DNA of 64,000 bases from an uncultured Chloroflexota bacterium (lineage in GTDB: Bacteria > Chloroflexota > UBA6077 > SHYK01): assembly GCA_964417895.1 (NCBI GenBank), contig CAYQJS010000004.1, positions 51,724 to 115,723 on the forward strand, written 5' to 3'. Of this stretch, positions 1 to 64,000 are shown piece after piece; positions within the stretch are counted from its first letter, which is position 1, and every line of letters begins with the position of its first letter. A program made the position numbers and the translations under genes. The notes under the pieces are model-generated. The model did not search any database and was not told the origin of the DNA. It saw only the letters and a program-made list of their open reading frames with translations.

Positions 1-341
1 CGGCGATGACCACCAACGGCGGAGGCACCTCGGCAATCGTCGAGCGGTACCACAGCGCTCAAGCGCGCACCGCCGAGAACAGATATGCCGGCAACAACCG
101 GTCCCGGTACAGCGATCCCCAGCTCGACGCCCTCATCGACAGCTACAAGGTCACCATCCCGATGGCGGAGCGGATGCAGTACGCGAGTGAGATTGTTCGC
201 ATCGTCACGCAAAACCTGGTGGTCATGCCGCTGTTCTGGGACACCTGGCCGGGCGTGCAGACCAACCGATTGCAGAACGCGAGCGCTGCTTCCAGCGGCG
301 GCGCCGCGGCCTGGAACGTCCACGAGTGGGACATCCAATAG
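1..341 (+). CDS. ABC transporter substrate-binding protein (family 5, peptide/nickel type), C-terminal fragment; 5' end outside window
   Basis: Frame open from window edge; C-terminus ...AAWNVHEWDIQ is paralogous to the C-terminus ...HGWNAHEWDVKA of the full-length SBP at 8617-10332. Confidence 0.75.
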   Translation, partial: AMTTNGGGTSAIVERYHSAQARTAENRYAGNNRSRYSDPQLDALIDSYKVTIPMAERMQYASEIVRIVTQNLVVMPLFWDTWPGVQTNRLQNASAASSGGAAAWNVHEWDIQ

Positions 342-365
342 CCTGAACCACCCGCCCGGCGCGGA

Positions 366-401
366 GAAAGGAGTGCCCCGAGCACTGGGGGCATTCCTTT
401 C
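366..401 (+). terminator. Strong stem-loop downstream of the SBP stop (terminator-like, no clear U-tract)
   Basis: gaaaggagtgcccc (366-379) pairs with ggggcattcctttc (388-401), 14 bp with one G-U, 8 nt loop; 25 nt after stop at 341. Confidence 0.5.
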
Positions 402-617
402 GTCAGCGACCGCCTCCATTTATCGGCGCTTCCGCCCCAGAGCTGGTTCGTCATCGTGGCTGCGGTTCTACTCTGCTCAGCATACGGGGACGACGAGTGT
501 GGGAGCTGGTAAGACCGACGCGTTGAGGCACACCAAGGAACGATAGTGGCGACCGACTGGGTTTCACTGGGCGGCGCGAGCTAAGCTTGGTTTCGCCAGA
601 CCAGAAATTGAGCAGAG

Positions 618-899
618 GTGCTTGTTGTCATGCCCACATTCCGCCCTCTTAGCGCTGACCAACTCGCTGCTTTGCAAAAGCGCCGCGGAGCCGCGGTCGA
701 TCTGACGGAGTACACCGACTTCATTCGAGACCTGCAGGTCGGTGAGGGGGGGCATTTGACCCTCGAATCTAACGAACAGAAGCAAACGGTGAAGCGTCGA
801 CTGACCCGCGCCGCCCATCTGCTGGGGCGGAGCGTTCGCTACCGTCGCAGCGAAGCCAACACCATCAGGTTCGAGCTGGTTACCTCGTCGGCAACATGA
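618..899 (+). CDS. hypothetical small protein
   Basis: 93 aa ORF (GTG 618 or ATG 630), no recognisable motif; non-overlapping, plausible composition. Confidence 0.4.
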   Translation: MLVVMPTFRPLSADQLAALQKRRGAAVDLTEYTDFIRDLQVGEGGHLTLESNEQKQTVKRRLTRAAHLLGRSVRYRRSEANTIRFELVTSSAT

Positions 900-1099
900 G
901 TCCCCGCCGGCTCAAACGCCGGGTGACACGAGGAACCAATAGTGGCCGCCCGTTGCCCGCGCGAGGGGAGCAGGGTTCAGCTGCTCTGCCTCCTGTCGGC
1001 TTCCTGCGCCTTGACGACCGGATCTCAGCGCCTTCGTGACCGGCCAGATGATCGTCGTCGGCGGCGGCGACGTCATGTATTAGGAGCGAGTTCCGAGAA

Positions 1100-1200
1100 C
1101 TGTCATCCTGAGGCCGCAGGCCGAAGGATCTGATGCGAGTACCGTTTGTGCGTGGTAGTTTACGTTCGTGACAGATCCTTCGCTTCGCTCAGGATGACAG
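1100..1200. repeat. REP/MITE-like hairpin element, family 1 (gtcatcctgag...gaaggatct)
   Basis: tgtcatcctgaggccgcaggccgaaggatctg (1101-1132) is the inverted complement of cagatccttcgcttcgctcaggatgacag (1172-1200); same motif recurs at 26475, 28405-28660, 38455, 45744, 52000. Confidence 0.85.
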
Positions 1201-1219
1201 ATTGTTGGCGGAGTGAAGG

Positions 1220-2029
1220 ATGACCGGCAGCGAACGTGAAGTGCCCTCGCGCGGCTCGCCCGTCAGTTGGGACGCGACCGCCTATGACACCAGGCACGCC
1301 TACGTGGCTCGCTACGGCGCCGACCTGGTGGATACGCTGGCGCCCCTTTGGCGAGAGCGCGTGCTGGATCTCGGCTGCGGAACGGGGCATCTGAGCGCGC
1401 GCATCGCCGCGCGCGGAGCAGAAGTCATCGGCATCGACTCATCGCCTGAGATGATCGAGCGAGCGCGAAGCAACTACCCGGGCCTCGACTTCCGTCTGGC
1501 TGACGCAACCGACTTCCAGCTCGATGAGCCCGTCGACGCCGTGTTCTCCAACGCCGTCCTGCACTGGGTGACGGTGTCAGCCCAGGACTCCGTTGCCGCG
1601 TGCGTTCGGCGTACGCTTCGACCCGGCGGCCGATTCGTCGCGGAGCTGGGCGGCAAAGGCAATGTCGGCACGATCATCGCCGCGCTCCGTTCGGCCCTGG
1701 AGACCATCGGCGGTCATGCGATGAGTCCCGACCTCGATCCCTGGTACTTCCCCACCATCGGCGAGTACGCCAGCGTGCTGGAACGACAGGGCCTGGCGGT
1801 GGTTCACGCGGAGCTCTTCGACCGGCTCACCACGCTCGAAAACGGGGATGACGGCATGCGCGATTGGATCGAGATGTTCGCCGCCGATTGGCTTGCGCTC
1901 GTGCCCCGCGGCCGGCGGCGGGCGTTGATCTCCGCGGCCGAGCGCGGCATGCGCGACGCCCTTTACCACGACGGCCACTGGACAGCGGACTATCGGCGCC
2001 TCAGGATCATGGCCCTACGCGAGTCTTGA
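1220..2029 (+). CDS. class I SAM-dependent methyltransferase
   Basis: Motif I VLDLGCGTGHLSARIAARGAEVIGIDSSPEMIERAR; 269 aa; ATG start. Confidence 0.85.
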   Translation: MTGSEREVPSRGSPVSWDATAYDTRHAYVARYGADLVDTLAPLWRERVLDLGCGTGHLSARIAARGAEVIGIDSSPEMIERARSNYPGLDFRLADATDFQLDEPVDAVFSNAVLHWVTVSAQDSVAACVRRTLRPGGRFVAELGGKGNVGTIIAALRSALETIGGHAMSPDLDPWYFPTIGEYASVLERQGLAVVHAELFDRLTTLENGDDGMRDWIEMFAADWLALVPRGRRRALISAAERGMRDALYHDGHWTADYRRLRIMALRES

Positions 2030-2146
2030 GGCGCGAGGCGTGAGGGGGGACCCACGAAGGCTCACGAGCCTTGAGCCCCGTTAGCGCCTTGCCCCCTCAC
2101 GCGTCATAGCTCACTAGGAGCGGATCGTGTAGTCTGCCGGGAGGGT

Positions 2147-3295
2147 GTGATTCTAAACAAAGCGAACAAGCCGCTAATCCGGTGGACGTCTGGCCCGGGG
2201 ACCGTGAGAGCTGACGCTAGAGAGGACGTCAAGACCATCGCCGCCTCGAGAGAAGACGAGATCCATCAAGTCGACTTCTCAGCCCCGCACCTCGTGATCC
2301 TCGGTGCTGGGGCGAGCCGGGCGGCATTTCCTCATGGCGACCGGAATGGGCAACAACTTCCTCTAATGGCCGACTTTACTCAGATCGTGCCGGTCTCAGA
2401 TCTGTTGGACTCTCATGGAATCGTTCACAGGGGGCAAAATCTGGAAGATATCTACACCCATCTGTGCGGCACTCCCGAACTCGACGAGGTCTGCGCGGAG
2501 CTGGAACGGATCGTCTCCTCCTACTTCTCTTCACTCGCACTCCCGGAAACACCGTCGCTCTATGACCACCTGATACTCTCGCTCAGAGGTAAGGATGTAA
2601 TCGCGACATCCAACTGGGATCCGTTTCTCATCCGGGCAGCCAGACGCAGTGGGTTGGCCTCTGGCGAGATTCCGCTCATGCTATTCCTTCATGGCAATGT
2701 GCTCGCGGGCTTCTGTCAGCGCGACCTTGTTTTCGGTGTCAGAGGTACGCGCTGCTCGACCTGTGGTCAGATCTTCTCACCGTCCAAGCTGCTATACCCT
2801 GTCGGGAACAAGGATTACAATGCGGACCCCATGATTGCCAATGCCTGGCGCGCTGTACAGGAAGCGTTACGTCGAACCTTCATGGTTACCGTATTCGGAT
2901 ACAGCGCACCGCAGTCCGACGCCGCCGCAATACGCCTCTTCCTCGATGCATGGGGGGACGGTGCGGCTCGACAAATTGAGCACTTTGAGATCATCGACAT
3001 AAGGCCGCCCGAGGACCTCCGCAAACAGTGGGCCCCGTTCATTCACACCCATCACTACTCCGTGCTCGCCTCGCCCTACGATTCTTGGATGTTCAAGCAT
3101 CCTCGCCGTACAGGCGAAGCCTACCGTAACCAGTACTTAAAAGGGATGTTCATCGACGACAATCCGATTCCCCGAGAGGCTTCGTTCGAAACTCTGACGC
3201 ATTTCTACGCGCCCTTGCTCGAGGTCGAACGCGCAACGCCATCGGTTAGTGAATCTGAAACTCCGAACCCGCCCGGTGGCGATTCTACACAGTAG
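2147..3295 (+). CDS. SIR2-like (SIR2_2 / DHS-like NAD-binding fold) domain protein with extra C-terminal region
   Basis: VILGAGASRA (Rossmann GAG), ATSNWDPF (cf. TxNYD), FLHGNV (catalytic-His position), CSTCGQ, VFGYSAPQSD (GYSxxD); visibly lower GC than flanks. Confidence 0.6.
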   Translation: MILNKANKPLIRWTSGPGTVRADAREDVKTIAASREDEIHQVDFSAPHLVILGAGASRAAFPHGDRNGQQLPLMADFTQIVPVSDLLDSHGIVHRGQNLEDIYTHLCGTPELDEVCAELERIVSSYFSSLALPETPSLYDHLILSLRGKDVIATSNWDPFLIRAARRSGLASGEIPLMLFLHGNVLAGFCQRDLVFGVRGTRCSTCGQIFSPSKLLYPVGNKDYNADPMIANAWRAVQEALRRTFMVTVFGYSAPQSDAAAIRLFLDAWGDGAARQIEHFEIIDIRPPEDLRKQWAPFIHTHHYSVLASPYDSWMFKHPRRTGEAYRNQYLKGMFIDDNPIPREASFETLTHFYAPLLEVERATPSVSESETPNPPGGDSTQ

Positions 3296-3659
3296 GAGCC
3301 CATCGCGTGACGATGCCTAGGCTGCTATGCTGCCCTGCTGGGTATATCGACGCGCGGTCGCGTGACGCGTTTGCGCGATCTACTTCGTCCTACGGGTTTC
3401 GGGTCGTCTAAGTCCCAACGTAGCGCGCCTACCGGCATGTCGAATTGGCGGAGTGCTTCAACTCTTGATCGGCCAAGGCATTAGGCCCGCACCTCGTCGC
3501 GGCTCACCGGGGCACCCGCACCGTGTCTTTCGGCGCGCGATTCGCCTCACGATCTGCGCCCTGCCCCACCATCAGTTTGGTGACCTGCCCCTGTCCAAGC
3601 TGCAGACCGGGGTTGCCGCAACGGTTTTTCGTTCCGATTGGGGTCGCCGGCGATCGGGA

Positions 3660-4679
3660 CTACGCCCATATGTCACAACTCGGGAGGGCCCTCCGCAGAC
3701 GATCAAGCCCTGCGTCGGTGATCGCCGTGTCGACGAGGGCAAGCATCTCGAGCTGAGTCAGCCCGCGCAACGCTTCCAGCCCCGCGTCGGTGATCGCGGT
3801 ACCGCTGAGAGTAAGCTTCCGGAGCTGAGTCAGCGCGCGCAGCGATGCAAGCCCACCATCGGTGATCGCCGTGTCGTTGAGTTCAAGCGACTGGAGGTGA
3901 GTCAGCCCGCGCAACACTTTCAGCCCCGCGTCGGTAATGGCGGTACCGTTGAGGTGAAGGCTCTTGAGCTGAGTCAGTCCGCTCAATGCTGCCAGCCCTG
4001 CGTCGGCGATTGCGGTATCGTTGAGCCACAGTGTCTCCAGCTGCCTAAACGCGCGCAACGCTGCCAGCTCCGTCCCGGTGATCGCGGTCTCCCATAGACC
4101 AAGCTCCTCGAGCTGGGTCAACCCGCTCAACGCCGCCAGCCCCGCGCCGGTGATTTTTGTATGGCCGATGGAAAGCGTCCTCAGTTGCGTCAACCCGCGC
4201 AAGGCTTCGAGCCCGACGTCGGTGATCGCCGTGTAGGCGAGCTCAAGCGACTTGAGTTGAGTCAGCCCACTCAATGCCGTAACGATTGCGTCAGTTACCT
4301 CACTGTCTTGCGAGGAGTACGCGGGGCTCAGGCCTTTCCCAGACGAGAATTCCAAACCATAAAGATCATTCGGGCCTAGCGCCACGAGGGGCGAAGGATC
4401 ACCGAGACGATCTGGGTATATCCGCAGAGTCACCAGAGCATTGGCACTGACAGTGACGTCACCCCTGGCATCCCGCCATTCAGACGCATAAGTCTGCCCC
4501 TTACCCTCATTGGCAATGGCGTACTCACCGATCGACCGGTCCCTGGGGAAGCGGATCGTTCGCGTGGATAGCCGGGCAAGATCGGCCAAAGTGCGGCCAA
4601 CCAGTTGCGACGAGGCGAGCCGTGCGAGCGCGGACTGGCGCGCTGGCACTAGGCTCTGCGTAGGCTCCTCGGGCTTCAT
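3660..4679 (-). CDS. leucine-rich repeat (LRR) protein, no signal peptide
   Basis: About 9 tandem 24-aa repeats LxGLTQLxxLxLxxTxITDAGLxAL after a ~135 aa unique N-terminal region. Confidence 0.85.
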   Translation of the reverse strand: MKPEEPTQSLVPARQSALARLASSQLVGRTLADLARLSTRTIRFPRDRSIGEYAIANEGKGQTYASEWRDARGDVTVSANALVTLRIYPDRLGDPSPLVALGPNDLYGLEFSSGKGLSPAYSSQDSEVTDAIVTALSGLTQLKSLELAYTAITDVGLEALRGLTQLRTLSIGHTKITGAGLAALSGLTQLEELGLWETAITGTELAALRAFRQLETLWLNDTAIADAGLAALSGLTQLKSLHLNGTAITDAGLKVLRGLTHLQSLELNDTAITDGGLASLRALTQLRKLTLSGTAITDAGLEALRGLTQLEMLALVDTAITDAGLDRLRRALPSCDIWA

Positions 4680-5461
4680 TGCGCACCCACCAGTGTGTCC
4701 AGCATTTCCAGCCGGCTTCTTGTCGACGCGATATTCTCGTCGAGGGTTGCCGCCAACTCCTCTAGAATGTCTCGGCCTTCGACCATTCCGTGCTCAGCTT
4801 TGATTTTCAACTGGTAGAAGTCTGAGGCTTCGATCTCGGCGATCTCGCTGGCTATGGCCTTCAACCTGGTCGTTACCAGTGCGACCTTGCGGATAGCCCG
4901 GATGAGTTCATCAGCGGTCCCAGCTCCGGTTATCGCCTCCGGCCTCGCCTCCCAGTCGCGAAGAATAGCCGCGAGCCGTGCCTCATCCCCACTCTCATAG
5001 GCCTGATTAGCTTCAGTCATGACTCGCACACGCTCGGCGCGATCGATGTCCGTCCCCAAGTCGGGGTGGACTTTCTTTGCTACCTCCCTGTAGATCTTCC
5101 TGAGTTGCTCAGACGGCGTTTCTCCTTCTTTCGCGTCGGGCGGAACAGGCTCCCCAACACTCTCTGCGCTCTCCTCTGCCCGCTGCCGAGTCCGTTGAGC
5201 TTCCTCGCGAGCGGCTTTGTCTCCCGGGGCCAGTTCGGCGAGAGCTTCGGCTACTCGGGCTTCTAATTCGTCGAGTTCGGCGTACCGGCGCCCAACAACA
5301 CGCAGGTAGGCCCGTTGGAACCGGTACATCTCAATGAGAAGAGTCGCTAGGACGGTCTCCTGGTCAGCCAAGTCGGTCTCAAGTGCATTGAGGTCGGCGA
5401 GCTTTCTGGCCAGCTCCTCCTCTTCCGGTGTGACCCACGGGATCATAGACATGACCAGCAC
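4676..5461 (-). CDS. J-domain (DnaJ-like) protein with coiled-coil flanks
   Basis: KIYREVAKKVHPDLGTDIDRAERVRVMTEANQAYE (HPD motif); stop overlaps the LRR gene start (ATGA, 4676-4679). Confidence 0.8.
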   Translation of the reverse strand: MLVMSMIPWVTPEEEELARKLADLNALETDLADQETVLATLLIEMYRFQRAYLRVVGRRYAELDELEARVAEALAELAPGDKAAREEAQRTRQRAEESAESVGEPVPPDAKEGETPSEQLRKIYREVAKKVHPDLGTDIDRAERVRVMTEANQAYESGDEARLAAILRDWEARPEAITGAGTADELIRAIRKVALVTTRLKAIASEIAEIEASDFYQLKIKAEHGMVEGRDILEELAATLDENIASTRSRLEMLDTLVGAQ

Positions 5462-5700
5462 AACGCGCCGTCAACGCGGCCAGTTGGCCTCTCGGTCAGC
5501 GAGCGCGGACGATGGAAGTAGTCGAGTGGGAGCACGCTGTAGCGCTGATCGACCCCCGCATTGTCGTAGATCGCCATAAGTGCGGCCAATCGGCACGGGC
5601 TCAGCTCAAAGCTCCGCGCCACGGCGTCCTTTACGTCCTCGCGGTGCAGCACGAAGGGCGGGGTAACGGTCGCTGTAGCGACTATCGTCTGCACTGCCAC
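5443..5700 (-). pseudogene. type III polyketide synthase (chalcone-synthase-like), N-terminal ~70 aa remnant
   Basis: MAVQTIVATATVTPPFVLHREDVKDAV...AIYDNAGVDQRYSVLPLDYF resembles type III PKS N-termini; similarity ends near 5470 where the J-domain gene begins; no KS catalytic region. Confidence 0.5.
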
Positions 5701-5859
5701 GCCTTGCCCTTCTAAGCACGCTCGATGACCACCACCGGCGCGGTTTCAGTCAACCTCCCGACCTCCCCCGGACCTCCCCGACCACTGCGCCGCTTGAAGC
5801 CGCTGAGCCGAGGCCCCTGGCATCCTGTAGGCGATGCTACCATAGCGTCGGGAAGCTGA

Positions 5860-6508
5860 ATGGCGCAGATTGGCGCCCGGGCCCCGACCGCTCCGCCGCC
5901 GGCTGTGCCGGAGCAGGGGCCGTGGCTGCGGCGCGCGCTCGCCTGGTTCCCGCTTCTCCACCCCTTCCCGTCGCTGGTGGTGGCGGCCACGGGCGGCGGG
6001 TTCGCAGCCGTGGCCAGCCCACGTCCCCTCGCACCAGACCACGCTCTTTTCTTGGTCGACGCTGGGGGGAGTTGCCATCGGCAGCTGGATGGGCCTAACC
6101 GGTCGGCGCGCTGCTTGCCCTGGCGCTGCATCTCGCGAACGCGTTGCCCGACGACGAGCCTGACCGCGAGGCGAGCGCCGGTAGCCTGGTTCAATTCCTG
6201 GGGCGACGAGGCTCGCTCGTGATCCTCTTCCTCTCCTTCGGCCTGGCGCTGATTTGCCGCCTGGCCTACATCGACTCGCTCAAGCACCAGAGCTACGCGG
6301 GCTGGCCATCCTCCTCGGAGGCACCATCGGCCTGGCGAGCCGACCCGCTACTGACTGCGTCGCCTTTCCCTTCTTGGCCGTAGGCAGTGCACCCCTCGCC
6401 ATCGACGTGTGGCCACGCTCCTCGCCTAGCTCCGGTCATGGTGGCCGGGGGCACCGAACGCCATTGCGGGATCGTGTACCGTGGCCCGGAAACCCTGGGC
6501 CGCATTAG
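5860..6508 (+). pseudogene. possible UbiA-like prenyltransferase, broken over three frames
   Basis: LLHPFPSLVVAATGGGFAAVA (frame 1), LALALHLANALPDDEPDREA (NxxxDxxxD-like, frame 3 from 6099), AILLGGTIGLA..FPFLAVGSAPLAI (frame 2); no intact ORF. Confidence 0.3.
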
Positions 6509-7311
6509 CTGGCCCCTGCTCCCGGTGACGAATCAGAAAGACGCGTCAGGTCCTTCACCAGGGTGGCGAACGCCGACCGAACCGTCGGCGCCATTCCAGT
6601 CTTATGGTCGAACAGATCGAACGCTTCCTGCAGATAACCGGCAGCCCTAACCAGATAGTCAGGGTCGCTCGGTAGGTAAGGATCGGAAGGCACGCGATGA
6701 TAGCGGTGCAGCGGGTTCTGACAATGCTGAAGGTTGTAGCGCTCAACGTGCTGCCACGTGTTGTGAACAGCCGAGCTGAACGGCACGTAGGCAAAAGTAT
6801 AGAGATCCTCGCAGCCAGCCTGCTCCGCCATCTTGAGGGTGCTGACGCCCGCCCAGCTTCCCACGTTGACTTCCGTGAGGAAGCCGAATCTTTGCGAGTT
6901 CAGCCAGGCTTCGCCCGCCTCGATTATCGGATCGGCGGCGGCATCGTCGCCGCGTTCTGTCAAGAGTCTCTTGCGGTGCTCAATCGCGAGCTTCTGTTGG
7001 CCGAGCGCGTACGCGATGAACTTACGGGATCTATCCAGCGGGTCTTCGAAGATCCAGGCCAGGTTGATCAGATTGTCGACCATGCTTCTGAGGACCAACG
7101 GGGCGATATGCCCATTCCAGATCGGAGGGGCGAGGGCAAACCGCGTCACAAGCGTCACTTGTCTCGCCAGAAGCCCGCCCACCACTTCGTGGATCTCACC
7201 GACGGACAGATCCAGCTGCCATCCTCGCCAGCGATCATCCAACTCCCCCAGTGCCGTGTCCACGTATCGGTTCACGACCACGCCGAGGGCTTCCACGTTC
7301 GGTTCAGTCAC
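6505..7311 (-). CDS. hypothetical helical protein (family not confidently recognised; possibly DUF5677-like)
   Basis: 268 aa ORF; overlaps the upstream gene by 8 nt, which implies an operon; lower GC. Confidence 0.6.
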   Translation of the reverse strand: MTEPNVEALGVVVNRYVDTALGELDDRWRGWQLDLSVGEIHEVVGGLLARQVTLVTRFALAPPIWNGHIAPLVLRSMVDNLINLAWIFEDPLDRSRKFIAYALGQQKLAIEHRKRLLTERGDDAAADPIIEAGEAWLNSQRFGFLTEVNVGSWAGVSTLKMAEQAGCEDLYTFAYVPFSSAVHNTWQHVERYNLQHCQNPLHRYHRVPSDPYLPSDPDYLVRAAGYLQEAFDLFDHKTGMAPTVRSAFATLVKDLTRLSDSSPGAGAS

Positions 7312-8074
7312 CTTGTGTCTCGATCTCGCATGGTTGAAGCTCTAGACCTCGGTTCCAGAAATACCGAGACCAGGCTTCAGAGGCACTCGTTGCCCTCTCG
7401 CCTATTAGCATGCTTACGGTCGCGCGCACCGCTGATGCCACGCGTCTCGATACTTCAGTCCGCGGGTAGTTCTGGACCTCTGGGAACCTCGCCAGGGATA
7501 CCGTCGGGGCGACTACCAAGGTTCCGCTAACGAAACCGAGGTATACAGCGTTCGCCTGCGCCTGCAGCGCGGGCAAACTAGTCCTATCAAACAGCGCGTC
7601 CAAGATTATTCGCAGGTGAGCCAAACCGGCGGAGACTCCCTCCTCATTAAGAATGTGCGTGGTTAGGAAGCGGAGTGGACACTCGGGGTAATAGCTCAGG
7701 AGCGGCGCCAAGGCCTCAAGCAGGGGCCCGAGGTCTCCGGTCCAGCATAGGTGCTCAACGATCCGCGTCTGCTGCGCGTCGTCAAGAATGGAGTACTCGC
7801 TCAGAAAAGCGAACCAGCGCTCACCCGGCGACCCCGTCGAGTCACGGGCCGCCGTCGCCAGCGCGAGCGCGAGGGCGGCACCTTTAGCCCAGCCGTGCCG
7901 GTCGTTCAGGGTTGCCAGCCAGAGCATCTCCGGGAGAATCTGATCGACCCATTTGACCTCCGTAAGCGGCAAGGCATCTACCAACGGTGGGGTGAATCGG
8001 CTCCCCTGCTGACGATGATCAGCCAGCACACTCCGCCGACGCGCTCTACTCACGTGGCCAACGTGTTCTTCCAC
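7304..8074 (-). CDS. hypothetical protein, first gene of a two-gene operon
   Basis: 256 aa ORF, no recognisable motif; 8 nt overlap with 6505-7311. Confidence 0.55.
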   Translation of the reverse strand: MEEHVGHVSRARRRSVLADHRQQGSRFTPPLVDALPLTEVKWVDQILPEMLWLATLNDRHGWAKGAALALALATAARDSTGSPGERWFAFLSEYSILDDAQQTRIVEHLCWTGDLGPLLEALAPLLSYYPECPLRFLTTHILNEEGVSAGLAHLRIILDALFDRTSLPALQAQANAVYLGFVSGTLVVAPTVSLARFPEVQNYPRTEVSRRVASAVRATVSMLIGERATSASEAWSRYFWNRGLELQPCEIETQGD

Positions 8075-8240
8075 TATGGAGGCTCCTCCGGACGACTGCC
8101 GAGCAATCTCGGTCGCCTGTTGCGCGCGCGACGGGCGGTGTGCCCACCGCTATTTGGCCGTCGTGCTTGCTGCTTGGCGCGTCCAGAGTGACGTATTAGG
8201 CCGGCCCAAAAAGGGGCCAAGCGATCCAGAGGAGCGCCAT

Positions 8241-8540
8241 ATGTCAAGCGCGGCCATCGTACGAGCCGGCAGTAAACTGAGCAAGTCAGACCAAGCGCTC
8301 TACGCCTTCCAGGCCGAGAAGGAGCGGCGTAGCGGCTCGATGCCCACCGTCCAGAGCTACTCGCGCCTGCTCCAGCAATTCTTCGGCCTGGTGGGAACGA
8401 CGCCTGACCGAGTCACGAGCCCGGACACCTTCTGCTGAGCGCACGGGATCGGGCTCGGGCAAGCGGCCTCGTTCGTCACGATCGGCGCCTGGCTCACCTG
8501 CCTCTCGCCCTTCCACAGTTTCCTGATCCGCATGGGCTGA
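8241..8540 (+). pseudogene. tyrosine recombinase/integrase, N-terminal SAM-like domain remnant with in-frame stop
   Basis: SD agaggag + ATG 8241; ...MPTVQSYSRLLQQFFGLVGTTPDRVTSPDTFC*AHGIGLGQAASFVTIGAWLTCLSPFHSFLIRMG*; internal TGA at 8436; catalytic domain absent. Confidence 0.5.
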
Positions 8541-8616
8541 GGCAGGCGAACCCTTGCCAGGTTATTAAGCGGCCCACAACACTCGTGCGCGCCTCTCCCG
8601 CCTCATGGCTCACGCC

Positions 8617-10332
8617 TCACGCCTTGACGTCCCACTCGTGGGCGTTCCAGCCGTGGGTGCCGCGGGACGTCCGGGCCACGACGTGCAGCACTCGCTGGTT
8701 CACCAGGATAGGCTCGATGGTGTAGAAGATCCCCATGAGGAGCACCTGGTCGGCGATGTGGGTGATGATCTCCGAGGCGATGGCGACGCGGTCCTGGCGG
8801 GCTACCGTGACATAGTACCGATCGATGAGCGCGTCGAACTCCGGGTTCGCATAGCGCGAGATGTTCGACCCCGTGTAGTTGGACTCCTGCCGCGGTGACT
8901 GCGTGCTGTGGAGGTTGCTCAGCGCCCGAAGCTGGTTCGGTCGCTGCGTGAGCTGGAACGCCGGGAAGCTCGTTACCCATTCCGCGTCCGATAGCCGCTG
9001 CGTCGGCACGATCATCGGCTCCACCGCGACACCAGCCTTCTGCCAGTAATCGGCAATGGAGAAAAGGAGCTTACGCCGCAAGTCGTCGCCGGCGTTGGCG
9101 CGCACCTCCAGCGAGAGCTTGCGGTTCGCGGCATCCACGAAGCTCCCGTCCTGGCCTCTCGTGTAACCGAGGCCTTCGATGATCTGCGTCGCCCGCCGCA
9201 CATCGAACTCGTACTTCGCTACGAGGGGGTCGATCTCCGCGAACTCGGGCTCCGTGGGGCTCATGTAACTGTGGGCCACAGAAGTGAGGCCGGCCATGAA
9301 CGTGTTCACCATCTCCTGGCGGTCCATGGCATGAAGCAGAGCGCGGCGGAACTGGGGATCGGTCACCAACACGGGGCTCGGCGTGAGGAACTGCGGCCAC
9401 AGCTGGATCCACGTGTACGGAGCAGCTTCCACCCGCCCTTCGCGCCATCGCTCCTGGACCTGCGTCGCCTCTTCGACCGAAAGGCCCCTCCCCATCGTGA
9501 AGTCCACGGCGCCAGCGAGGATGCTCGCCACGAGCGTGTTGGAGTCAGCGAGGAAGCGGATCTCAACCTCGTCGATCCTGGGTCGCCCCAGCGCGTAGCG
9601 ATCGTTCGCCTCTACGACCAGGTGGCTACCGCGCTCCCAGGCCTTCAGCTTGAACGGGCCTGTGCCCACGAACTCGTGGCTCCAGTGAGGCAGCTCGACG
9701 TAGCCGGCCTTGTTCTCCATGTAGGCCCGCTCGAGAAGGTGCTTTGGCTGCGGCATGCCGAGCCCCGGCGAGAACAGCGCGTCGGCCCCGATGTAGGGCA
9801 CCCTCCACCGGGCGATCACCGTGTGGGCGTCCACCGCCTCCACGCCCTCCAGGTTCTGATACGCCCGGTCGCGGAAAACACCCACATCGCGGTCCTGAAC
9901 GACCTGGGCTGTGAACACCAGGTCGTCTGCCGTAAACGCGGCGCCGTCGTGCCACTGGCTGTTGGGCCTGATCCTCCAGGTCGTCTCCATTCGGCCGTCA
10001 GGAAATACTTTCCAGAGACCGTTCTCGAGGCTTGGTATCGCCTCGGCCAGTCTGGGCGCGAGGGCCGCGCCCTTGTCCAGGGTGCTGAGCCCGGCGTGGA
10101 CGAGCTCTTCGAGGGCCTCCGAACCGGGCGGTGTGTACGCGCCCGCGGAGCTGATCTGGTAGTTCAGGGCGAACGGGTCTCCCAGGATCGCCGCGGTCAC
10201 GCGCTTCGGCGCCGATGGCCGGGTGACCTGCGCGTTGTCGCTCGGGGTCCGCGGGCCTTGCGGCGCGGCGCAGCCGGCCACGACGAGCGCCAGGACGAGG
10301 CTAAAGGAACGGAGTAGGTTGGCGGTGCTCAC
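8617..10332 (-). CDS. ABC transporter substrate-binding lipoprotein (family 5, peptide/nickel type)
   Basis: GTG 10332 preceded by ggaggtg; signal peptide with lipobox LVVAGC; family-5 SBP length and composition; the track start at 10359 lies inside a heptamer array. Confidence 0.85.
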   Translation of the reverse strand: MSTANLLRSFSLVLALVVAGCAAPQGPRTPSDNAQVTRPSAPKRVTAAILGDPFALNYQISSAGAYTPPGSEALEELVHAGLSTLDKGAALAPRLAEAIPSLENGLWKVFPDGRMETTWRIRPNSQWHDGAAFTADDLVFTAQVVQDRDVGVFRDRAYQNLEGVEAVDAHTVIARWRVPYIGADALFSPGLGMPQPKHLLERAYMENKAGYVELPHWSHEFVGTGPFKLKAWERGSHLVVEANDRYALGRPRIDEVEIRFLADSNTLVASILAGAVDFTMGRGLSVEEATQVQERWREGRVEAAPYTWIQLWPQFLTPSPVLVTDPQFRRALLHAMDRQEMVNTFMAGLTSVAHSYMSPTEPEFAEIDPLVAKYEFDVRRATQIIEGLGYTRGQDGSFVDAANRKLSLEVRANAGDDLRRKLLFSIADYWQKAGVAVEPMIVPTQRLSDAEWVTSFPAFQLTQRPNQLRALSNLHSTQSPRQESNYTGSNISRYANPEFDALIDRYYVTVARQDRVAIASEIITHIADQVLLMGIFYTIEPILVNQRVLHVVARTSRGTHGWNAHEWDVKA

Positions 10333-10352
10333 GCGCTCACCTCCGAAAACGA

Positions 10353-10394
10353 GTCCCAAGTCCCAGGTCCCAAGTCCCAGGTCCCAGGTACCGA
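10353..10394. repeat. tandem heptamer array, 6 x GTCCCAG/GTCCCAA
   Basis: gtcccaa gtcccag gtcccaa gtcccag gtcccag gtaccga, between the amidohydrolase stop and the SBP start. Confidence 0.9.
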
Positions 10395-10401
10395 GCCGCC
10401 T

Positions 10402-11511
10402 TCAGTTGACCGCCGCCAGGCCCGCCATCGGCTCCCGGCTCTTACCGACCGGGAGCCCGAAGAACTCGGCGGCGTTGAGCCCGAGGATCCGATCCTTCTG
10501 CGCCTCGGTGAGGCGCGTGTTGGTCACCACGTCATCGATGCACGACTCGCCGGCGCCGCCCAGACCATGGGGGAAGTCGATAGCCATCATCAGGCGGTCC
10601 GCGCCGTAGCGCTGCGTGACGTACGTCAACGTCTCCTTCTCCGTGCTAACGTTCGCGGCGATCCAGACCTGGTCAAGGTACTCGTGGGGTCGCTTGGCGA
10701 TCAGCTCGTTGACGCCCTCCTGGTCGTACACCTCGTTGAGTCGATCCATGAGCGTGGGCAGATAGCCGCAACCTGTCTCGAGGAGCCCGATGCGGAGGCG
10801 CGGGAACATGTCGAACACACCTCCGCAGATGAACGAGGTGATGGCCAGCGTTCCCTCGTACAGGAAGCCAAGCGCATTGTCGAGGTGAAACTTGGTGAGA
10901 CGTTCGAGGCCCAGCAACACGCCGCTTCGGCTGGGGTGGAGGTAAAGCGGGACCCCCAGCTCCTCGATCCTGGCGTAGACGGGCCAGAACTGCGGCTCGT
11001 CCAAGTTCTGGCCGTTCACATTGGTGAACATGGTGGCCGCATGGAGCCCGAGCTGCTTCACCGCCCGCTCGATCTCTTCGACCGCGCGCGTTGGGCTCTG
11101 CATCGGCAGGTGCGCGATGCCGAGGAAGCGACCGGGGAACCTGTTCAGGACCCGGGACATGGCGTTGTTGTAGGACTGGCACACGCTCGTCGCCAGATCC
11201 GCGTCCACGTCGTAGTGGAAGCACTCGTTGGAGGGCACAAGGACCTGCATATCGATGCCAAGCCGGTCGAGGAACTCGATGCGCAGCTCCGGCTCCCAGA
11301 ATCCGGGCCGCTGGCGCCGAAGCTGCAGGAGGTTCGGCAACACGTCGTGCTGATGGTGCGACATGTGGGCCTCTCGCTCCGGATAGGTGATCCGACAGCG
11401 GCCGCCGGCGTCGCACCATAGCCGCGGTCGGCGGTCGCCGAACCTGGGGTCGACGTCGTCGAACACATCCTTGGGGAAGAAGTGCGAGTCGCAGTCGATG
11501 CGTATCGCCAT
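10402..11511 (-). CDS. amidohydrolase family protein (amidohydrolase_2 / ACMSD-like)
   Basis: Start taken at MAIRIDCDSHFFPKD (ATG 11511, ggagg SD upstream); metal-binding DxH at N-terminus; the longer track ORF would overlap the upstream MFS gene. Confidence 0.85.
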   Translation of the reverse strand: MAIRIDCDSHFFPKDVFDDVDPRFGDRRPRLWCDAGGRCRITYPEREAHMSHHQHDVLPNLLQLRRQRPGFWEPELRIEFLDRLGIDMQVLVPSNECFHYDVDADLATSVCQSYNNAMSRVLNRFPGRFLGIAHLPMQSPTRAVEEIERAVKQLGLHAATMFTNVNGQNLDEPQFWPVYARIEELGVPLYLHPSRSGVLLGLERLTKFHLDNALGFLYEGTLAITSFICGGVFDMFPRLRIGLLETGCGYLPTLMDRLNEVYDQEGVNELIAKRPHEYLDQVWIAANVSTEKETLTYVTQRYGADRLMMAIDFPHGLGGAGESCIDDVVTNTRLTEAQKDRILGLNAAEFFGLPVGKSREPMAGLAAVN

Positions 11512-11552
11512 CGTCGTCGAGCCTCCGATCGAGAATGGGCTACAGCATAGCG

Positions 11553-12830
11553 CTATCCGGCCTTGCGTGCCGTCGCTGGCTCGGTGGCGCCGGCCATTCC
11601 CGCCGTTTGCCTCTTCAGGGGTTCTTTCACCTGGGTCCCGAGAACGAGCGCTGTGGCCATTGCCGTCGCGCACAGAAACATGAAGGCTATGCCGTAGTCA
11701 TAGGCCTCCGCCAGGTAGGCGAAGGCCAGCGGGCTCGCCACCTGGCCCACTTCACCGACCGTCCGCCAGACGCCAAAGAACTTGCCGCGCACGTGCGCGG
11801 GTGCGATGTCCGATCCGATCACCTGCATATTGCCCGAAGTGATGTTCTGGGCCGCGTGCATCACCAGGAATGCCACCACGAAGGCCTCGAAGGGAAGCCG
11901 CAGGAACGCCGTCGCGGCGATGAAGGCGAGGCCCAGGCTCAGCAGGACGAAGCCGGGTACGACCGTCTTCTTGCGGCCGAAGCGATCCATGATGGCGCCT
12001 GTCGAGAAGACGATGGGGATGCCGACGGCGCCCGCCATGGTGCTGATGACGCCCAGGGTTTCCGGGCCGATGCCATACCAGTAGACGGGGTACAGATTGA
12101 CGGCGCCGGAGTGGAGCGTGCCCCGGGTCAGCGAGGCGAGGAACTGGGCGAAAAAGAAGATGAGCACGGGGTAGACGAGCAGCGCCGCGATGGTGGACTG
12201 CGAGGGCCCGCCTCCTCCCTCGGCCCGCGCCGACCGCCCGCTGGCCGGCGCGGTCTCACGCAGCACCTTGTAGCTGGGGATGATGGCGAGCAGCGACAGG
12301 ACGCCGTGGAGGATGAAGGGCACACGGATGTCCCAGGCGGCGGCGAGGAATCCGCCCGCGGTCGGACCCAGCAGTCGACCGACGGTCTCCATGCCCAGCA
12401 TGCCGGTGATCTGTCGGCCGCGCTGCCGATCGCCGCCGGTGTCGGCGATCATGGCCAGCCGCCCCAGCATCCACATCTGCTGCGCCCACCCGCCGAGAAA
12501 GCGGTACACCAGCAGCTCGGGGAACGACTGAGCAGAGGCCGTCAGAAACGACGACAGCGCCACCAGCACGGGACCGAGCAGGACGACCTTCCGTCGGCCG
12601 AATCGGTCCACCAGAAAGCCGGTGGGAATCGAGGCCAGGAGGCCGCCCAGCATGTGGGCGACGAACACCTGGGAAGCGACGCCGAACGAGACGTCGAAAG
12701 ACTTGACGTACACGGGGAGCGCGGGGATGGCAATGCCCGCCCCGAGCGCGAGCGTGGCGGCGGGGAGATAGAGGGAAAGGATGTTCTCCCGGGACAGGAC
12801 GCGGGTGTTGGTCCGCTGTTCTTGGCTCAT
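11553..12830 (-). CDS. MFS transporter
   Basis: 12-TM-like hydrophobic pattern; DRFGRRK motif between TM2 and TM3. Confidence 0.85.
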   Translation of the reverse strand: MSQEQRTNTRVLSRENILSLYLPAATLALGAGIAIPALPVYVKSFDVSFGVASQVFVAHMLGGLLASIPTGFLVDRFGRRKVVLLGPVLVALSSFLTASAQSFPELLVYRFLGGWAQQMWMLGRLAMIADTGGDRQRGRQITGMLGMETVGRLLGPTAGGFLAAAWDIRVPFILHGVLSLLAIIPSYKVLRETAPASGRSARAEGGGGPSQSTIAALLVYPVLIFFFAQFLASLTRGTLHSGAVNLYPVYWYGIGPETLGVISTMAGAVGIPIVFSTGAIMDRFGRKKTVVPGFVLLSLGLAFIAATAFLRLPFEAFVVAFLVMHAAQNITSGNMQVIGSDIAPAHVRGKFFGVWRTVGEVGQVASPLAFAYLAEAYDYGIAFMFLCATAMATALVLGTQVKEPLKRQTAGMAGATEPATARKAG

Positions 12831-13261
12831 GGCTCATTCGCCGCACTGAGCAGACGAACTCGCGGAAAACGCGCCTGCGCGACATTGAAAAGCCGCGCAT
12901 CGGCAGTCCACAAAGGCGCGCCGTATCGCTCGGCAACGGCGAGGTAAGCGGCGTCGTACGCACGAAGCTGGCCCAGCTCGGCTGCGATCTCACACGCCCG
13001 GGCCACAAGATCTGAATCGTGCGGCTTGTGGATCGCACGCCGCAGAAAGTAGCCGAGCGCCTCGATCGATTCCCGGGCCGTGATTCTTCGGCGAAACGCC
13101 TGGAGGCGGAGGATTGACGCGACTTCGTAGTCCAAGAGAGCCGGAGCGACGACCGCCTCCGCCGCCTCTTCCCATCGGGCCCAGATCCTTTCGGCGCTCT
13201 CCGAGTCGGATTCCGGAAGAAACAGCTTGATAACAAGACTTGCGTCAACACACACCGTCAT
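12827..13261 (-). CDS. vapC: type II toxin VapC (PIN domain)
   Basis: MTVCVDASLVIKLF... and ...AYDAAYLAVAE... acidic PIN residues; start 13261 overlaps the antitoxin; stop overlaps the MFS start (ATGA at 12827-12830). Confidence 0.8.
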   Translation of the reverse strand: MTVCVDASLVIKLFLPESDSESAERIWARWEEAAEAVVAPALLDYEVASILRLQAFRRRITARESIEALGYFLRRAIHKPHDSDLVARACEIAAELGQLRAYDAAYLAVAERYGAPLWTADARLFNVAQARFPRVRLLSAANEP

Positions 13262-13646
13262 CAGGCTCCTCGCCCCGTACGACCCCCAGAGCTTCGATCG
13301 TGGGTATGAGGGTTCGACCCGCAAGCATGCGCCGCGACTTCCGGGCACCCTCGATCCACTGATGCATGAGGGCACGTAGTTCCTGCGATCCCTCCGGAGG
13401 CAGGTCGTCATCAGGGACCTCGCCACGGATGATCCCGATCGCCTGGACCGAGGAAATTAGGCTTCGCGGCTTCAGTTCGGGATGTAGCGCCGCCTCGACA
13501 TCGTCACGAAACACAAGCTTGCTCCGTCGGTCCGCAGGGTTGGGATGGGTGGGCACTCCTGTTCGACGCACGAGTCGCGTCATTCGAGACGCGTTTACCC
13601 CGTACTCCGCTGCCGCCTCTTTCAGCGTGAGGAAATCGGAGGGCAT
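13245..13646 (-). CDS. putative VapB-type antitoxin with N-terminal HTH (excisionase/MerR-like)
   Basis: FLTLKEAAAEYGVNASRMTRLVRR HTH; two internal A(I/L)G(I/V)(I/V)RGExPDD repeats; 17 nt overlap with vapC. Confidence 0.6.
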   Translation of the reverse strand: MPSDFLTLKEAAAEYGVNASRMTRLVRRTGVPTHPNPADRRSKLVFRDDVEAALHPELKPRSLISSVQAIGIIRGEVPDDDLPPEGSQELRALMHQWIEGARKSRRMLAGRTLIPTIEALGVVRGEEPDDGVC

Positions 13647-13891
13647 GACGCAATCTTAGGGCGGCCCTGCAACTATCTGCAAGTACTTTTCGGGCCTCAG
13701 CCAGAGAGGGATTCCAGCAGCGGGCCGGCTGGAATCGGGACGCCGAGCGCTACTACGAACAGGACATAGAAGCCAGGCCGGCTGCGGCGGAGAGAACGAT
13801 GGACAGAGTCCATGACTCACCCGCCGCGACCTTCAAGTAGAGAAAGGTGACCAGGAGGATGGCGACGGTGAACCCCAGAAGCGCGATGGCG

Positions 13892-14213
13892 ACTGCGAAT
13901 CCGATGAGAGGTGGTTCGCGGCGATGAGGCTGCCGGCGCCCTCCATGTTGTCCACGACGATGTTCGGGTTGCCGGGGATGTGGTTGGGAAGATGTCGGGA
14001 GAGGACCCGCGCTGTCGTGTCGAAGCCTCCGCCGGGCGCGAAGCCCACGACGATGGTGATCGTCTTGCCCCGGTAGAAGTCGGACACCGCTTGCGCGCCG
14101 CCCCCGGCGGCCTCGCAACGTGACGGCGGAGCCCCCGTGCGTGACGTACACGCGGCCATCGCCAGCGCAATGAGGTGTCGAAGGCCCCATCGAGACCATT
14201 GGTGCAGCACCAT
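13892..14213 (-). pseudogene. tripartite tricarboxylate transporter substrate-binding protein (TctC/Bug family), N-terminal remnant
   Basis: FYRGKTITIVVGFAPGGGFDTTARVLSRHLPNHIPGNPNIVVDNMEGAGSLIAANHL, then similarity is lost; a different frame downstream encodes only a TM-helix tail. Confidence 0.55.
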
Positions 14214-14222
14214 CTCGCCTCC

Positions 14223-14287
14223 GTGACTGCTCGTCGTGATTGCCTGTCGTAATTGCCTGTCGTGATTGCCTGTCGTGATTGCCTGTA
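14223..14287. repeat. 5 x 13-bp tandem repeat (gtgattgcctgtc)
   Basis: gtgactgctcgtc gtgattgcctgtc gtaattgcctgtc gtgattgcctgtc gtgattgcctgta in a divergent intergenic region. Confidence 0.9.
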
Positions 14288-14350
14288 TCGTAGATACGCG
14301 GCGTTCGGCACGCTAGTTTCCTCCAGATAGCCCGCCACTTCATGGTGTCC

Positions 14351-14787
14351 ATGCACATCTTCACGATCGGTTACAGCAAGAGGAGTGCACCCGAGTTCTT
14401 CGGCGCACTTCGGCGAGCGGGCATCAGGCGGTGCGTTGACGTTCGTCTGGCCAACACGTCACAGCTTGCCGGCTTCACCAAGCGCGGCGATCTTCCATTC
14501 TTCCTCCGAGAGCTCTGCGGCGCGGAGTACATCGCCGAACCGCTCCTCGTACCGACCCGGGACCTGGTCGACGCCTACAGAAAGGGGAAAGCGAGCTGGG
14601 AGGAGTACGAGCGGCGCTTCCTCCAGCTGCTGGCTGAGCGCAAGGTCGAGGTCGAACTAGACCCGAGGCTGTTCGACGTCCCCACCGTCCTCCCTGCGTC
14701 GAGCAAACCGCCGAGCATTGCCACCGGCGGCTGGTGCTCGAGTACCTCGAGGATGCGTGGGGCGAACTCTCGGTCACGCATCTCTAG
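14351..14787 (+). pseudogene. DUF488 family protein, frameshifted
   Basis: MHIFTIGYSKRSAPEFF...FDVPTVL in frame 2, then CVEQTAEHCHRRLVLEYLEDAWGELSVTHL* in frame 1; the switch is in the C-run at 14689-14694. Confidence 0.6.
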
Positions 14788-14810
14788 CACCTGTGCTACG
14801 ATGCAGCACC

Positions 14811-15095
14811 ATGAAACGGATCAGCGTGCGGGAGCTGCGCCAGTACGCGAGCGTCTGGCTTCGCCGCGTGGAGGCGGGGGAAACCCTTGAGATCACCAAT
14901 CGCGGGCGACCGGTGGCGGTGCTGGCCCCGCACCCCCAGGGCGACGAGCTAGAGCGGCTCATCGCCTCGGGAAGGGTGACACCTGCCAAGGGCGATCTGA
15001 TCGAGTTCCTCAAGCGCAATCCACCTCTCGAACCAGTGCCCGGCCAGCCCCTGCCCTCAAAGGTACTAGAGGACATGCGTGCTGACGAGCGCTGA
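14811..15095 (+). CDS. type II antitoxin, Phd/YefM family
   Basis: MKRISVRELRQYASVWLRRVEAGETLEITNRGRPVAVL; overlaps the downstream vapC. Confidence 0.8.
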   Translation: MKRISVRELRQYASVWLRRVEAGETLEITNRGRPVAVLAPHPQGDELERLIASGRVTPAKGDLIEFLKRNPPLEPVPGQPLPSKVLEDMRADER

Positions 15096-15498
15096 CCTCG
15101 TTTACCTCGACTCGTCAGCGCTGGTGAAACTGGTCGTCCACGAAGCCGAATCAGCAGACCTGGATCGGTACCTCAGCGGCCAGCACGGTCGCGCTTCCTG
15201 CGTTCTCGCCTGGGTGGAGGTAGTTCGAGCAGTGCGAGGTCAGGGCCCCTCGGCTGTGGCGCGTGCCCGCGGTGTCCTGGCAGACCTCCTTCTTGTTCGA
15301 CTGGACAACGACATCCTAGACACGGCTGCGGAGATCGATCCACCTGCGTTGCGCAGCCTCGATGCAATCCATCTCGCCGCGGCACGCGCCCTCGGTAGCA
15401 GGCTCGCGACCGTCGTGACCTACGACCGAAGAATGGCCCAGGCTTCCCGAGAATTGGGCATGAAGGTCGCAGCACCGGGCACAGCACTCAACTCTTGA
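15079..15498 (+). CDS. vapC: type II toxin VapC (PIN domain)
   Basis: VYLDSSALVKLVVHE...LDAIHLAAA...TYDRRM; GTG start overlapping the antitoxin end. Confidence 0.85.
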   Translation: MLTSADLVYLDSSALVKLVVHEAESADLDRYLSGQHGRASCVLAWVEVVRAVRGQGPSAVARARGVLADLLLVRLDNDILDTAAEIDPPALRSLDAIHLAAARALGSRLATVVTYDRRMAQASRELGMKVAAPGTALNS

Positions 15499-15731
15499 CC
15501 CCTCGAGATCACCCACCAAGAGCCCGGAGCCAGTGCCGTGTGTGGTACGCTCCGACACACACGCGAAGCCGTCCTGGGCGTGTCCCTGGGGGTAGCTCCA
15601 TGAGGCGTCTTACCCGTGTCCTGAAGCACACTCGGATGCCGCGCCTGATCGGCGCTGCTATCTGCGGTGTCGTCGTCCTGGCCGATTGGGGATCGCGGAT
15701 GCGGTGCCGATCTCGACGAGGAGTGTAAGCC

Positions 15732-16901
15732 ATGGCTAACCAGGAGTATCTGCGGTGGGGCATTGCCGGCATTGGATCGGGGGCCAGTAATCTGCTCGGC
15801 GGCTTTGCGCGCAGCCCGCACGTGAAGGTGACGGCGGCCGCCGACATCCGCAAGGAGGCCGTCGAGGCCTTCGGCCGCGAGTTCGGTTGCGAGACCTACC
15901 TCTCCGTCGAGGACATGTGTAAGAGCCCGAACGTCGACGCCGTGTGGGTCGCGACCCCCAACCATTTGCACGCTGAGCACGTCATCGCCGCGGTGGAGCA
16001 CGGCAAGCACTGCACGGTCTCCAAGCCCATGGCCATCACCCTCGAAGAATGCGAGGCCATGAACCAGGCCGCGGAGCGGAACGGCGTCGTCCTCCTGAGC
16101 GGCCACACACAGAGCATGCTGCCGCCGGTCCGAGCGATGGCCGAGGAGGTCCGCAGCGGCAAGTACGGCAAATTGGGGATGATCCACAGCTGGCACTACA
16201 ACGACTGGATGTACCGGCCCCGCATGCCCTACGAGCTCGACGTCGCCATGGGCGGCGGCCTCATCTATCGGCAGTCTCCCCACCACATCGACATCGTGCG
16301 CCTGATCGGTGGCGGCCTCGTACGATCGGTCCGCGCCCAGACCATGGTCCTGGACCCCGAGCGCCACGCGCCCGGTATGTTCGTCGCCTACCTGGAGTTC
16401 GAGGGGCGCATTCCCTGCACGATCGTCTACAACGGCTACGGCCACTTTGAGTCGTCAGAGCTGACCTTCGGCGGCCGATACTCCCCGGGTAGGGTGACGA
16501 AGGCGACGACACTCGAGGAGGAGGCGGCGATGAAAGAGGCGCGCCGCTACACCGCCGGCGGGCAGAGCCGCGCCGAGGTGGACTCCCAGGCGGCCGAGGA
16601 GCCGACTCACGGCGCCTTTGGGCTGACCATCGCGACATGCGAGCGGGCCGACATCCGTCAGTCACCGCACGGGCTCTGGGTGTACGACGCCGAGGGCAAG
16701 CACGAGATCGTGGTCCCCAAGGACGCCGTGCGGGGGGAAGCCGAGTTCGAGGAGATGTACCAAGCGGTCGTGAACAAGAAGCATGTTGTACACGATGGGC
16801 GGTGGGGCGAGGCGACCCACGAGGTCACCGTGGCCATCATGGAGTCCGCCCGCACCGGGAATGAGGTGTTCCTCTCGCACCAGGTGCCGGTGCCGGAGTA
16901 A
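15732..16901 (+). CDS. Gfo/Idh/MocA family oxidoreductase
   Basis: N-terminal Rossmann GIAGIGSGASN, ...VATPNHLHAEHVIAAVEHGKHCTVSKPMA. Confidence 0.85.
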   Translation: MANQEYLRWGIAGIGSGASNLLGGFARSPHVKVTAAADIRKEAVEAFGREFGCETYLSVEDMCKSPNVDAVWVATPNHLHAEHVIAAVEHGKHCTVSKPMAITLEECEAMNQAAERNGVVLLSGHTQSMLPPVRAMAEEVRSGKYGKLGMIHSWHYNDWMYRPRMPYELDVAMGGGLIYRQSPHHIDIVRLIGGGLVRSVRAQTMVLDPERHAPGMFVAYLEFEGRIPCTIVYNGYGHFESSELTFGGRYSPGRVTKATTLEEEAAMKEARRYTAGGQSRAEVDSQAAEEPTHGAFGLTIATCERADIRQSPHGLWVYDAEGKHEIVVPKDAVRGEAEFEEMYQAVVNKKHVVHDGRWGEATHEVTVAIMESARTGNEVFLSHQVPVPE

Positions 16902-16904
16902 CAA

Positions 16905-17058
16905 CCCCCTCTACCTCTGGGAGAGGGCAGGGGTGAGGGCGCCACCCTCTTCCTCTTGGGAGAGCGGGGTTTGGGCGCGCCGCCCGGGGAACGCCCTCAC
17001 CCGACTCGTCCCGATCGCTCGGGGCTCGCCGGCCTCTCCCAGAGGGAGGCGTGGAGGT
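16905..17058. repeat. REP-like hairpin elements, family 2 (ccctctcccagagggag...ggtgagggcg), about 3 copies
   Basis: ccctctacctctgggagagggcaggggtgagggcg; ccctcttcctcttgggagagcgggg; cctctcccagagggagg. Confidence 0.8.
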
Positions 17059-17061
17059 GGA

Positions 17062-17808
17062 ATGGCACACGCCTGGATCGGGACATCCGGCTTCGGCTAC
17101 AAGGAATGGAAGCCGAAGTTCTACCCGCCGGACGTCCCCGAGAAGCGGTTCCTTCCCTTCTACGCGTCGCGCTTCGATAGCGTCGAGATCGACTACACCT
17201 TCTACCGCATGCCGAACCGGAAGATCATCGACTCCTGGAAAGCCGCGACGCCCGACGGCTTCCGCTTCGCGTTGAAGGCGTCGCAGCGGATCACCCACCG
17301 TGAGCGCTTGCGCCTGCCCTCCGACAGCCTCGGTTATTGGCTCGAGACCATAGCCGGCATGGGCGAGCGCCTCGGCATCGTCCTCTACCAGCTGCCACCT
17401 TTCTTCCACTGCGACCTCGAGCGGCTGGAGGCATTCCTCGCAGCATTGCCCGGCGGCATGGCCGCCGCCTTCGAGTTCCGCCACGCGTCATGGTTCGTGG
17501 ACGACGTGTACCGCCTCCTGGAGCAAAGTGGCGCGGCTCTCTGCATCAACGACGGCGACGATAGCACCACGCCCATCCGGCTCACGGCGCCGGCCACCTA
17601 TGTGCGCCTGCGCAAGTCCGCGTACCCGGCCGAGCTACGCGAAGAGTGGACCGACCGCATCCGCGGCTGGGTCAAAGAGGGGGTCGACGTCTTCGCATAC
17701 ATCAAACACGAGGACAACCCGGACGCACCGCTCATTGCGGGGGAGTTCGCGGAAGGTCTCCTCGACGCTGAGGCTCCGGCGCAAACGCCGGCCTATGGCT
17801 CGGGCTGA
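17062..17808 (+). CDS. DUF72 (UPF0759) family protein
   Basis: MAHAWIGTSGFGYKEWKPKFYP...FYASRFDSVEIDYTFYRMP; ATG 17062 after ggaggtgg; the track ORF extends upstream through repeats. Confidence 0.85.
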   Translation: MAHAWIGTSGFGYKEWKPKFYPPDVPEKRFLPFYASRFDSVEIDYTFYRMPNRKIIDSWKAATPDGFRFALKASQRITHRERLRLPSDSLGYWLETIAGMGERLGIVLYQLPPFFHCDLERLEAFLAALPGGMAAAFEFRHASWFVDDVYRLLEQSGAALCINDGDDSTTPIRLTAPATYVRLRKSAYPAELREEWTDRIRGWVKEGVDVFAYIKHEDNPDAPLIAGEFAEGLLDAEAPAQTPAYGSG

Positions 17809-17899
17809 AGCGCTTCTCTAGGGGAGCGGGCCAACAACACCCTCGATAGACCTCTGTAAGCCGCGGTTTCCCGAGTAATACCCTCCGCCATCCGACCGA

Positions 17900-18988
17900 C
17901 TACAGCCATTTCGCGCCCTCGCGGACGCGTTCCGACCACCAGGCTAGTTCCATGCGCTCCCTCGCGCGCACGTCCTCCGATTCGCTTCGCGCAGCGCCCC
18001 ACGCCTTCGGCCAACCGAGCTGGAGGAAGCCTCCCAGCAGCGCGAGCTCCAGCTGAGGGCGCCACCAACGCTCGTCGTAACGATTGCCCAGGCGCCCAGC
18101 CAGACTCTGTCGATACGACTCGATGGTCGCCTCTTTGGAGACGGGCAGTCGAGCGCAGTTGACGGCCAGATACCATGCAAGGTCCACGGCCGGCGGCGCG
18201 GCGCCCACGAAGGCCCAGTCGAGCAGCACGACGCGCCGATCGCTCGCATGGATCCCGAGGTTCCCCAGCTTGAAATCGCCGTGCACCACCGTCTGCGGGT
18301 AACGAAGCAGGGCATCGCAGAGAGGAGCGGGGTCATTCAGCAAGCTGGCGACCACATCCGCCACCTCCTGATCCACGAGGCCAGGTAATAGCCGCCAGCC
18401 CTCGACCGCGACTGGCGGGATCGGGTCAGGACCGCTGGCCTCCCGGCCAACGGTCCGCGGCGCGAAAGCCGAGTACCGCTGTCGAAGCGTGCAAAAGCCC
18501 AGCTTGCCCTCTGCCATTCGCGGCTGGTCCCAGAACATCGCGTGGAGGGACGCCATGGCGTCCGCAAAGCGCTCGTTGTCCTCAGAGGAAATGAGGTCGT
18601 CGCCAGGAGGGATCATGGCGTTTGAGGCGTCGTGAAGCAGCATCGCCCACCCGGAGCCATCCTGTGCGCACCCGACGACTTCATGGGAGATGTTGTCGGG
18701 CAGGCGGTCGAGGAGCCCCGTCCGCCAGGACACGATTGCTCGAGCCTGGCGATCCTCCGTTACTCGCATCACCCAATCAGTATCCCAGCCGAAACGCTTG
18801 AGCACGTACCGTCGGGAAACTACACCGCAAGCTTCGACCCACCACAGCTTTCCGCCGGAGAGGCCGTCGACGGACTCGAAGGGCTCGCAGCGGACATCCT
18901 GCACGTCGCTCCCCTGAATCAGGGCGAGCGCGTGCGGGGAGATCAGGTCCTCTGCTGTGCCGTAGACCGTGCGCTCCATGGGTCCCAA
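17900..18988 (-). CDS. phosphotransferase (aminoglycoside/choline-kinase-like APH fold)
   Basis: VVHGDFKLGNLGI...VVLLDWAFVGAAPPAVDLAWYL (Brenner HxDxxxxN and DxD-like motifs). Confidence 0.75.
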   Translation of the reverse strand: MGPMERTVYGTAEDLISPHALALIQGSDVQDVRCEPFESVDGLSGGKLWWVEACGVVSRRYVLKRFGWDTDWVMRVTEDRQARAIVSWRTGLLDRLPDNISHEVVGCAQDGSGWAMLLHDASNAMIPPGDDLISSEDNERFADAMASLHAMFWDQPRMAEGKLGFCTLRQRYSAFAPRTVGREASGPDPIPPVAVEGWRLLPGLVDQEVADVVASLLNDPAPLCDALLRYPQTVVHGDFKLGNLGIHASDRRVVLLDWAFVGAAPPAVDLAWYLAVNCARLPVSKEATIESYRQSLAGRLGNRYDERWWRPQLELALLGGFLQLGWPKAWGAARSESEDVRARERMELAWWSERVREGAKWL

Positions 18989-19113
18989 ATCTCCTTATTC
19001 CAGGTCGCTCGGTGGGTCAGCTGCACGCCTAGACCGAGCTTAGAAGAACAATGTCGCCTGCGAGTATGCACCCGATCTGCCGGCCTGCGGCGCGCGACGC
19101 AGGTGGCGGCGAC

Positions 19114-19317
19114 TTACATACTGTCGCGGAGCGCGCCCGTCACGCTGATCCCCGACCGTTCCGGGCTCCAGCCGACGATGCGGGGGCTGTCGCTGGGCGG
19201 GAAGTAGACGTCGCAGAACGGGCAATGGGCCTCGATGCCCGCGACGCCCAGCATCGAAGGGCTGACCACGAAATCCTGCTGACACTTCGGACACCGAACG
19301 TACGCACATAATCCCAT
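19114..19317 (-). CDS. small zinc-ribbon protein (hypothetical)
   Basis: MGLCAYVRCPKCQQDF...EAHCPFCDVYF (two CxxC pairs). Confidence 0.4.
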   Translation of the reverse strand: MGLCAYVRCPKCQQDFVVSPSMLGVAGIEAHCPFCDVYFPPSDSPRIVGWSPERSGISVTGALRDSM

Positions 19318-19331
19318 CGCTTGCCTCCTTG

Positions 19332-19402
19332 TCGCCCTCACCCCAGCCCTCTCCCAGAGGGAGTGGGGGCGGCCCTCCTCAGTCCTCAGTCCTCAGTCCT
19401 CG
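19332..19402. repeat. family-2 REP hairpin followed by a short heptamer array (AGTCCTC x3-4)
   Basis: cgccctcaccccagccctctcccagagggagtgggggcgg, then cctcctc agtcctc agtcctc agtcctc, ending at the UbiD stop. Confidence 0.8.
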
Positions 19403-20857
19403 CTAAGTCCAATAGCTGGTGCGGTCCATCGGGATCCTGCTTAGCACATCCTGCGAAATGTAGTCCTCCAGCCTGACCCGCTCCATGGCGTCGTCGGGGC
19501 ACCTGGAGACGGGCGAGAACGGGCGCCCGAGCGGGCGGGTGGCATCCACGATCATGCACGAGGTGCGGACCTCCGCCTCCTCGTCCACCAGCGACGGGTC
19601 CAGCTCGTTGCCCTTCATGATGTCCTTGATGATCTGGATTTGCCGGTGCGGCTGGACGCGCGTGGCCAGCGCCCAGAAGATCTCCGTCGGGTTGTAGACG
19701 TCGATGTCGTCGTCCACGACGAACACATTCTTGGAATGGTCGAAGCTCAGCACGGCGGCGGCGGCGCGGCCGGGGTCGCCCTCGCTCGTCTTCTTCATGG
19801 CGATGAAGATGTTGAAATGGGCGTGGCGGCCCGCCTTGCAGACGGCCGTCACCGAAGGCACTGCTTCGCGGGCGCGCCGCAAGTAGGCGGCCTCCCGTGG
19901 GAGGTCGAGCCACGGCTTGTCGCCCTCGGGCGTGATGATGGACTGCATAATGGCGTCGCGCCGATGCGTGATGGCCCGGACCTCATAGTGCAGCGAGTCG
20001 TGGTACCGCTGCGGACCCAGATACCCGGGCGCCTCGCCGAAAGGCCCGTCCACCTGCCGCTTGCCGGGCAAGAACGCACCCTCGATGACCACCTCGGCGT
20101 CGGCGGGCACCATCAAGCGCTCGCCCCACGTCTCCGATGGCACGAGCCGCAAGGGCTCCTGCAGGTAGGCGCCGATGATCCGGTACTCGTCCACCTCGAA
20201 GGCCCCCCGGAAGGCGGCCCCCATGTTGAACGCGGGGTGGTGGCCCAGAATCGTGGCTACCGGGCACTCCTCGCCGTGCTCCTCGTATGCTTTGAAGATC
20301 TTCCACAGGTGGCGGGGCGTCACCAGGCAGCTGGTCAGGCGCGGGCCTTTCACCTCCATGCGGTGGTACGAGGTGTTGTAGATGCCCGTGTCACGGTCGC
20401 GGCTGACGGTCGCCATCACGATGTAAGGGCCGCCATCCATGTAGTGGTGGCGCATGATTGGCAGCTCGGTGAGATCCGCCTCGTCACCGATCTTCACCAC
20501 GTCCTTGACGGGCGCACGCTCGCGCGGTACCACGATGGGATCGACCGGCCGCGCCTCGCGGCGCAGGCACTCGTCGCCCATCTCGGCCCGGCTCATGCCA
20601 AACGGTACGCCGAGGGCCACTTGCGCCTTGCTCTGGGTGATCTCGGCGTTGAGCATCAGGCGGATGTCGGCAACCTGCCCCTGAAGGTTCAGCGGCCGCT
20701 CGAACGTGACGACCGGAAACTTCTTCAGCGCGTCCAGCTTCTTGATGATAGCCGTGCAGTCGTAGTGTGCCGGGTCCACGGTGGCGTCGATGCTGATCAC
20801 TTCGTCGGGCAGCAGCTCGTGGAGATCGTCGAGATAGGTGCGCAGGCTTTTGGGCAT
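19403..20857 (-). CDS. UbiD family (prenyl-FMN-dependent) decarboxylase
   Basis: Start at MPKSLRTYLDDL (ATG 20857, ggaggg SD); ~484 aa, UbiD-like throughout; the track ORF N-terminus (to 21292) is repeat-derived. Confidence 0.88.
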   Translation of the reverse strand: MPKSLRTYLDDLHELLPDEVISIDATVDPAHYDCTAIIKKLDALKKFPVVTFERPLNLQGQVADIRLMLNAEITQSKAQVALGVPFGMSRAEMGDECLRREARPVDPIVVPRERAPVKDVVKIGDEADLTELPIMRHHYMDGGPYIVMATVSRDRDTGIYNTSYHRMEVKGPRLTSCLVTPRHLWKIFKAYEEHGEECPVATILGHHPAFNMGAAFRGAFEVDEYRIIGAYLQEPLRLVPSETWGERLMVPADAEVVIEGAFLPGKRQVDGPFGEAPGYLGPQRYHDSLHYEVRAITHRRDAIMQSIITPEGDKPWLDLPREAAYLRRAREAVPSVTAVCKAGRHAHFNIFIAMKKTSEGDPGRAAAAVLSFDHSKNVFVVDDDIDVYNPTEIFWALATRVQPHRQIQIIKDIMKGNELDPSLVDEEAEVRTSCMIVDATRPLGRPFSPVSRCPDDAMERVRLEDYISQDVLSRIPMDRTSYWT

Positions 20858-20912
20858 GAGGCCCTCCAAGTCTTCGCCAGCGCTCGGCCGCCACAATTCT
20901 GATGACTCATAG

Positions 20913-20972
20913 GGGCGAGGCATGCCTCGCCCACCTCGCGTCGAGGGCACGCGGGTCAGGCATGCCTGACCC
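20913..20972. repeat. two perfect 20-bp palindromes with a GCATGC core (family 4)
   Basis: gggcgaggcatgcctcgccc (20913-20932) and gggtcaggcatgcctgaccc (20953-20972). Confidence 0.9.
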
Positions 20973-21033
20973 CTACCGCAGTCATCACATCTTTGGCGGC
21001 GAAGCACCAGCGGGCACGCCAGTATAGTCATTT

Positions 21034-21110
21034 GCGGATTGCGGACTGCGGATTGCGGATTGCGGATTGCGGATTGCGGATTGCGGATTGCGGACTGCGG
21101 AGCGCGGAAT
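21034..21110. repeat. tandem heptamer array, 11 x GCGGATT/GCGGACT
   Basis: Counted unit by unit from 21034 to 21110. Confidence 0.95.
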
Positions 21111-21245
21111 GAACGGACGGTCTCGTGGCCACCGCCCATCGCTGAGCCGGCAGATGGTACGAGCGCTAGCTGGCTATAAGCGACGCGCCGCCTCCCCGCA
21201 TTTCGCAAGCCCCAATCGGCACTCCGCAGTCGGAGTGACCTGGCA

Positions 21246-23648
21246 ATGAGTGACTCGACGTCTTCCCACATTCCGCAATCGGCAATCAGCAATCAGCAAT
21301 CCGGTTACGTTGGTCAGGGCGTACGGCGGCGGGAGGACGACCGCCTGCTGAGGGGCAAGGGCCTGTTCGTCGCGGACGTGCGCCTGCCCGGTATGGCGCA
21401 CGCCGCTTTCCTCCGCAGCGCCTACGCGCACGCACGCATCGTGCGGGCGGACGTGAGAGGGGCGCTGGCGCAACCGGGCGTGCTGGACGCGCTCAGCTTC
21501 GCTGAGCTGGGCGAGAGCACGCCAACGCTCCCCAACCTCATGCCCCACAAGCTGCTGCGGTCCGCAATGCCCTACCCGCTCGCCCGGGACCGAGTCCGCT
21601 ACGTCGGCGAGCCGATCGCGGTGGTCGTGGCCGAGAGCCGCTATCGGGCCGAGGACGCCCTCGACGCGATCGAGGTCGAATACGAGGACCTGCCGGCCGT
21701 CACACAGGCCGAAGCCGCGCTCGGGCTCGGCGCGCCGCTGCTGCACGAGCATCTTGACAGCAACCTGGCTGCGGAGATGATCCAAACAGTGGGCGACCCT
21801 GACGGGGCCTTTGCCCGTGCGGATGTGGTCGTAGAGCTGCCGTTTCGCTTCGGGCGGGCCAGCGCCCAGCCCCTGGAGACTAGAGGCGTCGTGGCTCGCT
21901 ACGAGCGCAGCGCGTGGTCCCCCTCCGGCGGGTTCACTATCTGGGCCTCGACGCAGATGCCGCACAACGCGCGACGCGTGCTCGCGGGCATGCTCGGGTT
22001 GCCGGTCCAGGCGGTGCGCGTGATCGCGCCCGACATCGGCGGCGGCTTCGGCGTCAAGATATATTGCTACCCCGAGGAGTACCTCGTGGCGGTGCTGGCG
22101 CGCCGCGTCGGGCGGCCCGTACGGTGGATCGGGGACCGCCGCGAGGATCTCCTGGCCTCCTACCAGGCGCGGGAGCAGACGCACCACGTGCAGGTGGCCG
22201 CGGCCGGCGATGGCTCGCTGCTGGCCGTGCGCAACCGCTTCACAGTGGACATCGGCGCGTACTGCCCATGGGGGCTGGTGGTGCCGTTCAACGCGGCGAC
22301 GACGCTACCCGGGCCGTATCGCGTGCCCAACTACCACGTCGAGATGCGGGCCGTCTACACCAACAAGCCGCCCATGGCCCCCTACCGGGCGGCCGGTCGC
22401 CCGCCGGCTGTGTTTGCCATCGAGCGGGCCCTCGACCTGATCGCGCGGAAGCTCGGGATCGAGCCCTCTCAGGTTCGCTTGCGCAACTTCGTCCAGCCGA
22501 ACGAGTTCCCCTATCGCCTGGGGCTGATCGATCGCGACGGCCAGGAGCTGTCGTACGACAGCGGCAACTACCCGGCCTGTCTTCACCAGGCCCTGGAGCT
22601 GATCGACCTCGACGGGTTCCGGCGCGAGCAGAAGGCCGCACGCGGCCAGGCGCGGTATCTCGGACTGGGGATCGGCTGCTATGTGGAGGCTACGGGTCGC
22701 GGCCCGTTCGAGGGCGCGACGGTGCGCGTCGAGCCGTCGGGGAAAGTCCTGGTGCTCACCGGCGCGGCGCCCCAGGGACAATCCCACGAGACGACATTGG
22801 CGCAGCTCTGCGCCGACCGGCTCGGCGTGGACCTGGACGACGTGACCGTGATCGCAGGCGACACGGACGCCATTGGCCTCGGGGTGGGCACGTTCGCGAG
22901 CCGCACAGCGGTGGTAGCGGGCAACGCGGTGAGCATGGCAGCCCGCAGCGTGCGGCAGAAGGCGCTACAAGTGGCGGCGCAGCTGCTAGAGGCGGGCGTC
23001 GACGATCTTGAGCTACGCGCGGGTACGATCCAGGTACGCGGCGTGCCAGACAGACAGGTGAGCCTGGCACGGGTGGCGCAGGTTGTCACGGCGCCGCCGC
23101 CAGCGTTCACGTTCCCCGAGGGGCTGGAGCCAGGCCTCGAGGCGACCCACTACTTCCACCCGACCAGCAACACGTACGCCAACGGTGCGCACATCGCGAC
23201 CGTCGAGGTAGATGTGGAGACGGGCGTCGTCAGGGTGCTGCGCTATACGGTGGTGCACGACTGCGGCACCGTGATCAACCCCCTGGTCGTGGAGGGCCAG
23301 ATTCACGGCGGCGTGGCTCAGGGGCTGGGCAACGCGCTGTACGAGGAGATGGTGTACGACGAGGCCGGCCAGCCCGCGACGACCAGCTACATGCACTACC
23401 TGATCCCGACGGCGATGGAGGTACCCGGAATCGCCGTGGGGCACGAGACGACCCCCTCGCCGCTCAATCCCGAGGGGATCAAGGGGACAGGCGAGGGTGG
23501 AACCATGCCCGTCCCAGGTGTGATCGCCAACGCCATCGACGATGCTCTGGCGCCGCTTGGTGTGGTTGTGGACCGGGTGCCGATTACGCCAGCGCGATTG
23601 CTTGCGATGATACGCGCGGCGACAACTCAAGACGCTGGCGGCCTGTAG
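21246..23648 (+). CDS. xanthine dehydrogenase/aldehyde oxidase/CoxL family molybdopterin-binding subunit
   Basis: 800 aa; N-terminal VGQGVRRREDDRLLRGKGLFVADV, typical large-subunit layout; the first ~20 codons are encoded by the heptamer array, so the start is uncertain. Confidence 0.88.
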   Translation: MSDSTSSHIPQSAISNQQSGYVGQGVRRREDDRLLRGKGLFVADVRLPGMAHAAFLRSAYAHARIVRADVRGALAQPGVLDALSFAELGESTPTLPNLMPHKLLRSAMPYPLARDRVRYVGEPIAVVVAESRYRAEDALDAIEVEYEDLPAVTQAEAALGLGAPLLHEHLDSNLAAEMIQTVGDPDGAFARADVVVELPFRFGRASAQPLETRGVVARYERSAWSPSGGFTIWASTQMPHNARRVLAGMLGLPVQAVRVIAPDIGGGFGVKIYCYPEEYLVAVLARRVGRPVRWIGDRREDLLASYQAREQTHHVQVAAAGDGSLLAVRNRFTVDIGAYCPWGLVVPFNAATTLPGPYRVPNYHVEMRAVYTNKPPMAPYRAAGRPPAVFAIERALDLIARKLGIEPSQVRLRNFVQPNEFPYRLGLIDRDGQELSYDSGNYPACLHQALELIDLDGFRREQKAARGQARYLGLGIGCYVEATGRGPFEGATVRVEPSGKVLVLTGAAPQGQSHETTLAQLCADRLGVDLDDVTVIAGDTDAIGLGVGTFASRTAVVAGNAVSMAARSVRQKALQVAAQLLEAGVDDLELRAGTIQVRGVPDRQVSLARVAQVVTAPPPAFTFPEGLEPGLEATHYFHPTSNTYANGAHIATVEVDVETGVVRVLRYTVVHDCGTVINPLVVEGQIHGGVAQGLGNALYEEMVYDEAGQPATTSYMHYLIPTAMEVPGIAVGHETTPSPLNPEGIKGTGEGGTMPVPGVIANAIDDALAPLGVVVDRVPITPARLLAMIRAATTQDAGGL
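21270..21304. repeat. inverted partner array (AATCCGC-type heptamers x5)
   Basis: attccgc aatcggc aatcagc aatcagc aatccgg is the reverse complement of the 21034 family; degenerate copies back to ~21205. Confidence 0.85.
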
Positions 23649-23693
23649 AAACAGACTCTATATGGCCGGGCGGAACTCGATGAGGAGACGTTG

Positions 23694-24005
23694 ATGCCAG
23701 ACCTAGAAGCCTTCGTCCCGAAATGCCTCGTTCCAAACAAAACGCTTGAGGCAGTCGCTGAGGACGTTCGGGGCAACAAGCCAATATTAAGCATGACGAC
23801 GCGCCGCTTTGATTACTCTCGTGAATCACGGATATTGGGGTCCAGTGCCGATCCTACCCGTATCGTCAAGTTTCCCAGCGGAACTCCACGACTCCGATCG
23901 GCGGAACGAGAGCAGGGTCCAACTCACGCTGCGGCAGGTCACGTCGCTGAGCGTCATGTTGAAATGCGTCGCCCTGGATTCTGCGGACGCTCGGAGAGTC
24001 CATGA
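23694..24005 (+). CDS. hypothetical protein (weak call, low-GC patch)
   Basis: gaggag SD 6 nt before ATG 23694; no motif; the 3' end overlaps the convergent DUF2442 ORF tail. Confidence 0.25.
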   Translation: MPDLEAFVPKCLVPNKTLEAVAEDVRGNKPILSMTTRRFDYSRESRILGSSADPTRIVKFPSGTPRLRSAEREQGPTHAAAGHVAERHVEMRRPGFCGRSESP

Positions 24006-24292
24006 CGTGATCGCTTCGCACTTGTCTTAGAAGTGGGGGCGGCCTGGCTTTCCGGTGGCTCGATCGAACCACTGTAGAGGAATTCCGGGGCGAAATCAGC
24101 GCCGTTGGGCCACACGACTGTCCCTAGCTCCGGGTCCACTCTCGCCTCAGCAAAGCGTGCCGGGTCGCGGAGAGGTTCGAAGACCTCACCATACAGCTCA
24201 GCTTCCAGATCTATGACTCGTTTAGTTCCGTCGCTGAACGTAAGGTCCAGGATGTAGGGCCCTACGACTTTCATCTCGACGACTGTCTCCAT
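23954..24292 (-). CDS. DUF2442 domain protein
   Basis: METVVEMKVVGPYILDLTFSDGTKRVIDLEAELYGEVFEPLRDPARFAEARVDPELGTVVWPNGADFAPEFLY; the C-terminal tail is probably run-on. Confidence 0.7.
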   Translation of the reverse strand: METVVEMKVVGPYILDLTFSDGTKRVIDLEAELYGEVFEPLRDPARFAEARVDPELGTVVWPNGADFAPEFLYSGSIEPPESQAAPTSKTSAKRSRHGLSERPQNPGRRIST

Positions 24293-24308
24293 CAAAGCTT
24301 CTCTCCGA

Positions 24309-24575
24309 TCAGTCGAGCGGAGGCACACGCTGAAGGGGCCGACGCTCACGAGCTTCCGTCCAATTATCGCGCAGTTCGCGTTGATGCAACGCGATCCACT
24401 CCAACACCAGGCCCTGGGCGCGCGCCGGCAGATGGCCCCGCAGCACTTGGACCGGCTCGATCCCGAAAGTTGCAGAGTCGCTCCCGTAGCGAGCGTGTAT
24501 GTGGAGCGGCGGATGGTCGTTGTAGAACATCGCGATCACGATCCCGTAGAACTCGGAGATCCTTGGCAGAAGCAC
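24309..24575 (-). CDS. DUF4160 domain protein
   Basis: GTG 24575 after gagaggag; LLPRISEFYGIVIAMFYNDHPPLHIHARYG; 16 nt upstream of the DUF2442 gene. Confidence 0.75.
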   Translation of the reverse strand: MLLPRISEFYGIVIAMFYNDHPPLHIHARYGSDSATFGIEPVQVLRGHLPARAQGLVLEWIALHQRELRDNWTEARERRPLQRVPPLD

Positions 24576-24639
24576 GCTCCTCTCGCGTCGGGGATCGATT
24601 CCCCGCTGCACACCCGCGCACAAGCATCTCGGCCGACCG

Positions 24640-25719
24640 CTAATACCCCCTTGCTCGGTCGATGGTCGACTGGAGCGGATCGCCCGCCACGAAGTGCCGC
24701 AGCTCGGCCACAAACACCTCGCGGTCGCGGTCGTTAAGGTCGGGGAAGGCTCCCGCGATGTGCGGCGTGAGGATGACGTTCGGCAATCGATAGTAAGGCG
24801 AGTCGGAGGGGAGCGGCTCGCGGCTGAAGACGTCGAGGCAGGCGCCGGCGATTCGCCCCGCCTCCAACGCCGCGATCATTGCATCGTCGTCCACCAGCCC
24901 GCCGCGCCCCACGTTCACGAGCCAGGCCGTCGGTTTCATCGAGGCGAACTCCGCCTCGCCGATGATCCGTTCGGTCGCCCGGGTCAACGGGAGGGTAAGC
25001 ACCACGAAGTCGCCCTGCGACAGCACCTCATGGAGCTGACCGGGCCCATACATGGCATCGGCTCGGGAATCGGGCCGGGGCTCACGTCGGAACCCGATGA
25101 TCCGCATACCGAGCGGGCGCAGCATGCCGGCGAGCGTGCCACCGGTACCCCCGAAGCCGAGAAGGGCCGCGGTTTTTCCACGCAGCAGCTCGGGGATCGT
25201 TTGCTCCTGCTCCACCTCGTCCCATGACGCCGCGCGGTGCCACCGGGCCTCGCGCTGCGCGTTCCAATAGGTCGGCAGCCGCTTGGCAGCGGCCAGCATG
25301 ACGGCCAGCGATAGCTCTGCCACAGGGACGTCGTAGACATCGGTAACGTTCGTAATGGCAAAGTTGGCGCTCATGACATCGGGCGTGAGCGCCACGTCCA
25401 CTCCGGCGGCGGGAACGTGCATCCACTGGAGGCCACGAGCTCGCTCCAGAACCGCATCCACCACGTCGCGCTCCAGCGCGTACGAGCGAAAGAAGACCGA
25501 CGCTCGTTCAATCCCATCGGGAAGCGGCCTATCGTTCGCCACAATGACGACGTCGATGCGCGGCGACACCTGATGCACCGCGTCCAGGAAGCTCGGGTGG
25601 ATCGTGGCTGGCAGCGCGACGACGATGGGCGTCGACGACTGGAGACTGAGGGCTGTCCGCTCTGCGGACTCCGAACGCCGCTCGCGCGGCGCACTCGGCG
25701 AGGACTCGGGGCTGCCCAT
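24640..25719 (-). CDS. D-isomer-specific 2-hydroxyacid dehydrogenase family protein
   Basis: GFGGTGGTLAGMLRPLGMRIIGFRR (NAD site), NVGRGGLVDDDAMIAALEAGRIAGACLDVF...LTPHIAG; exact start uncertain. Confidence 0.85.
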   Translation of the reverse strand: MGSPESSPSAPRERRSESAERTALSLQSSTPIVVALPATIHPSFLDAVHQVSPRIDVVIVANDRPLPDGIERASVFFRSYALERDVVDAVLERARGLQWMHVPAAGVDVALTPDVMSANFAITNVTDVYDVPVAELSLAVMLAAAKRLPTYWNAQREARWHRAASWDEVEQEQTIPELLRGKTAALLGFGGTGGTLAGMLRPLGMRIIGFRREPRPDSRADAMYGPGQLHEVLSQGDFVVLTLPLTRATERIIGEAEFASMKPTAWLVNVGRGGLVDDDAMIAALEAGRIAGACLDVFSREPLPSDSPYYRLPNVILTPHIAGAFPDLNDRDREVFVAELRHFVAGDPLQSTIDRARGY

Positions 25720-25743
25720 GTCGCTGTCCTTAGTGCCCTTCGC

Positions 25744-26454
25744 TCAGTCCTGCCTGAGCGCGGCACCGCGCTCGATGCCGTCGAACACCAGCCAGTAGAC
25801 CTCGACCCCCTCGGCCACCAAGGCGCGGAGCCGCTCCTGGATCTCGTTCGACGTAGCGTACTTCTCGACCATGCGCGGGCCCACGTCGGCGTGCTCCTCC
25901 TCCACCTCCGAGCCGTGCGTTGCCCAGAAGGCGATGTCGTCCTCCGAGAAGAGGTAGTGGTGGCGGAGGCCGTTGGCGATCACGGCGGCGCGCTTGAGGT
26001 TCTGGCCCTCGAAGACAAAGCTCTGCGCCGTCACCGCCTCGAGCCAGGGGGCGTCGTAAAAGACCCGGTCCCGCCAGCCGATGAAGGCCTGCAGCTCCGC
26101 GACCGGCCGTGCGCGCTCGATCTCCTCTCTGCTCAGGCCAAGGGCGCGCCCGAACTGAAAGAAGAGCTTCTTGTGCTCCTTCGTGGGGTCCTGGAAGCCG
26201 GACTCGCTGAAAACGTTTTCCAGGAGCATATGCTCCAGGTCGGGGTCGTCGGGGCAGCGCGAGTAGATGGCAGCGACCAGCTTGGGAAACATTCGGGCCG
26301 TGCGCTGGTAGTACTGCTGGGCGAAGAACCGCAGCCCCTCGATGGATAGCTTCCCCTCCGCAATGCGGCGGACCAACGGATGGTCCTTCGTGTGACGGCG
26401 GTCGACGATCGCTCGAAGCTCGTCGACGAAAACCCTGCTCGCAACCATTATCAC
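25744..26454 (-). CDS. heme-oxygenase-like fold protein (TenA/PqqC / iron-containing redox enzyme family)
   Basis: HPLVRRIAEGKLSIEGLRFFAQQYY..., ...THGSEVEEEHADVG; start GTG 26454 overlaps the LLM stop, or ATG 26448. Confidence 0.6.
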   Translation of the reverse strand: MIMVASRVFVDELRAIVDRRHTKDHPLVRRIAEGKLSIEGLRFFAQQYYQRTARMFPKLVAAIYSRCPDDPDLEHMLLENVFSESGFQDPTKEHKKLFFQFGRALGLSREEIERARPVAELQAFIGWRDRVFYDAPWLEAVTAQSFVFEGQNLKRAAVIANGLRHHYLFSEDDIAFWATHGSEVEEEHADVGPRMVEKYATSNEIQERLRALVAEGVEVYWLVFDGIERGAALRQD

Positions 26455-27635
26455 GGCCTCCCGCTTGGTGAGCGCAGATCCTTCGCTTCCCTCAAATACC
26501 CCCTCTCCCCCTTCGAGGGGGAGAGGGCTGGGGGTGAGGGGGTCAGGATGACATGATCCGGGTCAGAGCCCCACTCGACACCCGCGAACCGGGGCGCCAC
26601 CTGGGTGGCGAACAGCTCGAGGGTCCGGAACGCCGCGGCGTCGCTCATCCCCCCGAAGTTGATCTGGAGCGACGGCTCGAACTCACCCAGCACCGTGCGC
26701 AGGTACGCCAGTTGCTCGGCCACCTCGTCGGGCGTGCCCACGAGGGCCGTGTAGCCGTCGATGAGCTTCTGCGCCGTCTGGGCGCGGATCGCTTCGACCA
26801 TCTGGCCGTAGCCCGCGTAGCTACCGGAGGCGCGGCCCTCCCATGAGGAGACTGCCTCGCTGAACACCTCGATATAGCGATCGATCGGTCGCTGGAAGCC
26901 AGCAATCGCCTCCGCGTGAGTGGCGGCGACATACGTGTGGAGGGAGACCTGCACCTGCCATCCGCCGGTCGGACGTCCAGCGTCGATCCAGGCCGCCGTA
27001 TAGCTCTTCAGCAGTTGTCCTGTGCGCTCGAGATTGCCGGCGAAGGGCACCAGCATGAGGTGATAGCCCTGCCGCCCAGCCGCGGCGAACGATTCCTCAG
27101 ACAGAACCGCCGCGATCCATATGGGGGGATGGGGCTGCTGGAGCGGGCGCGGCGTGAGGTGGATGCCACTCAGATGGAAGAAGCGGCCGTCGTGGCTCAC
27201 CCGATCCTCGGTCCATAGTCGCTTGATGACGCCCACGCCCTCTTCGAACCGCTCGCGGCTCTCGTCCATGTCGATCCCGAAGGCATCGAACTCGGCCGGG
27301 ATGAAGGCGCGCCCGAAGCCCACGTCCAGCCGCCCGTTGCTGATGTTGTCCAGCATCGCCAGCTCACCGGCCACCTTGATCGGGTTGTTGAAGGCGGGGA
27401 TGACCGCCCCCGTGATCGGCCGCAGGCGGCGTGTCCGCGCGGCGATTGCGGAGAGCAGCACGATGGGGCTGGGGGTGTGCCCGCCGTAGTCGTGGAAGTA
27501 GTGCTCAACCGCCTTGGCCGAGGTGTAACCGAGGGCGTCGCCGCGCTCGCTCAGGCGCAGCACCTGGTCGAAGTACTCGGCCGTGGACATGTCGGCGAGC
27601 CGAAACGACGGGAAGAAGTTGAGGCCGTAGCGCAT
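26451..27635 (-). CDS. LLM-class flavin-dependent oxidoreductase (luciferase-like monooxygenase)
   Basis: Start MRYGLNFFPSF (ATG 27635); ...LDNISNGRLDVGFGRAF...; the last ~35 aa (..PSPPALSPSKGERGYLREAKDL..) are encoded by repeat elements. Confidence 0.85.
   Translation of the reverse strand: MRYGLNFFPSFRLADMSTAEYFDQVLRLSERGDALGYTSAKAVEHYFHDYGGHTPSPIVLLSAIAARTRRLRPITGAVIPAFNNPIKVAGELAMLDNISNGRLDVGFGRAFIPAEFDAFGIDMDESRERFEEGVGVIKRLWTEDRVSHDGRFFHLSGIHLTPRPLQQPHPPIWIAAVLSEESFAAAGRQGYHLMLVPFAGNLERTGQLLKSYTAAWIDAGRPTGGWQVQVSLHTYVAATHAEAIAGFQRPIDRYIEVFSEAVSSWEGRASGSYAGYGQMVEAIRAQTAQKLIDGYTALVGTPDEVAEQLAYLRTVLGEFEPSLQINFGGMSDAAAFRTLELFATQVAPRFAGVEWGSDPDHVILTPSPPALSPSKGERGYLREAKDLRSPSGRP
26475..26552. 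repeat. nested repeat: family-2 hairpin inserted inside a family-1 arm
   Basis: cagatccttcgcttc | cctcaaataccccctctcccccttcgagggggagagggctgggggtgaggggg | tcaggatgac; compare the uninterrupted cagatccttcgcttcgctcaggatgac at 1172. Confidence 0.8.
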
Positions 27636-27640
27636 CGCGA

Positions 27641-27778
27641 GTCCCAGGTCCCAAGTCTCAAGCCCCAAGTCTACGCTTCCCGGTCTCCGTGCGAAAAGTT
27701 CAGGATGTATCGCGAGCCGGCGGTCTGCGATTGAGGGCTGGGGCGCGAGAATCGACCTGGGACTGGGACTGGGGACTT
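27641..27778. repeat. inverted heptamer arrays (GTCCCAG family) flanking a ~80 nt spacer
   Basis: gtcccag gtcccaa gtctcaa gccccaa gtctacg (27641-27675) versus cctgggactgggactggggactt (27756-27778). Confidence 0.85.
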
Positions 27779-27930
27779 CACGCCCCCAGGTACATTGCAA
27801 ACCTCCCGGTTGCTGCAAGGTTAAGGACTGCGCGCGCCGGCCTCCGACGCGTGATCTCTGGCCTTCGAGGCTAGCTGCGTCATACTATCGCCACGAACGC
27901 AGCCTACACGTTAACACAAGGAGGAGCGCG

Positions 27931-28401
27931 ATGCCCCTACACGTCGCAAGCGCGGATGTGCCTGAGATCGAGCGGGTTCGATCGGCCGGAACGGGCGTGG
28001 GCTCGATGCTGGTGAAGAAAGGATACGGCAATGAGTGCAGCTTGATGATCGCCGTTCGGGCCCCCGGGTACCACACGACGCCGCACATTCACGAGTCCGA
28101 GCAGATCAACTACGTCCAGGAGGGGGAGATCTGGTTCTTTGTGGAGGATCAGGGCTTCCACTGCAAGGCGGGCGATTTCCAGCGGATCCCCGCCAACACA
28201 GTCCATTGGGCCTGGAACCGTTCCGACGCGAATGCCACCGTCGTGGAGGCCCATGCGCCGGCGCTCGTGGGGGGCCAAGGCGCCGAGGGAGCGGTTGCCC
28301 TCTTCGCCGAGGGGGAAACGCCCGACGTCAAAGGGCCCGGCGAGAACAAGTTCGTCCCCTACAATGCCGCTGCCGCGGAGCGCGAGTACTTCTCTCGCTA
28401 G
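27931..28401 (+). CDS. cupin domain protein
   Basis: GYHTTPHIHESEQINYVQEGEIWFFVED...FQRIPANTVHWAWN (cupin motifs 1 and 2). Confidence 0.8.
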   Translation: MPLHVASADVPEIERVRSAGTGVGSMLVKKGYGNECSLMIAVRAPGYHTTPHIHESEQINYVQEGEIWFFVEDQGFHCKAGDFQRIPANTVHWAWNRSDANATVVEAHAPALVGGQGAEGAVALFAEGETPDVKGPGENKFVPYNAAAAEREYFSR

Positions 28402-28404
28402 CGC

Positions 28405-28660
28405 CCATCATGTCATGCTGAGTGCGATGCGCCGTCACGCCGTCACGCCGCGCCAGGGGCAGGTGAAACTGTCATGCTGAGCCGCAGGCGAAGCATCTGG
28501 GGTCGGCGTCGAGCTGCGAGCCTGCGAGCCGTGTTGTCGGCACCCCCAGACCCTTCGCTGTCGCTCAGGGTGACAATTCAGAGCAGAGCAGCCGAGGGCG
28601 AAACATCCGGAGCACCGGGGCCCCGATTCGTCGGGATGAAGTCTCAAGAATGACAGTATG
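28405..28660. repeat. cluster of family-1 type hairpin elements
   Basis: gtcatgctgagtgcgatgcg..., tgtcatgctgagccgcaggcgaagcatctggggtc / ccccagacccttcgctgtcgctcagggtgaca, ...gggatgaagtctcaagaatgacag. Confidence 0.75.
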
Positions 28661-28671
28661 AGGAGTGATTC

Positions 28672-30060
28672 GTGACCGTGCCGACACAGCCCGCCGCCGC
28701 GCAGCTCGCCGAGTTCAGCTCCTCGATCTCGTGGGCAGGCCTGGACGCGTCCGTGCGGGAGCGCACCCAGGAGCTGGTGCTGGATCTCCTGGGTGTGGCC
28801 GCGCGCGGCAGCGCCGCGGATTCCAGCAAGGCCGTGGCCCGCGTGGCGAAAGAGGCGGGCGGCGGCGGGGAAGCGAGTCTCATCGGCGCGAGAGCGTCCG
28901 CCTCGGCAGCGTGGGCAGCGTTGGCCAATGGCGCGGCAGCCCACGCGATCGAGATGGACGACGTCACGCGGGAGTCGTCACTCCACCCGGGCGCCGCGGT
29001 GATACCTGCCGCTCTCGCAGTAGCCGAAGAGACGGGCTCTCCCGCCTCGTCGTTTCTCGAGGCCGTTGTCGCGGGTTACGAGGTAACGATGCGCGTTGGG
29101 GCGGCGCTGAATCCCGCGGCCGCGTACCAGCGCGGGTTTCATCCCACCGGGGTGGCGGGCGTATTCGGGGCGGCGACCGCGGCGGGCCGGATCCTCGGCC
29201 TCGACGCGGACGCCCTCACCCGGGCGCTCGGCATCGCAGGGACCATGGCGTCGGGCTCGTTGGAGTACCTCAGCGATGGCTCGTGGACGAAGCGTCTGAA
29301 TCCCGGCTGGGCGGCGCATGCTGGCATCGTGGCCGCGAGCCTGGCCGGCGCCGGCTTCACGGGCCCGGCTACCGTCTTCGAGGGGCCCCTCGCGCTGCTG
29401 CATGGCTATACCGCGGAGGCGCTGCCGGAGCAGCTGCTCGCCGGCCTCGGGAGCCCCCTCCAGATCATGCGGGTCGGCGTCAAGCCGTACGCTTGCTGCC
29501 GCTACAACCACGGGCTGGTGGACTGTGTCCTCGCCCTCAAACAGGCTCACGCCATCCGACCGGAGGACGTGAAGTCTATCCGGCTTGGCGTGCTGAGCGC
29601 CGGCTGGGCGCTGGTCGCGGAGCCCATCGAAGTGAAGCGGGCGCCACGCACGATTGTCGACGCGCAGTTCAGCGCGCCCTTCGCGGCGGCGCTCGCTCTC
29701 GCATATGGCGCAGCTGGGCCGGACCTGTACACCGAGGATGCCCTCGACGATCCCACGCTCCGATCTCTGATGGCGCGGACCGAATGCTATCGGGATCCGT
29801 CATTGGACGCCGACTTCCCGCGGCTTTGGCCCTCCGCCGTCGAGGTGCAGCTGCGGGATGGTCGGCGGTTTGCGACCCGCACCGAGTTCACAACCGGCGA
29901 TCCGGAGAGGCCCGTGCCGCGCGCTGGCCTGGTGGCCAAGTTCGTGAGCCTCGCGGGCAGCCTGATGCCAGGCGAGCAGGCGCGGGAACTGGCGGACCGC
30001 ATCCTCCACCTGGAGAGCGAGCCAGACCTGCGGGCGGTCGCCGCGTCGTTGCGGGGGTAA
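28672..30060 (+). CDS. MmgE/PrpD family protein (2-methylcitrate dehydratase-like)
   Basis: GTG start; AAQLAEFSSSISWAGLDASVRERTQELVLDLLGVAARGS, 462 aa, family-typical layout. Confidence 0.85.
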   Translation: MTVPTQPAAAQLAEFSSSISWAGLDASVRERTQELVLDLLGVAARGSAADSSKAVARVAKEAGGGGEASLIGARASASAAWAALANGAAAHAIEMDDVTRESSLHPGAAVIPAALAVAEETGSPASSFLEAVVAGYEVTMRVGAALNPAAAYQRGFHPTGVAGVFGAATAAGRILGLDADALTRALGIAGTMASGSLEYLSDGSWTKRLNPGWAAHAGIVAASLAGAGFTGPATVFEGPLALLHGYTAEALPEQLLAGLGSPLQIMRVGVKPYACCRYNHGLVDCVLALKQAHAIRPEDVKSIRLGVLSAGWALVAEPIEVKRAPRTIVDAQFSAPFAAALALAYGAAGPDLYTEDALDDPTLRSLMARTECYRDPSLDADFPRLWPSAVEVQLRDGRRFATRTEFTTGDPERPVPRAGLVAKFVSLAGSLMPGEQARELADRILHLESEPDLRAVAASLRG

Positions 30061-30298
30061 CCAACTACTTCACATGGGCGCAAGAGGACCGATGGTTGAG
30101 CGGGAGAGGCGACGGGTTCGCAGAGGCGGGAATCAAGGCCGCCTTATGCCGTCACCTCATCGTCGCCATCGCGGTGGTATTCTTCCGCGGGATTGAAGCC
30201 AGAGCAAGCGTGGCCCCGGGGCGCCCGCCTTGCGCCCCGCCTTAGCGGAGCGAGCTTGTTTGGCGCGCCAACCAGAGCGAGACGAGGTAGTGTCGACG

Positions 30299-30997
30299 AT
30301 GGAGCAGACCGGGCGGCTCACGCAGACGGGCCCGGGCACGCCCGTGGGCGAGGAGCTCCGCCGCTGCTGGATCCCCATCGCCGTCGCCAGCGAGGTCACG
30401 GACGAGCGGCCCATCAGGCCCGTCCGTGTCCTCTCCGAGGGACTGGTCCTATTCCGCGGCACGAGTGGCCGCGTTGGCCTAATCCAGGAGCGCTGCACCC
30501 ACCACGGCGTGCTGCTGTTCCGTGGCCACGTCGAGGAGGACTGTCTCGTCTGCCCGTTGCACGCCTGGCGCTTTGACGCGGAGGGCAACTGCTCAGCTAT
30601 CGGTTGGCAGGGCAAGGTCTACCCGATGAGCTGGGCTGAGGCAAGGGCGCATCCGGTGCAACAGTACGCTGGGTTCTACTGGGCTTACCTTGGCAGCCCT
30701 CCCGCGCCAGCACTCCCCGATCACGACGTACTGGCCCGGTGGGACGGCCGACGCCGCATCACGGTTTACCCCGAGCTGAACCGCGGCTGGACGGAGGCCG
30801 ATGCCTTGATTCAGTCTGACTCGCGTGCAGATTGGCTGTGGCTGCGGGCCCCCATCGATGACACTCGCACCTGGCAGGCCAAGGTGGAGCTCATTCCGAG
30901 CGAGGTCGGCGCTCTCATTGATACGGCGGGCGAGGACCCGGAGGTGATCTATATCAATGGACTGACCGTTGGCACACCGCGCATCCCGGGGCCTTGA
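30299..30997 (+). CDS. Rieske [2Fe-2S] domain protein (short oxygenase-like)
   Basis: CTHHGVLL...CPLHAWRF (CxH...CxxH); ATG 30299 after gaggtag. Confidence 0.8.
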   Translation: MEQTGRLTQTGPGTPVGEELRRCWIPIAVASEVTDERPIRPVRVLSEGLVLFRGTSGRVGLIQERCTHHGVLLFRGHVEEDCLVCPLHAWRFDAEGNCSAIGWQGKVYPMSWAEARAHPVQQYAGFYWAYLGSPPAPALPDHDVLARWDGRRRITVYPELNRGWTEADALIQSDSRADWLWLRAPIDDTRTWQAKVELIPSEVGALIDTAGEDPEVIYINGLTVGTPRIPGP

Positions 30998-31069
30998 GTC
31001 CCGAGCCTTCGTGCGGTAGCATCAGGCAGGTTTTCCGAGGGGCTTGATACCAGCCTGAGGAGGCGATTT

Positions 31070-31816
31070 ATGGCGGTCACATCTCAACGACTGGGGCGGG
31101 ACCTGCTCTCCGCCGATGAGCTCATGGACGCTCTCGAGGAGATCAGATATGAATTCACGGGGGGCGACCCCGCCGGCGCATCGCGCCGGCGCGTAGAGAC
31201 CGTAGAGCAGGTCGCCGAGCAGAAGCGTCGGACCCACAAGGGCGGTGATGGGAATCACCGATTCGAGGGTGAGCGCTACCTCAACATCAACGACGACAAG
31301 GATGTCCGCCGTTTCCAGCTGCGCAAGCTGATCGACGAGGGCGGGCAGGACAGCGTTGGAGGCCCCATGCCGAGCCATCCGACGCTCAGCAAATGGCACT
31401 CTGTCGAGTTCGGCCTCACCGACGACGAGATCCACCGGCTTGAGATGCAGGACGCGCTGCCCGAGAACCTGGTCGCTCTCGGCTGGTGGTACTGGATGCA
31501 TCGCAATGAGGAGTGGCCCGTCCTGCTGGGGAGCGCCCTCGTCAGCGAGGGGGCCAAGCGACTGCCCGAGGTGCGGGAAGCGCAGCTCCGCGCCCTGGAC
31601 GAGACGCGCGAGCTTTACCACGAGCTGGGGATCAAGAACATCGACAGAGCCATGCAGAACCAGATCGAGCATTCGCCGATTGGCGCCGACGACGACCACG
31701 TAGTCTTCGGCGAGAACATGACTCGGGCGCACGTCAACACCGCCGAGCTCCAGGAAGCGCTGCGCAAGGTGTTCACCCTCAGGCTGCACCAGTCGCGCGG
31801 ACGGAGCGCTATCTAA
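31070..31816 (+). CDS. hypothetical protein (possibly heme-oxygenase-like helical fold)
   Basis: 248 aa ORF with coding-like composition; preferred over the overlapping antisense 31022-32104 ORF, which is largely repeat-encoded. Confidence 0.5.
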   Translation: MAVTSQRLGRDLLSADELMDALEEIRYEFTGGDPAGASRRRVETVEQVAEQKRRTHKGGDGNHRFEGERYLNINDDKDVRRFQLRKLIDEGGQDSVGGPMPSHPTLSKWHSVEFGLTDDEIHRLEMQDALPENLVALGWWYWMHRNEEWPVLLGSALVSEGAKRLPEVREAQLRALDETRELYHELGIKNIDRAMQNQIEHSPIGADDDHVVFGENMTRAHVNTAELQEALRKVFTLRLHQSRGRSAI

Positions 31817-31829
31817 GGGACCCGCCCGC

Positions 31830-32140
31830 CCACCCCCGTTTTTTCTGGGGGCTTCGCCCCCAGCCCCCGGGGGGATTGGCGCGGGCTTTGCCCCGGCGCC
31901 CCAGGGCAGGGGCCATCTTCCTTCCCCCCAGCGCCCCGGGGGGCGGGTCTTCATTCCTTCCCGAGGGCGGGCGGCGGGGGCCGCCTTCATTCCTTCGCCC
32001 CAGCCCTGGGGGCGGTCTTCGTTCCTTCCCCTCAGGGCGAGGGAGGGGGTGAAGTTAGCGCACCTCCGCGATTCGGCGACTCTCAGCCCAGCCCTCCTCC
32101 ACAAGGGGAGGGGCTGGTCCCTCTGCCCTCAGCGCTCCTC
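31830..32140. repeat. G/C-run hairpin repeat region including a 4-copy ~38-bp tandem array
   Basis: Units ..atcttccttcccccc.., ..gtcttcattccttccc.., ..gccttcattccttcgcccc.., ..gtcttcgttccttcccc.. (about 31908-32050), each followed by a G-run; family-2 copy at ~32085. Confidence 0.75.
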
Positions 32141-32209
32141 CAGAGCGGCCGTGGCGGGCGGTCACCCCGCCATGGGACAATTGGGGCACACTCATCTGGG
32201 GGCAATCGT

Positions 32210-33913
32210 CTGGCCGAGAAGCAAGGCGCATTTACTTTCGTCCTCCATTCGCACATTCCTTACTGCCGCGGGGCCGGCCGCTGGCCTCACGGGGAAGAGT
32301 GGCTCCACGAGGCCGCCGCGGAGACGTATGTCCCGTTGCTCTCCGCTCTCTACGATCTCCGCGCCGAGGGCGTCGCATTCGCGGCGACCATCGGCCTGAC
32401 CCCCGTCCTGGTCGAGCAGCTTCGAGACCCGCTCGTTAACCAGCACTTCGCGGAATACCTGGACCAACGCATTCGCGCTGCCGCGTCGGATGGCGACCGA
32501 CATCGGGCGGCGGGCGCGACGGACCTTGCGAGCCTCGCCGACTTCTACCGCGCCAGATACTCCCACGTTCTGAGCGAGTACGAGAACAGGTTCCGCCGCG
32601 ACCTGGTGGCGGCGTTTCGCGGGCTGCAGGACTCGTACCATGTGGAGATCGCCACGTCCGCCGCGACACACGGCTATCTCCCACTCTTCGAGCGCGACTC
32701 AACCGTCGCCTCCCAGGTCGCGACCGGCGTCGCTGCCTACGAAGAGGCGTTCGGGCGACGCCCACACGCGATCTGGCTTCCCGAGTGCGCCTACCGACCG
32801 CGGTATTTGGCAGGGTCCGGTGAGGATGCCTACGAGAAGCCCGGTCTCGAGGTGTTTCTGGATGAGCAGGGGCTGCGCGTATTCTTCACGGAGACCCAGA
32901 CGGTGGAGGCGGGCCGGGCGATAGGGAAGTCGGCGGGAGACGCCATCGGGCCCTATGGGGGCACTCCGCTCCGTTCGCTCGTAGGTCACGCCGATCCCGG
33001 CCGCCACTCGACGTTCGAGGCGTACCGGGTTGGCGACGCCAACGTCGCGGTGCTGGGCCGCAACGCCCGTACGGGCTTGCAGGTCTGGTCGGCCGAGCAC
33101 GGGTACCCCGGCGACCACCGCTACCGAGAGTTTCACAAGAAGCACGAACGCTCCGGCCTGCAGTACTGGCGCATCACCGGCTCGGGCGTCGACCTGGCCG
33201 ACAAGGACATCTACCAGCCGGCTGAGGCCGCCGCTCAGGTAGAGGACCATGCCCGGCACTTCGTGGCGCTCGTGGAGCAGGAGATCGCGAGCTACCATCG
33301 CGCCACAGGCCGCTATGGGATCGTCGTCGCCGCCTACGATACCGAGCTGTTCGGCCACTGGTGGTTCGAGGGCGTCGACTGGCTTCGGGAGGTCCTGCGG
33401 CTGCTCGCTTCCAGCGAGGTCGTCGACCTGGTGACGGCGAGCCAGTTCGTCGAGCTGCATCCCCCTGAGCATGCGGTGGCACTACCCGAGAGCAGCTGGG
33501 GTCAGGGTGGCGATCACTCAACCTGGCTGACCGCCGACACCGAGTGGATGTGGGCGAGCATTCACCTGGCCGAACGCCGAATGGAGCGGATCGTGGCGCG
33601 TTACCCGCACGCGTCGGGCGCAACCTCGCAGGTGCTGGCCCAGGCCGGTCGGGAGCTCTTGCTCCTGGAGAGCAGCGACTGGCCGTTCCTGGTGACCACG
33701 GGCCAGGCCCGTGACTACGCCGTAGAGCGTTTCAAGGGCCACGAGGAGCGGTTTCGGCAGCTGGCGGATGTACTAGAGCACGGGTCGGTGGATTCCGACG
33801 CGGCCGCCATTGCCGCCACCCTCTTCGAACGCGACCGGGTTTTCGCCGCCATCGATTACCAGATGTTCCGCAACCGGGAACGGTCGCTCGCGGGCGCAGG
33901 CTCGCCTGCTTGA
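32210..33913 (+). CDS. GH57 family 1,4-alpha-glucan branching enzyme-like protein (GH57 + DUF1957)
   Basis: FTFVLHSHIPYCRGAGRWPHGEEWLHEAAAETYVPLL, WLPECAY, AAYDTELFGHWWFEG, LLESSDWPFLVTTGQARDY; the conserved N-terminus lies upstream of the first ATG/GTG/TTG (track start 32336); proposed CTG 32210. Confidence 0.85.
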   Translation: MAEKQGAFTFVLHSHIPYCRGAGRWPHGEEWLHEAAAETYVPLLSALYDLRAEGVAFAATIGLTPVLVEQLRDPLVNQHFAEYLDQRIRAAASDGDRHRAAGATDLASLADFYRARYSHVLSEYENRFRRDLVAAFRGLQDSYHVEIATSAATHGYLPLFERDSTVASQVATGVAAYEEAFGRRPHAIWLPECAYRPRYLAGSGEDAYEKPGLEVFLDEQGLRVFFTETQTVEAGRAIGKSAGDAIGPYGGTPLRSLVGHADPGRHSTFEAYRVGDANVAVLGRNARTGLQVWSAEHGYPGDHRYREFHKKHERSGLQYWRITGSGVDLADKDIYQPAEAAAQVEDHARHFVALVEQEIASYHRATGRYGIVVAAYDTELFGHWWFEGVDWLREVLRLLASSEVVDLVTASQFVELHPPEHAVALPESSWGQGGDHSTWLTADTEWMWASIHLAERRMERIVARYPHASGATSQVLAQAGRELLLLESSDWPFLVTTGQARDYAVERFKGHEERFRQLADVLEHGSVDSDAAAIAATLFERDRVFAAIDYQMFRNRERSLAGAGSPA

Positions 33914-33916
33914 TCC

Positions 33917-33968
33917 GGGGGATTCCCTCCCCCCTTGAGGGGGAGGGGCAGGGAGGGGGGTAACGCCC
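33917..33968. repeat. family-2 type hairpin (ccctccccccttgagggggagggg)
   Basis: gggggattccctccccccttgagggggaggggcagggagggggg. Confidence 0.75.
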
Positions 33969-33991
33969 GCGACGATCCGAAATACCCCGCT

Positions 33992-35491
33992 ATGCATAAG
34001 GCACCTTCGCGGAACGATAAACATGAACAACGGGGCACTTGCCTGAAGGTCCTCTTCGTCGCGGCAGAGGTCGCGCCCTTCGCCAAAGTTGGCGGTCTGG
34101 CCGACGTGGCGGGCGCCCTCCCCAGAGCCCTCCGCGCGCTCGGCCACGACGTTCGGGTCATCATGCCGCGCTACGGTACCATCGACGGCGATCGCCATGG
34201 TCTGCGCGATGTCGGCAATGGCGACGCGCTGTCGATCGCGGGGAGCCCCGAGAGGGCGCAGCTCTTCGAGGCTGATTCGGGCGGCGTCCCGACCTACTTC
34301 GTGGGGAACGAGCGCTACTTCGCCCGAGATGGCGTCTACGGCTTCCCCGATGACATCGAACGCTTCCTGTACTTCTGCGGCGCGGCGCTGGCGGCGCCCG
34401 AGCGTCTCGGGTGGGCCCCCGACGTAGTCCACGCCAACGACTGGCACACGGCGATCATCCCTCACTGGTTGAAGATGCCGCCGGCCCTGCCCGAGTGGGC
34501 AAGCTCTGCCGCCTCCGTCCTCACCATCCACAACCTGGCCTACCAGGGCGGCTTCGACCCTGCGTCGTACTCCGCGTGGATCGACCCGAAGTCCCTGCAC
34601 CCGCGCGACGACGGGACCTGCGACCTCCTGAGCCAGGGAATCTGGAGCGCGGATCTCGTGACGACGGTCAGCGAGCGGTACGCGCATGAGATCACGACCC
34701 CGGAGTACGGTGAGGGCCTCGATGGCCTCCTGGCGCGCCGGCGTGCGCAATTACGCGGCATCGTCAATGGCATCGACTACGAGGCCTTCGATCCGGCGAC
34801 CGACCCGGCGATAGCCCGGCGGTACTCGGCCGAGGCGCTTGAGGGCAAGGCGGCCTGCAAGGAAGCGCTGCAGCGTGAGAGTGGATTCGACGTGGCGCCG
34901 AGGACGCCGCTCATCGGGCTCATCGGGCGTCTCGCGGACCAGAAGGGCTACGACCTGGTCGCCGCCATCCTGGAGCCCTTCCTCGCTGAGGTCGATACGC
35001 AAGTCGTGCTCCTGGGGACCGGGGAGCCGCGCTATCACGACCTTTTCCGCGCGCTGGCCGCCCACAACCGGCGGCAGCTCGCCGTCCACCTCACGTTCGA
35101 TGCTGCCCTCGCCCAGCGCATCTACGCGGGAGCCGACATCTTTCTCATGCCCTCCCGATTCGAGCCGTGCGGCCTGGGCCAGCTGATCTCGCTGCGCTAC
35201 GGGACGGTCCCCGTCGTGCGGTCGACTGGCGGCCTGGCGGACACCGTGGCCGACTACCAGGCCGCGACGGGCCGCGGGACGGGCGTCGTCTTCCGCGGCT
35301 ACGACGCGACGGCTCTGGCGGTGGCGCTCGGCCGGGCGCTGGAGCTGTATCGCCAGTCCGACCGCTGGCGCGAGATCCAGCTCCAGGGCATGCGCCAGGA
35401 TGTGTCGTGGAGCGCCTCCGCGCGTCGCTACGTGGAAGCCTACGAGGACGCAGTGCGAGCGGCGGCCGGCGCTCGGGGCGCCACTGCGTGA
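33992..35491 (+). CDS. glgA: glycogen synthase (ADP-glucose type, GT5)
   Basis: LKVLFVAAEVAPFAKVGGLADVAGALPRAL; the canonical N-terminus would start at CTG 34043 (GGGG + 7 nt upstream); ATG 33992 gives an AT-rich 17-codon extension. Confidence 0.9.
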   Translation: MHKAPSRNDKHEQRGTCLKVLFVAAEVAPFAKVGGLADVAGALPRALRALGHDVRVIMPRYGTIDGDRHGLRDVGNGDALSIAGSPERAQLFEADSGGVPTYFVGNERYFARDGVYGFPDDIERFLYFCGAALAAPERLGWAPDVVHANDWHTAIIPHWLKMPPALPEWASSAASVLTIHNLAYQGGFDPASYSAWIDPKSLHPRDDGTCDLLSQGIWSADLVTTVSERYAHEITTPEYGEGLDGLLARRRAQLRGIVNGIDYEAFDPATDPAIARRYSAEALEGKAACKEALQRESGFDVAPRTPLIGLIGRLADQKGYDLVAAILEPFLAEVDTQVVLLGTGEPRYHDLFRALAAHNRRQLAVHLTFDAALAQRIYAGADIFLMPSRFEPCGLGQLISLRYGTVPVVRSTGGLADTVADYQAATGRGTGVVFRGYDATALAVALGRALELYRQSDRWREIQLQGMRQDVSWSASARRYVEAYEDAVRAAAGARGATA

Positions 35492-35520
35492 GCGTCGACG
35501 GCGTCGATGGGCCCCGACCG

Positions 35521-36900
35521 ATGCTGTGCGTCCATGGCCATTTCTACCAGCCGCCCCGCGAGGACCCGCGCACCGGCCGGATTCCACACGAGCCGGGGGC
35601 CGAGCCCTACCCTAACTTCAACGCCAGGATCACGGCGGAGTGCTATCGGCCGAACGCACAGCTGGGCAACTTCGCGCGTCTGAGCTTCGACCTGGGGCCG
35701 ACGCTGGCTACCTGGCTGGCCGCCCAGGCGGCCGATGTCCACACGGCCATCGTGGCGCAGGCGGGAGAATCAGGTGGAGCGGGCGGCGCCATGGCCCAGG
35801 CGTACAACCACCGCATCCTGCCGCTGGCGACGCGCCGCGATATCATGACGCAGGTGCGCTGGGGAATGGCCGATTTCACGCACCGGTTTGGCCAAGCGCC
35901 TCGCGGCATGTGGCTGCCGGAGACGGCCGTGGACCGGCAGACGCTGGACGTGCTGGCTGAGAACGGCATCGAGTTCACGATCCTCGCCCCGTGGCAGGCG
36001 CTCGAGCCCGTCGAGACGCGGCGTCCTCACCGCGTCCAACTGTCGTCAGGTCGCTCTATCGCGGTCTTCTTCTACGATGGCCCGCTCTCGGCGGACGTGT
36101 CCTTCAACGCGGATGCGACGCGGGATGCCGACGAGTTCGCTTCCACTCGCCTCGCGCCTCGCGTTTTGGCTGACGGTCCGACCGGAGTGGGGCCGGGGAT
36201 CACCGTGATCGCGAGCGATGGGGAGCTGTACGGCCACCACCAGCCCGGCCGCGAGCACTTTCTTCATGCGCTGCTCTTCGGCGAGGCGGATCGGGTGGGC
36301 TACGAGGTCGGGGTTCCCGCCACCTATCTCGCGCAACACGGGGTTGGAGGCGATGTCGCGATCGCCGAGCGCACAGCCTGGAGCTGCCCGCACGGCCTGG
36401 CCCGTTGGTCGACGGGCTGCGCGTGCACCCAGGGAGACAGCGCATGGAAGCGCATCGTGTTCGAGGCCCTGGCATGGCTGACCGAACGGATGGATGCCGC
36501 CTTTGAATCGGTCGGGGGCCGCCTGCTGTACGACCCCTGGGCGGCGCGGGACGCCTACATCCACGTCCTCCTGGGCGAGCGCGCTCTGCGGGATCTCATC
36601 GACGAGCATGCGGCTCGGGCGCTCGGCCCGGAGGAGCGATCGGTGGCGGGTCAGCTTCTCGAAGGGCAGGTGTTCGGCCAGCGTATGCACACGAGCTGTG
36701 GGCTCTTCTGGGAGGACCTCAACCGCCTGGAGATGCGCAACAACCTCGCCTACGCAGCGCGAGCGATCCGGTGCACCGAGGCCGCCGCGGGCGTGTCGCT
36801 CGGAGCGGAATTCAGGCGGCGCCTTCAGGGAGCGCGCAGCGCCGCGACCAGCGTGACCGGCGACCGCATCTACACCGAGGTGGCCGGCTCGCCACGCTGA
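35521..36900 (+). CDS. GH57 family glycoside hydrolase (alpha-amylase/amylopullulanase-like)
   Basis: MLCVHGHFYQPPREDP..., WLPETAV; alternative GTG 35488 overlaps the glgA stop. Confidence 0.8.
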   Translation: MLCVHGHFYQPPREDPRTGRIPHEPGAEPYPNFNARITAECYRPNAQLGNFARLSFDLGPTLATWLAAQAADVHTAIVAQAGESGGAGGAMAQAYNHRILPLATRRDIMTQVRWGMADFTHRFGQAPRGMWLPETAVDRQTLDVLAENGIEFTILAPWQALEPVETRRPHRVQLSSGRSIAVFFYDGPLSADVSFNADATRDADEFASTRLAPRVLADGPTGVGPGITVIASDGELYGHHQPGREHFLHALLFGEADRVGYEVGVPATYLAQHGVGGDVAIAERTAWSCPHGLARWSTGCACTQGDSAWKRIVFEALAWLTERMDAAFESVGGRLLYDPWAARDAYIHVLLGERALRDLIDEHAARALGPEERSVAGQLLEGQVFGQRMHTSCGLFWEDLNRLEMRNNLAYAARAIRCTEAAAGVSLGAEFRRRLQGARSAATSVTGDRIYTEVAGSPR

Positions 36901-36961
36901 GCGAAGCCCTATTCGTGTTATTCTTGGCGATTCATGGGCGGAGCGAAGCGGCGGATTCCCT

Positions 36962-37480
36962 TCAGGCCCACATGCGGCGCCGCCGGAATCGCCACAGAAC
37001 CGTGATTGCAAGGAGCGTCATCCAGCCCTTTCCCACTACTTGGCCGGCCAGAAAATCCAGCGAGCCGAAGGCCAGGAAGAGGAAAAGAGCGCTGTCCACC
37101 ACGAGCCCGACCACATTGGATGCGACTACGGCCACCGTCAAGCCGCGCTCTCGCAACGGGGTGTAGACGGCAAAGTCCGCGAATTCGCTGACGAGGAATG
37201 CAAATCCACTGGCCGCCGCAAACTGTGGGCTTACCAAGGCCGAAAGGCCGGCGCCCGCCAAGATCGCGCCCACCGTCCATCGCCGGCCGAGCGCCTCTTG
37301 TGTCCAGTCCCGAAGACTAAAGGCCAAACCGGCGAAGTAGACGCCGGCCGGCGCGACCAATCCGAAGCCTACTGGCACAACTCCAAATGTCGCAATCGCC
37401 CAATTGGCGCCGAAGATGGCTCCGATGTAGCAAAGGGGAGGGAGCAGTTTCGCGTTCGACGGCACGAATCGGGCGCTCAC
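36962..37480 (-). CDS. VUT family / YhhQ-like (queuosine-precursor transporter family) membrane protein
   Basis: PAGVYFAGLAFSLRDWTQEALGRRW..., FLVSEFADFAVYTPLR, VASNVVGLVVDSALF; GTG 37480 chosen because the longer ORF overlaps dapA. Confidence 0.65.
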   Translation of the reverse strand: MSARFVPSNAKLLPPLCYIGAIFGANWAIATFGVVPVGFGLVAPAGVYFAGLAFSLRDWTQEALGRRWTVGAILAGAGLSALVSPQFAAASGFAFLVSEFADFAVYTPLRERGLTVAVVASNVVGLVVDSALFLFLAFGSLDFLAGQVVGKGWMTLLAITVLWRFRRRRMWA

Positions 37481-37533
37481 TTTGCTGGCCAGAGTCGCAT
37501 GGCAGTTGGAATATCGGCCCTGACGACCGTGTC

Positions 37534-38439
37534 TCAGGCGGCTGGCGTGGGAGACGGGAGGTCGATCGCCACCGACTGCAACGCGACGTCCATGATCGCG
37601 GCGGACTTCGCGTCGATCTCGACGAGCGGGAGGCGGAGGCCGCCGCACGGAAAGCCGCACCTGGCAAGGGCGTACTTGAGCGGGATGGGGCTGGTGGTCG
37701 CGAACAACGCCGCGAACAGGGGGGCAAGCTGATTGTGGATGCGGGTCGCCTCCTCCAGCGAGCCTTCCACCGCGGCGTCGATCATCCGCGCCAGCTGGCG
37801 ACCCACCAGGTGGCTTGCGACGCTGACGACGCCATAGGCGCCGATGGCCATCATGGGCAGCGTAACGGCGTCATCCCCACTCCAGACGCGGAAGCCCGGG
37901 CGGGCGTCGCGGATGATGGCGCCGATGGCCTCGAGGTTGCCGCTGGCCTCTTTGATGCCAACGATATTGTCCACCTCACTGAGGCGGACCGTTGTCTCCG
38001 GCGCCATGTTGATCGCCGTCCGGCTCGGGATGTTGTACAGAAGGAGCGGTAGGTCGATGGCGTCGGCGATCGCCCGGAAATGCGCCTCGAGCCCCTGTTG
38101 AGGCGGCTTGTTGTACCAGGGCACCACGCCGAGAATGCCGTCGACTCCCAGGTGAGCGGCCTCGCGGCTGAACTGGACGCTCTCGGCCGTATTGTTGCCG
38201 CACGTGCCGGCGACGACGTCGGCGCGGCCGCCGATGGCCTCCTTGACCTCCGCGAACAGGCGCAGCTTCTCGTCGTGGGTGAGCGTTGGCGATTCACCCG
38301 TCGTTCCCGCGACGACGATGCCCTCCGTTCCGGATGCTACCAGCGCCTCGGCGAGCTGCTGAGCGCGCGGATAGTCCACGGACCCGTCATCGGCGAAAGG
38401 TGTGGCCATAGCCGTCAGGAGACGACCGAACGGTTTCAC
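37534..38439 (-). CDS. dapA: 4-hydroxy-tetrahydrodipicolinate synthase
   Basis: LLTAMATPFADDGSVDY...GIVVAGTTGESPTLTHDEK... Confidence 0.92.
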   Translation of the reverse strand: MKPFGRLLTAMATPFADDGSVDYPRAQQLAEALVASGTEGIVVAGTTGESPTLTHDEKLRLFAEVKEAIGGRADVVAGTCGNNTAESVQFSREAAHLGVDGILGVVPWYNKPPQQGLEAHFRAIADAIDLPLLLYNIPSRTAINMAPETTVRLSEVDNIVGIKEASGNLEAIGAIIRDARPGFRVWSGDDAVTLPMMAIGAYGVVSVASHLVGRQLARMIDAAVEGSLEEATRIHNQLAPLFAALFATTSPIPLKYALARCGFPCGGLRLPLVEIDAKSAAIMDVALQSVAIDLPSPTPAA

Positions 38440-38454
38440 GCTGTACCTCTAACG

Positions 38455-38650
38455 GTCATCTTGAGGGGCCGCCAGGAGCGAAGAATCTCTCGACGAACGC
38501 CGATCCGGCTCTTCGACGGGATCCCTCGGGCGTCGCCCTCCCATGACAATACCGCTCGTCCTGAGCCTGTCGAAGGACAAGCCTGGGTCGGCAACCTTCG
38601 CCTCATGGCTCGACAAGGTCACCATGAGCGGTTTTCATGGGTTCGGGGCG
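38455..38650. repeat. two hairpin elements (family 1 and family 3) between asd and dapA
   Basis: gtcatcttgaggggccgccaggagcgaagaatctc / gggatccctcgggcgtcgccctcccatgac; gtcctgagcctgtcgaaggacaagc / gctcgacaaggtcaccatgagcgg. Confidence 0.8.
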
Positions 38651-38697
38651 GGCCGGGCCGAAAGCCCCATGACTCCTCAGGCTGACAAGCCTACTCC

Positions 38698-39714
38698 CTA
38701 CAGTCGCCCCTCAGCAATCAAATACTCGGCCACCTGCACAGCGTTGAGCGCCGCGCCCTTGCGCAGGTTGTCGGACACGATCCACATCGCCACGCCGTGT
38801 GGATGTGATATGTCGTTGCGGATGCGGCCGACGAACACCTCGTCGCGGCCGGCAGCGTCCAGAGGCATAGGGTACCGCGATTCCGCCGGCTCATCCACGA
38901 CGCAAACGCCCGGCGCCGACGCGAGCAGGTCGCGCACGTCGGCAGCGCTCATGGGGCGGGTCAGCTCGATGTGGACCGCCTCCGAGTGGCCAATCTCGAC
39001 GGGAACGCGGACGGTTGTGGCCGAGATGGCGATGTCAGGAGCATGCATGATCTTCCGCGTCTCGTTCACCAGCTTCATCTCTTCGCTGCAATACCCATTC
39101 GGGCTGAAAGAGCCGATCTCCGGCAGCACGTTCAAGACGATCTGGTGTGGATACACAGTGTGATCGATGTCTGCCCCGCTGGCGTGGGCATGGGTCTGAT
39201 CTTCTAGCTCCTGCATCGCCGCCGCGCCGGTCCCCGAAACTGCCTGATACGAGTCGCAGATGATGCGGGTGATGGGGTTGACGCGGTGGATAGGGGCTAG
39301 CGCAACGACCATTTGAATGGTCGAGCAGTTGGGACCGGCGATGATACCGCCGTGTGTGAGGGCGTCTTCGGCGTTCACCTCAGGGACGACCAGCGGGACG
39401 TCGGGATCCATGCGCCAGGCGTTGCTCTTATCTATCACGACATCGCAGGCTCGGGCAGCGACAGGCGCCAGCTCGCGGCTAACAGCGTCGTTGGCAGAGA
39501 TCAGCGTGAAGTCAATGCCGTCAAACGAGTCGCCGCTTACGGCATGGACCGCTACGCCCTCGCCGCGAAACCGGATGGTCTTCCCCTCCGAGCTGGGGGA
39601 TGCAAACAGTCGCAGCTCACCGACCGGAAAACTGCGCTCCTCGAGGATTTGCATGAACGTGCGGCCGACCGCTCCCGTTGCGCCCACCACCGCGACGTTC
39701 ACCCTGTGTGACAC
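38698..39714 (-). CDS. asd: aspartate-semialdehyde dehydrogenase
   Basis: VAVVGATGAVGRTFMQIL..., GPNCSTIQMVVAL (active-site Cys). Confidence 0.92.
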   Translation of the reverse strand: MSHRVNVAVVGATGAVGRTFMQILEERSFPVGELRLFASPSSEGKTIRFRGEGVAVHAVSGDSFDGIDFTLISANDAVSRELAPVAARACDVVIDKSNAWRMDPDVPLVVPEVNAEDALTHGGIIAGPNCSTIQMVVALAPIHRVNPITRIICDSYQAVSGTGAAAMQELEDQTHAHASGADIDHTVYPHQIVLNVLPEIGSFSPNGYCSEEMKLVNETRKIMHAPDIAISATTVRVPVEIGHSEAVHIELTRPMSAADVRDLLASAPGVCVVDEPAESRYPMPLDAAGRDEVFVGRIRNDISHPHGVAMWIVSDNLRKGAALNAVQVAEYLIAEGRL

Positions 39715-39785
39715 CTATCCTCCCTGCCCGCCGAGCTTCCGCGATCTCGCACAAGGGGGCATCAGGCGTGACTATACACTCGCCA

Positions 39786-39885
39786 CAGTTCCGCGTTCTG
39801 AGTTCCGAGTTCCTCGGGGAGTCGCTCTGGTTGCTCGGGAGCTGGGAACTGGACCTGGGACTTGGGACTCGGAACTCGGAACCGA
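39786..39885. repeat. inverted heptamer arrays (GAGTTCC / GGAACTC family) filling the dapB-asd spacer
   Basis: cagttcc gcgttct gagttcc gagttcc (39786-39813) versus gggaact ggacctg ggacttg ggactcg gaactcg gaaccga (39844-39885). Confidence 0.85.
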
Positions 39886-39886
39886 C

Positions 39887-40711
39887 TTACAGCCCCATGA
39901 GCGCGTCGAGGCCGTAGACCAGCCCGACGTGCTCCCGGATGTGCTTCACGGCGAAGGCCACGCCCGGGAGGAACGAGTCGCGGCCAATGGAGTCGTGGCG
40001 GATGGTGAGCGACTGCCCGGGCCCGCCGAACGTGACCTGGTGCGTCGCGACGAAGCCCGGCAGGCGCAGGCTGTGGATGTGGACGTCCTCAACCACGCCG
40101 CCGCGGGTGTGCTCGACCACGTGTTTGCTCACATGATCGCCAGCGAACGGGGCGTCCCGCCCCTGGCGCATCGCTTGGGCAATGGCTATGGCTGTGCCGG
40201 AGGGTGAGTCAATCTTGGCGTCGTGGTGGATCTCGATGATCTCGGCGGCATCGAGGTATCGGCTCGCCATCTTCGCGAACTGCATGAGCAGGTTGGCGCC
40301 GATGGCGAAGTTGGGGGCTACGAGCGCGCCCACGCCGGCCTCTCGCGCGAGATCGTCGATGGTTGCCAGGTCCTGCTGGGTGAGTCCCGTCGTCCCGATG
40401 ACGATAGGGACGGCGCGCTTGAGCGCTACCGCGGCGTTTGCCCGCGCCGCTTCAGCAGTCGTGAAGTCCACAACCACGTCCGCGTCGACAGCATCCAGCA
40501 AACTCGCCAGGTCGGGGGCCGTTGCAAGCTCCGCTGTTGGTCCATCGGCGCGCGGCCGCGGGTCGCAGCCGCCCACCAGGGTGATTGCCGGGTCCAATGA
40601 GAGCCCACGGACCATCTCCTCGCCCATCCGCCCGTTGACGCCGCAGATAACAAGACGGATAGGGGTCGGGGGTCGGGGGTCGGGGGTCGGCGCGGAGGTT
40701 TCATGTGCCAT
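39887..40711 (-). CDS. dapB: 4-hydroxy-tetrahydrodipicolinate reductase
   Basis: IRLVICGVNGRMG (NAD site), EIIEIHHDAKIDSPSGTAIAIA; the N-terminal TSAPTPDPRPPTP is encoded by a heptamer array. Confidence 0.9.
   Translation of the reverse strand: MAHETSAPTPDPRPPTPIRLVICGVNGRMGEEMVRGLSLDPAITLVGGCDPRPRADGPTAELATAPDLASLLDAVDADVVVDFTTAEAARANAAVALKRAVPIVIGTTGLTQQDLATIDDLAREAGVGALVAPNFAIGANLLMQFAKMASRYLDAAEIIEIHHDAKIDSPSGTAIAIAQAMRQGRDAPFAGDHVSKHVVEHTRGGVVEDVHIHSLRLPGFVATHQVTFGGPGQSLTIRHDSIGRDSFLPGVAFAVKHIREHVGLVYGLDALMGL
40662..40689. repeat. 4 x GGGGTCG tandem heptamers inside the annotated dapB 5' coding region
   Basis: ggggtcg ggggtcg ggggtcg ggggtcg. Confidence 0.9.
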
Positions 40712-40716
40712 CGAGA

Positions 40717-41700
40717 TCAGAGGTTGACCCGGTGCATGTCACGGGTGCGGGGACCCGCCGCCGCCCCGGGTGGCATGATCGCATCGATCCAGGCGAGATC
40801 CTCCCCGGTGAGCTTGACGTCTATCGCCTTCAGGTTTTCCTCCAGGTGCTGCCGCGTCCTGATACCTGGGATGGGGATAATGTCAGGTCCCTGGACCATC
40901 AACCAGGCCAGCGCCAGCTGTGCCGGCGTAACCGACTTTTCCTGGGCCATCTCCTCGATCTGGGCCAGAAGCTTCAGGTTGTGCTCGAGGTTGCCCGGCT
41001 GAAGGCGCGGGTGGTCGCGGCGGTTATCGCTATCGGGTAGGTCTTCGAGGTGGTGAAAGGCGCCCGCCAGGAAGCCGCGGCCTAGCGGCGAGTAGGCCAT
41101 AAGACCCATGCCAAATTCGCGGCAGGCCTCAACGTTGCCCGCCTCCTCTGGCTCGCGCGTCCACAACGAGTACTCGATCTGGAGGGAGACAATGGGGTGC
41201 ACGCTGTGGGCTCGGCGGATGGAGGCGGCGCTGGCCTCGGACAGTGCAATGTAGCGAGCCTTGCCTTGCTCCACGAGGCGCACCATGCCCCCAACGGATT
41301 CCTCGATGGGGATGTTTGGATCGACGCGGGACATGCAGAAGATGTCGAGCGTATCGACGCCGAGACGGCGCAGGCTTTCCTCACACGTTTGAATCAAGTA
41401 CTCGGGGCTGCCACCGCCGCGATCCCCGCTGCCGTCCGGCGTACGCGGGCTGCCGGACTTGGAGTGGATCACGACGCGCTCTCGGCGCCCCCTGATAGCC
41501 TTGCCGATCAGCTCATGGTTATGCCCGTTGCCGTAGCTCGCTGACGTGTCCAGGAAGTTGACGCCCAGATCGAAGGCCCGATGAAGCGTGGCGATAGACT
41601 CGGCGTCGTCGGCCTGGCCGCGCGAGCCGGACATGCCCATGCAGCCGATGCCCATCGGCGACACCTTCAAGTCGGTGGTGCCGAACAGTCGGTATTCCGT
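40717..41700 (-). CDS. aldo/keto reductase
   Basis: TEYRLFGTTDLKVSPMGIGCMGMSG...LDTSASYGNGHNHELIG; start codon unresolved (first canonical in-frame start after the pnp stop is TTG 41670). Confidence 0.8.
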   Translation of the reverse strand, partial: TEYRLFGTTDLKVSPMGIGCMGMSGSRGQADDAESIATLHRAFDLGVNFLDTSASYGNGHNHELIGKAIRGRRERVVIHSKSGSPRTPDGSGDRGGGSPEYLIQTCEESLRRLGVDTLDIFCMSRVDPNIPIEESVGGMVRLVEQGKARYIALSEASAASIRRAHSVHPIVSLQIEYSLWTREPEEAGNVEACREFGMGLMAYSPLGRGFLAGAFHHLEDLPDSDNRRDHPRLQPGNLEHNLKLLAQIEEMAQEKSVTPAQLALAWLMVQGPDIIPIPGIRTRQHLEENLKAIDVKLTGEDLAWIDAIMPPGAAAGPRTRDMHRVNL

Positions 41701-41719
41701 ACCGCTCTGCCCCTGTCTC

Positions 41720-44071
41720 CTACTGCGGTGCGCCGCCCTGCGGTGCGCCGCCGGCGTCGTCGCCGCGGGCCGGCTCGCGTCTGGGGCCGAAATCTCGATT
41801 GCCGGGACCCGAGCGGGGACCGCGGAAGGGCGGGCGGTCGCCGCCGTCACGGTAAGGGGGGCGGCGGTTCTCGTCGCGGAAACGTGGCCCGTCGCCCCGC
41901 GGTGGGCCGCCGTCGCCTCGCGGGCCGCCGAAGCCACCCTGCGGACGGCCCGTCCCCGCGCCCAGTGGCCGAGGGGGGGTCTGCTCACCGTTCGAAGGCG
42001 CGAGCAGGGCTCGACGCGACAGGTTGATGCGGCCCTGGCGGTCGATCTCGGTGACCAGCACGCTCACGTCGTCGCCGATCTTGACGATGTCCTCGACGCT
42101 GTTGACGCGGTAGTCGGCTAGCTCCGAGATGTGGACCAGCCCTTCCTTGCCGGGCAGGATCTCCACGAAGGCGCCGAAAGCCATGATGCGGGTCACCTTG
42201 CCGGCATAGACCGTGCCCACTTCCACGTCGCGTGTGAGCCCGTTGATGATGTCGATCGCCTTCTGGGCGTTCTCGGCGTCTGTCGAGCCGATCAGCACGG
42301 TCCCATCGTCGTCGATGTCGATGGTGCACTTCGTCTCTTCCGTGATGCGACGGATCATCTTGCCGCCGGGGCCGATGATGTCTCGAATGCGATCGGGGTT
42401 GATGGTCAGTTTGGTGATGCGCGGCGCGTAAGGCGAGAGCTGCGGCCGAGCCCGGTCGATCACCTCGAGCATCTTCCCCAGGATGAACATGCGGCCCTCG
42501 TGGGCCTGGGCTAGGGCCTGGCGCATGATCTGCGCCGTGATGCCCCGCACCTTGATGTCCATCTGGAGGCCGTTGATGCCCTGAGCCGTGCCGGCGACCT
42601 TGAAGTCCATGTCGCCAAGGAAGTCCTCGACGCCCTGGATGTCGGTCATGATGCGGTAAGTCCCGTCCTCGCCGGTGATCAGGCCCATGGCCACGCCGGC
42701 AACGGGCGCGCGGATCGGGACGCCGGCATCCATGAGGGCGAGAATGCCTCCGCATACGCTTCCCATGGACGTGGAGCCGTTGGATGAGAGCACCTCCGCC
42801 ACGAGGCGGATCGTGTAGGGGAACTCGTCCTCATCGGGGATCACCGGGAGCAGCGATCGCTCGACCAGGTGGCCGTGGCCGATGTCGCGGCGGGAGGGGC
42901 CCACCATGCGTCGAGTCTCGCCGGTGCTGTACGGCGGGAAGTTGTAGTGGTGCATGAACCGCTTGGATTCCTGGACGCCGATACCGTCGATGATCTGCTC
43001 GTCGGCCACGGTCCCCAGCGTCGCGACGCTGAGGACCTGGGTCTGGCCCCGAGTGAAGAGCCCGGAGCCGTGCGTGCGCGGGAGGACGCCCACCTCGCAG
43101 GTGATGGGGCGGATCTCCGTGAGTGATCGGCCGTCGGGCCGAAGGCCGCGCTCGAGGATCGCGCTGCGGACCGTCTCCTTCTCGAGGCCGTCGAAGATCT
43201 TGGCGACCTGCTTCTCTTCGTATCCTCGGCTCTTGAACTCCTCCGCCAGCTGAGCGCGAACGGCGGCGACATCGCTCTCGCGCTGCGCCTTGTCGGGGTT
43301 GAACATCGCGCGCTGGAGTCGGTCACCCATCCACTGGCGGACCTCGGTCTCTAGCTCGTGGTTAGTCTCTGCCGTCGGATACGACCGCTTGGGCTTGCCG
43401 ACGCGCTCCACCAGGCGGGTCTGCAGCGCCACAAGCTCCTTGATGGCCTCGTGCCCGAACTCGATTGCCCGAAGCATGGTGTCCTCGGTCAGCTCCAGGG
43501 CCCCGGCCTCGATCATCATGACGGCGTCGGCCGTCCCCGCAATTGACAGGTCGAGCCGGCTGTGGGCCAGCTCGGAGAGGGTGGGGTTGATGACGAACTG
43601 GTCGCCAATGTACCCAACGCGAACGGCGCCGACGGGCCCGTGGAAGGGGATGTCCGAGATGCTGAGGGCGGCCGAGGCGCCGACGATCCCCAGGGACGAT
43701 GGGTCGTTCTGCTGATCGGTGGAGAGCACTGTGATGACGATCTGGGTTTCGTTGCGGTAATCCTTCGGGAAAAGGGGACGCAGGGGCCGGTCGGTGAGCC
43801 GGGCGCTCAGAATCGCCGTCTCGGAGGGCCTCCCCTCACGCTTGAAGAAGCCGCCCGGGATCTTGCCCGCGGCGTACATCTTCTCCTCGAAGTCCACCGT
43901 GAGCGGGAAAAAGTCGATCCCCTCGCGTGGCAACCCCGAACTGACCGCGGTGGCCAGGACGACGGTGTCGCCATATCGGACGAGGACGGCGCCGTCGGCC
44001 AGGCCGGCGAGGCGCCCCGTCTCGAGGGTAAGCGTCCGCCCGGCGAACTCGATGGATACGGTCTCTGGCAT
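41720..44071 (-). CDS. pnp: polyribonucleotide nucleotidyltransferase (PNPase) with Arg/Gly/Pro-rich C-terminal tail
   Basis: Two RNase PH domains, KH and S1 ([32 protein letters not shown]); 783 aa. Confidence 0.95.
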
Positions 44072-44168
44072 GGATAATCCTCCGCCGCAGGGCGACTCCG
44101 GGAAGTGACCGGGGCCTGCTTAGAACCCGGTTAGCGAAGCGTAGAGGCAGTGCCCGGCGGTGGGGACG

Positions 44169-44438
44169 CTAGCGCCGCAACCCGAGGGAGTTAATGAGTT
44201 GCTGGTAGCGTTCGAAATCCCGCCGCCTGAGGTAATTGAGATGCCGGCGCCGTTTGCCCACCATCATCAGGAGACCACGCCGTGAGGCGTGGTCGTGCGG
44301 GTGCTCCTTGAGGTGTCCGTTCAGGTCCAGGATCCGCCTCGTAAGCGCGGCTACCTGGATGTCCGATGAACCGGTGTCCTTCGGGTTCACACGATATTTT
44401 TCGATGATGGCGCCCTTTGTCTCAGGGGCCAGGGGCAT
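44169..44438 (-). CDS. rpsO: 30S ribosomal protein S15
   Basis: MPLAPETKGAIIEKYRVNPKDTGSSDIQVAALTRRILDLNGHLKEHPHDHASRRGLL; ATG 44438 after ggagggg. Confidence 0.95.
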   Translation of the reverse strand: MPLAPETKGAIIEKYRVNPKDTGSSDIQVAALTRRILDLNGHLKEHPHDHASRRGLLMMVGKRRRHLNYLRRRDFERYQQLINSLGLRR

Positions 44439-44590
44439 CCGTTCCCCTCCTACGCGCACTCCGACGCATCGGTGTGCCGCTCTGCGCTGTTCTTTTCTAT
44501 CTCCTTCGCGTCGGAGTATAGCATGAGGGCAGCGTCGGTATAGTTAGGCACAGTGTCGCGTAATATCCGTGACCCTTGAGCGTGGGCTGC

Positions 44591-44668
44591 ACCCTCACCC
44601 TCCCCTCCGCTTTGCGGAGTCCGAAGCCGCTCCGCGGCTACTCGGACCGTCGAGGGGGAGGGGATAAG
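44591..44668. repeat. nested hairpin repeat (family-2-like outer arms)
   Basis: caccctcaccctcccctc ... cgctttgcggagtccgaagccgctccgcgg ... gagggggaggggataag. Confidence 0.7.
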
Positions 44669-44686
44669 ACTCGCGCGGGGGAATTT

Positions 44687-45136
44687 ATGGAGATCAAAGA
44701 GCTGGGACACGTTGTCCTCTACGTGCACGAGGTGGAGCGGTCGCGCCGCTTCTACCGGGACGTTCTGGGCTGGCGCGAGATCGGGGGCGCGTTCGGCGGC
44801 AGAGCCGCGGCCTTCTCATCCGGCCGCACCCACCACGAGCTGTTGCTCATCGAGGTCGGCCCGGATGCCGCGCCGATCCCGGCTGGCCCGCGGGTAGGCA
44901 TGTACCACTTCGGGTTGAAGGTCGGCGAAAGCGACGATGAGCTGCGCGAGGCTCTGGCCACGTGCCAGGCGAATGGCGTGAGGATCGTGGGCTCCTCGGA
45001 CCACACGGTGACGCACAGCCTGTACATCCTGGACCCGGACGGCAACGAGATCGAGCTGTACATCGACGTTCAGCCCGCGATCTGGAAAGAGCGGCCCGAG
45101 GCGGTGATGGCGCCGGTGCTCCCACTGCGGCTGTAG
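44687..45136 (+). CDS. VOC family protein (glyoxalase/extradiol dioxygenase fold)
   Basis: MEIKELGHVVLYVHEVERSRRFYRDVLGW...HHELLLIE...MYHFGLKV. Confidence 0.8.
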   Translation: MEIKELGHVVLYVHEVERSRRFYRDVLGWREIGGAFGGRAAAFSSGRTHHELLLIEVGPDAAPIPAGPRVGMYHFGLKVGESDDELREALATCQANGVRIVGSSDHTVTHSLYILDPDGNEIELYIDVQPAIWKERPEAVMAPVLPLRL

Positions 45137-45161
45137 CAGGGTGCTGAAACAAGGTTTGGGG

Positions 45162-45220
45162 CCGCTCGTGGTGAGCCTGTCGAACCACCTGGGTCCCTTC
45201 GACAAGCTCAGGGTGAGCGG
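45162..45220. repeat. family-3 hairpin (gtgagcctgtcgaa / ttcgacaagctcagggtgagc)
   Basis: ccgctcgtggtgagcctgtcgaaccacctgggtcccttcgacaagctcagggtgagcgg. Confidence 0.8.
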
Positions 45221-45350
45221 TTTCTTCGGCAGCCTGTTAGGCGGTTGTGCGTCACCTGTCCCCCGACTCGCCTGGGTTTTGGGGACGCCGCTCCGCTCGG
45301 GCGGCGGGTACAATGGCTCGCTGGCCGACATCACGTCAGGAGCAGGGCCG

Positions 45351-45737
45351 ATGCTGACTGAGGCTCAACAAAGGAGCCTGAACGACAAGGGCGTCGACTG
45401 GGCGCGCCTGGACTACGTCGAGGCGGCCGACGTGCTCGACGCCCTCGACCGTGGAAACGCGCTCGTCGTGGACACGAGGAAGCCAGAGAAGTACGAGTTG
45501 GGCCATTTCCCGGGCGCGGTGCACCGCCAGTCGGATGACCCGCTGTTACTGGCCCTCCCGCGCGAGTGGGCCATCTACACGTACTGCACCTGAGAGGATG
45601 AGTCCGCGGCGTCGCGTGCGGCGCTCACCCTTCTCAACGCGGGCTATGCGGATGTGCACGTCATCTGCGGGGGCCTCGATGCCCTGAACGTGGAAGCCGA
45701 CCGGCGCGGCGTGCATGCTGAGGCGGCTGCAACGTAG
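45351..45737 (+). CDS. rhodanese-like domain protein interrupted by an in-frame TGA (45591-45593)
   Basis: aggag SD + ATG 45351; ...VVDTRKPEKYELGHFPGAVH...AIYTYCT*EDESAASRAALTLLNAGYADVHVICGGLDAL...*; final TAG at 45735. Confidence 0.65.
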
Positions 45738-45743
45738 CCAAGG

Positions 45744-45804
45744 GTCATCCTGAGCTGAACGCGAAGGATCTCCCGCGAGATGCTTCGCTGCCGCTCAGCA
45801 TGAC
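45744..45804. repeat. compact family-1 hairpin
   Basis: gtcatcctgagctgaacgcgaaggatctcccgcgagatgcttcgctgccgctcagcatgac. Confidence 0.85.
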
Positions 45805-45825
45805 AACAGACAGGAGGTCAGACCA

Positions 45826-46026
45826 ATGGCCATCAAGGCGAGCATCAACTGGGATGAGTGTGAGGGGAACGGCGTGTGTGCGCGCGTGGCGCCCGAGATC
45901 TTCAGCGTGGACGAGCAGGGGAACTCGGACGTGCTGGTCGATGAGGTTCCAGCGAACCTGCGCGCCAAGGCGATGCTGGCCATGCGGCAGTGCCCAACGC
46001 AGGCGATCAGCGTCTGGGAGGAGTAG
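45826..46026 (+). CDS. small ferredoxin (single Fe-S cluster type)
   Basis: caggagg SD; INWDECEGNGVCARVAPEIF...MRQCPTQAI. Confidence 0.8.
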   Translation: MAIKASINWDECEGNGVCARVAPEIFSVDEQGNSDVLVDEVPANLRAKAMLAMRQCPTQAISVWEE

Positions 46027-46062
46027 CCTGCGCACGCTCTCCAGTCGCGCGCAGGGTGGTCC

Positions 46063-46494
46063 TTGAATCCCGCACCCGTTGAGCGCTGCGTAGGCTGCGA
46101 CGAGCCGCCTCCGCCGGGGTTGATCGCGGGGGTACGTCAGTTCAACGACGGGCAGTACTTCGAGTGCCACGAGACCCTGGAAGCGTTGTGGAAGCGGGAG
46201 AGTCGTCCGCTGCGCGAGATGTATCAGGGCGTGCTGCAGATCGGAGTGGCCCTGCACCATCTGGAGCGCGGCAACCAGCGCGGCGCGCTTCGGCTGTTGG
46301 AGCGAGGCTTGAACCATTTGCGCTGGTTCTCACCTGCATGTCAAGGCGTGGATGTCAATCGGCTGATCGCCGAGGCGGAGTCCCTCGCGCGGTGGGTCGC
46401 GGCACAGCCCGAGGCCGTGAGCGCCGAAGAGTTGGCGCGGACTTTGCTCCCCAGGGTGCGAATGATGGGAGCCCGTTCCGGGGGATCGGGATAG
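46063..46494 (+). CDS. DUF309 domain protein
   Basis: GVRQFNDGQYFECHETLEALWKRE...YQGVLQIGVALHHLERGN. Confidence 0.75.
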   Translation: MNPAPVERCVGCDEPPPPGLIAGVRQFNDGQYFECHETLEALWKRESRPLREMYQGVLQIGVALHHLERGNQRGALRLLERGLNHLRWFSPACQGVDVNRLIAEAESLARWVAAQPEAVSAEELARTLLPRVRMMGARSGGSG

Positions 46495-46541
46495 GAGGGA
46501 TTCTCGGAACTGCGAACACAAGGAGGTATCAGTGGGTCGCC

Positions 46542-46943
46542 ATGTTGACTCTTGAGCTCGCCGACCGTGTTCTCGCCGCCTGCCGTGAAAGGGCCACTGC
46601 CATGGGCGTGCCCGTGAGCATCGTCGTGGTCGATGAGGGAGGCCACATCGTCGGCGCCGCCCGCATGGATGGCGCGCGCTTCCTAACCGTCGACATCGCG
46701 TTCGGCAAGGCCCACGGCTGCATCGGCTTTCATCGCACCGGCACGGAGGTGGCTGAGTTCGGGCGCGTCGCGCCGGGGTTCGTCAGCTCGCTCGCGGCCG
46801 CCAGCCACGGGCGCTTCTTCGCTGCGCTGGGCTCGATGCGCGTTGGTCGAGATGGACAGGAGATCGGCGCCGTGGGCGTGAGCGGGGGCTCAGGCGAGCA
46901 GGACCACGAGATCGCGCAGGCGGGCGTGGACGCGGTGAGGTAG
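46542..46943 (+). CDS. GlcG/HbpS-like heme-binding protein (DUF336)
   Basis: VSIVVVDEGGHIVGAARMDGA...AFGKAHGC...GAVGVSGGSGEQDHEIAQAG. Confidence 0.8.
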   Translation: MLTLELADRVLAACRERATAMGVPVSIVVVDEGGHIVGAARMDGARFLTVDIAFGKAHGCIGFHRTGTEVAEFGRVAPGFVSSLAAASHGRFFAALGSMRVGRDGQEIGAVGVSGGSGEQDHEIAQAGVDAVR

Positions 46944-46949
46944 GGAGCT

Positions 46950-47378
46950 ATGGAGCTTGACCTGGCGGCGGCGAACCGGGTGATCGAGGCCTGCATCGTC
47001 GAGGGGCGGGCCGTCGGCCGAAATTTCAGCATCGTCGTGGTGGACGCGGCGGGGACATTTATCTCGGCTCAACGGATGGACGGCGCGGCGATCCTCACGT
47101 CACAGATCGCGTGGGGAAAGGCATACGGCTGCGCCGCGTTCCGGCGCGACGGGCCGCAGCTGGCCCAGATGGCCACGAACACGGCGTTCGTCAGCTCCCT
47201 CATCCAGATGACCGGCGGCCGGTTCGTGGCGGCGCTCGGCGCCTCGCGGCTCATGGACGGCGAGAAAGTGCTCGGCGCGGTGGGCGTGAGCGGAGCGGCA
47301 GCCGAGCAGGACCAGCAGGTCGGAGGCGGGAGCGCGCGCGTTCCAGCCCGGCCCAACGCCGTGAGCCGTGAGCCGTGA
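46950..47378 (+). CDS. GlcG/HbpS-like heme-binding protein (DUF336), paralog
   Basis: FSIVVVDAAGTFISAQRMDGA...AWGKAYGC...GAVGVSGAAAEQDQQ; the C-terminal ..NAVSREP is encoded by the heptamer array. Confidence 0.8.
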   Translation: MELDLAAANRVIEACIVEGRAVGRNFSIVVVDAAGTFISAQRMDGAAILTSQIAWGKAYGCAAFRRDGPQLAQMATNTAFVSSLIQMTGGRFVAALGASRLMDGEKVLGAVGVSGAAAEQDQQVGGGSARVPARPNAVSREP

Positions 47379-47523
47379 GGCGTGAGGGAGGAAAGGGATA
47401 GCGCGAGAGTAAGCCACAGATCCGATGCCAGCGCCGCCAGCGACGCCGATCCGACCCCTCCGGCCTCACGCCTCACGGCTCACGCCTCGCTTCAGGCCTC
47501 ACGGCCCGCGCCTCACGCCTCAC
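47358..47523. repeat. inverted heptamer arrays (GCCGTGA x4 / CCTCACG x~8) around a ~78 nt spacer
   Basis: gccgtga gccgtga gccgtga ggcgtga (47358-47385) versus cctcacg cctcacg gctcacg ... tcacgcc tcac (47464-47523). Confidence 0.9.
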
Positions 47524-48710
47524 TCTGGACCCGACCATACTTCCTCCTGCTGCTGGCAATCCTCCTCTGCTACGTGAGCCAGTGGCTGCAGATGGCAATC
47601 CTGCCCCTGTACGTGCACGACCTGGGGGCGTCCGTGCTCGTGGCGGGGTTCGTGCTGGCCGCGTTCAGCGTGACGGGCTTTGGTATGCGGCCGGTCGTTG
47701 GGTACTGGATCGACAGCTGGAGCCAGCCTGGTGTGCTCACGGTGGGGACCGCCATCCTTGCCGTAACGGGCACGCTGTTCGCCATCCCCGCGTTGTGGCT
47801 CTTGTTCATCGGCAACACGGCACGCGGGATCGGCTGGGCTGCCATCAACACGGCGGGGTACACGCTCCTCGTGCGAGTGGCTCCGACGTCGCGGCGGGGC
47901 GAGGCCTCCGGGTACTACACGGTCACCACCAACGCCGCGACGGCGCTCGCGCCGGTGCTGGCGCTGTGGCTCATCGCGCCGCCGGTTGGCAGCTACGTCG
48001 TGGTGTTCGTGCTCTCCGGCGTCGCGGCGTTGGGCGCGACGCTCGTTGTTCGCTTGCTGACCGCCGAGGGTGCGGCGCGGGAGACGCGCGCCGGGCCGAG
48101 GGGGAGCGGCCTGCGGCTGGCATCGTTCCTTGACCGGCGGGTCCTGCTGGCGTCGTTCTTGCTGCTCTGCCTGACACTGACGAGCCCCGCCACCACAGCG
48201 TTCGTGCCCCTCTACGCCCGGGAGCTGGGGATCCAAAACAGCGGGGCCTACTTCGCGGTTAGCGGGGCAGTGAGCATCCTGGCCACCATCGCGCTGGGAC
48301 GGCTATTCAACCGGGGAAGCCGAGGGGTGTGGCTCGTGCTGGGGTTCGGCCTGTCGCTCCTGGGGCTGGTGATCCTGTGGGCGGCCACGGGTCTGGAGCT
48401 CGTTGTGTTGTCGGGCGCTATCTATGCGCTGGGGTTCTCGATCCTGAGCACCATGCTGCTGGCGGTGGCCATCGACCTGGCCGACCCGCGACGACCCGGG
48501 GCGGCGATGGCGACGTTCTCCGCGTCGTATCAACTTGGGATGGGGCTGGGCGCGCCCATTGCCGGCTGGCTCATCGAGGTTTTCGGCTACGGAGGCATGT
48601 ACCTCGGCTCGATGGTGGCGGTTGGTGCGGGCCTGCTGCTCACTGTGGCCAACTGGCCGGCGCTGGGGAAGCAGACGGCCGGCGAGGCGCGACGCACGGC
48701 GGGGCAATAG
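47382..48710 (+). CDS. MFS transporter
   Basis: TM-rich from RPYFLLLLAILLCYVSQWLQMAILPLYV onward; the start is uncertain because the first ~45 codons are array and spacer sequence. Confidence 0.8.
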   Translation: MREERDSARVSHRSDASAASDADPTPPASRLTAHASLQASRPAPHASLWTRPYFLLLLAILLCYVSQWLQMAILPLYVHDLGASVLVAGFVLAAFSVTGFGMRPVVGYWIDSWSQPGVLTVGTAILAVTGTLFAIPALWLLFIGNTARGIGWAAINTAGYTLLVRVAPTSRRGEASGYYTVTTNAATALAPVLALWLIAPPVGSYVVVFVLSGVAALGATLVVRLLTAEGAARETRAGPRGSGLRLASFLDRRVLLASFLLLCLTLTSPATTAFVPLYARELGIQNSGAYFAVSGAVSILATIALGRLFNRGSRGVWLVLGFGLSLLGLVILWAATGLELVVLSGAIYALGFSILSTMLLAVAIDLADPRRPGAAMATFSASYQLGMGLGAPIAGWLIEVFGYGGMYLGSMVAVGAGLLLTVANWPALGKQTAGEARRTAGQ

Positions 48711-48784
48711 GGCGCCGCGCGCCCGGGCTACGCCGAGGACGCTGCTATAATTTTTGGGCTGACCGGCGGCGCCGGAAGCCTCCG

Positions 48785-48860
48785 GGCGACGTAGCCAAGT
48801 GGTTAAGGCGGGGGTCTGCAAAACCCCTATGCGGCGGTTCGAATCCGCCCGTCGCCTCCA
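48785..48860 (+). tRNA. tRNA-Cys (GCA), CCA encoded
   Basis: Cloverleaf drawn by hand: acceptor GGCGACG/CGTCGCC, anticodon stem GGGGT/ACCCC, loop CTGCAAA, T-arm GGCGG-TTCGAAT-CCGCC, discriminator U73. Confidence 0.9.
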
Positions 48861-48927
48861 GCATTACTAGGCAAATGTTCCTAGCCCACTAGCACAGCTT
48901 AGCATCTCGGCGGCCTTTCTTCCTGGA

Positions 48928-49212
48928 GTGCAGCAAATAATGCAGCAATTGCGCCGGCGGCCGGGGCCTCGAGCGGGGTGGATGACGTACTACCTCAGGC
49001 GCCCTGGAGGGAAGGCCGTGAGCGTTGATGAACCGCCTCCCACGCCCCGACAGGGCAACGAACGCTGGCTTCCGTGGCAGGATGAGGTCGTGCTCTTGGG
49101 GCGGGGCACTGATCGCGAGAAGGCCGAAAAGCTTGGCCGCTCGGTGGCTGCGGTCCGCGCACGACGCGCCAAACTCTGGCGGGAACCCGAACTCCGGCGG
49201 GAACGAGGTTAG
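48928..49212 (+). CDS. hypothetical protein with SANT/Myb-like HTH segment
   Basis: WLPWQDEVVLLGRGTDREKAEKLGRSVAAVRARRAKL; lower-GC region next to the tRNA. Confidence 0.4.
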   Translation: MQQIMQQLRRRPGPRAGWMTYYLRRPGGKAVSVDEPPPTPRQGNERWLPWQDEVVLLGRGTDREKAEKLGRSVAAVRARRAKLWREPELRRERG

Positions 49213-49296
49213 GCGTTCGTCGCGAACTGTACATCCACCTTGTCTGAGATCAAGGGCTGAATCATCGGCGAGGACTAACGGCGTCCACTTGACGAA

Positions 49297-49464
49297 ATGG
49301 AAGCCATTACCCGCGAGGATAAGGAGGCCGAGGAGCGGTGGCTTGCTGGACTCCCCGAACACCTTCGGCAGATCGCCATTGAGGGAATCGAGGAGGGCGA
49401 GCGGTCCCGGCAGGAAGCAATCCGCAAGGCGAAGGAGGCTCGCCGTAGTACCCCTGTATCTTGA
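49297..49464 (+). CDS. small ORF (55 aa), possible antitoxin partner of the DUF5615 gene; not in ORF track
   Basis: MEAITREDKEAEERWLAGLPEHLRQIAIEGIEEGERSRQEAIRKAKEARRSTPVS*; its end overlaps the DUF5615 N-terminus. Confidence 0.3.
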   Translation: MEAITREDKEAEERWLAGLPEHLRQIAIEGIEEGERSRQEAIRKAKEARRSTPVS

Positions 49465-49843
49465 TGAGTGTCTGGTCGCCAGGCAAGTGGCCCGTCAGCT
49501 TCGCGCGGCGGGCCACTTGATTTACGTGACGACTGAGCTTGGCTTAGATGGTGCAGATGATGACGTGCACCTCGCTAGAGCCACGGAATTGGGGGCAGTC
49601 CCGGCGAGCCAAAATCAGAGCGACTTCGATCCCCTCCACGATGAGTGGCAGAAGCTGGGCCGAAGGCACGCTGGCCTCCTTGTCTCGCGGCAGCTCCCAA
49701 TTGGTGTTCGAATCAGGCGACTCGAACGGGCCGCTCGGTTGCTACGTCCTGAGATCGCTGAAAACCAGCTGATGAAGCTGGCGATGTTCGACACAGAGGA
49801 GAGGAGGCTGCTCTTCGTCCAGAGCCTAGCTCCGTCCGCCTGA
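49454..49843 (+). CDS. DUF5615 (PIN-like) family protein
   Basis: LYLDECLVARQVARQLRAAGHLIYVTTELGLDGADDDVHLARATELGAV..SQNQSDFDPL matches the family from residue 1; the only start-like codon at the N-terminus is CTG 49454. Confidence 0.55.
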   Translation: MYLDECLVARQVARQLRAAGHLIYVTTELGLDGADDDVHLARATELGAVPASQNQSDFDPLHDEWQKLGRRHAGLLVSRQLPIGVRIRRLERAARLLRPEIAENQLMKLAMFDTEERRLLFVQSLAPSA

Positions 49844-50078
49844 GTCCTCGTCAAGAGGGGGCGAGGATTACTGGTCCGAGGGCCTTCCCGGTGGTGGACC
49901 GATGTATTTTCCCCATCCGGGGCAGTCGGACGTGCCGAATTCACCGTCACCCAGCACGAACTCAGACTCCCATGCTTCGAGACGGCGCTTCTCTTGGGTG
50001 GCATGCCTTCGCCAGCGGCCACCATCACTCCAAAACGTTCGAGCATTGCCCACATACCCCGGCGCTGTGGATGCGCCC

Positions 50079-50177
50079 TTGTGGTATATCGGCCGGAACT
50101 GGTGCCACGCACCGCGACCGTTGTGCGCAACCTGCCCGGTCTCAGCCCACTGTCCACGGGTAGGCTTAATGGACTGA
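50079..50177 (+). pseudogene. HhH-GPD (endonuclease III/MutY-type) C-terminal Fe-S cluster loop remnant
   Basis: LWYIGRNWCHAPRPLCATCPVSAHCP is an exact C-x6-C-x2-C-x5-C spacing; no upstream HhH or catalytic region. Confidence 0.5.
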
Positions 50178-50397
50178 ATTAGCCTGTCGGGCCGAGCAGG
50201 CCTGTTTATGTTGGACTTTCCCGGCGCGGCTTCGCGGCCCTGGGGGGCCTCGTAATGAAGCTCCCCGAACTGAAGCGGCGCCAGTTGGCTCGGGCTCGCA
50301 AGCACCGACCGCACCTCTCGGCGCTCTTCCGGCACGTTCAAATTCGAGGGGTGTGGGAATAGGCGGCGGCGCCTTCTCAGCAGATCCGGCGGGCCCA

Positions 50398-50431
50398 AAC
50401 AAAAGGGCCAGCCGTCGCGGCTGGCCCTTTT
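50398..50431. terminator. bidirectional intrinsic terminator
   Basis: aaaa gggccagcc gtcgc ggctggccc tttt; 9-bp GC stem, 5-nt loop, A/T runs on both sides; ~20 nt after the stop of the minus-strand gene 50452-50682. Confidence 0.75.
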
Positions 50432-50451
50432 GGGTCGAGCGCAGGTAATGG

Positions 50452-50682
50452 TTAGCCGGTCGTCTCTCCCCGGCAGACGTCGCAGTCGCAGCCACACATC
50501 GGCTCTGTGCTGGGCTGGATGGCCGCGCGCGCCCACTCTACGACGATGGTGCCGGCCAACTCGGTGGGCAGGCCTCCGTCGACCATCGCTCGGTAGAAGT
50601 GCGCGATCATCTCGGCGCGCCGGGTCAACTCCGTCGTGAGCTGGTCGTTCTCGGAGATGGCGCTGAGGTCGAAGACGTCCAC
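50452..50682 (-). CDS. hypothetical small protein
   Basis: 76 aa ORF followed by the terminator; C-terminal CGCDCDVC cluster. Confidence 0.45.
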   Translation of the reverse strand: MDVFDLSAISENDQLTTELTRRAEMIAHFYRAMVDGGLPTELAGTIVVEWARAAIQPSTEPMCGCDCDVCRGETTG

Positions 50683-50823
50683 CTTGCCTCCAGTCGGCGC
50701 CAGGTTGGCGACCGTACCTAATGATAGCGCCTGCGGCGGGAAAATTGCCCTACGCCGCGCTGCCAGGAGTTGAGGGGATTCGCCCCCTCCTCTCGCGGGC
50801 CCTTGGGGAACGCGGAATGTGAT

Positions 50824-51972
50824 CTATATCCCGTAGAGGCGGCGCGGGTTGTCTTTGAGGATCTTGTCCAGCACGCTGGGAGGCACATCCTCTCGGGCGC
50901 GGAGCGTCCCAACCAGCGCGAGGTCGGCGGACGGGTCGCCGCCGCGGAGCCGGTTGGTGAAGGAGATCGGCTCCAGCGTCGGCAGCTGGTCGAAGTGGTG
51001 GCCGTAGTCGGAGCCAGCGACCAGGTTGTCCTCTCCTACGTACGCCGCGAGATAGGGGATGTCCTCGTCGGACTCGCACGACACGTAGATGCGGTCGTCC
51101 CGAAACAGGTTGGGACCCAGGTGCGGTACATCCAGCTGGCGCTTCCCCCGCCAGTCGCGCTCCACGTAGTGGAGCACGTAGGGCACCCAGGATGCGCCCG
51201 TCTCGATGAACCCGATGCGCAGGTCCGGGAACCGCTCGGGGATGCGATTGGTCACCAGGTGCTGGAAGGCGATGAGCGGCAGGAGGCGCACGCCGGGGAA
51301 GGAGCCCCCGATGCGGTTGTCGAGCACGTCGGTGAGGGCCGGGCAGCCCGGCCCGGTGTGCACGCACATGGGCATGTTGAGTCGGCTGGCCTCCGTATAC
51401 AGCGGGAAGAAGTACTCCTCGGCCAGCGACCGCTCGCCTTCGATGCCCCGCGCCATGAAGCCCACCGCTCCCCGATCGCGCGCCCAGCCCAGCTCCGTGA
51501 TGCACGCGCCCAGGTCATGGAACGGCATCACGGCGACCCAGCGCACCCGGCCCTTGCCTCTGGCCCACACGTCCGCCATGAACCGGTTGTATGCGCGCGC
51601 GAGCGCGACGTCCAGGGCGGGATCGAACGTCAGGTGGGCGATGAACAGGGTGGGGAAGACGACCTGCACCTCGACGCCCATCTCGTCGGCGTCCTCGAGG
51701 CGCGCTTCGACGTCGAGCAGCGCTTTCGCTCGCCAGCTCCGGCTGCAGGCCTCAGCGGGGTCCGCCGGCGGAGTGAGCAGGGCCTGTCCGCCTTTGCCGT
51801 CAGGCTTGGGCACCAGGGCGCCGTCGATCACCCAGCGGCTGCGCGATCGCCCCGTCTCAGGGTCCTCGTGTATCACCGCCATGGGCCTGCGGTGGTACAT
51901 CTCCCGGTCGAAGTGCCGCCAGATGTCCTCCGATTCGAGGATGTGGGTATCCGCGTCGATGATGCCGTCCAT
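50824..51972 (-). CDS. amidohydrolase family protein (amidohydrolase_2)
   Basis: MDGIIDADTHILESEDIW (DxH metal site), paralogous to 10402-11511; ATG 51972 after ggagg. Confidence 0.85.
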   Translation of the reverse strand: MDGIIDADTHILESEDIWRHFDREMYHRRPMAVIHEDPETGRSRSRWVIDGALVPKPDGKGGQALLTPPADPAEACSRSWRAKALLDVEARLEDADEMGVEVQVVFPTLFIAHLTFDPALDVALARAYNRFMADVWARGKGRVRWVAVMPFHDLGACITELGWARDRGAVGFMARGIEGERSLAEEYFFPLYTEASRLNMPMCVHTGPGCPALTDVLDNRIGGSFPGVRLLPLIAFQHLVTNRIPERFPDLRIGFIETGASWVPYVLHYVERDWRGKRQLDVPHLGPNLFRDDRIYVSCESDEDIPYLAAYVGEDNLVAGSDYGHHFDQLPTLEPISFTNRLRGGDPSADLALVGTLRAREDVPPSVLDKILKDNPRRLYGI

Positions 51973-51999
51973 TCGGTTCGGTCCTCCATCCTCACAGGA

Positions 52000-52252
52000 T
52001 GTCATCCTAACTAAGCCACAGGCGAAGAGCCTGCCCTGAGCGCCGAAGGTATCTCCCGCAGTCGCGTCTCCCGCGAGATTCTTCGCCCTGCGGTCTCAGA
52101 ATTGTTCATGCCGCCGAGCGGCACCACGAACGATGAAAACGCGCCGGGAGGGAGCGCCCTCACCCCTAACCCCTTCGACAGGCTCAGGGCAGGCTCTCTC
52201 CCAGAGGGCGAGGGGATTTTCAGAACAATGACAGGTGTCCGTCTCAGGATGA
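52000..52252. repeat. composite of family 1, 2 and 3 hairpin repeats
   Basis: gtcatcctaactaagccacaggcgaag..., gccctcacccctaaccccttcgacaggctcagggcaggctctctcccagagggcgagggg, ...gtccgtctcaggatgacc. Confidence 0.75.
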
Positions 52253-52269
52253 CCGCGGACGCATACCCT

Positions 52270-53235
52270 CTACCCCAGCGCGCCGCGCTCCCTATAGTAG
52301 CGCTGCGCGCCCGGGTGCAGCGGCACGTCCAGATCGGTCGCGTCGCTATCCTGGCACAGGTCGGCAAGCTCGACCGGCCCCTCGGCGTCCCAGGCGATCT
52401 GCGGGCGGGCCACGTCGAGGGCCCGCGCCATAACGTAGGCAGCATCATCCGAGAGGTCCGCGCGCGTGAAGATGGGCCAGCCGCTGAAGCTGGGCAGCGC
52501 GAGTTCTCGGGACACCCCCGGAAAGCGGTCAGCCTGGAGCGGGCCGCAGCGCCATCCCAGGTGCTCCATGCGTTGCAGCGCCGGCTGCCCGAGGGGCAGG
52601 AAGCGCATCCCGCTCTGCAGCGCCAGTGGGCCCCAGCCCTTGATCCCCTCGTCGAACACGGCCTCGATGGATCCGTCGCGCATTCCCTCTAACCGTGACG
52701 CCTCGCTGGGCGTCGTCACGAGCTGCAGGGTTCCGCCCCAGCTTTCGACGTCGCGCAGCGAGAGACCGGCCGCCGCGAATACTTGATCGATGACGAAGCG
52801 CGTCGCGTGCGCCTCGCTGGCCCGCAGTGACACGCGCAGCGGGTACCGTCGATCCCGCAGATCCCCCAGCGACGTGAGCCCCGTCCGCTCGGACACGGCA
52901 AAGGCCATCCGGTCCCAGGACGGCATCACGGCGATGGCACGCAGCGGGAGCGGTTGAGGAAACGGACCCGTCCCGCGATGAGCCATCGTGAGAAATGCCG
53001 ACGGGTTGATCGCGGCCACGTCGATCTCGCCGCGAGCGACCGCGAAGGCGAGATCCGGCGTGCCCGTCGCGAACGAGAGCCGCCGCTGGAACGCCCCATC
53101 CTCGACGGCTCCGACGGAAATGCAGATGTCTCTGTAGGGTCGCGAGGGATTGGACCGGTCCTGGGACATGCCGAGCGCCATCTGGATCACAGCGTTGGCT
53201 CGCGCCACGCTCGCTCCGCCCGATTGTCGCTCCAT
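52270..53235 (-). CDS. TAXI-family (TRAP-associated, NMT1-like) solute-binding-like protein without obvious signal peptide
   Basis: C-terminal DVPLHPGAQRYYRERG resembles the TAXI hallmark; periplasmic-binding-fold-like composition. Confidence 0.55.
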   Translation of the reverse strand: MERQSGGASVARANAVIQMALGMSQDRSNPSRPYRDICISVGAVEDGAFQRRLSFATGTPDLAFAVARGEIDVAAINPSAFLTMAHRGTGPFPQPLPLRAIAVMPSWDRMAFAVSERTGLTSLGDLRDRRYPLRVSLRASEAHATRFVIDQVFAAAGLSLRDVESWGGTLQLVTTPSEASRLEGMRDGSIEAVFDEGIKGWGPLALQSGMRFLPLGQPALQRMEHLGWRCGPLQADRFPGVSRELALPSFSGWPIFTRADLSDDAAYVMARALDVARPQIAWDAEGPVELADLCQDSDATDLDVPLHPGAQRYYRERGALG

Positions 53236-53238
53236 GGC

Positions 53239-54669
<1,431 letters not shown>

Positions 54670-54811
54670 GATCGGTCTCAGGTCCCGTGTCCAAAGTCCC
54701 AGGTGCGGGCTAGACTTCGTACGTTGGACCCGGGGGCCTGGGGCTGCGGCTATTCTACAATCTCACCCACCGGGGACGGGCTCACCAGGACGGGACACCG
54801 AGGGCGTAGCA

Positions 54812-55420
<609 letters not shown>

Positions 55421-55423
55421 CTG

Positions 55424-55547
55424 CCAGCTATCAGCCGTCAGCCTTCAGTGGCCCGGCGCCCTCGTCGCCTGGCCGTTCCTGGCTGACGTGATGGCTGACC
55501 GCTGGAGGCTTCGTCTGATGGCTGAGGGCTGGTAGCTGATGGCTCGC
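55424..55547. repeat. inverted heptamer-type arrays (TCAGCCG / GGCTGA family) that include the pfkA start codon
   Basis: ccagcta tcagccg tcagcct tcagtgg (55424-55451) versus ggctgac..ggctgacc..tgatggctgagggctggtagctgATGgctcgc (55481-55547). Confidence 0.8.
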
Positions 55548-56612
55548 ATCGGTGTCCTCACCGGTGGCGGGGATGCGCCGGGTCTGAATGCCGTGGTCCG
55601 CGCGATCGTCAAGGCCAGCCATACCCTCCACGGCTGGGACGTCCTCGGCATCGAGGAGGGGTTCGTCGGCCTCATCGACACCGGGCGCACGCGCCTACTC
55701 ACTCCTGAGGATGTACGCGGCATCCTGCCGCGGGGCGGCACCATCCTCGGCGCGAGCAATCGCGGCAACCCCTTCCTCTACCAGGCGGCGCCCGAATTGC
55801 CTCCGGTCGATATGTCTGAGCGGGTCGTCGAGAACGTCAAACGGCTGGGCATCGACGCACTCATCGTAATCGGAGGCGACGGGACGCTGTCCATCGCTCA
55901 GGAGCTCACGAGCATGGGAGTTCGCCTGGTTGGCATCCCCAAGACCATCGACAACGACCTCTCAGGGACCGACGTGACGTTCGGCTTCGATACCGCCGTT
56001 GTGACGGCCACGGAGGCCATCGACAAGCTCCACACCACCGCGGAGAGCCACCACCGTGTCATGGTGCTCGAGGTGATGGGCCGGAACGCCGGCTGGATCG
56101 CCATCGAGTCCGGCATCGCAGGGGGAGCCGACATCATCTGTATCCCGGAAATCCCCTTCCGCACCGAGCGAGCGCTGGATGCCATCAGGCTGCGAGACGC
56201 GGCGGGGAGCAAGTTCAGCATCGTGGTTGTCGCCGAGGGAGCGGTGTCCTCGGGCGGCGAGCAGATGCGAGTCGAAGGGACCTCCGGCTTTGGTGCCCGC
56301 TACGCGGGTATAGGAAACTGGCTGGGGGACCGCCTGGCTGAGGGAACGAACCACGAGGTAAGAGTGACCGTGCTGGGGCACGTGCAGCGCGGTGGCAGCC
56401 CCAGCGCCTTCGACCGCATCCTGGCCACTCGCTTCGGGACGGCGGCCGTCGACTTGATCTCCGGCGGCGGGTTTGGCCGAATGGTGGCCTACCACGGGCC
56501 CGACGTCGTGAGCATCCCCCTCTCCGACGCCATCCGGGCTCCGAAGATGGTCCCGGCCGATGGCGAGCACGTGCGGACAGCCCGGGCCCTGGGGATCTGC
56601 CTCTGCGATTAG
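55539..56612 (+). CDS. pfkA: ATP-dependent 6-phosphofructokinase
   Basis: MARIGVLTGGGDAPGLNAV, VIGGDGTLS, GIPKTIDNDL, MGRNAGW. Confidence 0.9.
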   Translation: MARIGVLTGGGDAPGLNAVVRAIVKASHTLHGWDVLGIEEGFVGLIDTGRTRLLTPEDVRGILPRGGTILGASNRGNPFLYQAAPELPPVDMSERVVENVKRLGIDALIVIGGDGTLSIAQELTSMGVRLVGIPKTIDNDLSGTDVTFGFDTAVVTATEAIDKLHTTAESHHRVMVLEVMGRNAGWIAIESGIAGGADIICIPEIPFRTERALDAIRLRDAAGSKFSIVVVAEGAVSSGGEQMRVEGTSGFGARYAGIGNWLGDRLAEGTNHEVRVTVLGHVQRGGSPSAFDRILATRFGTAAVDLISGGGFGRMVAYHGPDVVSIPLSDAIRAPKMVPADGEHVRTARALGICLCD

Positions 56613-56727
56613 CGGTGGAAAACCGCCCCTATCGTTCAATCGTTGTATAGTGGCGCCCTACGCTCTGCGCGGGCTCGTACTACTTCTTTAGTGGCGATTC
56701 CGAAGCGCAGTTGTTGGGGAGGCAGCC

Positions 56728-57693
56728 ATGCTGACGCGGCCGATTGCGATCGTAGCGGTGGTATTGATCCTTGCCGTGGGGACCCGGGCGATAGCGCAGG
56801 ATGGGACGGAGTCAACCGTCGAAGGCCAGCTCCAGGTGGTCGTGCTGGAGCCAACGGAGGTCTACTCCACGACGGATGAGCTCCTTTGGATGGCAGAGCC
56901 TGGCGAGGCGTACACCGTCGTCAGCGTGGAAGGCGATATGGCCCTGGTCGTCGGGGACGCCGAGACCGGCGAGCTGGTATGGGTCGGGCTCGATTCGAGG
57001 GTCGAGCTGGTGCCCCAGATGGCGGAAGAGGGTGTTCCGGAAATGACCGCAACGCCCCCGCCCACGCCGACGTCTTTGCCGGCAACGGCCACGCTGACGC
57101 CGACACCTACGGCAGTTGCAACAGCCACGCCGGCGCCCGGAGCGCCGGGCGGACCTACGCAGACGCCAGGGGGACCTACGCAGACGCCAGGGGCGCCTGC
57201 GACGTCAGTCCCAGGCGCGAGGAACCCTGCATCCTGGTCGCTAACCGTCGCCGACCTGCCCGGCTTCACTCAGACGCCGTTGGAGCAGCAGCCCCCAGCG
57301 TATGGTGCGGTCTTCGTGAATTCCGCGATTAGCGCATCCGTGCCCATTGTCGTCTTCAACTTGCTGTTTCCCTCGGCTCCGCCGGCACCACCCATGTCGC
57401 AAGCTTTCCTCGAGCCGTTGACCGACGCGCTCGGCCAGGCATTAGTCGAGTCATTTGGCAGTGGGACCGCTATGCGGGTCAGCGGTCCGCCAGTCGGCGA
57501 CGTAAGGAACTGGCTGCGTGCGACGACGACGCAGACCAGTGGTGCCGTTACTCTGCGTACAGAGGTGAACATGGTCGGCTTTGCGGTGCGCAGCGACTTC
57601 GCTCTCGTCGGCACGGTCCACTTGGAGGGCAGCGGCAGCCAGGGAGAAGCCGCGCGCCTCGCCAATATTGTGGCGGAGCGGATGCGTCGCTAG
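56728..57693 (+). CDS. secreted hypothetical protein with Pro/Thr-rich linker
   Basis: Signal peptide MLTRPIAIVAVVLILAVGTRAIAQ; TPPPTPTSLPATATLTPTPT...GGPTQTPGGPTQTP (21-bp tandem duplication). Confidence 0.65.
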   Translation: MLTRPIAIVAVVLILAVGTRAIAQDGTESTVEGQLQVVVLEPTEVYSTTDELLWMAEPGEAYTVVSVEGDMALVVGDAETGELVWVGLDSRVELVPQMAEEGVPEMTATPPPTPTSLPATATLTPTPTAVATATPAPGAPGGPTQTPGGPTQTPGAPATSVPGARNPASWSLTVADLPGFTQTPLEQQPPAYGAVFVNSAISASVPIVVFNLLFPSAPPAPPMSQAFLEPLTDALGQALVESFGSGTAMRVSGPPVGDVRNWLRATTTQTSGAVTLRTEVNMVGFAVRSDFALVGTVHLEGSGSQGEAARLANIVAERMRR

Positions 57694-57751
57694 GGCGGGG
57701 ATCAAGAAGGATCCGGCCCTGGCTCTCCCAGTTCCAGCGAGAGAAAGCGGC

Positions 57752-58930
57752 TTATCTCCTGCGGCGCATGAAGGACGGGAGGTCAATGTCGTCGGGGGGC
57801 TCGAAGCGGGGGCCGTCGGGTGTGGGGGAGGGCTGGGCAATACCGGGAGTGGCCGATGAGCTGAAAGGTTGTCGAGTGCGGATGCCACGGAGACCAGGCT
57901 GAAGACCCGTTGCGATGAGAGTGATCTTCACCTCCGGCTTCGCGTTGGGCACGATGACGGCCCCGAAGATGATGTTCGCGTCGGGGTCGACCAGGTCCTG
58001 AATCGTCTGCGCCGCCTCGTTGATCTCCAGTAGGGTGAGGTCGTTACCACCAGTGATATTGATGAGGATGCCTCTGGCGCCCTCCACCGATGCGTCCAGC
58101 AGCGGGCTGCTGATAGCCGCCTGGGCGGCCTGGAGCGCTCGGCCTTCCCCGTTTCCTTCGCCGATCGCCATCATAGCGGTGCCTGCGCCCAGCATGATGG
58201 ATTTCACGTCGGCAAAGTCCAGGTTGATGAGGCCTGTCATCGTGACCAGATCGGAGATGCCCTGCACGCCCTGGCGGAGCACGTCGTCGGCAAGCCTGAA
58301 GGCCTCGACCACCGGTAGATTGCGATCGCCGAGCGCCAGCAGGCGGTCGTTCGGGATAACGATGAGCGCATCGACTCGCTCCCGCAGCATCTCGACGCCC
58401 TTCTCGGCGACCCGCATCCGTCGTGAGCCCTCAAACGTGAAGGGAGTCGTCACGACGCCGACAGTGAGGGCGTGCTCGTCCCGCGCGATGTCGGCGACGA
58501 CGGGCGCCGCACCGGTGCCGGTGCCGCCGCCCATGCCAGCAGTGAGGAAGACCATGTCGGCGCCGCGCACGATGGCCCGGATCTCCTCTTCGCTGGACTC
58601 CGCCGCCTTCTCCCCCACAGAGGGATCACCGCCCGCTCCGAGTCCCTTCGTCAGTCTCTGGCCGATCACGAGCTTGTGGCGGGCGGCCGAGATGCCCAGG
58701 GCCTGAGCATCGGTATTGAGGGCTACGAATTCGACGGCCTTGACGCCAGCGTCGATCATTCGGTTGACTGCGTTGTTACCGCCGCCCCCAACGCCGAGGA
58801 TCTTCACCTCGGTGAATCCTCGCGCGCCGCTGCCCACGCGATCGTCGAGAATGCGCTCCACAACGGGCTCGGAGCGGCGGGAGGGCTGCTGCAGCCGTTC
58901 GGGATCGAAGCCCGTCGAAAGCTTAGACAC
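57752..58930 (-). CDS. ftsZ: cell division protein FtsZ
   Basis: [28 protein letters not shown]; GTG start at 58930. Confidence 0.95.
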
Positions 58931-59681
58931 GGTCCATCACCTCTCGCGCGAGTTGGAGGTACGCTTCGGCGGCCTTTTCGGCCCCGGCGTAGCGGAACAC
59001 CGAGGCGCCGGCTGATCCAGCCTCCAGGATCTTGCTGTTGGTGCCGATCTCAGTCTGAAACACGAGGTCGCCCCATCGCTCTCGGAGGTACTGCGAGACA
59101 GAGCGCTCCTCCCTTAGGCGCCGATCGAGCTTGCTCAGGAGGATGCCCAATACCTTCAATGAAGGGTTCAGATAGAGGATCTCCGCGATGCTGTCCTGGA
59201 GCATCTGCAGCCCCTGGATCGAGAAGAATCGTGCCTCCGTGGGAATGATGACGCGACTCGCGGCCACCAGAGCGTTGATGGTGAGCAGTCCCAGCGATGG
59301 CGGCGTGTCGATCAGCACGAAGTCGAACTCGTTGGCGACGGGAAGGAGCTGGTCGCGCAGGCGCAGCTCGCGTCCGAGCTTCGTCATCAGCGCTGCCTCT
59401 GTCGTCGCCAGGGGGATAGAGGACGGCACGAGACGGATGAACGCCGATGGGCCGTCGACTGAAAGAATAGGCATGGGGCAGGCACGGTCGAGCAGCGCGT
59501 CGGCAATGGTTCCCTCCGTCCGCCGGTCGAGCCCCGCGGCGGCGGTCAGGTTCCCCTGAGGGTCGATGTCGACCAGGAGTACCCGCTGGCCGAGCTCCGC
59601 CAGAGACGCGCCAAGGTTCGCCGTCGTCGTCGTCTTGCCGACCCCACCCTTCTGGTTAGCGACAGCGATGATGGTGGCCAT
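58923..59681 (-). CDS. ParA/Soj-family ATPase (deviant Walker A)
   Basis: [44 protein letters not shown]; its stop overlaps the ftsZ start by 8 nt. Confidence 0.9.
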
Positions 59682-59876
59682 AGGCAATTGTGCCCCTTCG
59701 GGCGTCGCGCCTCCCAACGAGAACGAGGTGGCCGATGGTAGCACAGGGGTGAGGGCGGCGCAACGAAAGCACCAGCCACCGCCCGGTCATGCTGAGGACA
59801 GGGTAGTCAATGCAACATTCAGCGCGCACCATTGATCGAGCCCGCTCCAGCTCAGGACGACGCGGGCACCCCTGGC

Positions 59877-61049
59877 TCAGGACGAAGCGGGGCGGCCACT
59901 CCAGGCGACCATCAAGACGCTCTGTATATGGCGAACGAGCTTAAGCATCTCTCGTACGAACAGCACGGGGTCGTCGATGCCCTCCGGTACGACGTGCGCG
60001 AACAGCCGAAACTCAGTGTAGCTTCCGTGGGCCTCCCGGGGTAAGACGGACGCCAGCTGGCGTGCGCCCGCTACGGGCAGGTACCCGTCGTTCTGATCGT
60101 GCATCAGGAAGGTCGTGGCGCGCAGGCGGTGGATTACTGCCATGGGGGATAAGGTTCGCAGCGAGCGCGTGACGTCGGCCGGCAGCGCGCTGATCGCCTC
60201 ATCGATCTGCGCTGGATCCCTAGTGGTCAGCAGCTCGCGCACCTGGCGGCCATCGGGAGTCAGGGCTTCCGCCTCGCCGGCGGTGAGGGGAGTCGCTTCG
60301 AGCAGCTCGCGCTCCAGTAGCGCGCGGTCCTGAGGCTCGGGCAAGGAAGAGATGGCGTGCTTCAGGAATACGGTTCGTGTCAGGTCAGCTGGAACCCAAC
60401 TCACGGGCCCCGCAGGAGTCGGCATGCTCTGGGTGAGGATGGCCCGGAGGACGTCGAGCGTGTCGGCATAGACGCTGAAAGCATTGACGAACGCGACGCG
60501 GTCCGCGATGCGGGGGTCTGATGCCGCGAGCAGCTCCAGGATCGCGCCCACGCAGAAACCGGAGAAGCCGATTCTACGCGGGTCCACTCCTGGATCCCGT
60601 TCCAGATAGGTGAAGAGGGCGACGAGATTGTCGATCTCCTCAGTCCTGATCTCGCCCGCCACCAGGGCGTCCGATTCCGCGACGACAGTGACGATCCCGG
60701 CTCTCGAGATGCCCTCGGCCAGCGTGACCACCTGCTGGTTGCCGCGGGGCAAAGGATTCACGCCCAACAACAGGACCATCGCGGGGTGTGGCCCGGGTCC
60801 GCCGGGCCGGTAGATGTCCGCCACCATGCGGCCGGGGGCGCCGGGCACCTCAATGTGGGTAAGCTGGGGCTGCGGGGTTATCAGACGCAGGGGGCGCGCA
60901 ACATCGCCGGGGAAGAAGTGGGGTAGGAGGAGCACGGCGACCACAGCCGCGCGTCCTGCCGGGCTGACCACCAGGACGACCAGCAAGAGCGCGAGAAGCA
61001 CAAAGGCGAGACGCCCCGTCATCAGCCGGCTACTCCGCAGCGGTCCCAC
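59877..61049 (-). CDS. membrane-anchored alpha/beta hydrolase (dienelactone-hydrolase-like)
   Basis: N-terminal TM LAFVLLALLLVVLVV; nucleophile elbow GFSGFCVGA (Cys at the nucleophile position, as in DLH GxCxG). Confidence 0.6.
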   Translation of the reverse strand: MGPLRSSRLMTGRLAFVLLALLLVVLVVSPAGRAAVVAVLLLPHFFPGDVARPLRLITPQPQLTHIEVPGAPGRMVADIYRPGGPGPHPAMVLLLGVNPLPRGNQQVVTLAEGISRAGIVTVVAESDALVAGEIRTEEIDNLVALFTYLERDPGVDPRRIGFSGFCVGAILELLAASDPRIADRVAFVNAFSVYADTLDVLRAILTQSMPTPAGPVSWVPADLTRTVFLKHAISSLPEPQDRALLERELLEATPLTAGEAEALTPDGRQVRELLTTRDPAQIDEAISALPADVTRSLRTLSPMAVIHRLRATTFLMHDQNDGYLPVAGARQLASVLPREAHGSYTEFRLFAHVVPEGIDDPVLFVREMLKLVRHIQSVLMVAWSGRPASS

Positions 61050-61073
61050 GCCGCCGTGCCTGGGCCGTATCCT

Positions 61074-61913
61074 TCACTCGCGCCAGCTTTCCGGACGCTC
61101 CGCAGCGTCCTGAAGCCACACGGGCTCCCGCTCCAGGGTTTGGTCTGAATCCACCTGCGCGGTGGTCATAATGCGACAGACGATGGCCGTGATGTTGTCG
61201 TGGCCACCCGCTTCGTTGGCCGCATTCACGAGGCCATCAGCGGCGGCCTGAGCGGACCGAGACTCCACAATCTGCAGCATCCGCTCGCTGGGGACCATCC
61301 CCCAGAGCCCGTCAGAGCAGACCAGAATGGCGTCCCCAATGTGGAGCCGGCGCGGGGGGTAGACGTCGACCTCCAGCTCCAGGCTACCACCCAGCGATCG
61401 CGTCACGACGTTGCGCCATGGGTGGCGCCGCGCGTCCTCCGGGTTGATCCTTCCGGCGGCCAGTGCCTCCGCGATCCAGGAGTGGTCCCGCGAGAGCTGC
61501 ACGATGCCACCGTCGCGAATCAGGTAGACGCGACTGTCACCCACGTTCGCGACTACCAGGTTGCCGTTGTGCACAGCAGCGGCCGCCAGCGTTGTCCCCA
61601 TGCCGGCGCGCTCGTACGAGCGGCCCGCCTCGTCGATGACTGCCCGATTCGCCGTATGGAGCGCGCGACCAAGCGCCTCCTCAACACCCCCAGAAAGGTC
61701 CCCATAGTACGAGTCCAGAACCGCTGCTATGGCGGTCCGACTGGCTATCTCCCCCGCCGCGTGGCCTCCCATGCCGTCGGCGACCATGAGGAGCATCCCG
61801 CGGCTGTCGATCTCCCCCTCGACATCCGGAACGTGAATGCTGAGGCAGTCCTCATTGTGCTCGCGGCGCCGACCCACGTCGGTGCAATGGCCGATTTCCA
61901 GTGTGGGCTTCAT
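61074..61913 (-). CDS. PP2C-family Ser/Thr protein phosphatase (Stp1-like)
   Basis: GHCTDVGRRREHNEDC, LLMVADGMGGHAAGEIAS, CSDGLW, GGHDNITAIV. Confidence 0.9.
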   Translation of the reverse strand: MKPTLEIGHCTDVGRRREHNEDCLSIHVPDVEGEIDSRGMLLMVADGMGGHAAGEIASRTAIAAVLDSYYGDLSGGVEEALGRALHTANRAVIDEAGRSYERAGMGTTLAAAAVHNGNLVVANVGDSRVYLIRDGGIVQLSRDHSWIAEALAAGRINPEDARRHPWRNVVTRSLGGSLELEVDVYPPRRLHIGDAILVCSDGLWGMVPSERMLQIVESRSAQAAADGLVNAANEAGGHDNITAIVCRIMTTAQVDSDQTLEREPVWLQDAAERPESWRE

Positions 61914-61940
61914 GTCGTGCCCTCTTCACCCGAAGCTGGC

Positions 61941-62690
61941 TCACTCAGCTATAGGCGCGTAACGCTTGCGTGCCACGATGAAATGAGAGATGCCCAATGC
62001 CCGCAGAGCTGTCCGCTCGGCCAGTTCTGTGCCGCTCTGGAGCAAGCGCCCGACCAGGGGGTGCCTTTCGGCGACGTTGTCGAATGCAGGGTAGATGTGG
62101 GAGCAGGCTGTGAACTCCACGTCGAGACCGTGAAAGAGCTTCTTGATTCCCCGTCGTGTGTAGACGCGGACGTGGTGGCAGAAGACGTTGCGGATCGGGT
62201 CGGGCATGTAGTTGACCATCGGGAGGAGCCGGAAGATGAACCGCTTCCCGATGAAGAAGCCGTGTGTCTCGAACGGGTACATCCGGTTTGGGGCGAAGAT
62301 AACCACTTCGCCCCCGGGGCGAAGGCAGCGCACCGCCTCTCGCACGGTAGCTTCATCGCTGGTGACGTGCTCGATAACCTCGTGCAGAAGGATCACGTCG
62401 AAGGTCTCGTTGAGGAGCGGGAGAGCCTCCGCCCGCGCCCGCACGATGTTGGGGAGCTTCCGCGCGGCGCTCTGTACCTTCTCATCGTCGACGTCGATCC
62501 CGTACACGTACGGAGAGAACTGGCGGAACTTGCTCACATAGGTCCCGATTCCGCACCCCACGTCGAGGATGCGCCTCCCCTCGAGGGCGACGTGGCGACG
62601 GATGAGGTCCAACCGTCGATCCTGCCCGCGGCGCCAGACGTAGCTGGGATGCCCCAGAGAGATGAACTTGTCCGGCGCTCTGGCGGCCAC
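61941..62690 (-). CDS. class I SAM-dependent methyltransferase
   Basis: ILDVGCGIGTYV...YGIDVD...DVILLHEVIEHV; GTG 62690 after aagggggg; the longer track ORF would overlap the divergent MFS gene. Confidence 0.8.
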   Translation of the reverse strand: MAARAPDKFISLGHPSYVWRRGQDRRLDLIRRHVALEGRRILDVGCGIGTYVSKFRQFSPYVYGIDVDDEKVQSAARKLPNIVRARAEALPLLNETFDVILLHEVIEHVTSDEATVREAVRCLRPGGEVVIFAPNRMYPFETHGFFIGKRFIFRLLPMVNYMPDPIRNVFCHHVRVYTRRGIKKLFHGLDVEFTACSHIYPAFDNVAERHPLVGRLLQSGTELAERTALRALGISHFIVARKRYAPIAE

Positions 62691-62849
62691 AAGCCCCCCT
62701 TTCGGCTTTCTCGCACAGCGTAGCAAACCGCGAAGTGCCGGATAAAGGCCAAAGAGCCCGATTGCCAGTATTCTTGATGGGTCGCGCAGCAAACACGCAG
62801 GTGAGCCATCGCCATCGCCGAACCTCGCTCGGCCCTGAAGCCGTTCCAC

Positions 62850-64000
62850 GTGCTCGTGCTTGTCCTGGGGGGGACGGCCATGTCCCTCGCGGGCTTCAAC
62901 CTGAGCTGGCTTGGTTTCGCGCTCGCGGAATTGCGGGAGGCATGGTCGCTGGAACCCTGGCAGCTCAGCCTACCCATGGTGGCCTCGGCGATTGGCGGAA
63001 TCTGCGGTTCCGCGGCGGGTGGGCAACTGGCCGACCGCTTTGGTCGACGAGGGGTATTCCAGATCGCTATCGCGGGGTGCGCCCTGGGGACGTTGCTGAG
63101 CGCCGGCGCACCCAATCTTGGTGGGTTGGTTGTGGGACAGATGATCCTGGGCGCCGGTGTGACGGGTATGACGCCCGCGGCGACGTCCCTTGTCACCGAG
63201 ATCGCGCCGACGGGGGCCAGGGGACGCCTCACTGCGCTGCTGGAGACATTCTGGGTGCTCGGCACCCTACTGGCGGCGATCAGCGCCTATCTGTTGATCC
63301 CGCTCATGGGCTGGCGGGGGGCGATGGCTCTGGGCGCCCTGGCACTGCTGTACATCTGGGTGGTGCGGGGGTCGATCCCGGAATCCCCCCGCTTCCTGGT
63401 TGCTCGGGGGTACATTGCCGATGCGTTCGCTCTACGCGACCGCTTGGCGGTGCGTTGGGGCGTCGACGTGGCGCTTCCTATGGCGGAAGCGCGCCCGGGG
63501 CTCCCGCTCGGCGTGGCCGGACGGCTGCGCGAGCTGTGGTCTCCGGCGTACCGCCAGCGGACCCTGGTCTTGTGGTGCCTGTGGTTCGTCCTGGTGTTCA
63601 TCTATCGGGGAGTCTTCACCTGGCTCCCGACGCTGCTGATCCTCGTCGGCCAGACGGCGCATGATGCCCGCTTCTCGCTCGTCCTCATCACGCTGGCGCA
63701 GCTCCCCGGAACTCTCGTCGCCGCGATGCTCGTGGACCGGGTCGGGCGCAAACCCCTTCTGGTCGTCGGGCTGGGGGCGGCCAGCTTGGCGGCGCTCGTG
63801 TTCGGGTTGGTGGCGGAAACCGCTATCATCGCCGTACTTGTCGGCGCGGCGATGAGCGCCTTCTTTATGGGCGGTTACAGCGCCGGGCTGGTCTATACGC
63901 CGGAGCTCTACCCGACGCGGGCGCGAGCGACCGGTGTTGGGATGGCATCGTCCTTCGGTCGCATCGCCGCCATTCTTGCCCCGCCAACGGTGAGCGGCCT
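62850..64000 (+). CDS. MFS transporter (sugar-porter-like), 3' end outside window; absent from the ORF track
   Basis: Frame opens after TGA at 62802; ...GQLADRFGRRGVFQ..., PESPRFL, VDRVGRKPLL, PELYPTRARATG; no stop before the window end; start GTG 62850 (or CTG 62835). Confidence 0.8.
   Translation, partial: MLVLVLGGTAMSLAGFNLSWLGFALAELREAWSLEPWQLSLPMVASAIGGICGSAAGGQLADRFGRRGVFQIAIAGCALGTLLSAGAPNLGGLVVGQMILGAGVTGMTPAATSLVTEIAPTGARGRLTALLETFWVLGTLLAAISAYLLIPLMGWRGAMALGALALLYIWVVRGSIPESPRFLVARGYIADAFALRDRLAVRWGVDVALPMAEARPGLPLGVAGRLRELWSPAYRQRTLVLWCLWFVLVFIYRGVFTWLPTLLILVGQTAHDARFSLVLITLAQLPGTLVAAMLVDRVGRKPLLVVGLGAASLAALVFGLVAETAIIAVLVGAAMSAFFMGGYSAGLVYTPELYPTRARATGVGMASSFGRIAAILAPPTVSG

Follow-up and report, generated by a model that had tools for sequence, protein, structure and literature searches.

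A rhodanese-like gene of an uncultured Chloroflexota bacterium with an in-frame UGA predicted to encode selenocysteine

Rhodanese selenoproteins of both the C-x-U and the U-x-U type, in which U denotes selenocysteine (Sec), have already been catalogued. The CxU protein is included in reviews of 2022 and 2026 as "COG0607 form 2" and as "form 3, NF041203" (PMC13188914, PMC9312934), and a U-x-U rhodanese-related sulfurtransferase was reported from Olavius symbionts by Zhang and Gladyshev in 2007 (PMC1976440). The original prediction for the DNA analyzed here, which had been made from the letters alone, mentioned that Sec-containing rhodanese-like proteins had appeared in selenoproteome surveys, and the same publications show that this is correct. 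With these types on record, the gene that we describe from a 64,000-nucleotide stretch of an uncultured Chloroflexota genome (here referred to as the window) is a correct find rather than a surprising one. By its sequence, it is a divergent Chloroflexota branch, with an acidic loop (CTUEDE), of a family of rhodanese selenoproteins that is already known in CxC, CxU and UxU forms. We consider it very probable that positions 45351-45737 constitute a single, intact gene whose product is a one-domain protein of 128 residues with the rhodanese fold, and that its codon 81, a UGA, is decoded as Sec. The features of the gene are as follows.

45338-45342, plus strand: Shine-Dalgarno-like AGGAG, read directly from the sequence, 8 nt 5' of the ATG
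45351-45737, plus strand: rhodanese-like predicted selenoprotein gene, complete, with an ATG start and a TAG stop at 45735-45737; 128 residues with UGA-81 as Sec
45585-45587, plus strand: TGC codon of Cys79, at the canonical position of the rhodanese catalytic Cys and at the end of strand 74-78
45591-45593, plus strand: in-frame TGA, codon 81, predicted Sec (U81), at loop position +2, two codons past Cys79

The frame reads ...REWAIYTYCT-TGA(45591-45593)-EDESAASRAALTLLNAGYADVHVICGGLDAL... and is closed by the TAG at 45735-45737, just as the original prediction of a rhodanese ORF with an in-frame TGA two codons past the Cys had described it. The Pfam Rhodanese domain (PF00581) was matched with an E value of 4e-12 over residues 25-111 of the read-through product, and the rhodanese match thus spans the TGA, while the remaining two frames 3' of the TGA are closed within at most 48 codons. 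Similarity to the orthologues L041 and G003 (see below) starts at the Met of the window gene ("MLTEEQQRSL" in L041 and "PLTAEQRLNL" in G003), so that the longer in-frame start, GTG at 45141, is probably spurious. This 5' in-frame extension (45141-45350) contains a repeat-like sequence at 45198-45217, TTCGACAAGCTCAGGGTGAG, that occurs once more on the minus strand at 38555-38574, which is probably why the gene callers took differing and over-long starts (P0002, P0003). Altogether, the gene callers shorten the rhodanese gene to fragments of 80-139 residues (P0002, P0003, P0005).

We then compared the protein with the described types. The best NCBIfam match of the window protein (P0001) was NF041203 (rhodanese_LYCAU, "rhodanese-related (seleno)protein", an equivalog), with 38.3 bits. 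This is below the curated whole-protein cut-off of 115 bits, and a name that depends on this cut-off would therefore not be assigned to the window gene. The L041 protein obtained 42.3 bits and the G003 protein (P0004) 38.1 bits, while the wider Chloroflexota CxU/UxU relatives obtained 74-90 bits. Nevertheless, the motif of NF041203 is present as Y78-C79-T80-U81 within the PF00581 domain, and the rhodanese domain, the CxU and the one Sec of the "form 3" class are all found in the predicted product. The window protein also resembles "form 3" in having a single rhodanese domain with Tyr-Cys-x-Sec at the active-site loop, in having Cys homologues, and in a loop-helix segment two residues longer than the canonical one, with Glu for Arg at +5 and an S-x-R-A-A helix start. 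The two differ in several respects. First, the loop is C-T-U-E-D-E in the window protein and C-T-U-P-x-E in "form 3". Second, the C-terminus reads "GGLDAL.(D/N)EA..RR" in place of "GG..AW..AGYP". Third, the window protein possesses an additional N-terminal helix, "MLTEAQQRSLNDKGVDW". Finally, linkage to ferredoxin and DUF309 genes is found in the window clade alone. The U-x-U form (PMC1976440) is a member of this family too and has its two Sec at these same two columns, but the window gene has Cys instead of Sec at the first position and hence only one UGA.

The AlphaFold2 model, based on a 41-sequence alignment, has the rhodanese fold (mean pLDDT 93, pTM 0.86), with a strand at 74-78, a loop at 79-84 (C-T-U-E-D-E) and a helix from S85. 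Its Foldseek neighbours in the PDB are ordinary single-domain rhodaneses, which give no functional clue. The fold is common to the window protein and E. coli GlpE/PspE (PDB 1gmx; Foldseek TM about 0.66, rmsd 2.2 Å, 103 columns), and in both the central strand ends in a Cys, from which a loop of six residues leads into a helix; GlpE/PspE, however, possess neither Sec nor a second Cys at +2. In the MAFFT alignment with canonical rhodaneses, C79 stands opposite the catalytic Cys and a two-residue insertion comes later, whereas the gapless phmmer alignment to GlpE places U81 opposite the catalytic Cys65. We rejected Sec81 as the catalytic residue, because both the MAFFT alignment (41 sequences) and the model put C79 at the strand end, ahead of the six-residue loop and the Ser-capped helix. 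Given this succession of strand, Cys-X5 and Ser-capped helix, C79 would be the Cys of the catalytic position and U81 loop +2, and the model agrees with the original prediction on both as well as on the Ser at +6. The difference in length of two residues is located in or after the helix.

The active-site loop itself departs from the canonical one. Loop position +5 is Arg in canonical enzymes and Glu in the window protein and across the family, and in place of the canonical C-X4-R-(S/T) loop with its basic residues we found C79-T-U-E-D-E84-S85, an acidic loop, as had been pointed out from the letters. Because thiosulfate-binding basic residues are missing from it, the protein is probably not a thiosulfate:cyanide sulfurtransferase. 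The product would instead carry a Cys79-Thr-Sec81 pair that opens the rhodanese active-site loop; the acidic loop with Glu for Arg at +5 argues for a Cys/Sec pair rather than a thiosulfate sulfurtransferase. Judging from the motif and the fold, Cys79 and Sec81 may cooperate in redox chemistry or in the transfer of a chalcogen, and the intermediate could be, for instance, a selenenylsulfide or a persulfide/perselenide.

To look at the close relatives, we took the 4 matches found in a large protein collection and compared their contigs; with the window protein as query, no relative was found in the genome-contig collection. The close orthologues span three independent lineages only. Two relatives' gene calls, 100% and 98% identical (P0002, P0003), stop exactly at "...YTYCT", and that of a third, 61% identical, stops at "...YLYCT". 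G003, a Chloroflexota MAG, has a full-length protein (P0004, 62% identical) that reads "YCACEDDGG", with TGC (Cys) at the TGA codon. In L041, the 61% identical contig from a JGI soil metagenome, the TGA is present at the same codon, the frame reads ...YLYCT-U-EDEASASRAALTLLDNGY...ISGGLDAL, and the in-frame sequence 3' of the TGA is EDEASASRAALTLLDNGYSRVFVISGGLDAL. The near-identical strains L042 (98%) and L043 (97%), which come from other samples, also have a TGA at this codon. In short, the UGA aligns with Cys in homologues, both of its flanks are conserved, and the position holds Cys or Sec in the alignment of homologues that had been proposed as a check.

These contigs bear on two alternatives. 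One is a sequencing or assembly error at 45591, in which case the gene would really have a sense codon here, for instance TGC or TGG. The source genome is in fact a draft (5.66 Mb in 142 contigs, with the window on contig C4) with an estimated contamination of 5%, but the same-codon TGA recurs in the three independently assembled contigs L042, L043 and L041 from other samples (ENA ERZ27267942, JGI 3300018031, JGI 3300005529), and the chance of such an error appears next to negligible. The other is a recent nonsense mutation, which would make the gene a fresh pseudogene encoding an 80-residue fragment whose rhodanese domain lacks its C-terminal half. The gene calls P0002 and P0003, which end at ...YTYCT, speak for such a mutation, and so do the acidic loop without the canonical Arg and a local RNA fold that is statistically ordinary (see below). 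However, the TGA is shared with L041, and between the window and L041 we obtained a dN/dS of 0.271/1.102 (about 0.25) over 59 codons 5' of the TGA and of 0.251/1.386 (about 0.18) over 38 codons 3' of it. Since synonymous sites have reached saturation (dS about 1.1-1.4) and dN/dS past the TGA is about 0.18, the segment past the TGA is evidently translated and under selection, which is no weaker than in the segment 5' of it.

The maximum-likelihood tree points in the same direction. The window clade (support 100/99) falls inside the CxC/CxU/UxU family, and within it L041 (Sec) branches outside the pair formed by the window (Sec) and G003 (Cys), with support 97/65. The TGA is therefore older than the window lineage, and the tree dates it before the split between the window and L041. 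Moreover, a TGA occupies the same column across dozens of genera, and the genome decodes Sec. A fresh nonsense mutation is accordingly highly improbable, and the TGA of the orthologue, the selection and the tree together largely rule out both this mutation and an assembly error, mainly through L041. Of the two options that the original prediction had left open, Sec recoding with a C-x-U motif is thus preferred over a fresh nonsense mutation: the TGA is conserved at 61% identity, the 3' segment is under purifying selection and Sec genes are present. By its sequence G003 looks like a Sec-to-Cys replacement; SelA was not found in the G003 genome, which is 80% complete. As a separate observation, L043 (JGI 3300018031; gene 251-652, 97% identical) has a frameshift 5' of the TGA, and its protein call P0006 is out of frame past residue 39. 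Either the assembly is wrong at this point or the allele has truly been inactivated.

Although the window itself contains no Sec genes, as had been cautioned, the rest of the genome carries selA, selB, selD and tRNA-Sec, all of them above the curated cut-offs. The tRNA-Sec obtained 66 bits, above the Rfam cut-off, and was called tRNA-SeC with anticodon TCA by ARAGORN; selA obtained 572 bits, selB 322-352 bits and selD 372 bits. The SelD protein has an in-frame TGA of its own in "SHCAGUASKIGAA", a classical context, and hence the organism has at least one further gene in which UGA stands for Sec. The selD gene lies at G000:C2:219981-220904 on the minus strand (locus L009), with a strong hairpin 3' of its UGA. 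A general reassignment of TGA was considered and rejected, because the long ORFs in the window end in TGA more often than in either of the other stops. With this set of genes, SelA and SelD would make the Sec-tRNA, and SelB would deliver tRNA-Sec while bound to a hairpin that the mRNA forms immediately past the UGA. Two candidate hairpins, either or both of which could serve SelB-dependent insertion, were found at this position.

45600-45626, plus strand: the 9-bp hairpin of the original prediction, a candidate SECIS, with a bulged C at 45622 and an 8-nt loop at 45609-45616; -12.3 kcal/mol alone
45608-45625, plus strand: alternative 7-bp hairpin GGCGUCG/CGGCGCU, with the tetraloop CGUG at 45615-45618, in the register of the family hairpin

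The first hairpin exists as it had been drawn (9 bp, one bulge, 8-nt loop) and dominates the predicted ensemble of the window, with pair probabilities of 0.7-1.0. It is not conserved, since only 6 of its 9 pairs are kept in L041 and 5 of 9 in G003. The alternative hairpin, whose tetraloop has G26 and U27 (the U of the UGA being 1), reaches -9.9 kcal/mol both in the window and in L041 and is the dominant fold in L041; it lies in a 19-nt block, CGGCGUCGCGUGCGGCGCU, that is identical in the window and L041 and in the same register. The fold predicted as preferred in the window is thus not the one preferred in L041. In G003, the Cys form, 4 of the 7 pairs of the alternative hairpin are left (+6.1 kcal/mol), and owing to synonymous GCG-to-GCC changes neither hairpin is stable. 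Consequently, the Sec forms of the window and L041 have a stable hairpin with G/U in the apical loop 19-28 nt past the UGA, and the Cys form G003 has none.

A similar hairpin is found in the main family. In 25 Sec genes, a 7-bp helix is formed by positions 18-24/30-36 (the U of the UGA being 1) with a CGUGC loop, in which G26 never varies and U27 is found in all but one of the 25 genes. About this helix, 89% of the cells are paired, against at most 57% in shifted registers, and compensatory changes (CG-to-UA and GC-to-CG) occur at 18/36 and 23/31. The compensation at 23/31 consists of two nonsynonymous substitutions (SARAA to SVRAT) in G008 and G018 and keeps the pair, from C-G to U-A. Nevertheless, the Ser form G382 obtained 25 bits with the family covariance model, more than the window, and the Cys form G045 keeps a GCGCC/GGCGC stem; that the stem is kept in these non-Sec genes indicates that much of the helix is imposed by the codons for Ser-Ala-Arg-Ala-Ala (SARAA). 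When run over the 64 kb of the window, as had been suggested for the region past the TGA, the model indeed found its best match there (45591-45638, 11.1 bits), but the match is not significant (E 0.48). With this E value and a higher score in a non-Sec homologue, we set the covariance-model match aside as SECIS support. The 60-nt fold of the window gave z = -1.33 against shuffled sequences, 20 of 200 of which fold as well, and together with the E value this bears out the warning that hairpins are common by chance. Taken alone, the RNA evidence for Sec insertion in the window gene is weak.

In bacteria, Sec insertion is of limited efficiency and depends on selenium. This, together with the weak SECIS evidence and the different hairpins predicted for the window and L041, leaves room for a UGA that is read through without Sec, by near-cognate Trp or Cys or by leaky termination, or for truncated and full-length products whose ratio depends on selenium. 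Against such read-through stands the composition of the column, which alternates strictly between TGA and Cys, with Ser being rare, the signature of an exchange between Sec and Cys. SelA is also present in every tested genome with the TGA form, and hairpins with G in the apical loop stand 3' of the UGA in the Sec forms and not in the Cys orthologue. We therefore regard read-through of this kind as very unlikely and retain Sec81 as the reading of the codon.

The composition of the column was obtained from a wider search for rhodaneses with stop read-through, which covered 61 relatives at first and 401 genomes of the phylum afterwards. In the 401 genomes, the majority of the best matches to rhodanese have one TGA (YC[TA]U) or two TGAs (YU[TA]U) at the same columns, and dozens of Chloroflexota relatives have YC[TA]-U or Y-U-x-U there, the TGA column extending over dozens of genera. 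The pattern Y-C-[TA]-U-[PQR]-x-E-x-x-S-A-R-A-A...GG..AW..AGYP recurs in many genera, and Cys forms (YCTC) and one Ser form are found within the family. In alignments A2 and A3 the Cys79 column is invariant, and across the family the U81 column is TGA or Cys, rarely Ser. A profile search of the protein collection yielded 44 full-length all-Cys YC.CP forms as well as many calls that break off at "...WIITYCT" or "...IIFY". The tree splits canonical rhodaneses from the CxC/CxU/UxU family with support 97/97.

The U-x-U subgroup comprises G014 (L023), G039 (L026), G044 (L025), G047 (L028), G008 (L027) and G018 (L031). Its loci, which are rhodanese paralogues or orthologues, have a pair of in-frame TGAs separated by one codon (Y-U-[TA]-U-P) and just one hairpin after them, and SelA is present in all 5 of the U-x-U genomes tested. 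The nearest neighbour of the window clade in the tree is one of them, G014. A further locus, L035 (G046:C92:929-1159), encodes an apparently exported rhodanese, which has a signal peptide with a lipobox-like LLAAGC; its in-frame TGA is located elsewhere in the loop (YCTGAT-U-GSS), at +5, the position of the canonical Arg.

Downstream of the rhodanese gene we found the following genes.

45826-46026, plus strand: small single-cluster ferredoxin (Fer4_15/Fer4_13; PF13459, E 4e-14)
46063-46494, plus strand: DUF309 gene (PF03745, E 3e-25)
46566-46943 and 46950-47378: a tandem pair of HbpS-like (PF03928) paralogues, directly past the DUF309 gene and followed by an MFS transporter

Upstream are pnp and rpsO on the minus strand and a gene of the glyoxalase family. 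All members of the window clade (L041, L042, L043 and L022/G003) show synteny of the ferredoxin gene with the rhodanese gene, and the order rhodanese-ferredoxin-DUF309 is kept in L041, L043 and G003 (L022), whereas the short contig of L042 contains the ferredoxin only. Within about 1.5 kb of 34 loci of the wider family, neither neighbour was found (0 of 34). From the motif and the synteny, one may speculate that the conserved ferredoxin is a redox partner of the rhodanese.

Several other sequence features of this region were recorded. The spacer from the stop of the rhodanese gene to the start of the ferredoxin gene contains an intergenic palindrome, GTCATCCTGAGC...GCTCAGCATGAC (45744-45804), which also occurs at 1102-1198 and 28471-28574. 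Its 12-mer has 10 matches in the window with at most 1 mismatch, against 0.55 expected, and the palindrome resembles a terminator or an element of the REP or MITE kind. Short repeats of the CCTCACG/CGTGAGG type fill 47360-47524, between the second HbpS-like gene and the start of the MFS transporter; they form inverted repeats of 26-30 nt, 90% complementary, and give rise to many spurious "RLTAHG" ORFs. The polynucleotide phosphorylase (41720-44071, minus strand) has a low-complexity C-terminal tail of about 90 residues rich in Gly, Arg and Pro.

The window clade can be recognized by its C-[TA]-[U/C]-E-D-[ED] loop, by the lack of the AW..AGYP tail and by the ferredoxin and DUF309 genes downstream. 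One might go further and take it for a functionally distinct and undescribed subfamily, a ferredoxin-linked selenenylsulfide redox module on the scaffold of a rhodanese fold, in which Sec was lost to Cys in G003, the one lineage in which SelA was not found, but we think this unlikely. The main value of the finding lies in annotation, as a 128-residue predicted selenoprotein is shortened by gene callers and, like its Chloroflexota relatives, scores below the NF041203 cut-off, so that it may be under-counted in Chloroflexota. For the family, it adds an acidic-loop branch with conserved ferredoxin/DUF309 surroundings and a clean Sec-to-Cys exchange across three lineages.

Follow-up and report, generated by a model that had tools for sequence, protein, structure and literature searches.

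A heptamer-repeat hairpin between a Mo-oxidoreductase gene and pfkA of an uncultured Chloroflexota bacterium, probably a gene-less copy among lineage-specific junction elements

The window analyzed here, a stretch of 64,000 nucleotides from the genome of an uncultured Chloroflexota bacterium, contains on its forward strand a gene for a Mo-oxidoreductase (54812-55420; Oxidored_molyb domain, sulfite-oxidase/MsrP-like; Pfam PF00174, 2.4e-38), followed by pfkA (55539-56612). The latter encodes a 6-phosphofructokinase of the PFK_mixed subfamily (PF00365, 3.3e-105; TIGR02483, 9.1e-133) and is the sole copy detected in the genome at E<=1e-60. The Mo-oxidoreductase gene starts with the GTG at 54812, which is preceded at a distance of 7 nt by GAGGG (54800-54804). 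Conservation with the orthologue of G002, a genome of the same family, begins here (VAFD), while the listed open reading frame with its start at 54617 is over-extended. For pfkA, the ATG at 55539 is the only possible start codon, as it is preceded by an in-frame TAG (55533-55535) and the protein is covered by the PFK profiles from residues 2-3 onward, position 1 of TIGR02483 corresponding to residue 3.

The region between the two genes is filled by a hairpin with arms of the TCAGC/GCTGA type, which extends from 55416 to 55540 (125 nt), forms an imperfect stem and harbors the upstream stop codon in its 5' foot. The left (5') arm (55416-55448, forward strand) is composed of the units (TAGCTGC) CAGCTAT CAGCCGT CAGCCTT CAG. 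Its TAG (55418-55420) is the stop codon of the Mo-oxidoreductase gene and, at the same time, provides the first three bases of the terminal motif of the element, TAGCTG..CAGCTATCAGC. Read from 55424, the fourth nucleotide past the stop codon, the arm appears as ccagcta tcagccg tcagcct tcagtgg, exactly as a sequence-only reading of this DNA had described it. The right (3') arm (55515-55540, forward strand) is made up of CTGATGG CTGAGGG CTGGTAG CTGAT; this side carries units of the GGCTGAN type and ends with ...ctgagggctggtagctgATGgct at the pfkA ATG. Within the arm lies GAGGG (55524-55528), the likely Shine-Dalgarno sequence of pfkA, 10 nt before the ATG and inside the stem, one of its G residues being part of a G.G mismatch. 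The assignment of this motif by the sequence-only reading was retained. The same reading had spoken of an inverted heptamer array. This description fits the left arm, which revealed a self-match of 0.67 at lag 7 (other lags 0.04-0.45, save 0.65 at lag 14), much better than the right arm, where the value is 0.48, the periodicity is weaker and the units are much less regular. Due to the degenerate units, the locus was missed by TRF at score 30. The motif TCAGCCNTCAGCC (<=1 mismatch) occurs four times in the window, compared to 0.69 expected occurrences, and three of the four copies belong to the pfkA hairpin.

In a repeat search, the best-complementary arms were found at 55425-55448 and 55515-55538 (24 nt, 88% complementary, 66 nt between them). 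Several shifted registers exist besides this one, as periodic arms lead one to expect. In the register of best complementarity, 55538 is the last position of the arm and the ATG follows directly 3' of the stem. In the shifted register of the minimum free energy (MFE) structure, by contrast, the stem spans 55416-55540 and its 3' foot includes GAGGG as well as the A and T of the ATG. A55539 and U55540 are paired in this register only, their partners being 55416-55417, which adjoin the stop codon. The proposed position of the pfkA start codon in the right arm therefore holds true for the 3' foot of the MFE stem, but in the best-complementary register the codon lies just outside.

The interior of the hairpin (55449-55514, forward strand) contributes to an inner stem (55436-55458 / 55466-55488) and contains the first of three copies of TGATGGCT. 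It contains neither a cargo gene nor an open reading frame. A direct repeat, D1, pairs 55489-55510 with 55516-55537 (82%). Two extra copies of ATGGCT at 55491 and 55518 are in frame with each other and with the TAG at 55533-55535, which closes this frame (55491-55535, forward strand) 3 nt before the pfkA ATG. It would be read as MADRWRLRLMAEGW*, but since it has no Shine-Dalgarno sequence and is made of repeat units, it is most likely repeat debris and was rejected as an upstream open reading frame or leader peptide. The TCAGCCN / GGCTGAN units do not provide the four runs of three G that characterize a G-quadruplex, and an Rfam scan of 54000-57000 at E<=1 gave no match.

At the RNA level, the segment 55415-55565 folded with -87.4 kcal/mol, compared to -62.7 +/- 4.1 kcal/mol for 200 dinucleotide shuffles, none of which was as good (z -6.0). 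Hence the arms pair far better than shuffled sequence, and the contrary outcome, which the sequence-only reading had named as a refutation, did not occur. This reading had further suggested that this pairing sequesters the ribosome-binding region of pfkA. In agreement with this, about 88% of the window 55519-55553 around the ribosome-binding site is paired in the predicted fold of a transcript containing the left arm; the fold model yielded a mean probability of being unpaired of 0.12 for this window, 0.24 for the Shine-Dalgarno sequence and 0.35 for the AUG.

Since a hairpin beginning at a stop codon resembles terminators and REP-type stabilizers, and since hairpins of this class are enriched just past stop codons, the structure might be a terminator, an attenuator or a 3'-end stabilizer of the Mo-oxidoreductase mRNA, with pfkA being transcribed from a promoter of its own. 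This is very unlikely. A scan for intrinsic terminators in 55300-55700 was negative, no T-run (the U-tract of the RNA) follows the stem on either strand, and a promoter scan of the spacer did not reveal any sigma-70-like site. Moreover, the right arm reaches the ATG and leaves no room for a promoter, and the same kind of hairpin is found inside the atp operon (see below). The missing promoter-like site and the spacing of only 3 nt between the two genes in G002 make it likely that the Mo-oxidoreductase gene and pfkA are co-transcribed.

The comparison with G002 was informative in other respects as well. This genome contains the same gene pair, with 67% identity of the Mo-oxidoreductases and 73% identity of the PfkA proteins. 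The junction reads GAC TGA ccg ATG GCA, i.e. the spacer comprises 3 nt without any hairpin, versus 118 nt at the locus under study. Compared to its G002 counterpart, the Mo-oxidoreductase lacks one residue and its gene ends with TAG instead of TGA; PfkA begins with MARIGV instead of MAPIHRIGV. These altered protein ends indicate that both gene ends were remodelled. In the right half of the hairpin, CTGACCGCTGG matches CTGACCGATGG of the G002 junction at ten of eleven positions. The match may hint at a relic of the ancestral junction, but it was picked post hoc and 50 of 2000 shuffles were as good. The upstream regions of 28 related pfkA loci from relatives of the family and the order were unrelated, and the hairpin was absent in every relative examined. 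A search of 185,579 species genomes and of metagenome contigs for closer pfkA orthologues gave a best hit of 58% identity, and an exact-protein look-up for PfkA had no match. The repeats themselves are also lineage-specific. While 31 period-7 arrays were detected in 160 kb of this genome, there were none in 159 kb of G005 and one in 76 kb of G002; GTCCCAR arrays accounted for 162 matches in this genome and for none in seven genomes of the same family.

To place the hairpin in its genomic context, the whole assembly (5.66 Mb, 65% GC) was surveyed. It contains 465 period-7 arrays with at least 2.8 copies, versus 136 arrays of period 6 and 52 of period 8. The period-7 arrays use 181 canonical units, and TRF applied to the window likewise showed many such arrays with differing units. 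A reverse-complement match of at least 13/14 within 300 nt was present for 148 of the 454 merged arrays, compared to none in a random-flank control; with a threshold of at least 12/14 the numbers rose to 223 and 14, respectively. In total, 140 inverted loci resulted (median length 100 nt). The edge of the inverted locus was located within -30 to +5 nt of a facing stop codon in 43 of 137 cases, while about 9 would be expected for random non-coding placement. The TCAGCCN unit is a minor type occurring at approximately eight loci. A BLAST search of the whole genome with the 131-nt element retrieved only the element itself (next match E 0.1), so it does not belong to a dispersed sequence family of the REP kind.

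The arrangement of stop codon, hairpin and start codon is not confined to pfkA. Thirteen further loci abutting a stop codon have a hairpin that fills the spacer to within -15 to +27 nt of a bounded co-directional start, a number which, like all start-dependent counts, has to be taken as a bound because the gene calls were crude (GC3-based open reading frames, first start codon); a start was accepted only where an in-frame stop delimited it and, in the case of six genes, profile coverage confirmed it as well. Most of the 13 loci leave 11-27 nt for a Shine-Dalgarno sequence outside the stem. At five genes, however, the start is situated 0-7 nt from the arm edge. Upstream of atpG, the TAG of atpA is followed by the hairpin, 6 nt and the ATG; the argH ATG adjoins the arm; the start codons of thrB and hemE are 2 nt and 5 nt away from it, and the ATG of lysS lies 7 nt inside. 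As the NCBIfam profiles of these five proteins begin at residues 1-7, the starts can be regarded as real. The recurrence of the layout at atpG, argH, hemE, thrB and lysS means that the arrangement at pfkA belongs to a class and is not related to glycolysis.

These data bear on the idea, to which the sequence-only reading pointed, of a device dedicated to pfkA. In such a riboregulator, the left arm would sequester the Shine-Dalgarno sequence and the AUG until a signal (temperature, a metabolite, a protein or a small RNA) opens the stem and thereby tunes glycolysis. The strong stem covering the Shine-Dalgarno sequence and the single-copy state of pfkA are in line with this idea. In addition, of the 24 possible orders of the four left-arm units, the native one gives the most stable fold, and the sense RNA, with seven G.U pairs, folds 16.8 kcal/mol more stably than the antisense RNA, a difference reached in only 10 of 140 loci. 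This lean in strand and unit order is a weak hint, based on fold modelling, that pairing of the mRNA may matter at pfkA. For the class as a whole, neither property could be detected: sense and antisense folds were the more stable in 21 and 24 cases, respectively (p 0.91), and when the units within an arm were permuted, the native order proved the more stable one at just 19 of 60 loci, i.e. there is neither strand bias nor in-register covariation. What is more, the hairpin is not conserved, as revealed by the short G002 junction and the unrelated upstream regions of the other relatives, so that the comparison of orthologous pfkA upstream regions, suggested along with the original claim, went against it. 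Neither an Rfam family nor a conserved loop resembling a ligand pocket was apparent, and the identical architecture exists at many unrelated genes, among some 140 similar loci. A dedicated riboregulator is thus highly improbable.

Instead, a link to gene-bearing elements emerged. This genome contains one PF05635 gene (C72:3005-3319), with inverted GGACTGA / TCAGTCC arrays on either side of it; GxxExxY genes were not found in the genome. Among 41 related genomes, 21 possess PF05635 genes. Each of the 12 PF05635 loci retrieved from relatives showed period-7 arrays at a distance of 13-106 nt from the gene, in ten cases on both sides, and the heptamer units vary between the loci. In each of the ten cassettes analyzed, the stop or start codon of a flanking gene is carried by the arm or abuts its edge, and seven of the ten occupy clear co-directional stop-to-start junctions. 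Three PF05635 cassettes, those of G003, G026 and G018, possess TCAGC/GCTGA arms with which the pfkA arms can be aligned. The 5' arm matches G003 at 26/31 positions (TAGCTATCAGCTATCAGCAGTCAGCAGTCAG against TAGCTGCCAGCTATCAGCCGTCAGCCTTCAG), G026 at 26/33 positions including the terminal ATTAGC, and G018 at 24/28 positions, the latter alignment extending past the inner array boundary. For the 3' arm, 20/25 positions agree with its counterpart in G018, and the 3' arm of G003 ends with a sequence that is identical over 14 nt to TGATGGCTGACCGC (55489-55502). None of 500 shuffles scored as well as the pfkA arm against the cassette arms, though for arms of such low complexity the shuffle control is weak. 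The likeness of the interior (55449-55514) to cassette interiors was no better than that of shuffles.

The cassettes also illustrate how such arms may come to supply codons. The TAGC terminus of the pfkA element recurs in the G018 and G026 cassettes. In G018, ubiD uses the terminal TAG as its stop codon, and ubiA starts at the end of the other arm. In G003, the TAGC terminus is preceded by a second array (CTATAAG) in which the upstream stop codon TAA is located, while the 3' arm ends with ...GGCTG ATG GCT GAC CGC, the ATG being the start of the next, unrelated gene (MADR...). The start codon of pfkA is found inside the arm because arms of the TCAGC/GCTGA type end with ...GCTG ATG GCT.... At the ubiD-ubiA junction, three states were encountered: in G039 it is empty (TAG-ATG), in G018 it is filled by the PF05635 cassette, and in G008 by a GxxExxY cassette (TIGR04256, 3.5e-41) with the same ...AAAGCTGACGGCTGATAGCTA (GCTGA) arm. 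In a survey of 15 related genomes, sampled at arbitrary contig starts, seven genomes with an intact PF05635 gene showed 19, 7, 14, 25, 0, 23 and 8 period-7 arrays per 100 kb, i.e. 7-25 in six of the seven, whereas the eight genomes without this gene showed 0-4 (one-sided Mann-Whitney p 0.007, a value that is overstated since the genomes are kin).

It may be argued that the arrays are plain microsatellites which grew in place by replication slippage from a stop-start junction, with neither mobile ancestry nor function. Heptamers are the commonest long class of simple sequence repeats in many bacteria and have been put down to polymerase slippage (PMC4692102, PMC4679880). The triplication of TGATGGCT, the junction-like CTGACCGCTGG, the degenerate units and the lack of a second copy of the element in the genome fit this explanation too. 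On the other hand, slippage alone does not generate an inverted partner arm, and the exact placement at stop and start codons recurs. Cargo-bearing cassettes of three other genomes share the terminal motif ATTAGC..CAGCTATCAGC and the inner boundary of the arm with the pfkA element, and the array density tracks the presence of PF05635. In view of these findings, an origin by slippage alone appears unlikely.

Regardless of its origin, the stem poses a problem for the translation of pfkA. In a bicistronic mRNA, it would juxtapose the stop and start codons and hide the Shine-Dalgarno sequence. A ribosome terminating at the UAG could melt the foot of the stem and pfkA would then be translated, a translational coupling that we infer from the fold model. 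When 55400-55430 or 55400-55436 was held single-stranded to mimic this ribosome, the probability of the AUG being unpaired increased from 0.35 to 0.87-0.90, but the Shine-Dalgarno sequence was still mostly paired (0.20-0.40). The geometry would suit coupling: the stretch of the left arm beneath the terminating ribosome would pair with the 15-20 nt 5' of the AUG that a 30S subunit requires, and the base of the stem would set the stop codon beside the start codon much as the ancestral 3-nt junction did. Stems that sequester a ribosome-binding site and are opened by upstream ribosomes are known from E. coli rpmI-rplT and from the MS2 coat-replicase region, where they are conserved and tested. The pfkA locus resembles these systems in that the downstream ribosome-binding site is predicted to pair with sequence where the upstream cistron ends, and a terminating ribosome would, according to the model, free the AUG though not the bulk of the Shine-Dalgarno sequence. 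It differs from them in that the pfkA stem appears to be a recent repeat insertion and the coupling is deduced.

As an alternative route, RNase III may cut the stem, after which pfkA would be translated. The stem might be a substrate of this enzyme similar to the intervening sequence of a 23S rRNA, and the cut would separate the cistrons, free the pfkA leader and render the insertion harmless. The intervening sequences of 23S rRNA that carry a PF05635 open reading frame are excised by RNase III without ligation (PMC11270868). Like them, the pfkA hairpin is a stem-loop insertion that is tolerated in a functional RNA, and its cargo-bearing relatives encode PF05635. In contrast to them, the pfkA copy is located in an mRNA spacer and has no open reading frame, and heptamer arms do not appear in the part of the description of intervening sequences considered here (PMC11270868). 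The near-continuous stem of at least 24 bp would suit RNase III, whose gene (rnc) is present in the genome, and excision would account for the tolerance of hairpins within the atp operon; the lack of a sense-strand folding bias in the class speaks against it. On balance, excision is somewhat unlikely, but it is compatible with the interpretation of the hairpin as a gene-less junction element. Translation of pfkA probably proceeds by coupling to upstream termination or after a cut by RNase III.

Other repeat systems share some features with the hairpin. REP/REPIN elements and their RAYT transposases comprise many gene-less extragenic hairpins along with one or few coding copies which have the same flanking repeats, and REPs represent one conserved sequence family per RAYT transposase. 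By contrast, the heptamer units described here differ from locus to locus, and BLAST did not disclose a second copy of the pfkA element. The STRR sequences of the cyanobacterium Calothrix PCC 7601 reportedly consist of several tandem heptanucleotides per genome, lie in intergenic regions and are said to have been of unknown function since about 1990. They differ from the pfkA element in stemming from another taxon, and we know of no description of STRR as fillers of stop-to-start junctions with cargo-bearing copies. Convergent heptameric repeats have been reported by Rehm et al. 2015 (PMC4692102) for Xanthomonas (GGGAATC) and Nostoc (GGGGAYT), in a paper that also cites the Calothrix STRR (its ref. 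39). The repeats of Xanthomonas and Nostoc are mostly intergenic, between co-directional open reading frames and near the upstream stop codon (average 28 nt; within 50 bp). Each Xanthomonas genome contains 70-75 convergent pairs, which are capable of forming stem-loops and are mostly transcribed. With its tandem 7-nt units, convergent arms forming a stem-loop and an intergenic position by the upstream stop codon, between co-directional genes, the pfkA locus resembles these pairs. Unlike the genome studied here, with its 181 units and TCAGCCN arms devoid of G-runs, those genomes have a single G-rich unit each, which was studied for its formation of G-quadruplexes, and neither a link to cargo genes nor a donation of stop or start codons is reported (PMC4692102). 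In marine Beggiatoaceae, TAACTGA direct repeats immediately upstream of start codons overlap the expected ribosome-binding site, also at essential genes, and have been proposed to act in translation (MacGregor 2015, PMC4679880). Only one indirect repeat accompanies these arrays (PMC4679880), in which a single unit recurs in direct orientation; inverted pairs are thus nearly absent, and with them the logic of a hairpin. In a limited literature search, we did not find a paper that ties heptamer arms to PF05635 or GxxExxY cassettes or to the donation of stop and start codons.

Taken together, the pfkA hairpin most probably belongs, as a copy without a cargo gene, to a lineage-specific population of heptamer hairpins that lodge in gene junctions, and its effect on pfkA would then be a by-product rather than a designed switch. 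We infer that the element sits where stop and start codon of the Mo-oxidoreductase-pfkA bicistron were probably once just 3 nt apart and that it now supplies both the TAG stop codon and the pfkA ATG, as the terminal repeats of such arms in relatives often supply an upstream TAG and a downstream ATG GCT.

A further step would be to regard the heptamer hairpins as non-autonomous copies of a hitherto undescribed, junction-seeking selfish cassette, whose autonomous forms carry PF05635 (an Avd/IVS-like four-helix-bundle protein) or GxxExxY. Such a cassette would insert exactly at stop-start junctions, bringing its own codons, and would be neutralized by ribosome hand-over or by RNase III. This is a possible but tentative reading. 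Several observations also speak against the preferred interpretation of the hairpin as a gene-less junction element. The loop contains neither a cargo gene nor a detectable remnant of one, so that the pfkA hairpin could only be a gene-less derivative, and the genome has no second copy of the element detectable by BLAST. The arms are of low complexity, and their likeness to the cassette arms could reflect convergent use of a common unit. There are also signs of local growth, namely the triplicated TGATGGCT and the match between CTGACCGCTGG and CTGACCGATGG. Moreover, one cargo copy faces 181 different heptamer units in this genome, and the lone empty site stems from a relative whose PfkA is just 73% identical. 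To our knowledge, neither transposase nor nuclease activity has been described for PF05635, and we know of no mechanism of mobility.

As a regulator of pfkA, the hairpin would be ordinary, the repeat class having already been published for Xanthomonas and cyanobacteria. What the locus adds is an operon junction in a filled state and a clean empty state, terminal repeats that give the stop and the start codon, the arm identity with PF05635/GxxExxY cassettes, and the co-variation of array density over 15 related genomes. If the link to the cassettes holds, it would connect the heptamer/STRR repeats with the family of the "23S IVS protein" and with the GxxExxY proteins. If the selfish-cassette interpretation is true, it would offer a testable origin for the 35-year-old puzzle of STRR and heptamer repeats, and the sole pfkA of this bacterium as well as atpG, argH, hemE and thrB would depend on bypass of the stem. 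The findings also raise the question of how ribosomes initiate on essential genes whose start codon is located at the base of a -50 to -90 kcal/mol stem.

Heptamer hairpins were also detected elsewhere in the genome carrying the window. Within the atp operon, outside the window, a GTCCCAA/TTGGGAC hairpin (C76:723-802, -61 kcal/mol) lies between atpA and atpG; its first unit is the atpA stop codon TAG, and its 3' end is located 6 nt from the atpG ATG. The same layout was found for argH, hemE, thrB and lysS. A hairpin of the TCAGC/GCTGA type (TAGCGTCAGCCATCAGC ... GGCTGAGGGCTGAAGGCTGATTGCTGA; C104:1940-2010, outside the window) is positioned directly 5' of the Shine-Dalgarno sequence and ATG of an acetolactate-synthase-like gene, with a terminator-like stem upstream of it.

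Heptamer arrays near pfkA occur in other organisms as well. In L129, a locus of an unrelated bacterium on the soil metagenome contig Ga0207677_10000015 (PfkA 56% identical), a near-perfect inverted TAGCAGR/CTGCTAY hairpin (L129:1389-1481) ends 12 nt upstream of the pfkA start; the fold of the 151 nt at L129:1370-1520 gave -90.8 kcal/mol. The genome G021 (locus L105) contains CTCAGCA x4.4 at the pfkA 5' end, either within the gene or just upstream. These two occurrences probably reflect the restriction of view to pfkA loci.

Within the window, a degenerate GTCCCAR array (54675-54710) is located within the divergent spacer that separates a minus-strand ORF (53239..54669, putative fumC) from the Mo-oxidoreductase gene. 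The listed 267-aa Mo-oxidoreductase ORF (start 54617) reads through this array; its start is over-extended, the real one being the GTG at 54812. An array inside a coding sequence, TCAGCCA x3.6 (C8:104642-104666, outside the window), lies in frame within a long ORF that looks like methionine synthase. It encodes ..GQPSAISHQG.. and may represent a heptamer array that is tolerated as a linker insert of 21 nt.

The loops of some heptamer hairpins contain nested copies of another repeat family (C11:11769-12115, C41:4557-5124, C50:27073-27413; window 16907-16978). Its element, CCCTCTCCC...GGGAGAGGG, is palindromic and translates to ..PPPQPSPVEGEGVRVSPPPLRGRVREGG...

The sole PF05635/TIGR02436 four-helix-bundle gene of the genome (C72:3005-3319, minus strand, outside the window) is bracketed on both sides by inverted arrays, TCAGTCC x7.7 and GGACTGA x10.6 (together with the gene C72:2879-3532, likewise outside the window), whose unit is among the genome's commonest. 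The ubiD-ubiA operon junction was compared in four related genomes (loci L233-L240). It is TAG-ATG in G039, other sequence of 221 nt in G014, a PF05635 cassette in G018 and a GxxExxY cassette in G008, the latter two having the same GCTGA arm. In both cargo types at this junction, the arm encodes the C-terminal K-A-(D/E)-G-stop.
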